IMG/VR virus record: IMGVR_UViG_3300011423_000019
Span: 1 to 36,364 of that record
Length of the DNA: 36,364 nucleotides
DNA from: a virus
Taxonomy: Duplodnaviria; Caudoviricetes
Strand: one strand, 5' to 3'
Both the position numbers and the translations under genes were made by a program. The notes beneath the pieces are model-generated. The model was not told the DNA's origin. It searched no databases and saw only the letters and a list, made by a program, of their open reading frames with translations. Shown one piece after another: positions 1 to 36,364 of the stretch (positions within the stretch are counted from its first letter, which is position 1; every line of letters begins with the position of its first letter).

Positions 1-214
1 ACAGGAGTTCGCCGAGCTCGTCGCCGTTGGCGGCCACCCAGAGCAGATGGTTGGCGAACGCCTCGATGACCTCGGCCGCGACCCGCACCGAGGCCGCGGC
101 CGCGCCGGCCACGTTCCTGTCCGGGTGCTGCGCCATCAAGCCGGAAAGGGAGCGCAGTTCACGCGCGAGGTCATGCGCTGCGGTTCGCACTGGTGTCAGC
201 GGTGGTACGGGCAC
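1..214 (-). CDS. Hypothetical protein, runs off left edge (possibly N-terminus of the right-edge HNH protein)
   Basis: GTG at 214 preceded by GGAG; open to base 1 (VPVPPLTPVRTAAHDLAREL...NGDELGELL). Confidence 0.6.
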   Translation of the reverse strand, partial: MPVPPLTPVRTAAHDLARELRSLSGLMAQHPDRNVAGAAAASVRVAAEVIEAFANHLLWVAANGDELGELL

Positions 215-462
215 GTGAAGTTCTCCAGGTGAATTAGGGACCAAGAGACGTACTCCGGCACGTTCACATCGTGGGGCCCGCGCCCGAACGGGCCCGTGCA
301 TCGCAGCGTCCGCAGGCGGTGCCCCTTCCATTCGACGATCGGGAGCGCCTCGATCTCGGCCGCGCGTGTCGCCGCGTCGCGTGCGCCTCGGAGTTCGAGG
401 AAGTACGCGCGCGTGCGGTCGAGGGCGCGCCGCTCGTGCCGCATCGCGCGATCGAAACTCAT
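196..462 (-). CDS. Hypothetical protein (Cys/His motifs)
   Basis: ATGA overlap with upstream gene; part of coupled operon. Confidence 0.65.
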   Translation of the reverse strand: MSFDRAMRHERRALDRTRAYFLELRGARDAATRAAEIEALPIVEWKGHRLRTLRCTGPFGRGPHDVNVPEYVSWSLIHLENFTCPYHR

Positions 463-815
463 GCCGCCACCCAGACGACCGCGCGCCGATTGGTCCGCGT
501 CGGCCGCTTCACCACTTCGCCGCGGTCATCGCGCCGCATGGTGATCCGCCGCAGCTTCCAGAGTTCCCACCGCCGCGGCCGCTCGGAACTGCCATCGAGG
601 AGCAGCCGCGCCTGTAGCTCGTCGTCGGTCGCGCCCTCGGCGCCGGCCGCGCGGATGGCCGCGAAGACTTCCGCCCGCTGCGTTTCCTTCGCATCCTCGA
701 CGCTGAGGGCCGCGGCGGCCGAGGTGTCCCGCGTCGCCGGCTCGATGCCCGAGACGAACAGCGGAAAGTCGGCCTCCGCGGCCGCGCCGCTATCGGCGCG
801 ACCCCTGCGAGTCAT
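459..815 (-). CDS. Winged-helix DNA-binding protein
   Basis: GATDDELQARL...RPRRWEL...RPTRTNRRAVVW pattern typical of phage wHTH proteins; coupled overlaps. Confidence 0.65.
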   Translation of the reverse strand: MTRRGRADSGAAAEADFPLFVSGIEPATRDTSAAAALSVEDAKETQRAEVFAAIRAAGAEGATDDELQARLLLDGSSERPRRWELWKLRRITMRRDDRGEVVKRPTRTNRRAVVWVAA

Positions 816-1261
816 GCGACCAACCTCGCGAGCACATCGCTCACCGCTTCGCCTGCGTGCGCCGCCGCGATGATTTCCTCCGGATCGAACGATCGGCCGG
901 TTCGTTCCAGACAGAGGGCGGCGATCTCGCGCGTGCGGTCGTGCATCTCGCGCCCTCGGCGCGCCATGTCATAGGCCCACGTCACGAAGTCGGGGAACTC
1001 GAGTTGCTCGCCCTCGCGCCAGTTGTGATCGAGGCTCACGGCGACCGGCAGGCCCGATCGGTCGCGCGTGCGCAAGGCCGCGCGCACCCCTTGCACGAGG
1101 TTCTGTTCACCCCAGGTCAGCCACTCGGCCGCGGTCGCGCGCCGCTTCACGGCCTCGCAGATCGATCGGGTGTCGCGCGACTCGATCGGCAACTCTTCAA
1201 ACACCAACCTGACCACCACCGCCAACGAGCGGTTCGCCTCGGGCAGCTGCTTCTGCTTCAT
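812..1261 (-). CDS. Hypothetical protein
   Basis: ATGA overlaps at both ends; protein-like composition. Confidence 0.7.
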   Translation of the reverse strand: MKQKQLPEANRSLAVVVRLVFEELPIESRDTRSICEAVKRRATAAEWLTWGEQNLVQGVRAALRTRDRSGLPVAVSLDHNWREGEQLEFPDFVTWAYDMARRGREMHDRTREIAALCLERTGRSFDPEEIIAAAHAGEAVSDVLARLVA

Positions 1262-1953
1262 CGTCGCCCTCGCAATTCCTTCTCGACGCGATCGAGGACT
1301 GCTCGCGCGTTATGGATCGCGAGCAGCATGGCGGTCGTGCCGAGGGCGCCGGCCTCGGGCCCGGGGAAATGTTTCCAACGAATGGCGGCGACGGCCGCGT
1401 CAGCCAGGGCGACGAGGCGCTCGCACGCCGACTTGAAATGGTCCGCGTCCTTCCAGCTATCCGATGGCGTGCGCCCGCCAGCCGGATCGAGTTCTCGCAT
1501 GACGCCCTCGCGGGTCACCTGCGCTCGCTTCGTCCGCGCCGTCTCCGCGACCGCACCGATCGCTCGCTCGAACTTCTCGGGCGGCGCCGCGGCGAGCCGC
1601 TGGTAGTTCGAGGATTCGTCCCACGTAATGCCTTGGTCGGAAAGCCTCGACGCCGACGAGGCTTTCGATGGGCGCCCAAGCGGTCGGATCTTCGCGGTGG
1701 CCTGAGCGGCGAGTAGTTCCCCGACGCGCCGCTCCGCGCGGATCCGCAGCGTGCTCGCCGCGATGACCGCCTCCTGGTTCATGTCACGGACCTTGACCGC
1801 ATGTTCGAGCGTCGAGATGGCAGCCAGGACCTCCCGGGCCTCGACTACCGACACGGCCCGCACCAGCGCCGCGCGCCCTTGCTCGCACATCTGAAGCACG
1901 GCGGCGAGCGGATCCGCCGCGCGTTCGATGAGCGCCGTGTCCATTCGCTTCAT
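1258..1953 (-). CDS. Protein resembling the N-terminal helical/HTH region of phage DNA methyltransferases, with no catalytic domain
   Basis: IRAERRVGELL...LSDQGITWDESSNYQRLAAAPPEKFE; ATG at 1953 overlaps HNH stop. Confidence 0.6.
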   Translation of the reverse strand: MKRMDTALIERAADPLAAVLQMCEQGRAALVRAVSVVEAREVLAAISTLEHAVKVRDMNQEAVIAASTLRIRAERRVGELLAAQATAKIRPLGRPSKASSASRLSDQGITWDESSNYQRLAAAPPEKFERAIGAVAETARTKRAQVTREGVMRELDPAGGRTPSDSWKDADHFKSACERLVALADAAVAAIRWKHFPGPEAGALGTTAMLLAIHNARAVLDRVEKELRGRR

Positions 1954-2300
1954 AGTCGCGGCCCTCGCGCGGCATCCTTCGCCGCGTTGCAGCTGCGGCA
2001 GAGCGATTGATGGTTCCTCGGGTCGAGGCGCGCGCCGCCGTCGCGCAGCGACCGGATGTGATCTGTCACCGTCGCCCGCACCCGGGCGCCGCGTTGCGCG
2101 CAGCGCGAGTGCTCGGGATGCCGGCGCCCGTCGGCGCGCTGGCCGCACCAGGGGAACCGCGCGAGCCACGCGCGCGAGTAGGCCGCCCACTCCGCGTCAT
2201 AGCCACGCTCCACCGCGGTGCCGCGCGCGCGATCGCATCGAGGGCAGCGGCCGCGGCCGATGCGCCCGCAACGACAGGTCCGCGGCGGCGCCCAGGGCAT
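1950..2300 (-). CDS. HNH endonuclease, packaging-associated (HK97 gp74-like)
   Basis: RGYDAEW...ATVTDHIRSLRDGGARLDPRNHQSLCRSCNAAK. Confidence 0.88.
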   Translation of the reverse strand: MPWAPPRTCRCGRIGRGRCPRCDRARGTAVERGYDAEWAAYSRAWLARFPWCGQRADGRRHPEHSRCAQRGARVRATVTDHIRSLRDGGARLDPRNHQSLCRSCNAAKDAARGPRL

Positions 2301-2306
2301 CAGGCG

Positions 2307-2543
2307 TCATCCTCGCGCGACGGCCGCGCGCCCGTCTTCGTATCGCTTGATCAGGTCGACGACCAGGACCATCAAATGCTCACCATGTATGCGCCAGAAT
2401 GCGATCCACTCGGGCGATCCGAAGTAGCGTGCGTCGTACGCGGCGAGATCACCGCCAACGATGATCTCCAGCATTCGCCGGGACTCAGGCGTGTAATCGT
2501 CGAGCCCGCGAACGATCGGCAGCGCGCCCGGCTTCGGCATCAC
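2307..2543 (-). CDS. Hypothetical protein
   Basis: Coupled to upstream ASCH gene; protein-like composition. Confidence 0.6.
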   Translation of the reverse strand: MMPKPGALPIVRGLDDYTPESRRMLEIIVGGDLAAYDARYFGSPEWIAFWRIHGEHLMVLVVDLIKRYEDGRAAVARG

Positions 2544-2893
2544 AGGTACTCGAACGCGATCCGGGTGACGGGCGCGTCAGGGTCGCAGTGGTGCGACCGG
2601 GCGAACCACCGCACGAACTCGGCGGGGTCCATCCCGGGGAAGCCTTCGGCCGCGACCTCGGCCGCCGGATCGGGATACGCGAGCAGCGCATCGAGGCGCT
2701 CGCGCCACGCGGACACGACGCGCACGGGCCTGCCGATCCGTTCAACCTTGCCGCCGCGCGGGAGGCCGCGCGCTTTCTTGACCGGCTGAAAGTGCAGGCC
2801 CGAGCGCGCGTCGCGCCATCCGAGCCGGCGCGTGACGGTCTTCTGGCGCGCGCGGACCTGGGCGGTCGTGAACGCGAAGCTCATAAGGCGCAT
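2540..2893 (-). CDS. ASCH-domain protein
   Basis: MSF...KTVTRR...VRVVSAWRERL...AAEGF...EFVRWF...VTRIAFEY. Confidence 0.8.
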   Translation of the reverse strand: MRLMSFAFTTAQVRARQKTVTRRLGWRDARSGLHFQPVKKARGLPRGGKVERIGRPVRVVSAWRERLDALLAYPDPAAEVAAEGFPGMDPAEFVRWFARSHHCDPDAPVTRIAFEYL

Positions 2894-2903
2894 CGTTGGG
2901 CCC

Positions 2904-3086
2904 TCACGCAAACAGGCCGACCCACCGTAGGAGCCAGAGCAGCGCCGCGATGATCACCACCACGACGATCAACCGCCGGAAGGCCTCCGGCATCGGCACG
3001 TAGGTGATCAGCACCCAGACGAGGAAGCCGATCAGCGCGAGGGCAATCACGATCCGGACGAGGTCAGGCAGGACCATCACCGTCAC
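2904..3086 (-). CDS. Small two-TM membrane protein (Thivi_2564-like; possible holin)
   Basis: Two hydrophobic helices around YVPMPEAFRR. Confidence 0.7.
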   Translation of the reverse strand: MTVMVLPDLVRIVIALALIGFLVWVLITYVPMPEAFRRLIVVVVIIAALLWLLRWVGLFA

Positions 3087-3763
3087 CCTTCCGGCGCGTC
3101 GTCGTCGCGGCGGCGCCGCAGCCAGAGCAGGAGTTTCGCGCCGCTCAGGTCCTCGCCCTCGTGCACCGGCGGCGGCGTGGCCGTGCCGGGCTGCACCTCC
3201 ACGTCAATGTCGCCCTTCGCGCGCATGCGCGTCAGGCTCTCGACCACGATCGGCAGGTCGACCGGGCCGTGCGCGCGCATCGGTGCCGCCACGATGGCCT
3301 CCAGCGCATACACGCGCCCGTCGAGGCCGGCGAGCTGCTCCTGCAGCGGCGCGATCGCGGCGTCGATCATCGCCTGCACCTGGGCCTCGGTCAGGCCCGG
3401 CGCGCTCGGGGTGCCGCCGCTGCTATCGCCGGGCGTCACGACGGGCGGCCCTCCCAGGTCGCGCCACTCCCAGAGCAGCGTGCCCGGCGTCGGGCCGTCC
3501 TTGAGCGGCGAGTACGGGTGCGTGTAGTACCCGTTCGGATCGGGCTCGGCGGTCGGCAGGAAGATCCGCCCGGCGATGCGCCCGTCGCTGCCGATCTGCT
3601 GCGTCATCGCGTGGAACGGCATCGACGCATCCGGCACGATGAACGGCCCGTACCCTTTCGGGATGCCGCTCGCTTCGAGCACGGCTTCCCAATCGTCGGC
3701 AGGCTGGCCCGGCGCCCGCTGAATCGTGGAGAAAAACAACTGCTGATATTCGGCGCTGGTCAT
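3083..3763 (-). CDS. Hypothetical protein with Pro/Gly linker and coiled coil
   Basis: ATG 3763 after GGAGG; MTSAEYQQLFF... Confidence 0.7.
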   Translation of the reverse strand: MTSAEYQQLFFSTIQRAPGQPADDWEAVLEASGIPKGYGPFIVPDASMPFHAMTQQIGSDGRIAGRIFLPTAEPDPNGYYTHPYSPLKDGPTPGTLLWEWRDLGGPPVVTPGDSSGGTPSAPGLTEAQVQAMIDAAIAPLQEQLAGLDGRVYALEAIVAAPMRAHGPVDLPIVVESLTRMRAKGDIDVEVQPGTATPPPVHEGEDLSGAKLLLWLRRRRDDDAPEG

Positions 3764-3764
3764 T

Positions 3765-3905
3765 TCACTGCCTCCAATGCACTCGACGCACGTGTTGCGT
3801 GAAGGCGAGGTCCTCCCGCCGTGCGCGGCGCGAGAGGACCCACCATCGACCGATCGCGATCGCGGCGACGGCGAGGCCGAGCACCACCAGGGCGTCAACG
3901 TCCAT
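3765..3905 (-). CDS. Small single-TM protein
   Basis: MDVDALVVLGLAVAAIAIGRWW; GGAG RBS. Confidence 0.55.
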   Translation of the reverse strand: MDVDALVVLGLAVAAIAIGRWWVLSRRARREDLAFTQHVRRVHWRQ

Positions 3906-4140
3906 GGTGGCTCTCCTGTTCGATGCGATCGACGTGGACGCGCAGGCCGGCCGCCACGATGACGATCCGGTGCGGCGGCGGCCAGACCGAGCGCAGCTGC
4001 TCGGCGAGATGCTGCACGGCATCGAGGCGCAGCGGCTCGGTGCATTCGCAGACGATCACCTCGTCGGGCGACGGGTCCATGCAGCGCGGCGGCCCGATCG
4101 GGAGGCGGGTCAAGACGGCGATCGCGTCCTCGCGGGTCAT
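3895..4140 (-). CDS. Hypothetical protein
   Basis: ATGA overlap with upstream gene. Confidence 0.6.
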   Translation of the reverse strand: MTREDAIAVLTRLPIGPPRCMDPSPDEVIVCECTEPLRLDAVQHLAEQLRSVWPPPHRIVIVAAGLRVHVDRIEQESHHGR

Positions 4141-4370
4141 CGCACGCGCTCCGGCTCATACGCGCCGGGCAGCGGCACGATCGGGTCGAGGCCGTTGGCG
4201 AGGCGCCGCGGATTCACCTTCGCGACGCAGGCCGCGCAAATCGGCTCGCGTATTCCGTCGATCCCGATCGAGATCGAGGGCACGAGGTCGGCGTTGAATG
4301 TGAACAGCCGCCGGCACCCGAAGCACTGGCCGAGCACGAACATCACCGGGCCGTCATCGTCCCCGGTCAT
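4137..4370 (-). CDS. Small zinc-finger protein
   Basis: CFGC...CAAC; ATGA overlap. Confidence 0.65.
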   Translation of the reverse strand: MTGDDDGPVMFVLGQCFGCRRLFTFNADLVPSISIGIDGIREPICAACVAKVNPRRLANGLDPIVPLPGAYEPERVR

Positions 4371-4606
4371 CGCTTCGCTCCTTTCCGCTCGCGGGCCGCG
4401 GCCGCCATGAGGGGCTGCAGCAGGCGCGCGAGAAACTTCCGCCCGCTCGGCGTGCGCGCCAGGGTGTCGATCTCGACGCACGCACTGCACAGCGACTGCC
4501 CCGGGTTCGCCCACCAGCAGCCGCACGGACAGGGCCGGCGCTCGGTGCACTGGCACCAGCGGCACCGGCCCGCCGCGTCGGGCATCACAATCGCGTCGAT
4601 GCGCAT
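4367..4606 (-). CDS. Small Cys-rich zinc-finger protein
   Basis: CRWCQCTERRPCPCGCWW...LCSAC; GGAGG upstream. Confidence 0.65.
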   Translation of the reverse strand: MRIDAIVMPDAAGRCRWCQCTERRPCPCGCWWANPGQSLCSACVEIDTLARTPSGRKFLARLLQPLMAAAARERKGAKR

Positions 4607-4827
4607 CCGCCGCCCTCCCCGCGCCCAAGGAAGGCGCCGAGCCCGAAGTAGCGCGCGTGCCCGCTGCGCAGCTGCACGTCGGTGCCGTGGTGCGTGGCCT
4701 CCAGGGCCGCCGCGGTTTCCTCGACGGTCGGCCACGCGAGGGCGCTGAACGCGACCTTCGTCGGATCCTTCCGGCTCCATTCGTCGAAGGCCGGGCGCGG
4801 CTCGCCGTCCTGCCGCGGCAGCAGCAT
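4585..4827 (-). CDS. Hypothetical protein
   Basis: TGATG coupling with upstream gene. Confidence 0.5.
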   Translation of the reverse strand: MLLPRQDGEPRPAFDEWSRKDPTKVAFSALAWPTVEETAAALEATHHGTDVQLRSGHARYFGLGAFLGRGEGGGCASTRL

Positions 4828-5492
4828 CAATGCACCGGCCAGAGAGCGCGCGCGGCATCCAGTCGCCGTACGAGTTCCTCGCTCGCCAACACCTGCCGTT
4901 GGACGGTGGCTTCTTCCTCGCACTTCGCCGCGAGAATCGGCACACCCGTGCGAAACGACTCCTCGACTTCTGCCCGCGTCGCCGGTCGCCCGCAGCTCCA
5001 CCACTCGACGGCATCGGCCGGGCCGATCTCGATCAGCGGTCGCCCGCGGCCGTCGTTGAACACGCGAAACGAGCGCGTCACCCAGACCAGTCCGACACCG
5101 GGGTTGCGATCTATCGGGAACCCGGCGCCAGGCCCCGCGTCTTCGGGCAGACCGCCTTCGCGGCGCACCATGTGCGGCCTGGACATGAACGGGCAGTTGC
5201 GCGCGCTCCAGTTCGCACATTCGCGGTGACAGGCTGGCTCCGACGTGGTGCGGTTGATGGCGCACATCGGGCCGATCAGAAACGCGAGCCACTGGCCGAG
5301 CGGTTCGCCGCACACCCAGCAGCGGCGCTCGCGCACCGCTCTGAGCCACTTCGCCGGGTCCATGCAGCGGAACTCCGGCACGCCGTTGATCCAACCGACG
5401 AACCACGGCACCGGATAGCCGCGCGCGTCCACAGGCAGCGCCCGCAGGCGGCGAGGGAGGGTCCCGAGCTCGGGGCGAAGTAGAGTCGCCAT
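4827..5492 (-). CDS. Conserved-looking phage protein with Zn-binding motifs
   Basis: RGYPVPWFV...CWVCGEPL...EPACHRECA..SARNCPF; TGATG coupling. Confidence 0.75.
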   Translation of the reverse strand: MATLLRPELGTLPRRLRALPVDARGYPVPWFVGWINGVPEFRCMDPAKWLRAVRERRCWVCGEPLGQWLAFLIGPMCAINRTTSEPACHRECANWSARNCPFMSRPHMVRREGGLPEDAGPGAGFPIDRNPGVGLVWVTRSFRVFNDGRGRPLIEIGPADAVEWWSCGRPATRAEVEESFRTGVPILAAKCEEEATVQRQVLASEELVRRLDAARALWPVH

Positions 5493-6055
5493 CAGTGCGT
5501 CCTCGCTGCTTCCGCTGAGGCTGGCGCGTCGATCGGCAACTTCTGCTGCTTGCCGCGCGCGAGCGCCTGGGCGAATAACTCGAGGTCGCGCTTCCACGTG
5601 CCGTAGCGCGCGGCGATGCACGCGAATTCCTCGAGGTCATGCCGGCGCACGCGATAGACGATCCGGCCGCGCACATCGAGCAGCGGATCGCCGGTCACCG
5701 GGTCTTCCTTCACCGTCGCGTGGCAGAGTTCGTGATCGAGCAGGGCGTCGCGCTGCTCGTCGGTCACGAGCTCGTCGATCCAAAAGGCCTGCTGCAGCAG
5801 GATGACGAAGTCCCAGGCCATGAGTTCGCGGTCGAGGGCCGTGGCTTTCTTGCAGCGGCCGAGCGTCTGCCGGCCATCCGGATCGGCGCGCCACGAGGTG
5901 CACCACGCGAGGGCGATCCGCGCGTCGCGCAATTCCTCGTGGTGCTCGTGGACGAGGCGATCGAGGCGGGCGTAGCTCGGGCCGTGCGCCTCGCGTGTCA
6001 GTAGCGTGTATGAGACTTTCGGCGGCGCCTTCGGCTTGCGGCGGCGTGGGCTCAT
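5492..6055 (-). CDS. Putative phage metallopeptidase (HExxH)
   Basis: ARIALAW...LGRCKK...DFVILL...LLDHELCH...HDLEEF..IAARYG. Confidence 0.82.
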   Translation of the reverse strand: MSPRRRKPKAPPKVSYTLLTREAHGPSYARLDRLVHEHHEELRDARIALAWCTSWRADPDGRQTLGRCKKATALDRELMAWDFVILLQQAFWIDELVTDEQRDALLDHELCHATVKEDPVTGDPLLDVRGRIVYRVRRHDLEEFACIAARYGTWKRDLELFAQALARGKQQKLPIDAPASAEAARTH

Positions 6056-6465
6056 GAGGGGGCTCCCTTCTGCGGCGCGGCCAGCGATTGCGGGTCCTCG
6101 TCGCGATAGCTGCGGAACTCGGAGAGCATCGCGGCCGCGGCCTCGGGCGTGACGCCGATCTTCGTTTTCAGAAACCGCGTCAGTGAGGCCTCGGCCTCGG
6201 CGACCGATGCGGCCTCGATGAGCACCCAGGCGGTGGAGCGCGCGGCCTCGGGCGTCAGTTGCGCGAGTTGGCCGCACCAGACGACATCGAGCATGCCTTG
6301 CCCGGTCGCCTTGCTGACGATGCTGGTGACTTGAAAGTCGCGATCGGTCCCGAGCCGCGTGAGGATTTGGTGCACCTCGCGCAGCGCCTGGTCGTGGCGG
6401 ATATCGCGCGCGCCGGGGTGGGCGATCAAGTCCTCGATCGCGGCGAGGCGTTCGGCGTGCTTCAT
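6052..6465 (-). CDS. Hypothetical protein
   Basis: GGAGG RBS; ATGA overlaps. Confidence 0.7.
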   Translation of the reverse strand: MKHAERLAAIEDLIAHPGARDIRHDQALREVHQILTRLGTDRDFQVTSIVSKATGQGMLDVVWCGQLAQLTPEAARSTAWVLIEAASVAEAEASLTRFLKTKIGVTPEAAAAMLSEFRSYRDEDPQSLAAPQKGAPS

Positions 6466-6974
6466 ATATCCTCCGTGAACAAATCCAGCGAGGTCTGCGC
6501 GGGCTCGGGCGGCGCGGCGTCGCCCACGGTGATCTCGGCGCCTGGTTGCGCGCCGGTCGGGACGAAGACCTTGCGCGCGCGCAGGTCGACCACCGCCTTG
6601 TCATCCGCGAAGACGACCCCGGTCAGTGCATCGAGGCAACAGCGGGCGAGCTTGTCCACGTCCGGCTTGGTGAGGTGATGCACCACGCGCCGCGGCGCCG
6701 AGGCCGGCCGCGGCAGGCGGAAGATCACCGCGACCGTGACTGGCCCGAGGAACAACACGCCCGCGGCGGCGCCCTGGGCTTGCGAGGCGATTAACTGCTG
6801 CCAGTTCTTCGCGTCGGGGTTGTCGTTCGTGATCACGGCGCGCGGCGCCTTGCCGGCGGCCACCGCCTCGCGCGCCCACTTCAGCGGCACGAAGGCCTTC
6901 GCGCTGCCCTTCGGCTCCGGCAGGCCGGCGACGGTGAACGTCACGACACGACGAGCGAGGTCGAGGCCCATCAC
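6462..6974 (-). CDS. rusA: RusA-family Holliday junction resolvase
   Basis: PEPKGS...KPDVDKLARCCLDALTGVVFADDKAVV signature. Confidence 0.9.
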   Translation of the reverse strand: MMGLDLARRVVTFTVAGLPEPKGSAKAFVPLKWAREAVAAGKAPRAVITNDNPDAKNWQQLIASQAQGAAAGVLFLGPVTVAVIFRLPRPASAPRRVVHHLTKPDVDKLARCCLDALTGVVFADDKAVVDLRARKVFVPTGAQPGAEITVGDAAPPEPAQTSLDLFTEDI

Positions 6975-7750
6975 GCGCGGCGCCGTTCGAGACTTGCCGA
7001 TTCGCGCCGGGCCCGGCAGCGGGCGATCGCGCCATCGAGGTAGCCGTAGAAGGCGTCGACCGCGTAGACCAAGCCGGCGCGTGCCGCCACGGTCTTGCAG
7101 TGCTCCGTCAGGGAGGGCACGTCGAGGGCGGCGCCCGGTGTGGCAAACGCCGCCTCGACCTCGCGCCAGACCAGGGCTTTGAGCACCCGCGGTTCGTGGG
7201 TCGGCGAGCCGCGACGCAGGCGCGGTGATCTTTCTATAGGTACGTACTGATCTATTAGGAGGGGATCGCGCGCGCGCGAGGCGCGTGGAATCCGCGCGGA
7301 ATCCGTTCGGATTCCATCCGGAATCCCTGCGGAGGGTTGGCGGCCTGGGGCGGCCTTGCCGCGCTTCGTCGGCGCCGGCGATCCGCCGTTGGCGCCGCCG
7401 ACCTCGGCGCGTTTACGCTCGCGATCCTTGCGCAGCTTCGCCTTCACCTCGGCGGCCTTTGGGTTGTATTCGTGGTAATCGTGAATCCGATACCCGCCCG
7501 CAACTCGTTCAAACAAACGGACATCGCGCGAGGCGAGCGCCTGGGCGACCCGCACGGGTTCGTCATCAAGGGTGAAGGCGCGGACGACCGAGTCCGCGAT
7601 GTACCCGTCCGTCAGATGCCGGTTGGCGTAGCTCACCGCGGCGACATAGATCGCGACGGCGCGCCCGCGGCGGTGGTGGCCGTTCAGGTGCGTCGCGGCC
7701 GCAAAAACTTTCGGATGATCGACGAACTGATCATCGAGCTTCACCCACAT
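6971..7750 (-). CDS. Phage replication initiator/organiser protein
   Basis: MWVKLDDQFVDHPKV...TDGYI...GYRIHDYHEYNP...RERKR; internal iterons; located next to rusA. Confidence 0.75.
   Translation of the reverse strand: MWVKLDDQFVDHPKVFAAATHLNGHHRRGRAVAIYVAAVSYANRHLTDGYIADSVVRAFTLDDEPVRVAQALASRDVRLFERVAGGYRIHDYHEYNPKAAEVKAKLRKDRERKRAEVGGANGGSPAPTKRGKAAPGRQPSAGIPDGIRTDSARIPRASRARDPLLIDQYVPIERSPRLRRGSPTHEPRVLKALVWREVEAAFATPGAALDVPSLTEHCKTVAARAGLVYAVDAFYGYLDGAIARCRARRESASLERRRA
7229..7333. repeat. Putative replication origin: four 11-bp iterons plus AT-rich segment
   Basis: GGAATCCGCGC/GGAATCCGTTC/GGATTCCATCC/GGAATCCCTGC at 7287-7330; AT-rich run at 7229-7258. Confidence 0.7.
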
Positions 7751-7833
7751 TTCGCCCCCCACCTTCGCCAACGCTTCGTCGTGCCCGACTAGCTCGACCT
7801 GTTGAAGTCCTGTGCATGGTCTGCGGATTCCCG

Positions 7834-8103
7834 CTACTCGCCGGTCGACCGGCCGACCGCCGCCGCCGAGGCGTCGTGGAGGCGCAGCGCCGGCCCGCCG
7901 GCCTCGATGCGCGGCAGGGGCGTCGCGTCCTGGGGCGTGTCCGCGGTCGCCGCCACAAAGCCGAGGACCGCCCGGCGCGCGCTCGGTGCGAGGTCGGCGA
8001 GGGCGCCGCCCACGACGATCACCGCGCGCATCACGGGGTCTTGCATCGAGCGCACGAGGGCGTCGCCCTCGGCCTGGGACTGGACTTCGATCGATCGCTT
8101 CAT
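7834..8103 (-). CDS. Hypothetical protein
   Basis: AGGTGG upstream; follows nuclease gene. Confidence 0.6.
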   Translation of the reverse strand: MKRSIEVQSQAEGDALVRSMQDPVMRAVIVVGGALADLAPSARRAVLGFVAATADTPQDATPLPRIEAGGPALRLHDASAAAVGRSTGE

Positions 8104-8116
8104 CGGGCACCACCTG

Positions 8117-9115
8117 TTACGCGACCTTGGTGATTTCCAACGTGAACCGGCCGCGCGGATCCACGACGGTGTGCTGCTTCTTCAGCGCCTCGGGGAGTTC
8201 GAGGCGCGATTGCTTTCCCCACGTCCCCTGAATCGCGAACGCGCCGGCCACGCCGGATTCGATGCCGCGCAGCCGCGCCTTCGCGTCCTTGTCTAGCCGG
8301 GCGTATTCCTGCCCGGCCACGCGCACGGCCTCGCGCCGCTCCAGCAAGTCCTCGAGTTCGGGATCGGTGAGGACCTGGGTCCCGGCGTGCGCGAGCGGCG
8401 GGTTGCAGTGGCCCCCGTAGAAGGGGCACCGCTGGCACTCGGCGGCATCGCCGACGAGGAAGTCGGGCAGCGTGCCGGCCGCGCGGTGATCGAGCGCGTG
8501 CTCGGCGCGCGTCAAAAAATCCTCCATCCGATCGAGATGCGGATCGAGTTCGACCGGCAGGAGTAGCGGCAGGCCCGAGCGATCGAGCAGCAGGAAGCCG
8601 AACGGCTCGCCCGAGCCATACAGATACGCGAGCAGCTGGTGCGCGCCCGATCGCGTCCACGGACTCTCGAACAGGTCCGCGAAGGTCTCGATGCGATCGA
8701 CCAGCGTCGGCGACCAGGCCTTCACCTCGATCGGCGGGTTAGCGTCCGCGAACTTCAGGCGTGCGTCGACCTTGCCGGAGATCGCGACGCGGCCCTTGCG
8801 ATCGTTCAACGCGAATCGCTGCTGCTGCCCGAAGACCCCGAACGGCGGCTCGGCCTCGCGGCCGATGCGCGTCAGGTCGATGAGCAGATCGCGTTCGCGG
8901 TCATCGCCGCGGCGGAACTTCGCCAGCACGTGGGCCGGGTGCGGCGGCAGCTGGTCGCAATGCGTGAGTTCGAAGACCATGCGGCGCGTGCAGGGCCGCC
9001 ACGCGCTGGCGTAGACCGTGGGGTGCGGGCTCGTCGTACGCCGCTCGCGTTCGAGCACGCGCGCCCAGGTGGCGCCGATCGCGGCGGCGATGTCAGACGG
9101 AGACGCGGTGACCAT
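8117..9115 (-). CDS. Cas4/AddB-like PD-(D/E)xK exonuclease with probable Fe-S cluster
   Basis: N-terminal C (RPCTRR), SGKVD...IEVK, QLLAY, C-terminal CQRCPFYGGHC. Confidence 0.82.
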   Translation of the reverse strand: MVTASPSDIAAAIGATWARVLERERRTTSPHPTVYASAWRPCTRRMVFELTHCDQLPPHPAHVLAKFRRGDDRERDLLIDLTRIGREAEPPFGVFGQQQRFALNDRKGRVAISGKVDARLKFADANPPIEVKAWSPTLVDRIETFADLFESPWTRSGAHQLLAYLYGSGEPFGFLLLDRSGLPLLLPVELDPHLDRMEDFLTRAEHALDHRAAGTLPDFLVGDAAECQRCPFYGGHCNPPLAHAGTQVLTDPELEDLLERREAVRVAGQEYARLDKDAKARLRGIESGVAGAFAIQGTWGKQSRLELPEALKKQHTVVDPRGRFTLEITKVA

Positions 9116-9124
9116 GGCGGCGCC

Positions 9125-10015
9125 TCAGTCGGTATAGAAGTCGTGATCGGCCTGGGCGTGCGCACTGCGCGCGACCTTGCAGTGCGCGCAGATCGGATCC
9201 TCGGCGGCCTGTTTGGCGGCGGCCGCCTGTTGCTCCTTCACCCAGGCGTCGGCCGGGACGATCCACTTCTGCTGCGGATGCTTGGTGTAGTTCGGGCACC
9301 CGTAGAAGGCGCCGCGGGTGCCCTTCGCCGCGCGGTAGGCGCCCGTGGTCTTGCAGTGAGGGCAGACGGGCGGCTGGACATCGGGCACGCCCTCGGCGGC
9401 GGCGCCCAGGCGTTCGGCGCGCGAGCCGAACCCGCGCCCGTGCCGGCAGGCCTCCACCTTTTTCGCCGACCCCTCCCAGGCGCGCGAGAGTTCTTGGACC
9501 GGCACCGACTTCATCCCGGCGAGCTCGCGCGTGATGTTCCCATCGAGGTTGGCGCGCGCGGCCTTGCGCACCGCCAGTTCGAGGTCGGGTCCGGTCTTGT
9601 CCTTGCAAAAATCATCGGTCGAGGATCGGCCGCCCTCCATGCTCTCGACCGCCTGCCGGGTGAACTTGCAGCGCCCGCTGCCGGTGATGACGTAGTGGAA
9701 GGATCCGGCCTCGGTGCCGGCGATGCGCTGCGGCGGCGTGATCTCGAATACTTCGATACCGAACAAATCGCGCACGCGATCGCAGCCGCAGTCTTGCAGG
9801 TAGGCCACGATCTGGCCGCCCTGTTCCTCGGGCGATTTGAACAGCAGCCAGTCTTCCGGGTGCGTCGCGCGGATCGCCGCGACGCGCAGCGTGTGCAGGA
9901 TCGTGGCGCGCGTCTCGATGATCTCCAGCGCCTCGCCCTTCAGCGTCGCGAGTTCGCCGAGAGTGGTCGGCACGTCCGGGCGCCGCAGTTCGAGACTGGC
10001 ATCGTGGTCAGGCAT
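9125..10015 (-). CDS. Probable single-strand annealing protein (Rad52/Sak-like) with C-terminal zinc ribbon
   Basis: Paired with exonuclease; GGRSS...AVRKAARAN; CPHC...GAFYGCPNY ribbon. Confidence 0.6.
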   Translation of the reverse strand: MPDHDASLELRRPDVPTTLGELATLKGEALEIIETRATILHTLRVAAIRATHPEDWLLFKSPEEQGGQIVAYLQDCGCDRVRDLFGIEVFEITPPQRIAGTEAGSFHYVITGSGRCKFTRQAVESMEGGRSSTDDFCKDKTGPDLELAVRKAARANLDGNITRELAGMKSVPVQELSRAWEGSAKKVEACRHGRGFGSRAERLGAAAEGVPDVQPPVCPHCKTTGAYRAAKGTRGAFYGCPNYTKHPQQKWIVPADAWVKEQQAAAAKQAAEDPICAHCKVARSAHAQADHDFYTD

Positions 10016-10259
10016 GGGCGTACTCCGCAGTCGGTTCGAGGTGGTCGAGGACGCGCACGCGCCCCTCGGGGTGCCAGTGCGCGATGAAGCGTTGCTCGGT
10101 GCCTTCGGCATCGAGCGCGTCGAGATAGGTGGTTTCGTTGGCGGTCTTGAACACGAGCCGCACGCCGTCTGGGTCGTCGCCGGCGGCCAGCTGCACTTCG
10201 AAGTGCGGCGCCCGCGCGCAGTAGTAGGTCTGCAGCACGAGTAGCGGCGCGGTGGTCAT
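10008..10259 (-). CDS. Hypothetical protein
   Basis: GAGG RBS; ATGA overlap. Confidence 0.6.
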   Translation of the reverse strand: MTTAPLLVLQTYYCARAPHFEVQLAAGDDPDGVRLVFKTANETTYLDALDAEGTEQRFIAHWHPEGRVRVLDHLEPTAEYAHA

Positions 10260-10684
10260 CGCGCGTCCTCGAGTTCCGCCCGGGCCTGCTGCCCTTCCGG
10301 GCACGGGCAGTAGGCGAACGCGCTGCCCCTCTCGCCGTCGAGGATCCCGCTGTCGCAGCACCGCGCGCAGCGCACGCCCTGGTCGAGCAGGATGCGCGCG
10401 AGGTAGTAATCAATCACCGCGTCGGTGAGTTCCCAGGTGGCCGGCATCACCGACACGATCACCCGCTTGAAGGCCTGATAGATCGCGGGGTGCGGCATGG
10501 CGCCCAGGTGCTCGGCGAGGATCGATCGCGCGGTGTCCGCCGGCCCGCTGCCCTCATATCCCCACTCGAACCCGGTCGGGCTGTGGCGCACGCGGTGCGA
10601 GAGCGGGCGGCCGATCGCGCCGTCGTCGTCGACGACTTCAATCAAACAGACGCCAGTGGCGTCGCGATGCCCGCGGTAGCGCAT
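10256..10684 (-). CDS. DUF6166-like protein with C-terminal zinc finger
   Basis: RHSPTGFEWGYEGSGPADTARSIL; CARC...CPC. Confidence 0.75.
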   Translation of the reverse strand: MRYRGHRDATGVCLIEVVDDDGAIGRPLSHRVRHSPTGFEWGYEGSGPADTARSILAEHLGAMPHPAIYQAFKRVIVSVMPATWELTDAVIDYYLARILLDQGVRCARCCDSGILDGERGSAFAYCPCPEGQQARAELEDAR

Positions 10685-10688
10685 CGAC

Positions 10689-10934
10689 TCAGGCTCGGCG
10701 TTGGGCGCGCGTGGGTGAGCGGCGGCGCCGCGGCGATCGGCGTGCAGGCACCGGGAAGAGTTCATCAGGCGCGAGGTTGAGGGCGCGACTGATGCGAACA
10801 ATCGCCTCGTAACTTGGCCGGCGGATGCGGTGGCCAGTCTCCAGGCGTGAAATGAGCGCGGGATCGACGCCCGCGCGCTCGGCGAGCTCGCATTGCGTTA
10901 AACGCGCAATCTGACGTGCGGTTTTGAGTTCCAT
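10689..10934 (-). CDS. Cro-like XRE HTH regulator
   Basis: LKTARQIARLTQCELAERAGVDPALISRLETG; divergent from repressor, first gene of early operon. Confidence 0.88.
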   Translation of the reverse strand: MELKTARQIARLTQCELAERAGVDPALISRLETGHRIRRPSYEAIVRISRALNLAPDELFPVPARRSPRRRRSPTRAQRRA

Positions 10935-10947
10935 CGGTACCGAAGGT

Positions 10948-10984
10948 GCGCAATCTAGTCACTTGATTGCGCGTTGTCAAGTGA
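10948..10984 (-). promoter_or_regulatory. Sigma70-type early promoter overlapped by two inverted repeats (operators)
   Basis: Minus strand TTGACA(10980-10975)-N17-TAGATT(10957-10952); GCGCAATC-N9-GATTGCGC 10948-10972; TCACTTGA-N10-TCAAGTGA 10959-10984. Confidence 0.8.
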
Positions 10985-11075
10985 TGTGCGATATTCCCTG
11001 TCGAGAATGCTCATGCCATTGCGCACTGCCGCGTTTCTCGTTGCCACTCAGCCGGACGGTCAGAAGAATGGCCGT

Positions 11076-11609
11076 ATGGAACCGGAAGATCTGCCGCAGT
11101 TTGCGGAGCGGTTGGTGGTGGGCGTCGCCAAGCTCCGGATGAAGTTCACACCGTTTTGCCGGCGTGCTGGAATTTCCCCCAACACGCTCCGGGCGCTAAT
11201 GCGCGGCGAGCAAATGCCGGAGGCCGCCACGGTCGCGAAGCTCGCGGCCGCGCTCGGCACGACTCCGAAGGCCCTCACGGAGGGCAAACACGGAATCGAT
11301 CCGAGCGATGACAGGCTCGTGATCTTGAACGACGAGGATCTTGAAGTCGCGCAGGCGTTTCATCACGCGCCGATGCCGGTGCGCCAGGAGGTGCTCGGCG
11401 CGCTACAGCGGCGCGGCCGCCGAGCAGGCGCATCCACCTCCGCTGCCGCCGCCGAGTGGATCGATCGGCTGCTGCGGCTCCCGTCCACGCAGCGGCAGGC
11501 CATCGCCGAATTGATCGCCGAGTTTGAATCCGACCGGGCCGCGTCGACCACGGAGGTCGAGGATCCTGGGCCCACATCCAAACGATCCCAGCGCAAGGTG
11601 GGCACCTGA
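11076..11609 (+). CDS. CI-like XRE repressor without S24 peptidase domain (start uncertain)
   Basis: FCRRAGISPNTLRALMRGEQMPEAATVAKLAAALGTT; divergent from cro. Confidence 0.8.
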   Translation: MEPEDLPQFAERLVVGVAKLRMKFTPFCRRAGISPNTLRALMRGEQMPEAATVAKLAAALGTTPKALTEGKHGIDPSDDRLVILNDEDLEVAQAFHHAPMPVRQEVLGALQRRGRRAGASTSAAAAEWIDRLLRLPSTQRQAIAELIAEFESDRAASTTEVEDPGPTSKRSQRKVGT

Positions 11610-11731
11610 ACCAAAGGCCCCGCCTGGGTTTTCCGCTCTCACGGGTTGAACTGGTTGACCGCCGCGTGGACTTCCCACCGGGTTCGCGCGGGTCGGAGGG
11701 TGAGGGCGACGGGAAAGGGTGGTTGACGTTT

Positions 11732-11983
11732 ATGAGTCGCACGCTCAGATTTCCGCGTCGTTCGTCGTCCCCTCGGCGGCCTGCTGCCAGTGCGCCCCCG
11801 CGCGCGGCCGACGTGCTGCAGAAGATCGAATCCCTCGCCCGCGTCCGACCGGCGGCCCTGAAAGTCCTGGGTCGCATCGCCGACGCGCTGCTCCAACAGC
11901 CCCCACTGGCTCGCACAGGGACCGCGCCGGAACTCGCCCGCGCCGTGTTTCTCCAGGGCCGCCACCCCGCCGATCGCGAATGA
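11732..11983 (+). CDS. Hypothetical protein
   Basis: Stop overlaps next ATG (ATGA). Confidence 0.55.
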   Translation: MSRTLRFPRRSSSPRRPAASAPPRAADVLQKIESLARVRPAALKVLGRIADALLQQPPLARTGTAPELARAVFLQGRHPADRE

Positions 11984-12186
11984 ACTGGTTCGAGAGAACG
12001 CGACAGGAGTGGATCGCCGAGATGCTGCGGGTCTACGGGTTCATCAACCGCAAGCACCTGATGCTGAAGTTCGACATCTCGCAGCCCCAGGCGTCGAAGG
12101 ACCTGCAAACATTCCTGCGCGATCACCCAGGCGCGATGCGCTACGACCTCACGTGGAAGCATTACGAGCGCACGGGGACATCGTGA
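11980..12186 (+). CDS. Stand-alone winged-helix protein resembling the CapW/BrxR N-terminal DNA-binding domain
   Basis: RQEWIAEMLRVYGFINRKHLMLKFDISQPQASKDLQTF...AMRYDLTWKHY. Confidence 0.72.
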   Translation: MNWFERTRQEWIAEMLRVYGFINRKHLMLKFDISQPQASKDLQTFLRDHPGAMRYDLTWKHYERTGTS

Positions 12187-12701
12187 GGGGCCCGAGCTAT
12201 CGGGTGGACACGATCGACGGCCGGCCGCTGATCGTCTGCCTGCTCTGCGATGCGATCAGCCATCACCCGGGCGACGTGACCAACCGCTACTGCGGCCGGT
12301 GTCACGTGTTCCACGAGATGGTCGCCGAGGGCCGGCGCCTCGTCGCGGCGGGCGGCACGCACGAGTGCGAGGAATGGCGCACGTTCCGCGGCCGCTGCGC
12401 CCTCTGCGATCGCGGGGTAGCGACCAAGGCCGGCACCTTCTACGGGCGCGAAACCCGGACGGGCCGGCTCCTCGAGTTGGCGCCCGAGGAAGTCGCGAAA
12501 CTCGCGCGGCCGCCGGACACCGTGATCTGCCGGCGCGTCGCCGACTATGCCGGCGGGCGCGTGCCGGCCGGCGCCGCGATCGGCGCCTGCGCGACGTGCG
12601 GCGCCGCGATCGCCTTCAACCCCGCGAAGTTTCCTGAGCGTCCGCACGTCTGTATGCAGTGCGGCGGCATCGCGCCGCTCCCCTATCCGGAGGGCCGGTG
12701 A
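12183..12701 (+). CDS. Multi-zinc-finger protein
   Basis: CLLC, YCGRCH, HEC, CALC, CATC, CMQC; GTGA overlaps. Confidence 0.7.
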   Translation: MRGPSYRVDTIDGRPLIVCLLCDAISHHPGDVTNRYCGRCHVFHEMVAEGRRLVAAGGTHECEEWRTFRGRCALCDRGVATKAGTFYGRETRTGRLLELAPEEVAKLARPPDTVICRRVADYAGGRVPAGAAIGACATCGAAIAFNPAKFPERPHVCMQCGGIAPLPYPEGR

Positions 12702-13087
12702 GCACGATCTATCCGACCCATTCCTGCTTCGATGACGTGCTCGAACATCAGACCGCGCTCGCCGGGAGCGACCCCGAGGCCTGCGCGCGGCAGCGGATCG
12801 TCCACGGCATCTGTCTGGCGCCGGAGGGCCCGCACGCGGGCGAGCCCTTCGCCCACGCCTGGGTGGAAGACGGGGAACTGCTCTATCAGTCGGGCCTGCT
12901 CGAAGGCGGCGTCAAGGTGTGGTTCGCGGTCGATCGCGCCACGTGGTACGCCGCCCTGCGCGTCCAGGCGGCCACCCACTACACGTTCGAGCAGGCGCAC
13001 GCCCTCAACTGGCAGCATGAACACTACGGGCCGTGGGTGCCCGCCTATCGCGCCCTGTGCGGCCGCGGGGACCGGCGGGTCTTCTGA
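12698..13087 (+). CDS. Putative transglutaminase/papain-like cysteine enzyme
   Basis: HSCFDD...IVHG...FAHAWVEDG (C-H-E triad pattern). Confidence 0.6.
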   Translation: MSTIYPTHSCFDDVLEHQTALAGSDPEACARQRIVHGICLAPEGPHAGEPFAHAWVEDGELLYQSGLLEGGVKVWFAVDRATWYAALRVQAATHYTFEQAHALNWQHEHYGPWVPAYRALCGRGDRRVF

Positions 13088-13365
13088 TGACGCCCGATAC
13101 CGTGGCGGGGATCTGCTTGTGCATCGCGGCCCTTGCGAACCTGGGCGCGTCCCTCCTGTCCGTCCGCCTCTCGCGCCGGGCCCGCCGCGCGGTCGATGAC
13201 ACGTTCTCGATCAAGGAACAGTTCGGGCGCGTGATTGCGTTCGCCGCGTTCTGCACCACGAGGGAGTCCGGCGCGCCGCCGCGGTTGCGCGCGATGGCGC
13301 GCGAGGCGCTGCCGCCGGGCACGACGGTCACGGTGGAACACGACGGCGAGGAACGGGTGCATTGA
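13087..13365 (+). CDS. Small membrane protein
   Basis: N-terminal hydrophobic helix; TGATG coupling. Confidence 0.6.
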   Translation: MTPDTVAGICLCIAALANLGASLLSVRLSRRARRAVDDTFSIKEQFGRVIAFAAFCTTRESGAPPRLRAMAREALPPGTTVTVEHDGEERVH

Positions 13366-13368
13366 CGG

Positions 13369-13650
13369 ATGGCGGTCCTGATACCTGCGAGCGGAGAGCC
13401 GCGCGAAATCTCGCCGGGCAACGGCCGCGAGTTCACGCTCGAAGAACTGCAAGGGATCGTGGGCGGGTATATCGAAGGCCTCCGCGCGCCAGATGGCCGG
13501 TGGCTCTATGTGAACGAAGACGGCCAGCGCCTCGACCTCCCGTACAACCAGGGCGCCACGCTGCTCATGATCTCTCGGCTTCAGTTCGGCGACTTCATCG
13601 TGGGCGACGTGGTGCTCTGCTCCCCCATCGAGGCCGGCGCGGATGCCTGA
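13369..13650 (+). CDS. DUF3846-like protein
   Basis: TLEELQGIVGGYIE...YVNEDG...LPYNQGAT...IVGDVVL. Confidence 0.85.
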   Translation: MAVLIPASGEPREISPGNGREFTLEELQGIVGGYIEGLRAPDGRWLYVNEDGQRLDLPYNQGATLLMISRLQFGDFIVGDVVLCSPIEAGADA

Positions 13651-13897
13651 CCTGCCCACCTATTGCGCGTGGTGCGGCGCCTATCTCCAGGGCGGAGCCA
13701 CGCAGCACGCGCCGGACTGTTGGGTGCCGCTGCTCCCGACGGCATGGCTCAACACCGAGCCGCTCGGCGTGTCGCCGATCGCCGCGCTGCGAAGGGCCAT
13801 GGCGGCCGACTGCGCGTGCCGCACGTGCGGCCACCGCGCCGGCTCGCATATCTGCGGCTCGTGCTTCGAGTGCGGCCGTGAGGGCTGCTGGTCATGA
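13643..13897 (+). CDS. Small Cys/His-rich zinc-finger protein
   Basis: CAWC...HAPDC; CACRTCGH...HICGSCFECGREGC. Confidence 0.6.
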   Translation: MPDLPTYCAWCGAYLQGGATQHAPDCWVPLLPTAWLNTEPLGVSPIAALRRAMAADCACRTCGHRAGSHICGSCFECGREGCWS

Positions 13898-14202
13898 CCG
13901 AGAGGGAGGGTGACGGGATGGCCGACCCAGACGACGCCGCGATCGTGGAACGGATGGCCGACGAACTCCGGCGCGCGCCGATCATGGAGGTCGGCTTCCT
14001 GCCGGCGACGGTGTTCCAACTCGTGGCGCTGGTGCAACTGGCGTTGCGGCATCCCGATCTGTCACCGACCGTGCGCGAGGTCGGCGAGAAGTTCGTCGCC
14101 GCCGCCTGGGCGCACTATGCCGACTGTCCGACCGTCCGCACGATCATCGAGCGGGGGAATGATCCAAGGCAGGATCGGCCGGCGAAGTCTCGGGAATCGT
14201 GA
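13894..14202 (+). CDS. Hypothetical protein
   Basis: ATGA overlap (alternative start 13918 with GGAGG); LVALVQLALRHP. Confidence 0.7.
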   Translation: MTEREGDGMADPDDAAIVERMADELRRAPIMEVGFLPATVFQLVALVQLALRHPDLSPTVREVGEKFVAAAWAHYADCPTVRTIIERGNDPRQDRPAKSRES

Positions 14203-14349
14203 CCGATCGCAACCGAGAGGCGAAAGGTCCGCGTAGGGCAAAAGAGGCGGCCATGTTGACCGAGACCGTATGAACCGAGAAACGGAGAGGAGAGTAAACG
14301 CCCCGCCGGGCGGGCCCCGATCCGGGCGGCGCGTTCATATGGAGGCCCG

Positions 14350-14847
14350 ATGAAACGCTGTCCTTTCTGCGCGGAAGAGATTCAGGACGCGGCGATCGTT
14401 TGCAAACACTGTGGTCGCGACCTCGTTGGGCCAACACAGGTCACCGCCCCTTCTCCCGCAGCCCCGAAGCAGAAATCCGGGACCCGTACGTTAGCCACCC
14501 TTGTTCTGTTAGGGCTCTGTGCGGCCATGGTCTACGGCTTCCTTCGGAGTTGCAGCCAGTCTGGACCGCCTCCGCTGACTGCCGAGCACAGCGGCAAACC
14601 GCCCTCAGCGCACTACACCAAATCAGGCAACTGCAACGGTCCTTCTGTGATGACCCTTCGGTTCGCCCCAGAACCGACCGCGCGTATGTTCCCAGAGGCA
14701 ATCTGGTTAGAAGAATGTCCCGATGGCAAGTACTACATGCGAATGGGTGAAGGCGGCGGCTGGAAAGAGATCACCAAGAAACAGGCTGACAATGTCGCTT
14801 CAGTGCTAAAGAGCGCCGGTCGTCGCATCGTGAGACTCGTAGATTAG
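14350..14847 (+). CDS. Zinc-ribbon plus single-TM membrane protein (moron-like)
   Basis: GGAGG RBS; [22 protein letters not shown]; [20 protein letters not shown]; visibly lower GC. Confidence 0.8.
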
Positions 14848-14850
14848 CCT

Positions 14851-15141
14851 CTAAGGATCGGCCGCCTCGGGCGTCGTGATCGGCGGCTGGTCCTCCCGGC
14901 GGCGGGCGCTGCCGCCGGTGTGCAGCGTGGAGCCGAGGTAGGTGGCGACGGCGCCGGCCATGGCGCCGCCGAGGGTGGCGAGCAGGTCTGCTCCGTGATC
15001 GGTGATCGGCCCGCCTCGCAGCGACACAATCAAGAGCGCCCCCGCCCACCCGAGGCCGAGCCCGCACGCGATCACGAACGCACTGCGCCCGGCCCACTCG
15101 CGCGCCTCGGTGCGGCGGCGAATCTGGACGAGGGCGGTCAC
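14851..15141 (-). CDS. Holin-like two-TM protein
   Basis: Two hydrophobic segments with charged C-tail; last gene of tail operon. Confidence 0.55.
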   Translation of the reverse strand: MTALVQIRRRTEAREWAGRSAFVIACGLGLGWAGALLIVSLRGGPITDHGADLLATLGGAMAGAVATYLGSTLHTGGSARRREDQPPITTPEAADP

Positions 15142-15200
15142 ACGCCGGTCCCGAGCAGTTGCTTGATCCACGCGCTCCCGAGCGGATAGGTCAGCACGGC
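15138..15200 (-). pseudogene. Remnant or mini-ORF duplicating the C-terminus of the upstream gene
   Basis: Encodes AVLTYPLGSAWIKQLLGTGV* versus upstream ...ASTWIKQLLGTGVGVV*. Confidence 0.7.
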
Positions 15201-15482
15201 TCAAACCACCCCGACGCCCGTCCCCAGGAGCTGCTTGATCCACGTGGACGCCTGGAGTAGCCCGGCGATGGCGGGCAGGTCGCCCACGAAGAACCCCTTG
15301 ATCGCGTTGATCTCGTCCTGGCTGAGACCCATGACAATCAGATCCGCATCGGGCCACGACTCCAGTTGCACGCGGAACTCGCCCCCTTGCGAGACCGCGT
15401 CCCGCAGCTTGGTCGCGAGCGCGCCCGCGCTCTGATGGATGTCCTCGGCGGTGAACTGCTTGCCTGCTTGTACGACGGCCAT
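15201..15482 (-). CDS. Hypothetical protein downstream of receptor-binding protein
   Basis: GGGGAG RBS; 93 aa. Confidence 0.75.
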   Translation of the reverse strand: MAVVQAGKQFTAEDIHQSAGALATKLRDAVSQGGEFRVQLESWPDADLIVMGLSQDEINAIKGFFVGDLPAIAGLLQASTWIKQLLGTGVGVV

Positions 15483-15493
15483 CGCTCCCCCTT

Positions 15494-16042
15494 CTAGACT
15501 TTTACAATGCCGAATCGGCTGTCCGCCATCACCGTCGTCGCCACGTCGTTGTTGACCAATAGGGTCAAGGTATCCAACGCGCTACACCGCAGAATGCCGG
15601 TCATGGTCAGGGTCGCCCCGACGCCCGCCGCGGCCGAACTGGCGACAAACATTTGGTACTTGTTCACGGCGTTGTGTTGCAGGAGCGCGCCGCTATACCC
15701 GCCCGCCCGCGCCGCGAACGTCACGAAGTAGCTGACGAGATACAACCCGCCCGCGCCCGACGGAATCTTGAACTGCGACGCGCCGAGCACGTAGGCGGGC
15801 GTGCCGTTGAAATCCACCCCGGCAAAGTTCGGAATGACGAACCCGGAGCCCACCGCCTGGTTCGCGGTCGCGTAGACCTGCCCGCCGTTCGACAGGCCGC
15901 TGACCGACGTATCGATCCGCGCAATCTCCACATCGACGGAATCGAGCAAGTTTTTGATGTCGTCTTTGCCCCACACGGTGCCGACCGTGTCCGTCCCGTC
16001 GTCATCGACGAGCGCGGTGTACCACGCGCGATTGAGTGCCAT
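15494..16042 (-). CDS. Tail fibre/receptor-binding protein with C1q/TNF-like beta-sandwich head
   Basis: FKIPSGAGGLYLVSYFVTF...ILRCSALDTLTLLV; follows tail tip; lower GC. Confidence 0.65.
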   Translation of the reverse strand: MALNRAWYTALVDDDGTDTVGTVWGKDDIKNLLDSVDVEIARIDTSVSGLSNGGQVYATANQAVGSGFVIPNFAGVDFNGTPAYVLGASQFKIPSGAGGLYLVSYFVTFAARAGGYSGALLQHNAVNKYQMFVASSAAAGVGATLTMTGILRCSALDTLTLLVNNDVATTVMADSRFGIVKV

Positions 16043-18450
16043 TACGCCGCGCCTCCTTCCCGGCCGCGCAGCCGGCGCAGCAAGTCGGCAAATGAATACA
16101 GCTTGGTCGTCGCCTCGACCGTGCGCAGCGGCTGCGTGCGCGCCAGTCCGCCGCTGATGGCAATCTCGCTGAAGGTCACGCGCTGGATGCGAAACGTGCC
16201 GCTGATGGGCGGCTGCGTGGTGGTCACGGTAATCAGCCGTCCGACCTGGACGGTCGTGTCCCGCGTCTGGAACTGCAGCGTACGCCGGGGGTCCTTCCGA
16301 TCCGCGAGCAGGGCCTTGGCGTAGTTCACCAGTTCATCGAGCCCCATCCGGCTATCGCTGTAGGGTTCCTCGACGATGCCATCGGCCGCGGTCCCGCCGA
16401 GGCGTGTCCCGAGTGCGGCCTGCGCGGCGGCGTCATCAAGCTCGACGCGAATGACGACCGCGGCACCCGCTTTGACGGCAACCGTGAGTCCGGCCACGCC
16501 GACGAGTCGCGGCTGCACAAAGACTTGCGCACCATAGCGGACGGTCGCCGTCAGCGATCCGACGCCCGTCGCCGGAATGCCCGTCAGCTGCCCTGTCGCC
16601 GCGCCCGTATACGCGACGGGCATCCCCGCGACCCGAACCCACCCCGCGCCGCCGCTGTCGGCGAGAAACGGCGCCACGTCACTCACGGGCAGCGTGGTCG
16701 ATCCCGCAGGCCACTGGCGATTGTCGGTGATCCCCGAGTTGTCGGCCGTCGGCGCATTCGCGCCGAGCGAGGCGTCGGGCGTCTGGTCCAGCCACGTGGT
16801 CTGCGTATTGTTGGCAATCGTCGCGGCGAGTTTGAGTTGCGTGCCGTTCGCGGCCGTGCGGTAAATCTTCCGCTGCTTGACCGATGCGAGCGACGAGCGC
16901 GGAAGATCGACAAGCTCGATGCCATTGAATGCGGGTCCCGGCACGGGGAGTTGATTGTTCACGCTGATCATGTCTACGTCGGGCGGCATAAATCCCGAGT
17001 TGACGGTGTACCACGACTGCCCGTAGTACACGTTTTGCGGCACGTCAATCGACCCCGACGAATAGAACGTGCCCGACGGCCCCGCATTCGCGAGCGTGCG
17101 GTAAATCCACACTTGCCCGTACACGCCCGCGAGATTCACGAGCCCGTCGAGATCAGGAAAATGCCACACCCCCTCGGGCGACGGGGCGTTGTATCCCGTA
17201 TTGAATTCCCACAGCTTGCCGTTGTAGGTGTACGGGCCTATGACGGGGCCGATCTGATAAGTGCCAAAGCGCCACGGAAACACGAGGCGGAAGTAGTAGA
17301 CGCCGCCGACGGTCGGCCCGGGCACCGACCCGGGGATCGTCGAGTGACTCCGCACGGCGCACGCGAGCGGCGGCGTCGGGGTCAGGCCGGTACAGATCGC
17401 CGCACGCGTGGGGCCGACGAGTGACTCACCGAGCGTCGGCGGCGTGCCGCTCTCGTTCACGTACGACACCGCGTACTGATACTGCGCGCCGACGGTAATC
17501 CCATTCGCGCCCAGCGCGGGGTAGAGGTACGACTGCACATATTTCGGGGTCGCGGTCGGCGCATTGCCCGCGCCGACAAGCGCGCCAACCGCGGCGCGGC
17601 CGCGCACTCCGGTATAGGTCAGCCGGAGCGCGCCCCCGACTTCGACGATCCCGCCCGCATCGCTGTACCACGCCGGGTCGTCAACGGGCATCTCGGTCGC
17701 CGCCGCGGGCACATCGGCCGACACTTGTCCACCCCCGCCCCGCGCGATCACCCGCGTGACGATCTGGCTGAGGTCCTCCGTCAACGTCAAATTGCTGGCG
17801 CCGTGCGGCGTGGCGTCGGTGATCGCCTGCGCGGTGAGCGACTGCGTGCGCCCGACGTGCAGGACGCCCGCGTAGTCCTGATACCAGTACGCGCCGACGC
17901 GCTCACAGATGGCCGTGAGGCACGTCGCGACGGTTTCATTGGTGAACGTGAGTTCATCGATCTGCGGGAGGCCCGTCTCGATGTCGTAGCCGGTGAACCC
18001 GTTCCACGCGTTACTGATGAACGCGAGATGTTCGATGATCGCGGTCGCGCTGCTGAATCGGTATTGGTAGAGAATGCGCCGCCGGTTGAGCATCCACGTC
18101 AGGTCAATCGCGCGCAGGTCATAGGCGACGTTCTGCTTCCTCGACTCATACAGGACCGTCGTCTCCAGCACGCGCCCGCCGAGCAGTTGCGACCCGAGCG
18201 CCTGGTCGCTGACATACAGATCGAACCGCTGTCCGGCGACGGGCGTGAACCCGTGCACGCGCACGCTGGCGGTATCCGGCGCGTCGTTGAGCACATGCTG
18301 CACGGCCGCGCCTTCGATGCGGACGTTTTTCGAGCGGTTGACGCCGCCGATGATCGCCAGGGTCAGCGGCTCGGCGTAGTTCAGCCGGAAGGCGTTCAGG
18401 CGCCCGACGTTCAACCGGGCGCAGCCGGGGACGTGGGCGTGCGACGCCAT
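16042..18450 (-). CDS. Large tail tip/hub protein with inserted beta-rich domains (802 aa)
   Basis: Directly after TMP (TGATG coupling); hub-like N-terminus (CLTAICERVGAYWYQDYAGVLH...IVTRVIARG). Confidence 0.75.
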   Translation of the reverse strand: MASHAHVPGCARLNVGRLNAFRLNYAEPLTLAIIGGVNRSKNVRIEGAAVQHVLNDAPDTASVRVHGFTPVAGQRFDLYVSDQALGSQLLGGRVLETTVLYESRKQNVAYDLRAIDLTWMLNRRRILYQYRFSSATAIIEHLAFISNAWNGFTGYDIETGLPQIDELTFTNETVATCLTAICERVGAYWYQDYAGVLHVGRTQSLTAQAITDATPHGASNLTLTEDLSQIVTRVIARGGGGQVSADVPAAATEMPVDDPAWYSDAGGIVEVGGALRLTYTGVRGRAAVGALVGAGNAPTATPKYVQSYLYPALGANGITVGAQYQYAVSYVNESGTPPTLGESLVGPTRAAICTGLTPTPPLACAVRSHSTIPGSVPGPTVGGVYYFRLVFPWRFGTYQIGPVIGPYTYNGKLWEFNTGYNAPSPEGVWHFPDLDGLVNLAGVYGQVWIYRTLANAGPSGTFYSSGSIDVPQNVYYGQSWYTVNSGFMPPDVDMISVNNQLPVPGPAFNGIELVDLPRSSLASVKQRKIYRTAANGTQLKLAATIANNTQTTWLDQTPDASLGANAPTADNSGITDNRQWPAGSTTLPVSDVAPFLADSGGAGWVRVAGMPVAYTGAATGQLTGIPATGVGSLTATVRYGAQVFVQPRLVGVAGLTVAVKAGAAVVIRVELDDAAAQAALGTRLGGTAADGIVEEPYSDSRMGLDELVNYAKALLADRKDPRRTLQFQTRDTTVQVGRLITVTTTQPPISGTFRIQRVTFSEIAISGGLARTQPLRTVEATTKLYSFADLLRRLRGREGGAA

Positions 18451-20165
18451 CAGAAGCGGACCCCGTTGCGCCGCATTTCGGTCACCAATTTTTCGGCGAT
18501 ATCCTGGGCCTCGGTGCTGTTGACATTGACGGTCAGGGCCCGGCCGAACTCGCCGGAGGAGGTCGGCATCACGCCCGCCGCCTTGATCCGGGAGAACTGA
18601 TACCCGCCCATGGCCGTCTGCATCCCGGTCGCGACCCCGGTCTCGCGGTAGGCGTCCATGAGCGCCATCCCCGCCTGCATTTGCTGGTGGACACTCAGGG
18701 CAGCGCCAGCCGCCTGGTTCATCGCCACCGTCAGCTGCTGGGTCTCCTCTTTCGCGGCTTGGAGCGGCGGCTTGATCTGCTGCGCCTCGTCGACCATCCG
18801 CTGCGTTTCCGCTTCGTACGCCTTCGCGGCCTCGGTCATCCGCTTCGTGTCGGCGACGATAGCGTCGGCGGTGATGGTGACTTTCTCGCCGACGTTGGCC
18901 CATTCCGCGCCCAGGCCCGTCGTGATCTTGAGATGCGTCTTCAACTCGTCCGAGGCGGCTTTGACCTGCTGCGTGGTGAGCCCGTAGGCCGTCGCCACCG
19001 TTGATTGGGAGGCCCCGAGCTCGAGGTCGGCTTGCACCGCCTTCAGCGTCTCGGCGCTCATACTGGCGAGGTTGCCGCCGTACCCCAAGCGGACCTGCTT
19101 CAATTCGGCCTCGGCCGCCGCCAGCGCCTTGGCGGCCGCTTCGTGGTCGCGCTTGGCCGCCGCCTCGGTCCGCTCGCGGGCGGCGCGTTCGGCGGGCGTC
19201 TCTTTCGGGGCCCCGCCGCCGCTGCTGGCGACGGCGGCGTCCGCCGCGATCACGTCGGCGGCGGTCTGCTTCGCGGCCGTGCGGATCTCGGTCATCTGCT
19301 GCAGGAAGATCGCGGTCGTCGGACTCGCGGCCCACATTTGGATCGTCTTGAGCAGGCCTTGGTCCGCGATCTGCTCACCGGCCAGAAGGATGCCCCCCGC
19401 GGCCCCGATGGCGGCGGTCTTGGCGGTCGTGGCCCAGCGGTCGATCGCGTCCCCGGCGGCATCCAGCGCCGCAATCTGCGCGGCACTGGACACGGCGGCC
19501 GCCTCGCCGACCGCGCGCATGTCGCTGGCCAGCGTCGGCAGAATCTTCGCGCCTGACTCCCCGAACAGTTCGACGGCCGCCTGCGCCCGCTCGGTCGGAT
19601 CCGCAATGCCCCGCAGCGCGTCGGAGACTTGCAGGATTTGGTCGTAGGGCTTCGCGGCGGCGAACTGCTGAAACTCGAGGCCGAGGGCCTCGACCGCCTT
19701 CTGCCCCTTTTCGGTATCCAGCGACGCCTGCATCTTGCTCGCGGCGGCGGTGATTTGATCGAGGGTGTTCCCCGCCTGCCCGGCGGTATACGACAGCTGC
19801 TGGACCTGCTCGACCGTCATCCCGGTCTGATCGGAGAGCCGGGTGATCTCGTCGGCGCTGCGGAGAATCTCCTTCCCAAAGCCGATGACCGCCTCGACGC
19901 TGAACGCGACACCGAACGCGCCGGCCAGCGACCGCATCGTGCCGATCATCTGGTTCGCCGACCCGTCGACCTTCGCCATCTCGGTGCCGGTCTTCGAGAC
20001 GCTGTCCGACACTTTGCCCGAGGACGCCGACGTGGTCATCTCGTCGAGCGCCGCCTCGGTCTTTTTGGCTTGCGCCTGAATCTGCTCCAGGCCGGCGTCG
20101 GCCTTCTGGCACTCGCCGACGAACTCGGCGAAGTCCGCATCAATGGTGCCGCCCAGACTAGCCAT
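18450..20165 (-). CDS. Tape measure protein (571 aa)
   Basis: Ala-rich helical sequence; LSDQTGMTVEQVQQL, AAVELFGESG; position after chaperone. Confidence 0.88.
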   Translation of the reverse strand: MASLGGTIDADFAEFVGECQKADAGLEQIQAQAKKTEAALDEMTTSASSGKVSDSVSKTGTEMAKVDGSANQMIGTMRSLAGAFGVAFSVEAVIGFGKEILRSADEITRLSDQTGMTVEQVQQLSYTAGQAGNTLDQITAAASKMQASLDTEKGQKAVEALGLEFQQFAAAKPYDQILQVSDALRGIADPTERAQAAVELFGESGAKILPTLASDMRAVGEAAAVSSAAQIAALDAAGDAIDRWATTAKTAAIGAAGGILLAGEQIADQGLLKTIQMWAASPTTAIFLQQMTEIRTAAKQTAADVIAADAAVASSGGGAPKETPAERAARERTEAAAKRDHEAAAKALAAAEAELKQVRLGYGGNLASMSAETLKAVQADLELGASQSTVATAYGLTTQQVKAASDELKTHLKITTGLGAEWANVGEKVTITADAIVADTKRMTEAAKAYEAETQRMVDEAQQIKPPLQAAKEETQQLTVAMNQAAGAALSVHQQMQAGMALMDAYRETGVATGMQTAMGGYQFSRIKAAGVMPTSSGEFGRALTVNVNSTEAQDIAEKLVTEMRRNGVRF

Positions 20166-20168
20166 CGA

Positions 20169-20683
20169 TCACTCCCGCGCCGCAGGGCGGCGCAGTTCGT
20201 CGGTCAGAATCGCGTAGACGTGCTCGGGCAACTGCTGCACGACATCCCAGCTCAAGCCGCTGGCGCGGCAGACGGCAAGGTCTCGGGCAATGACGCGCCG
20301 GACGAGTGCGTTTTTTTTTGCTCCTCCGCGGCGGCGGTCACGGCTTTGGCGTGTGCTTCCACGGCGCGCTTGACCTCGCCGGCGACCCACTGCCGCAGAT
20401 TCGTCAGCACGTCCTGCACCTGGTCAGGTTTCAGGCCGCGAATCTCGATCCGCTGGCCTCGCTGATCGGTCAGCGTCCAGTCCACGAGATACGCGAGGAT
20501 TAACGCGTCGCCCGTGCGCAGGGCGTCGACCCGCAGGGTGCCCTCGTCCGTCTCGTGGTACATGCGCGCGAGCATCGCGGTGTGTTGCCCGTGGTTCAAC
20601 TCTTCGCGCACCGTGATCGTCCACCCGCCGATGGGCAGCGGCAGCACGACGGTGCTCGGGACGACGACAGCGGACAACGACAC
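20169..20683 (-). CDS. Tail assembly chaperone gpG (20252-20683) and -1 frameshift extension gpGT (to 20169)
   Basis: A9 run (T at 20311-20319) in CAA AAA AAA ACG; -1 frame open to 4 nt before TMP start. Confidence 0.85.
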
Positions 20684-20687
20684 GGGA

Positions 20688-20972
20688 TCATCCTTCCGGG
20701 GGAGCCAGGGTTGCCGTGATGGCCCGCCCGTTCAGGCGCACGGTGTTCGGCACGACCTCGAACGTCCAATGCCCGAACGGCCGCATCACGCGCGGCGCCG
20801 CGAAGCGGAGCGGCACCTGCGTGACGCGGTAGGTGTCGACGCGTTCGACCGTCGCCCGGAGGCTCCAGGCCCGTTCGCGCCGCAGCACCACCCACGCGCC
20901 GAGGATCGCGGCCTCGTCGGCTCCCCAGAGCAACGAGCCGCACGGTCCTCGCAGCGTGAGCTTCTTGAACAC
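20688..20972 (-). CDS. Hypothetical tail-module protein
   Basis: Fills gap between tube and chaperone genes. Confidence 0.6.
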   Translation of the reverse strand: MFKKLTLRGPCGSLLWGADEAAILGAWVVLRRERAWSLRATVERVDTYRVTQVPLRFAAPRVMRPFGHWTFEVVPNTVRLNGRAITATLAPPEG

Positions 20973-20987
20973 GCGCCGGCCGCCCGA

Positions 20988-21422
20988 CTACGCGGCGGCT
21001 TCCTCGGGGAACGTCCACGTGCCGGCGGCGAGGATTTGCCCGGTGAGTTCGGGCGCGCCCTCCACGTCGGTATTGATCTCGGCGTCGAGATACGCCTTCC
21101 CCTCCCAGGCGAACGGCGCCCCCGGCGCGCCGCCGTCCAGGTCGGTCGTGTCGGGAATCAGAATCAGGAACCCCGGCACGGCCGCGCGCGCCGCCTGCAC
21201 GAGGGCCATATCCTCGGAGTTCCAGAACCCAGTGAGCGAGCCGCTGATGTCCGGCATCCCGGGCACGTAGACCCGGTTCTGGTCCTGAAAACAGGTGACG
21301 TTGATCTTCTCGGTCTTCATCGAGACGGAGAACGCTTTGATCGAGAGCAGCGTGGCCGCCGTCGCCCCGCCCACGCCCGTGGGATCCCACTTCACTTCGC
21401 CATTGCGACCGCTGTGAATCAT
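20988..21422 (-). CDS. Major tail (tube) protein
   Basis: HSGRNGEV...INVTCFQDQNRVYVPGMPDISGSLTGFW; synteny. Confidence 0.8.
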   Translation of the reverse strand: MIHSGRNGEVKWDPTGVGGATAATLLSIKAFSVSMKTEKINVTCFQDQNRVYVPGMPDISGSLTGFWNSEDMALVQAARAAVPGFLILIPDTTDLDGGAPGAPFAWEGKAYLDAEINTDVEGAPELTGQILAAGTWTFPEEAAA

Positions 21423-21425
21423 GAT

Positions 21426-21866
21426 TCAGCCTCCATGCAACGGCGCCGCGAGGATGCGGTACCGGCCCCCGCGGTGCTGCCACCGAATTGCGTTATCCAC
21501 ATCGTCCACTTCGGTGTCGTCGATGACTTCCGTCCGCGCGATCGAGAGGCACGCATAGCCGACGATCGCGAGCGGCTGGTCCTCGAGCAGCGCATCAATG
21601 CGCGCGGCCGCCTGCCCGGCGGCCGTGCGCGAGGTGCCGAGGATCACCGCCTTCACCGCGTAGAGCGCGTCCTCCGTCGCCCGGCGCTGGCCAGGCGCGG
21701 CCATCTGCCCCGCGTCGAGTGACGAGACCAGGGACACCAGGGCGAACTTCGTCGTGCCCTGGGCGGCCTCGTGCACGTAGACGCCGTCCGGCACGAGGCC
21801 CATGAGCGTCGCGTCGCCACTCAGGCGCGCCACCACCGCCTTGCCGATCTCGCCGGAGTCAGGCAC
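21426..21866 (-). CDS. Tail terminator (DUF3168-like)
   Basis: AVVARLSGDATLMGLVPDGVY...AARIDALL; synteny. Confidence 0.78.
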   Translation of the reverse strand: MPDSGEIGKAVVARLSGDATLMGLVPDGVYVHEAAQGTTKFALVSLVSSLDAGQMAAPGQRRATEDALYAVKAVILGTSRTAAGQAAARIDALLEDQPLAIVGYACLSIARTEVIDDTEVDDVDNAIRWQHRGGRYRILAAPLHGG

Positions 21867-22278
21867 TGCCGGTCACCCGCAGGCCGGCGCGCGCCATGAT
21901 CGGGCCGACGCGCGACCAAAACTCTTTGCGATACCGCACCATCCGCCGAATGAACACATTCCCCGCCGGCATCGAGCCACGGTTGGCGCCGAGCGCCGTG
22001 TGCCGCGCCTGCGACCCGTGTTCGAAGACGCTCGCGAGCGGGTGCGTGTTGACCACCCGCGCGGCCGCCTGCACGGGCGAAGTCGCCACGGTCTCGACCT
22101 GCACGCCGGCCGCGAGTGCGCCGGTGCGCCGCGGATAGCCGGCGCGGATATCCGCAGCGGCCGCCGCGGCGATCGGGTCCGCGGCTTCGGCTTGTGTCGC
22201 CTGCGCGAGATCGCGGGGCAGCGTGCGGAAGGCGCGCCGCTGTTCTTCGAAGCCGCGCAGGACCACACGCGCACTCAT
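21859..22278 (-). CDS. HK97 gp10-like tail completion protein
   Basis: PRRTGALAAG...ASVFEHG...MPAGNVF. Confidence 0.72.
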   Translation of the reverse strand: MSARVVLRGFEEQRRAFRTLPRDLAQATQAEAADPIAAAAAADIRAGYPRRTGALAAGVQVETVATSPVQAAARVVNTHPLASVFEHGSQARHTALGANRGSMPAGNVFIRRMVRYRKEFWSRVGPIMARAGLRVTGSA

Positions 22279-22643
22279 GCGATCACCTCGTCGCAGACCA
22301 GCACCATTTCCGTGCCGCGCTCCTCGCGGTTCGTCACGCCCATCACATTCAGCGTGCGCGCGCGGCCGTCGATATCCACGAACGCCATCGTCGCCCGCGT
22401 CGTGATGCCGGTGAGGTACGGCCCGGTGACGATGTACGACGTGTGCGAGAGCACGGTGCCGGCCGACACGCGCTCGGCATCGGCACCCGTCGCCGGCTGG
22501 ATGCGCACGTAGGCCTCGCCGATCGCCTGGGGGGCGCCCTCGGTGTATCCGCCCTCCCCGTCCGGCACGGACTCCCCGGGGACGCTGAAGTGCGCCAGAT
22601 GCGGCCGCAGGGCGATCGAGGTGCCGGGGGCGATCATCGGCAT
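22275..22643 (-). CDS. Head closure/stopper protein
   Basis: PDGEGGYTE...YVRIQP...TLNVMGVTNREERGTEMVLVCDE. Confidence 0.8.
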   Translation of the reverse strand: MPMIAPGTSIALRPHLAHFSVPGESVPDGEGGYTEGAPQAIGEAYVRIQPATGADAERVSAGTVLSHTSYIVTGPYLTGITTRATMAFVDIDGRARTLNVMGVTNREERGTEMVLVCDEVIA

Positions 22644-23269
22644 CAGGGCACCCAGACGAGGCGATAGCTCGCGATCGCGTCCTCGTACCCCAGCGGGGTC
22701 GGCGTGGCCGTGCCGGTGCTGACGGCATCCCGCCCGGTCGTCACGAAGTGCGCCGTCAGGAGCCCCACGGCCTGCACGAGCAGCGGCGCCGCGGCCTTGA
22801 GCGCCGCGCGATCGGTCCACCCCACCTTGCATTGCGCCACGGCCGCGGTCATCCCCTCGAAGGCGGCCGCGGTCAACTGCGTCACGCCGCCCACGGTGAC
22901 GAGGCCAATCGTGCCCGGCGGCCGCGCCGCTCCGGTCGCGCGCCCCGTCGCCGGATCGATCGGCGTCACGCTGATCACCTCCTGCAACGGCAGCGCGTGC
23001 ATGGGCAACGTCACGAGGCCGGCGGTGATGACGGTGAAGTAGAGATCGCGCGTCTGGGTGAGCAGGGCGAGCCCGGTGTCGCGTTCGACCTGCTGCCGCG
23101 CGGCGGCGATGAAATCGTTCATCAGGGCATCGCGCGGGTCGGCCGGGTCGGTCGTCGGCCACGCGAGGCCGGCGCGCAGCTTCGCCTCGTCGAGCGTGAT
23201 CGGTTCCTCGGTCGGCGGCGTGATGAGCACCGACAGCGAGCCGAGGGGCGTTTGCCAGGGCGCGATCAT
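22643..23269 (-). CDS. Head-tail connector (adaptor)
   Basis: PTEEPITLDEAKL...FIAAARQQVERDTGLALLTQT...QAVGLLTAHF. Confidence 0.85.
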   Translation of the reverse strand: MIAPWQTPLGSLSVLITPPTEEPITLDEAKLRAGLAWPTTDPADPRDALMNDFIAAARQQVERDTGLALLTQTRDLYFTVITAGLVTLPMHALPLQEVISVTPIDPATGRATGAARPPGTIGLVTVGGVTQLTAAAFEGMTAAVAQCKVGWTDRAALKAAAPLLVQAVGLLTAHFVTTGRDAVSTGTATPTPLGYEDAIASYRLVWVP

Positions 23270-23271
23270 GG

Positions 23272-23559
23272 TCACTTCGTCAGGCGCGGCCGCCCGTCGC
23301 GCAGCGCGCCGCGCTTCGTGCCGCGATAGGTCTTCGTGCTCACGGGTTCCTCGGTGCGCGCCGCATTCGGCGCCGCCGGCCGGCCCGCCATGAGGAACGG
23401 TGGCACCACGGGGACGACCACGGTGGTCGGGCCCGCCGCGCCCAGGGGTTGCGTGATCGACTGCGAGGCCGCGACGGTCTCCGCGGTGCACGCGGTAAAG
23501 GGCGTGTCATCCACCGGGCACGGCGGCGGAATCCCGAGGTCTCCGCAGCAGGTCTTCAC
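23272..23559 (-). CDS. Hypothetical head-module protein
   Basis: GTGA overlap; CPVDDTPFTAC. Confidence 0.55.
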   Translation of the reverse strand: MKTCCGDLGIPPPCPVDDTPFTACTAETVAASQSITQPLGAAGPTTVVVPVVPPFLMAGRPAAPNAARTEEPVSTKTYRGTKRGALRDGRPRLTK

Positions 23560-24005
23560 TCGCCGCCCACCACGGTCGCCGTCAGGGTGAAGGTCGCGAC
23601 GTTGCTCTCCTGTCCGGTGAGGGCCCGCACGGCCACCGGGATCGGCATCGCCACGACGGCCGTGACCATGTTGACGCCCGTCGTCAATTCGCCCGCCGAG
23701 ACGAAGGTGGTCGGCTCCGGACTGCCGTTCCAGAGGATCGTGTCGCCGGGCCGAAAATTCGCGCCGGTGACATGCAGCGTGAAGTTGGCCGCGCCGAGGG
23801 CCGCGGTCGGGGGCACCAGCGCGCCGATGCTCGGGGCCGGCGCCGCCGGGTTGATCGCCGCCCCGCGGGTCGCGGTGACGACGGGCGAGGGGAGCACGCC
23901 CCAGATCGCCGCCCCGAGCGACGGCGCGAGCGCCTGCCGCGTCGCGCCGTTCTCCAGGGTGAGCGTCCAGGCAAAGAGGCCGGGCGCCACGTAGGTCGTT
24001 GACAT
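23556..24005 (-). CDS. IPT/TIG (Ig-like) domain protein, probable capsid decoration
   Basis: PSIGALVP...FTLHVTGANF...ILWNG...TTFVSAGELT; GGAG RBS. Confidence 0.75.
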   Translation of the reverse strand: MSTTYVAPGLFAWTLTLENGATRQALAPSLGAAIWGVLPSPVVTATRGAAINPAAPAPSIGALVPPTAALGAANFTLHVTGANFRPGDTILWNGSPEPTTFVSAGELTTGVNMVTAVVAMPIPVAVRALTGQESNVATFTLTATVVGGE

Positions 24006-24023
24006 CACGAGTTCTCCCGTTGC

Positions 24024-24054
24024 GACGGTGGCGGTCCCCGCGGCCGCCACCGTC
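24024..24054 (-). terminator. GC hairpin after major capsid gene (attenuator or mRNA stabiliser; no U-tract)
   Basis: Perfect 11-bp stem GACGGTGGCGG-N9-CCGCCACCGTC, 10 nt after capsid stop. Confidence 0.55.
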
Positions 24055-24063
24055 TGGCCTGGG

Positions 24064-25305
24064 TTACGCGGGTATGCCGAGGCCGGTCACCTCACCGAAC
24101 GCGCCCGGGCGATAGACCGCCAGGGCGAGCCGTTCCTCGGCGCGGATCGCGACGAGGTTCTTGATGAAGAAATCGGCGTGCGAGTTCGAGGCCTCGACGC
24201 GGATCCCGCCCTTGCGGAAGATCTGCGCGCCCTGCTTGTAGGCGCCGACGAACGCCGCGGTCGCCAGCTGCACCGGCGTCACGGCGACGGGCAGGCCCCA
24301 GAGCGTCGGGGTTTGGATGCCACCGCTGAAGGGCCCGCCGCCGATGTAGGCCTTATCCGTGGTCTTCATCAGCGCGGTGACCGCCCAGTCCGCGGGGTTC
24401 ATCGTGATCCCGTCCGGCATCAGGTACGACGTGCCATAGATCGCCATGATCTGCCGGAAGATGGCGTCGGCGTTGGGCTCGGCCGCGCCGCGCACCACGT
24501 CGGCCGCGAGGCCCACGCGCTTCTCGACGCCGAGCAGATGCGGCGCGATGCCGGTCCCGTTCAGCAACTCGTCTTCCTCGGCGAGCTGCACGCCCAGGGT
24601 GAGGCGCGCGTCGATGTAGCTGCGAATCTGCGGCGCGTCCTCCAGCATTTCCTCGGTGACCGGGAGCCAGTGCGCAATCTTGCGCACCGGGTCGGTGACC
24701 GCCTGGAAGGTCAGCGCCGACTCGGGCTTCTGGCCGCCTTCGAGCACCGCCGCCGCCGCGTTGGTGAACAGCGTTTCCTGCATGTAGGCGACCGCGTTGC
24801 TCTCCGTGGTGCCGGGCGCGAACAGGTCCGCGACCATCAGGCGCCGCGTCGGCATCGGGAGAATGCCGCCCTGGTGCTGCGGCAGGATGAGCGCGCCGCC
24901 GCTGGCCGGATCCTCGGTCAGGGTCGCGCCCCAGAACCGCGGCATCAGTTCCGCGCCGGGCGATCGCCACGCCGACTGCGCGCGGTGGCCACCGGCCTTG
25001 ATGAACGCGAAGGCCTCCGACTCGAGGAATTGCTGGCCGAGCGACTTGGTGACGACCGGGCGCCGCGGCGCGTGGTCGGCGAGCATCGCGTTGATCTGCT
25101 CGGTCACGGTCTGGTGCCCTTGCAGGGTTTCGATCTTGTCCTGCAACCCACGGCACTCGCCCGCGATCGCGCGGAGTTCGGTTTCCTCCTGCTCGGTGAA
25201 CTTCCGGTTCTCAGACTCGGCGAGCGTGCCGTACTTCAGGAGCAGCGCCTTGCCCTCGCCGCGCTTGGCGTCGAGGTCGGTGCGGAGCTTCGACAGATTC
25301 AACAT
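24064..25305 (-). CDS. HK97-fold major capsid protein
   Basis: Coiled-coil delta domain; EGGQKPES...VRKIAHWLPVTEEMLED...FIKNLVAIRAEERLALAVYRPGAF. Confidence 0.96.
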   Translation of the reverse strand: MLNLSKLRTDLDAKRGEGKALLLKYGTLAESENRKFTEQEETELRAIAGECRGLQDKIETLQGHQTVTEQINAMLADHAPRRPVVTKSLGQQFLESEAFAFIKAGGHRAQSAWRSPGAELMPRFWGATLTEDPASGGALILPQHQGGILPMPTRRLMVADLFAPGTTESNAVAYMQETLFTNAAAAVLEGGQKPESALTFQAVTDPVRKIAHWLPVTEEMLEDAPQIRSYIDARLTLGVQLAEEDELLNGTGIAPHLLGVEKRVGLAADVVRGAAEPNADAIFRQIMAIYGTSYLMPDGITMNPADWAVTALMKTTDKAYIGGGPFSGGIQTPTLWGLPVAVTPVQLATAAFVGAYKQGAQIFRKGGIRVEASNSHADFFIKNLVAIRAEERLALAVYRPGAFGEVTGLGIPA

Positions 25306-25324
25306 GGTGCGGACTCCCTTTCAA

Positions 25325-26329
25325 TCAGCCGAGGCCGAGGAACGCCGTCGCCATCTCGCGTGACACACGCGCGCGCTCCTGGTCGGTGGCCGGTGAGGGC
25401 TCCTGCGACGTGGCGGCGGGCAGTGACGCGGGCGGGTCGACAGCGCCGATCGGCGCGGCCGTGGGGGACGGGGCGGTGGCCGCGATGCGCGCCAACGTCT
25501 CGTCCAGTGTTTCGATGCGGTCGATCATCCCGAGGGCGAGCGCGTCATCGGCATTGACCACGGCGCCCTCGCCGAAGCCATTGCGGACGGCATCCGCGGT
25601 CACCTTCCGGCCGGTGGCCACGTCGGTCACGAACCGCGTGTAGTGCGCATCGACGTGCCCCTTGAGCCGCGCGGCGCCTTCCGCGGTCAGCGCGGTGCCG
25701 TCGATGCTGTCGACCTTCCACTTGCCGGCCGCGATGTAGGTGAGCTTCACGCCCAGGTCGGCGAGCATCGTGGTGAGGTCTTCGTGGATCGAGTAGACGC
25801 CGATCGATCCGCCCATGGCCGAGGGCGCCCACACCACTTCGGTCGCGCAGGCGCCGACCCAGTAGGCGGCGCTGGCCATGGTGAAGTTGCCGCACGCGAT
25901 GATCGGCTTCTGCTCGCGCGCCTGCAGCAGGAAGTGGGCGAACTCCGAGGCGCCGAGGACCGACCCGCCGCACGAATCGATGTCCAGCACGATGGTCCCC
26001 ACGCCGGCATGGGCGAGTGCCTTGCGCACGTCCTGCTTCGCCTGCTCGAAGGTGGCGCCGCCGGAGATGTCGCTGAACGCGGACATGCGCGGCCCGATGA
26101 CGCCGTGGATCGGGACGATCGCCGCGCCCTGGGCGGGCGCCGCGGTCGGCGCCGGCATGACCTGCAAGGCGACCGGCTCGCTCCGTTCGAGCGAGGACAG
26201 ATCGAGCGGCCGGCCGGCGAGGTGATGCGCGAGGACGTGCGCGATCGTGGCGACCATGGGCCGCGTCATCGCCCAGGGTTCGAGGGCGAGACTGAGCACG
26301 TGACTGTAGCTGCGAAGGGTGTTAGCCAT
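25325..26329 (-). CDS. S49-family prohead protease
   Basis: IVLDIDSCGG...MASAAYW...GSIGVY...AGKWK. Confidence 0.92.
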   Translation of the reverse strand: MANTLRSYSHVLSLALEPWAMTRPMVATIAHVLAHHLAGRPLDLSSLERSEPVALQVMPAPTAAPAQGAAIVPIHGVIGPRMSAFSDISGGATFEQAKQDVRKALAHAGVGTIVLDIDSCGGSVLGASEFAHFLLQAREQKPIIACGNFTMASAAYWVGACATEVVWAPSAMGGSIGVYSIHEDLTTMLADLGVKLTYIAAGKWKVDSIDGTALTAEGAARLKGHVDAHYTRFVTDVATGRKVTADAVRNGFGEGAVVNADDALALGMIDRIETLDETLARIAATAPSPTAAPIGAVDPPASLPAATSQEPSPATDQERARVSREMATAFLGLG

Positions 26330-27851
26330 AGAGCGCTGCCTCTCGGTGTGCGAACGCATCGGCGCCGGCCGCCAGGAGCGCGTGCGTATCCGCGTTGACC
26401 GTCACGGCGACCGCCTCACTCAGGCGCGCCGCGAGATCGGGAGGGGCGCCGGCGTGACGATAGACCGGCGTGAGGTCGGCCGCGAGTTCCCGATCCCACC
26501 GCAGGCGATCGAAGCAGGCGGCGCGATCCTCGTCCGCCACCTTGTCCAGGCGCGCTCGCTGCCGATGCCACGAGGCGCGGATCACCGGCGCCGTCAGGGA
26601 CGCGGCGATTGCGCGCGTGGCCGACGGGACGGTCGGCGGCGTGGCGGCGCCGGCCTCGGTGGTCATGTTGAGGGGTTGCGCGACGCGGTTCGCCGAGGGG
26701 TCGTCCTTGATGCTCGGCAGATTCAACCGGCTGCGACCCTCGTTCAGGGTGAGCACCGGGCGGCCGACGAGCGTTTGCAGGGCCGAGGCCTGCTCCTCGA
26801 ACGAGCCGCGCAACTTCTGGTCGATGTTGAACTCGCTGTAGACGCCCTGCTGGTCATCGCACTCGATCAAGACCTGCCGTTCGAGTTCTTCCTGCAGCAT
26901 CGTCAGCCAGGGCCCGAGACAATCCTGATAGAGGTTTTTGTGCTGCTCGCGGATGTTGCTGAAGGTCGCGTTGTCGAGGATCCCGACCATCGGCAACGGC
27001 ACGTGGTACGAGCGCGCCACTTCCTCGCGCGTCAGTTTCCGCGCCAAGTTGAACTCCGATTCGCGCGCGGAGTAGGACGCCGTCTGAAACGTCATGCCGT
27101 CTTCGAGGACCGCCACGCCGCCGGCATTCGCGGGCCCGGCGAAGCGCGCCTGCCACTGCTCGCGGAAGGCCTGCTTCTGTTCGGGGGACCACCGCGGCGC
27201 CGCCGCCGGCCGCTGGATCACGCCCTCGACGCGCGAACTGTTCGCGTAATAGCTGCGCGAGTAGAGCGTGGCCGCCGCGTCCGCGGCGAGCAGCTGGCGC
27301 AGCGTTTCGATCGGCGAGAGGCCTTCGAGCGGGTTGCACGGGTCGTAGCCGTTGAAGTGCACGACATCGCGAGTCGGCAGCGTCATCACGGTGTTGTCGG
27401 GCAGCGTCCAGTAGAACGCCGAGGGCAGGAGCCAGCCCTCGACGCGCATCTGCTCGGGCGGGATGCGCACGAAGTGGAGCCGGGCCTCGCCGCGCAGCTT
27501 CAACCAGAAGGCGTTGAAGTACGTGCCCATGTCGCTCATCAGGTTCTCGACCATGCGGTAGTGCGTCATCGCCGGGTTCGGGGCGGCCATCCACTGCGCG
27601 AGCTCGTGATCGGCGAGGCGCTCGCGGTCGATGTCCGACACGCGGCGATAGACGTGCAGGTTCAGGTCGGCCACGTTGCGCGCCAGGAACGACACCACCG
27701 TGCGCACGTTCGGCTGCGTGCGGAAGATCGCCGCGTAGGTCGCGTTGCTGCGATCGTCGAAGACCGAGGCCGAGGGCGCGACCGCGGCCGCCGGCGCGCC
27801 CGGGACGCGCTCGACCGAGCGTAGGGTGCCGCGACTCTGCACGATCGGCAT
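26322..27851 (-). CDS. HK97-family portal protein
   Basis: GLSPIETLR...NAGGVAVLEDGMTF...EVARSYHVP...ATFSNIREQ...TLNEGR. Confidence 0.95.
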   Translation of the reverse strand: MPIVQSRGTLRSVERVPGAPAAAVAPSASVFDDRSNATYAAIFRTQPNVRTVVSFLARNVADLNLHVYRRVSDIDRERLADHELAQWMAAPNPAMTHYRMVENLMSDMGTYFNAFWLKLRGEARLHFVRIPPEQMRVEGWLLPSAFYWTLPDNTVMTLPTRDVVHFNGYDPCNPLEGLSPIETLRQLLAADAAATLYSRSYYANSSRVEGVIQRPAAAPRWSPEQKQAFREQWQARFAGPANAGGVAVLEDGMTFQTASYSARESEFNLARKLTREEVARSYHVPLPMVGILDNATFSNIREQHKNLYQDCLGPWLTMLQEELERQVLIECDDQQGVYSEFNIDQKLRGSFEEQASALQTLVGRPVLTLNEGRSRLNLPSIKDDPSANRVAQPLNMTTEAGAATPPTVPSATRAIAASLTAPVIRASWHRQRARLDKVADEDRAACFDRLRWDRELAADLTPVYRHAGAPPDLAARLSEAVAVTVNADTHALLAAGADAFAHREAALYG

Positions 27852-28075
27852 CAGGGCAAGACCTGCACGAACGAGACATTGCTGCGCGGCAGCACCACTT
27901 CGCCGTCCACGGCCTGGGGTTCCTCGCCGGCCTTCAGCAGGGCGGGCTCGCGGATGACCAACCAGGCGCCGCGCGCGGCCCACAGCACGCCGCGGATCGC
28001 GCCGCCGTCGTCTTTCAGATTCACGATGACGACCCGCAGCAGACACGGCGGGCGCCACCACGCGAGCCAACCCAT
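27851..28075 (-). CDS. Small Sm/LSm-like beta-barrel protein
   Basis: VIVNLKDDGGAIRGVL...LVIREP...GEVVLPRSNVSFVQV; TGATG-coupled to portal. Confidence 0.65.
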   Translation of the reverse strand: MGWLAWWRPPCLLRVVIVNLKDDGGAIRGVLWAARGAWLVIREPALLKAGEEPQAVDGEVVLPRSNVSFVQVLP

Positions 28076-28180
28076 GGAAGGCGGCAGCGTGCGGCCTGCC
28101 GGCGTCAGGCGGAAGTTTTGATATCGGGACTTGCGAGAGGGGCGGGTATGGTGGAAGGTTTCGCGCGCGCGAGGCCTGAA

Positions 28181-28390
28181 CTAGTCCGCGTCGTCGTCAT
28201 CCTGGGCGGCGGCCGCGCGGCGCCGGAGGTCGCGCCGCAAGATCTCCGGCACGCTCACGCCCTGCGCGGAGGCGCGCTGGTAGACCCGATCGTAGGTGTG
28301 CGACGGGATGCGGAGGCAGACAGGAACGGACGGCCGGGCACCGCGGCCGGCGAGGGGCGGCCGACCGTTGGTGCGTGGGTCGTCGCTCAC
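28181..28390 (-). CDS. Ribbon-helix-helix DNA-binding protein
   Basis: GRPP...SVPVCLRIPSHTYDRVYQRASAQGVSVPEILR; GTGA overlap. Confidence 0.65.
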   Translation of the reverse strand: MSDDPRTNGRPPLAGRGARPSVPVCLRIPSHTYDRVYQRASAQGVSVPEILRRDLRRRAAAAQDDDDAD

Positions 28391-28677
28391 GACCGCCAGT
28401 ATGCGCGCAGGGGACCGTCGCCGGCAACGCGCGGCTCGGCCGGCCAGGGCGAGAGGCGGCGCCGCCGGCCGCACAGACACCAGTCGCCGACCGCCGCGCC
28501 GGCCAGCCAGTAGTGCGTGGTGCCGATGTCCGCGCTGTGGTCGCACCGCGGCGGCACCTCGGGGTCCTTCCCGATAACAATGGCATTGTTATCCGCGCGA
28601 TCCTCCGGCGCCGGCGGATAGTACCGGCGCCGGTCGGCCGTCTGTCGGGTGTGCCGTGGGAACTGCGCGCTCCGCAT
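28387..28677 (-). CDS. Hypothetical protein
   Basis: AAGGGGG RBS; CDH...HYW...WCLCG. Confidence 0.5.
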   Translation of the reverse strand: MRSAQFPRHTRQTADRRRYYPPAPEDRADNNAIVIGKDPEVPPRCDHSADIGTTHYWLAGAAVGDWCLCGRRRRLSPWPAEPRVAGDGPLRAYWRS

Positions 28678-28779
28678 GGGTGCCCCCCTTCGCCGATACT
28701 CGCCCGATGCCGCTGAAACCGACCGCCGCGCCGCCACCGATCGCGCCGACGAAGCCGAGCCCGCTGCCGCCCTCGCCCC

Positions 28780-30459
28780 TCACGCCACCACCAGATCGGG
28801 ATCGTCCGCGGCGGACTCGGCCTCGCCCGCGATCGCCGCGAGCTTGCGCGCGATGAGCGCCGCGATCACCGGGTCGATGCGGCCGCGGCTGCGCTTCTTC
28901 GTCGGGTAGATATTTTCTTTGTTGTCGGCGACTACCCGCACGTTCGAGATGCACCACTCCATGAGCGGGTTGCCGCCGGCGTCCACCAAGCCATCGAGCA
29001 CGTCGGCCTCGAACTCTTTCGACGGGCCGGACATCTGCGGCAGGTTTTGCGGCACCTCGATCGCCTCGAACCCGTCGTCCTCGAGTTCCTTGACCAGGTT
29101 GCCGGCATTCCACGGGTCGACGCCGATCTGCTGCACGTCGAACAGCGCCGAGGCCTCGTGCACGATCGCGCGCACCTCCGCTTGGTCGATGCGGTTCCCC
29201 GGGTTGGTGCGCAGCCACTTACTCTGCTTCCACAGTCCATAGGGCGCGCGATCGCGCAGGCCGCGCGCCACCATGGTGCCCTCGGGTGTCAGGGTCCAGA
29301 CCACGAGGCGCCAGGACAGGCGCGTCAGGGTCGGCGGGAACGCCGCGACGATCGCGGTCAGGTCGATCTTCGACGACATATCGACGCCCATCCAGCACGG
29401 CTCGCCGCGCAGGGATTCGATCGCCCACCGCGATTGCCCGGCGCGCCACCCTTCGAGCGACAGCCAGGGCGCGAGGGCATTGACCCAGAGGTTCAAGCGC
29501 TTCTGCTTCAGGGCCGGCAGCGCCGCCGGGAGGTGCCGCGCCTTCGTGAACAGCGCGCGCAGATCGCCGGCCTTCACCGACACGCCGTAGTTGGGGTTCG
29601 CCTTCCGCCACGTGCTCTCCGCGAAGGGATCGTCGCCCTCGTCGGCGTGCGCGATGAACGCGAAGAACGTCTCGTCGACGAGCACCCGATCGAGCACCTT
29701 GCAGGCGTAATCGTGCTGGTCGCCGCAGGGCGTGAAGGGATCCGAGCCGGCGGTGGTGATCTGGAAATGCAGCGGCTGTTCGCGGGCGCCCGTCGCCGTC
29801 TCCATGACATCGAGCAGGCCGCGATCCTTCATCGCGTGCACTTCGTCCGCGATGATCAAGTTGGGGTTCAGCCCATCGGTCGAGTCCTTATCCGCGCCGA
29901 GGGGTTCGAGCTTCGAGGCGGTCGCCTGCCGGTGGAGATTCGAGGCGAGCGGCGTGATGCGCGAGCGCAGGCCGCTGCGGATGACCAGCTGCGCGCAGTC
30001 GCCCCACACGATCCGCGCCTGGGCGCGTTTGGTCGCAATGCAGTACCCCTCCGCGCCGGCCTCGCCGTCGAAGAACGTCACGTAGAGCGCGACGATCGCG
30101 GCCTCCAGCGACTTGCCGTTCTTGCGCGGAATCTCGTTGTAGGCCGTGCGGAAGCGCCGCAGCCCGGTGTCGCGATGCACCCAGGCGAACAGGGAGCCGA
30201 GGCGGAACTGCTGGTGCGGCCGCAGCACGATCGGCTGGCCGGCCCACTCGGCTTTGTAGTGCTTTAGGTTGCGGGCGAACCGGAAGAACCGCTCCGCGCG
30301 CGCGAGGTCGAAGACGTACGGGAACGCGCGGGTGCCCTCGCGTTGCCGATCGCGGAGATGCCGCGCGCAGGCGAGCCGGTGGTACTTGCCGGCGGGTCGC
30401 TTGCCGGCGACGACGGCGCGCGCGTAGGCGTCGATCGGGTTCGCGGCGGCGCGCGCCGT
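28780..30459 (-). CDS. terL: Terminase large subunit (start non-canonical, see findings)
   Basis: Walker A EIPRKNGKS, Walker B IIADEVH, QITTAG, GVDMS, RIDPVIA; conserved N-terminus NPIDAYARAVVAGK...LACARHLRD lies upstream of first canonical start (30228). Confidence 0.95.
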   Translation of the reverse strand, partial: TARAAANPIDAYARAVVAGKRPAGKYHRLACARHLRDRQREGTRAFPYVFDLARAERFFRFARNLKHYKAEWAGQPIVLRPHQQFRLGSLFAWVHRDTGLRRFRTAYNEIPRKNGKSLEAAIVALYVTFFDGEAGAEGYCIATKRAQARIVWGDCAQLVIRSGLRSRITPLASNLHRQATASKLEPLGADKDSTDGLNPNLIIADEVHAMKDRGLLDVMETATGAREQPLHFQITTAGSDPFTPCGDQHDYACKVLDRVLVDETFFAFIAHADEGDDPFAESTWRKANPNYGVSVKAGDLRALFTKARHLPAALPALKQKRLNLWVNALAPWLSLEGWRAGQSRWAIESLRGEPCWMGVDMSSKIDLTAIVAAFPPTLTRLSWRLVVWTLTPEGTMVARGLRDRAPYGLWKQSKWLRTNPGNRIDQAEVRAIVHEASALFDVQQIGVDPWNAGNLVKELEDDGFEAIEVPQNLPQMSGPSKEFEADVLDGLVDAGGNPLMEWCISNVRVVADNKENIYPTKKRSRGRIDPVIAALIARKLAAIAGEAESAADDPDLVVA

Positions 30460-30469
30460 GGGGCACCTC

Positions 30470-30979
30470 TCAGTGGGTGATGCGCGGCCCGGCGGCCGGC
30501 GGCGTGTCGAACTCGCTGAAGGCGTCGCCCTCGGGCCCGGCGCCGTCCGTCTTCACGCGCGATCGACTCGACGGGGTGAGGCCGAGTTCCGGCCAGAGGC
30601 GCGCGCACTGCCCGAGCGCCTTGTTCGCGATCGGCAGGTACGGGTTGGTGATCGGGTACCCGCTCGGCGCCTTCACGATCATCCCGAGCTTCGCGGCCTC
30701 CGCGGTCGCGGTCAGGTACTTCGACCACTCAATGCACAGCGCGAGCAGGGCGCCGCGATCGGCGAGCGTGATCTGGCGACACTGCCGCAGCATCGGCGCG
30801 AGGCGCGCCCACTCGGCGCGCGCGATCGGATCGGCGGCGAGCTCGGGCGGCGGCGTGTCGAACTCCGGATCGGTCGCGAGGGGCGGCGGCGCCGGCTCCT
30901 CGGTGTTGAGGGCGCGCTTGCCCGGGTTCCCCTCCAGCCGGCGCTGCGCCGTCGACTTCGGCTTCGGGCCGCGCCTCAT
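30470..30979 (-). CDS. terS: Terminase small subunit, P27 family
   Basis: MRRGPKPKSTAQRRLEGNPGKR...NPYL...ELGLTPSSRSR. Confidence 0.95.
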   Translation of the reverse strand: MRRGPKPKSTAQRRLEGNPGKRALNTEEPAPPPLATDPEFDTPPPELAADPIARAEWARLAPMLRQCRQITLADRGALLALCIEWSKYLTATAEAAKLGMIVKAPSGYPITNPYLPIANKALGQCARLWPELGLTPSSRSRVKTDGAGPEGDAFSEFDTPPAAGPRITH

Positions 30980-30999
30980 GGCCGAGCCTCGGGGCAATC

Positions 31000-31016
31000 T
31001 GCATTTTGAAAATGCA
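31000..31016. promoter_or_regulatory. AT-rich palindrome upstream of terS (candidate operator)
   Basis: TGCATTTT-G-AAAATGCA in otherwise very GC-rich spacer. Confidence 0.5.
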
Positions 31017-31248
31017 ACTTCGGGCGGCCGGCCGAGTCCCCCAGGATGCCGGCGGCCTCGGGGGCACCAACGCCCCCAGGAAGGCGCCGGCCTGGGGGGC
31101 GGCCCTCGGGCCGGCCGCCGCGCCCAGGCCACCCAGGGTGGCGTCTGGGGGCGCCGGCCGGGCCCACGACGCGAAGGCCCGGCCGAGGGCCGGGCCGAGG
31201 GCGGCAGGGGGGCGGCGGCGCCTCCGGCGGCGAGAGGCCGCCGATCGC

Positions 31249-31486
31249 CTGATGCCGTTCCGATGCCGTTCCCGCACGCGAACGTAGCAGAAAGCGGCAG
31301 AAAGCCGCAGGTAGCTGCGGCCTCCGATCATTGGGTTTTCTTAATGTTTGGAGGGAAAAGTGGTCGGGGCGAAAGGATTTGAACCTTCGACCCCTCGGTC
31401 CCGAACCGAGAGGCCACCATGCCTTATCCCCTGTGCATTCGCGCTTTTCCATAATCTGATGCCGTTCCGATGCCGTTCCCACACGC
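31249..31486. repeat. attP arm-type direct repeats flanking the core
   Basis: CTGATGCCGTTCCGATGCCGTTCCC(G/A)CACGC at 31249-31279 and 31456-31486; 10-bp-period GCAGAAAGC repeats at 31287-31320. Confidence 0.85.
31361..31410 (-). other. attP core: 3' half of tRNA-Pro(CGG)
   Basis: CTCGG-TTCGGGA-CCGAG GGGTC GAAGG-TTCAAAT-CCTTT CGCCCCG-A-CCA; D-arm and 5' acceptor strand absent; 80 nt from int stop. Confidence 0.92.
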
Positions 31487-31490
31487 CCGA

Positions 31491-32906
31491 TCATCGGCGA
31501 GAGAGGCCGGCAGCAGCGGCCAGTTGCCGGCCGCGTCGGGCGTGGAAGTAGAGCCGCGTCGTTTCCAAATCCTTGTGCCGGGCGAGCTCCTGGGCGAGGA
31601 CCGGGTCGCCGGTCTGCTCGGCCACCCGAGAGATGTACTCGTGCCGCGCGGTGTGCCACACGAGGCCGACCGCCCGCCCGTACGTCAGGCCGGCCGCGGC
31701 GAACAGGGCGCGCCACATCCGGCGGAACCCTTTCTGCGGCCGGCCATCCTCGGCGCCCCAGATGAAGCTGCGCCCCTCGGGGTGGCCCTTCAACTGAAAC
31801 CGGCGCCGTTCGAGCATCGCCACCGCGCGCGGCGTGGCGAGGAAGACCGTCTCCGGTTTGCCCGATCGCGCGCCGCCCTTCGTGATGTCCGGCGGCAGCG
31901 TGATCTCGTACCCGCTCACCTCGGCGCCGTCGATGGTCGCCCGGACAATGCGCCAGTTCACGTGGCCGATCTTCACCTTCATCATCTCGCCCGCGCGCAG
32001 GCCGCCGTCGAAGGCGCCGATCAACCGGCGCTCCATCTCGGTGCCCTTGGTGCCGAGGCGCGCGGACTCGCCCTTCCAGATATCCCCGTGCTTGATCGAC
32101 GACACGATCGAGGCCGACACCTTGAAGGCCGCCGCGATCGCCGCGCCGGTCTCGCGCCCGGCATCGAGGCGCGCGCGGATGGCGGCCGCCTGCTCCGGCG
32201 TGAGTTTGCACTGCTTGTTCGGCGAGTAGGCCGGGCGATTGAGGCCTGCGCACGCCGCGAAGAGCCGCGCCTCCGCGTCTTCCTCGAGGTGCCGCTGCCG
32301 GAAGTGTTCAGGCTGCGCGGCCACCCGGCGCTCGATGCCGGCGATCGGATTCGTGGCCATGCGCGGCGCATTGTTGGCGCGCCAGACGGTGGCCTTGTCA
32401 CACACCGTGAACAGCAGATCGCGGTACGCGTTCCACGTCTTCGCCTTCCACTTCCGGCGCTTGCCCTCCGCATCGAGCCAGTCCTCGATCGCGCGCGGGT
32501 TCGCGACCATATCCTCCAGCGCCATGCGGCCGAGGGCGCCGCCGCCCAGGACGCCGAGCATCGGATAGAGGCCGTCCTGATTGAGGTCGTGCTTCTCGGC
32601 GTGGCGGCTTTTCCATTCGGCGATGAAGGCGCGGAAGTTCTGGCCGTCGCCGAGGGGTGCGCGCTCGCCGGCCGGATCGAAGTCGCGCGCATCGATCGCG
32701 GCCTTCATCCGGGTGAACACCACGAGGGCCGCGGCGCGATTGCGCGGATCGATCTCGGCGCCGGCCCACTTCGCCAGCACCACGATGCGCTTCTTATGGC
32801 GGCCGGTCCATGCGCAGCGGCATCGCGCGGGGTCGCGGCGATTCGCGCAGTCCGCCACGTGCTTCTTCACGAGGCCGCGTTCGCCGGATGCGGATCGTCG
32901 GGGCAT
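31491..32906 (-). CDS. int: Tyrosine integrase
   Basis: GGLRAGE, ITKGG, WHTARH, LARHKDLETTRLY (R-K-H-R-H-Y). Confidence 0.95.
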   Translation of the reverse strand: MPRRSASGERGLVKKHVADCANRRDPARCRCAWTGRHKKRIVVLAKWAGAEIDPRNRAAALVVFTRMKAAIDARDFDPAGERAPLGDGQNFRAFIAEWKSRHAEKHDLNQDGLYPMLGVLGGGALGRMALEDMVANPRAIEDWLDAEGKRRKWKAKTWNAYRDLLFTVCDKATVWRANNAPRMATNPIAGIERRVAAQPEHFRQRHLEEDAEARLFAACAGLNRPAYSPNKQCKLTPEQAAAIRARLDAGRETGAAIAAAFKVSASIVSSIKHGDIWKGESARLGTKGTEMERRLIGAFDGGLRAGEMMKVKIGHVNWRIVRATIDGAEVSGYEITLPPDITKGGARSGKPETVFLATPRAVAMLERRRFQLKGHPEGRSFIWGAEDGRPQKGFRRMWRALFAAAGLTYGRAVGLVWHTARHEYISRVAEQTGDPVLAQELARHKDLETTRLYFHARRGRQLAAAAGLSRR

Positions 32907-32911
32907 TGGCG

Positions 32912-33280
32912 TTACTTTCCTTCCCGGGGCTTTCGCGTGACCGCTTTCGCGCGGCCGCGCTCGGGTTCCCGATCGAGGTCCTCAAGAGCCCACCGAAGCG
33001 TTGCGGCCGCGAGGTGGCGAACAAAGACCGCGCGCTCGGCTGCGGTCATCCGGTGAATCGCGACCGTGCGGTTCTGAACCGCGACGATGCGCTTCGGGCC
33101 GTGGCCCTTCCCGGCGCGTTTCTTTTGCATCGCGCGCAGCTGCTCCGGCGTGGCCTCGGGGATATCCGAGAAATCGATCTCCGAGTCAGGCGGTTGCGGC
33201 AACCGCAGCCGGGCCATCCGGGCCCGTTCAGCGGCGGTCAGGCGATACTGCACGGTCGTAGGGGTTCGCTTCGCCTTCAT
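32912..33280 (-). CDS. Chimeric protein with BrnA-like antitoxin N-terminus
   Basis: PDSEIDFSDIPEATPEQLRAM motif; internal repeat RLTAAERA/RMTAAERA; ATGA-coupled to brnA. Confidence 0.6.
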   Translation of the reverse strand: MKAKRTPTTVQYRLTAAERARMARLRLPQPPDSEIDFSDIPEATPEQLRAMQKKRAGKGHGPKRIVAVQNRTVAIHRMTAAERAVFVRHLAAATLRWALEDLDREPERGRAKAVTRKPREGK

Positions 33281-33609
33281 GCGCGCGCCCTTTGATTGCG
33301 GCGGGTCGCTCCGGCCTTCCGGCGCGTGGCCGGCTTGCGCAGGCGCCGCGCCACCAGGCGCGCCAGATCTGCGTTCATCCGCGTTTGCCACCCGGGCCCG
33401 CTGGCGCGGTAGTGCGCGAGGACCGCCGCATCGAGGCGCACGTTGATGACCTGCTTGGTTGGGGTCTTCTGCGGGCCGCGGCCGCGGCGCTTGGCCTCGG
33501 CGAGCGCGGCCTGTAGGCCGGCGCTATCGGCCATGTCAGGGATCCGCACGGCGCGGGCGAAGGCCTCGCTCGGGATCGGCGGATTGTCAGCGTCGTACTG
33601 GATAGGCAC
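33277..33609 (-). CDS. brnA: BrnA antitoxin
   Basis: DNPP...RGRGPQKTPTKQVINVRLDAAVLAHYRASGPGWQTRMN. Confidence 0.92.
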   Translation of the reverse strand: MPIQYDADNPPIPSEAFARAVRIPDMADSAGLQAALAEAKRRGRGPQKTPTKQVINVRLDAAVLAHYRASGPGWQTRMNADLARLVARRLRKPATRRKAGATRRNQRARA

Positions 33610-33850
33610 GGGCGTAGTCCTTTTGTTCGCGGCGATTCGCAGGCCGCAAGCTAATCTCGCGGATCCCGCCCTCGCGGTTGGCAATGACGCCCGCGTGCAA
33701 CCGGCCATCGATCCAGCCGATCACCACCCATCGATCCTCCCCGCCTCGCGGCGAGTAGATGGCCAGCGGCTCCGTCAACTCGGAAAGGCGCGACAGGCTA
33801 ATCCCGTGCTTCTCCAGATTGCGGCGCTCTTTGTCGGGGTCGAACGTCAT
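33587..33850 (-). CDS. brnT: BrnT ribonuclease toxin
   Basis: FDPDKERRNLEKHGIS...EDRWVVIG...IREISLRPANRRE. Confidence 0.92.
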   Translation of the reverse strand: MTFDPDKERRNLEKHGISLSRLSELTEPLAIYSPRGGEDRWVVIGWIDGRLHAGVIANREGGIREISLRPANRREQKDYARAYPVRR

Positions 33851-33859
33851 TGATAACTA

Positions 33860-33889
33860 ATTGTATCCACACTAGCGCCCGACAGCCAA
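33860..33889 (-). promoter_or_regulatory. Putative brnTA promoter/operator
   Basis: TTGGCT-N18-TACAAT ending 9 nt before brnT ATG; TGT-GGAT-ACA palindrome overlaps -10. Confidence 0.6.
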
Positions 33890-33921
33890 CTAAATCGTAT
33901 ATACGCAAATACTCCGGGCTT

Positions 33922-34161
33922 TCACGGCTTTGCGTCGCCGCGATCGGCGTGCTGGACGGCCCGAGTCTCGGCCCACTCATCGAGCCATTCGCGCCGGAAC
34001 CGCGTGGTGGAGTGCCCGAGTTTCGTGTGCCGGAGGCCGCGCTCCGCGCAGGCCCGATAGATCGTATCGACGCTCACGCCCAGGTGCTCGGCCGCCTCTT
34101 TCGGTGAGAGCCAGGGCGACGCATCCTCGCGCCGCGGTCGGAGTCTTGCCACGGTTGCCAT
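33922..34161 (-). CDS. xis: Excisionase (MerR-like HTH)
   Basis: WLSPKEAAEHLGVSVDTIYR...TRFRREWLDEW; near int. Confidence 0.82.
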   Translation of the reverse strand: MATVARLRPRREDASPWLSPKEAAEHLGVSVDTIYRACAERGLRHTKLGHSTTRFRREWLDEWAETRAVQHADRGDAKP

Positions 34162-34239
34162 GTGCTGCACCTTCCGGAATTGGAGCGGGTGGGTCGGAGT
34201 TGCACCGCCGCCCTGCGACTGGTGATCGCCGTGCCGCTA

Positions 34240-34944
34240 TCAACACTTCACCCGCTCGCCTCGCGCCATGCGCGCGCCGACTTCATCGATCGCCGAGTAG
34301 GGCAACTCCGCGCACGCGAGGCGCGGCCGCCACGACTCGTCGAGAAACTTCACGTAGCGCAGCTGGAACCCAGGCAGCAGGCGCGCGCCAGCCTTCCGGA
34401 TCACGCCGCGGCCCATGGTGCCGGTGTCAGGGATGCCGAGCTTCGCGTTGATGCGTTGCCGCAGGCGCTGCCCGGTGTTGTAGGCGAGGCCGGTGAAGAC
34501 TTCGCCGTCGACCTCCCAGATATCCCGGTTCGCTTTGATCGCGGTGAGGATGAACCCGGCCGCGCGATAGATCGTCCCGTCGCCGCACTGCGCACCATCG
34601 GCGAAGGTCACGAACCACTTCACGTGCGGCGCGTGCTTGCGCAGCAGGCGGCAGGCGACCGCGAGCGCGCGGCTCTCGGAGTTCCGCGGCAGGCGTTCGG
34701 AAAACGCCATCCGGTTCAACTCGAGGAATTCGTGCCACGCGGTGCCGGTCACCAGCGGCACCATGCGCCGCTTGTCCATCGAGGGCCCGAACTGCAGCGC
34801 GCCCTCCAGCGCACCCTGCCAAAAGACCCCGATATGAATTTGCGAGTTCGGCGAGGTCTTCCCCGAATAGTGGAGGCGCCGCACGCAGGCGTTCGCTTCC
34901 TCGCGCTCGATCGGTCGGAGAATCAAATCCTTCACGCGATCCAT
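34240..34944 (-). CDS. Mom-like (GNAT) DNA base-modification enzyme
   Basis: RLHYSGK...FLELNRMAF...PRNSESRAL...VTFADGAQCGDGTIYRAAGF. Confidence 0.8.
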   Translation of the reverse strand: MDRVKDLILRPIEREEANACVRRLHYSGKTSPNSQIHIGVFWQGALEGALQFGPSMDKRRMVPLVTGTAWHEFLELNRMAFSERLPRNSESRALAVACRLLRKHAPHVKWFVTFADGAQCGDGTIYRAAGFILTAIKANRDIWEVDGEVFTGLAYNTGQRLRQRINAKLGIPDTGTMGRGVIRKAGARLLPGFQLRYVKFLDESWRPRLACAELPYSAIDEVGARMARGERVKC

Positions 34945-35679
34945 TCACTCGGCCTCGGGTGGTTCGTAGGCCTCGCAAATCCGCGCGAGGGCGTTGCCGT
35001 TCGAATTGTCGTTGCCAGTATCGAAGGGCCCGGCGGCGCGCGCCCGCACCAGGGCCGCGCGGACGATCACCACCTGGGCGTCGGTCAGGGTGAACGTCAT
35101 CTCCTGAAACCCTTCACGCACGGTGGCGGTCCCGCCCATGGCGCCCCACGCCGAGTCGGGCGGGAACTTCAGCAACTGTTCGAGTTCGGCGGTACTGAAG
35201 AACGGCGCGAGGGTGAGGCCGGCGGCCTGGTCCTCGCGCAGTTGATCGAGGTTCCACGCCGAGAGTTCCGCGGTGCGGTTGTCGAAGATCGCGAGGTCGC
35301 GCTTCTGCTCGGGCGTGAGGCCGCGGCGCCGCACCGCGATCAACTCGTCGCCCTCGGCCTCGATGATCCGCACGCGCTGAATGCCGGCGGCCATCGCCCC
35401 TTCGAGCACGCCGTTGCCGGCGAGTACTTCGTTGCCCTCGGCGATGACGATCGACCGCGCGGCGCCGACCGCCTTGAGCGAGGCCGCGATCATGTCGCGG
35501 TTGCGCTCCGGATGCGCGCGCCGGTTCTTCGCGTCGGGCACGAGGTCGGTGATCGGGCGAATGTCATCGAGGGCGAACGCGCGCACCACCTGGGCGGGCG
35601 AGAGGATCGGCGCGGTCAGATCCGGGCGGTCCTCTGCTTGGGAGTTGGGAGTTGGGAGTTGGGTCTTGCGCTTCGCCAT
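34945..35679 (-). CDS. ParB/Srx-like protein partnered with Mom-like enzyme
   Basis: LVPDAKNRRAH...IAASL...SIVI...VLAGNG...IFDNRTAELSAWN; abuts Mom start. Confidence 0.85.
   Translation of the reverse strand: MAKRKTQLPTPNSQAEDRPDLTAPILSPAQVVRAFALDDIRPITDLVPDAKNRRAHPERNRDMIAASLKAVGAARSIVIAEGNEVLAGNGVLEGAMAAGIQRVRIIEAEGDELIAVRRRGLTPEQKRDLAIFDNRTAELSAWNLDQLREDQAAGLTLAPFFSTAELEQLLKFPPDSAWGAMGGTATVREGFQEMTFTLTDAQVVIVRAALVRARAAGPFDTGNDNSNGNALARICEAYEPPEAE
35638..35663 (+). repeat. Heptamer tandem repeat (TTGGGAG)x3.7; G-quadruplex motif
   Basis: TTGGGAG TTGGGAG TTGGGAG TTGGG inside 5' end of ParB-like gene. Confidence 0.9.
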
Positions 35680-35684
35680 CGGCT

Positions 35685-35897
35685 TCAATCCTCCGGCTGA
35701 CAGTTCGCCGGTTCCTCGGTGGTCGATGCGTAGTGCGGGCCGATCTCGATGTGCGCGCCCACGGCCCACCCGCCGAGCACCGGCCCGCCGGTCGGCGTCA
35801 TCGCGTTGCGGTAGTCGGTGAGGATCACGCCGCAGCGCACGCACTCCTGCACGCCCCCGATCATCGGCCCGGCGATATGGACGCGAACGCGGATCAT
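35685..35897 (-). CDS. Hypothetical protein
   Basis: ATGA overlap; H...CVRC motif. Confidence 0.6.
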   Translation of the reverse strand: MIRVRVHIAGPMIGGVQECVRCGVILTDYRNAMTPTGGPVLGGWAVGAHIEIGPHYASTTEEPANCQPED

Positions 35898-36364
35898 CGG
35901 CGGGCCTCGATTGCGGGGCGCACGCCCGATGGAAGGCCGAGGCGCGTGTGGCGGCCGCGGCGCGTGTTGCAGGTCCAGTGCGCCGCGCGCAGGTTTTCGT
36001 CGGTATCGGTGCCGCCCTCGGCGAGTGGGACCACATGATCGGCGGTGCCGGCGAGTGGGTGCCCCTCGTGAGGTTCGCGACTCCATGGCGTCAGGGAGGG
36101 ATCGATCTCGCCGCCGCACACCCAGCAGGCCCACCGATCGCGTTCACAGATCCGGCGCCACCGCCCAGGCTCATACGCCGACGACGACCCGACCGCTCGC
36201 AATCTGGCGTTGCGACGGACCGATGCCTGAAGCCGACGCATGCGGAGCTTCTCGGTCGGGCCGAGAGGCAGACGCAGTTGGACGGCCTGCTCGCGGCACC
36301 TCGGGCAGCGGCGGTGCCCGTCGCGTGCGAACCACCGCCGGCATCGGCAGAGAACCCACCGGTA
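35894..36364 (-). CDS. HNH endonuclease with N-terminal zinc finger, open to right edge
   Basis: ICERDRWACWVCG...TADHVVPLAEGGTDTDENLRAAHWTCNTRR; upstream in frame CRC...CPRC. Confidence 0.85.
   Translation of the reverse strand, partial: YRWVLCRCRRWFARDGHRRCPRCREQAVQLRLPLGPTEKLRMRRLQASVRRNARLRAVGSSSAYEPGRWRRICERDRWACWVCGGEIDPSLTPWSREPHEGHPLAGTADHVVPLAEGGTDTDENLRAAHWTCNTRRGRHTRLGLPSGVRPAIEARR

Follow-up and report, generated by a model that had tools for sequence, protein, structure and literature searches.

The gene and its phage

The window, by which we mean the whole 36,364-nucleotide stretch of DNA analysed here, is a 36.4-kb virus record that is 88% complete. Its genes include those for a terminase, a portal, a capsid and an integrase, together with a divergent cro/cI pair at 10689-11609 (Pfam/PHROG), and by this gene content the source is a temperate tailed phage (siphophage). 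The tyrosine integrase (31491..32906, minus strand; Pfam), which marks the temperate lifestyle, lies beside a full tRNA-Pro(CGG) gene (31361..31433, minus strand) that is the likely attP. The 3′ 56 nt of this tRNA are identical to a locus in G340, a genome from the order of a Vicinamibacterales MAG; G340 carries four such matches within 37 kb, which suggests an integration hotspot. Throughout that order the tRNA was matched in 91 of 101 genomes (best match 56/56 nt), as against 2 of 41, at no more than 87%, in the Roseobacter-group family. A host in the Acidobacteriota is therefore likely, as between the two groups compared; a host search with the recombinase-like protein (0/251 genomes) was uninformative. 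Other modules of the phage include a BrnT/BrnA toxin-antitoxin pair at 33277-33850, between an excisionase-like HTH_17 gene and the integrase and followed by a 122-aa ORF without annotation (32912-33280), a Mom-family DNA modification gene (PF25680) that follows a ParB-like gene (34240-35679) and is a probable anti-restriction module, and a PhageMetallopep (PF18894) gene at 5492-6055 in the replication-side operon.

The lysogeny region is organised around the Cro-like HTH_3 gene (10689..10934, minus strand), which heads the divergent operon from a promoter at 10980-10952, and the cI-like HTH_3 repressor gene (11076..11609, plus strand), on the strand of the operon that concerns us. A sigma-70-like promoter (11041-11069) ends 6 nt ahead of the cI start, so that cI is likely leaderless. 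A 25-bp palindrome at 10948-10972 overlaps the cro promoter, over its -10 box, and a further half-site occupies 10901-10915 inside cro; both are likely cI/Cro operators. The palindrome was also considered as a target of the protein described below, and was rejected: it scores 0 on the CapW operator matrix and is probably a cI operator.

Behind cI runs a series of small co-directional ORFs (11734-14202, plus strand); in the gap between them and cI no terminator was called (folding z=0.64). The second of these ORFs, at 11980..12186, encodes the 68-aa protein P0001, a CapW-type wHTH (winged helix-turn-helix) domain without linker, WYL or WCX, hereafter called the solo. Translation confirms the complete gene and the residue pattern quoted in the preliminary description, as well as its overlaps on both sides: ATGA at 11980-11983 joins the stop of the upstream ORF to the solo start, and GTGA at 12183-12186 joins the solo stop to the next start. 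An in-frame GTG exists upstream at 11719, but homologues start at the same M-x-W, and 11980 is therefore taken as the start; the gene caller overlooked a few solos or placed their starts wrongly (L006, L007, L018 and the start of the window's own). The ORF 5′ of the solo (11734..11983, start at 11734 or 11813) matches no family. The rest of the accessory operon (12183..14202) comprises a Cys-rich ORF (12183-12701), ORFs at 12698-13087 and 13087-13365, a DUF3846 gene (13369-13650) and ORFs at 13643-13897 and 13918-14202, all on the plus strand.

Fold, family and predicted dimer

The assignment of the solo to the CapW/BrxR wHTH, first proposed from residue patterns, is borne out by structure comparison. 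At E<=1 three PDB entries match its sequence, all of them CapW (7TB6, 7TB5 and 9C5G), and its AlphaFold2 model (pLDDT 94, pTM 0.81) superposes on CapW 7TB6 with a TM of 0.95 and an rmsd of 1.1 A and on BrxR 7QFZ with a TM of 0.94-0.95, the top unrelated fold in the structure ranking reaching 0.62. The stated absence of WYL and WCX holds as well: the protein stops after residue 68, and no such family occurs among the 53 window proteins (Pfam). Its sequence, with S-x-PQAS, resembles CapW more than Acinetobacter BrxR, which has SRQQ.

Searched against local Pfam, PHROG, NCBIfam and PADLOC, the solo itself gave no match; the label PF26109 comes from precomputed tables and its name, WHD_BrxR, from the Atlas. 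The 33 further close homologues (59-82% identity, E<=6e-16, 58-112 aa) have PF26109 as their sole domain, and in the nearest Atlas clusters of this label 50-81% of the members that have a record are viral. When 1.84 billion representatives were searched by profile, 1467 matches came back, with 139 of the top 150 no longer than 135 aa (P0035, a repeat artefact, was removed). On the solo profile, full-length wHTH-WYL-WCX proteins reach at most 62 bits, against 77-124 for the listed solos. The domain stands alone in 57 of 58 loci on viral contigs, the remaining one being cut by the contig end, while the 27 loci in GTDB genomes hold 15 solos, 11 full-length genes and 1 uncalled. On a tree built from 144 solo and 49 full-length domains, the solo and full-length labels change 2 times, versus 43.8 when shuffled; the tree comes from a quick search over 74 columns with weak branch support and is unrooted, and no direction of origin is drawn from it. 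Selection on the family is purifying, with a median dN/dS of 0.33 among 1317 pairs and 0.15 among the 26 closest. On these comparisons the solos are a distinct, large, phage-borne family.

Among the 50,697 INPHARED records of cultured phages, tblastn found no match. Six plasmid records did match, two being Phaeobacter phage-like plasmids with solos, three carrying annotated WYL proteins and one being unannotated. One of these plasmids, pP24_g of the cultured bacterium Phaeobacter inhibens (L103, 16158-20228), carries a LuxR/LuxI-like pair and an HTH repressor, with its solo (WP_102869814.1) lying downstream of these. Two phages, L036 (1327-1554 and 2334-2546) and L062, encode two solos each, one canonical and one with the changed helix SSQSAGHD, which hints at a second specificity; the Roseobacter prophages L071 and L072 have SAQLAGxD variants. 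Five longer proteins (P0096, P0184, P0185, P0186 and P0127; 177-483 aa) have a solo-type domain without WYL, placed C-terminally in P0096 behind an unrelated N-terminal domain.

The surroundings of the solos are variable. Neighbourhood analysis found no conserved neighbour, the largest neighbour family spanning 6 loci, and no WYL domain among the 300 neighbours scanned of 342 selected; it follows that the solo is not part of a split gene. Most of these neighbours belong to no family, and only four gave anti-defence matches, one of them above the Pfam cut-off. As the genes of the window's operon likewise match no defence or anti-defence family in Pfam, PHROG, NCBIfam or PADLOC, the suggestion that this operon marks an anti-defence locus gained no support from these scans. 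In L070 a gene with a Tad2-like anti-Thoeris domain (1262-1546) lies directly behind the solo.

The recognition helix of the solo begins at S34-QPQASK-D41 (12079..12102, plus strand; alignment to Sm CapW). Its S34, Q37 and S39 correspond to S42, Q45 and S47 of Sm CapW, and R24 (12049-12051) to R32; Sm CapW no longer binds its operator when mutated to R32A or to S42A/Q45A/S47A (excerpts of PMC9122588). Of 243 solos, 171 retain all four DNA-contact residues, as do 106 of the 107 full-length domains, and W3, R8, N23, D41, Y55, K60 and Y62 are also common to both. Away from the DNA face, E10, E13, F14, R15, W18 and D26, fixed in full-length proteins, are replaced in the solos, which fix W11, E14, F21, H26, R29 and K30. 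The net charge of the domain is +4.2 in solos versus +0.5 in full-length proteins. K40 is conserved in 85% of full-length proteins versus 29% of solos, and the helix is altered in some solos, so that solo specificity may have drifted.

How could so short a protein occupy a two-fold site? CapW and BrxR dimerise through the linker and WYL/WCX (excerpts of PMC9122588 and PMC9122589), and the solo, having none of these, needs another route. Two copies modelled together as a complex score 0.53 (runs 0.69/0.49/0.53), versus 0.00 for the best control, and 20 of 30 solved homodimers reach the benchmark mark, as does 1 of 23 monomers; the runs agree on 100% of contacts with pLDDT >=92. This predicted homodimer would form through the end of helix 1 and helix 2, with residues 14-15, 17-19, 26 and 29-30 at its interface (codons 14-30, 12019..12069, plus strand), none of them a DNA-contact residue. 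When 61 positions are ranked by solo-specific conservation, all eight interface positions come within the first 14 (H26, E14, K30, R29, Y19 and others; p=3e-5), an agreement that is not independent because the dimer model saw the solo alignment; its score may also reflect likeness to solved CapW dimers.

Operators, promoters and targets

Upstream DNA was collected from 63 full-length relatives, 47 of which remained once near-copies had been removed. In these 47 regions Gibbs sampling found a palindrome of 23 bp (consensus ATGCGTAT-N7-ATACGCAT) a short way upstream of the full-length CapW-type genes, with 15.6 bits versus 7.5 and 7.7 in shuffled sets. When each region in turn was left out, 30 of the 47 still reached at least 14 bits. 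Two of three held-out loci scored 22.3 and 23.5 bits, the third, that of a more distant regulator, scoring 4.5. The E. coli CapW probe from the literature is in register with the operator and scores 9.4 on 22 of 23 positions (p=0.007). Full-length CapW-type regulators have, on this sequence pattern, a family-wide 23-bp putative operator, and given the motif with its held-out and probe checks, regulators with the S-x-PQAS-K-D helix share one operator type across taxa. Such a consensus is useful for mapping damage-inducible defence operons. Among chosen genes at 13 loci (PADLOC), full-length relatives adjoin Pycsar/E1-E2, type I R-M, Hma, BREX, Wadjet and pAgo genes, and a Pycsar-type operon with a canonical operator is present in the likely host order. 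In four Opitutae loci (L073, L074, L076 and L078) the full-length CapW-type gene comes last in a Wadjet (jetC-jetD) operon with no gap upstream, and in L286 (3311-10572, genome G382) a CapW-type regulator is transcribed divergently from an operon that encodes two Pycsar-like cyclases together with an E1-E2 protein and a TIR effector.

Of 135 distinct solos (the window's L200 included), 106 lie mid-operon, 22 come first and 7 stand at an edge. Four that have their own promoter (L004, L229, L233 and L266) are preceded, 17-25 bp upstream, by an operator-like site, and in L276 such a site heads the two-gene unit; self-repression is therefore likely in those phages. At the threshold of 14 bits, 4 of 90 solo operon heads carry a site versus 1 of 337 control heads; at 10 bits the counts are 5/90 and 6/337 (p=0.06), and over all operon heads solos and controls show no difference in score distribution (p=0.31). 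Since leaderless promoters in general might score well on the matrix, they were compared only with one another: five of six leaderless-type solo promoters (L200 excluded) have a site of at least 10 bits over the -10 box versus none of 10 controls (best 2.9). The helix SQPQASKD, identical to that of the window solo, is found in four of those five proteins. The promoters of L004, L229, L233 and L266 are related, so that about two independent lineages are represented, and the L266 site has 2/8 arm matches. No shared de novo motif emerged above controls at 88 solo operon heads.

Near the window solo's own operon no CapW-type operator was found (2.1 bits), and across the window nothing scored above chance, the best site (3518, 13.3 bits) being coding and within a null range of 10.3 +/- 1.6 with a maximum of 13.7 of 30. 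Any target would therefore lie outside the phage. In the likely host order, which includes many MAGs, full-length CapW-type genes occur in 3 of 250 genomes; they are found in 1 of 15 solo-carrying genomes versus 52 of 301 in the Roseobacter-group family sample, and also on about 25 viral contigs. There is no enrichment of full-length CapW in solo carriers, and the target pool is small for so widespread a gene, a scarcity to be read with the caveats that MAGs lose defence islands and that a host with a target need not become a lysogen.

Interpretation and known systems

The reading we favour, to which we give about an even chance, is that the solo represses CapW-controlled defence operons of the host and is itself not inducible, a signal-blind dimer seated on CapW-type operators. 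The idea in the preliminary description that defence operators are occupied without inducibility draws indirect support from the conserved DNA-contact residues, the predicted self-dimer and the CapW-type sites at some solo promoters; the solo would work like CapW's DNA-binding half, probably with the same operator specificity. It would be a CapW-type DNA-binding head without the damage sensor, which would self-dimerise and bind the 23-bp operator. In the host, ssDNA would release CapW while the solo, having no WYL ssDNA sensor, would stay bound and hold the defences shut without an off-switch. A solo with its own promoter would also limit its own expression; one inside an early or lysogeny operon, as here, would act in trans, on defence promoters of the host or of a co-resident element. 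The benefit would presumably be felt when a prophage is induced or early in an infection.

Most known phage counter-defences block the proteins or signals of one system. A silencer of this type, if real, would block damage-induced expression of many unrelated systems (CBASS/Pycsar, BREX, R-M, Hma, pAgo) and thereby protect prophage induction; a repressor mimic would silence any system with a CapW promoter. It would directly counter the one demonstrated role of CapW induction, which is to stop prophage induction: CapW frees its operon on ssDNA, CBASS lowers lambda yield about 100-fold on prophage induction, and a sensor-dead CapW strongly weakens this protection (excerpts of PMC11662680). Hosts are also readied by WYL derepression to outpace counter-defences; WYL repressors from different clades show no cross-regulation (excerpts of PMC13622015), which counts against the solo acting on host CapW operons. 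The broader claim, that minimal, self-dimerising, signal-blind CapW copies acting on the family-wide operator constitute a widespread counter-defence at the level of transcription, falls somewhat short of an even chance.

Target scarcity keeps alive another account, unlikely in our estimate, in which the solo is a CapW-derived early phage DNA-binding dimer that now sits on other host promoters or coats DNA loosely, as a form of host takeover unrelated to CapW operons. Besides the few targets, it would explain the gain of about four positive charges, the variation at helix positions 35 and 40 and the variable small-gene operons without a conserved neighbour; a drift in specificity is harder to reconcile with a sequence-reading face nearly unchanged family-wide and with CapW-type palindromes that lie across the -10 box at several solo promoters. 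Those same palindromes, on the promoters of the solo's own transcription units in five phages, are what would be expected of an Aca-like protein that represses its own accessory operon or another phage promoter. For the source phage this idea, already raised in the preliminary description, was not supported, and overall we hold it to be improbable: no site occurs near the window operon or above chance in the phage, 106 of 128 placeable solos are mid-operon, and the 88 operon heads share no motif beyond controls. In the text available of a 2026 survey of Aca families (10.64898/2026.07.27.740549), the words WYL, CapW, BrxR and winged are absent.

Two further accounts dispense with operator binding by the solo or with the solo as a gene in its own right. 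The wHTH of each CapW subunit is packed against the WYL domain of its partner (excerpts of PMC9122588), and a free wHTH could compete for this packing surface, docking on the WYL of host CapW or forming mixed dimers and so disturbing regulation without binding DNA. Such a protein decoy is very improbable, since the solos retain the DNA face and have replaced the off-face residues of full-length proteins, and displacing a host wHTH would tend to turn defence on. That the solo equals only the first quarter of CapW, and that the short protein P0247 nests among full-length proteins in the tree, might suggest a remnant or one half of a split capW gene; the solo loci, the WYL-free neighbours, the separation in the tree and the purifying selection largely refute this, and we give it almost no credence.

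What sets the solo apart from known proteins can be stated domain by domain. With CapW, a CBASS repressor of wHTH-WYL-WCX layout that keeps defence genes silent until damage is sensed (7TB6, 7TB5, 9C5G; 10.1101/2022.01.04.474952/PMC9122588, PMC11662680), it shares the wHTH (TM 0.87-0.95, 33-36% identity), the equivalents of R32, S42, Q45 and S47, the S-x-PQAS-x-D helix and, likely, the operator type; it differs in having no linker, WYL or WCX, hence no ssDNA sensing, in its own predicted dimer surface (E14, H26, K30) and in its place in a phage accessory operon rather than a defence operon. The fold of BrxR (E. fergusonii 7QFZ, Acinetobacter 7T8K/7T8L; PMC9122589) is the same (TM 0.90-0.95), and the equivalents of R11, S37, Q40, K64 and Y66 appear to be kept, by motif match to the list in excerpts of that paper, yet identity is 22-24% and the solo has neither the SRQQ motif with its base-reading R38 nor WYL/WCX. 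Of the traits of the CapW/BrxR repressors, the PF26109-type wHTH and the DNA-contact residues R24, S34, Q37 and S39 are present, while the linker, WYL and WCX, and an adjoining defence operon with a palindromic promoter operator, are absent (the operon has no PADLOC match); having neither the sensor nor the genomic context, the solo is not a member of the WYL repressors. PF26109 (WHD_BrxR) is the domain label of all 34 close homologues, the window solo included, but this family covers the domain of the full-length regulators, and the libraries scanned give the solo phage form neither a name nor a function of its own.

Aca proteins and the host anti-anti-CRISPR copies of Aca or of the AcrIIA1-NTD are likewise small HTH repressors in phage-host conflict, in which a borrowed domain is set on the opponent's operator; we take them to be of a different fold family. 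Here the direction would be that of a phage against host defence promoters, with no linked acr genes and no conserved cis motif. The full-text literature covered, which leaves subscription papers and preprint supplements outside its scope, held no paper describing the phage-encoded solo form, and term searches gave nothing relevant in the available text of the review PMC10419184 or of the Aca survey (10.64898/2026.07.27.740549). New here are the predicted solo homodimer, the family-wide 23-bp operator and the operator-like sites at some solo promoters.
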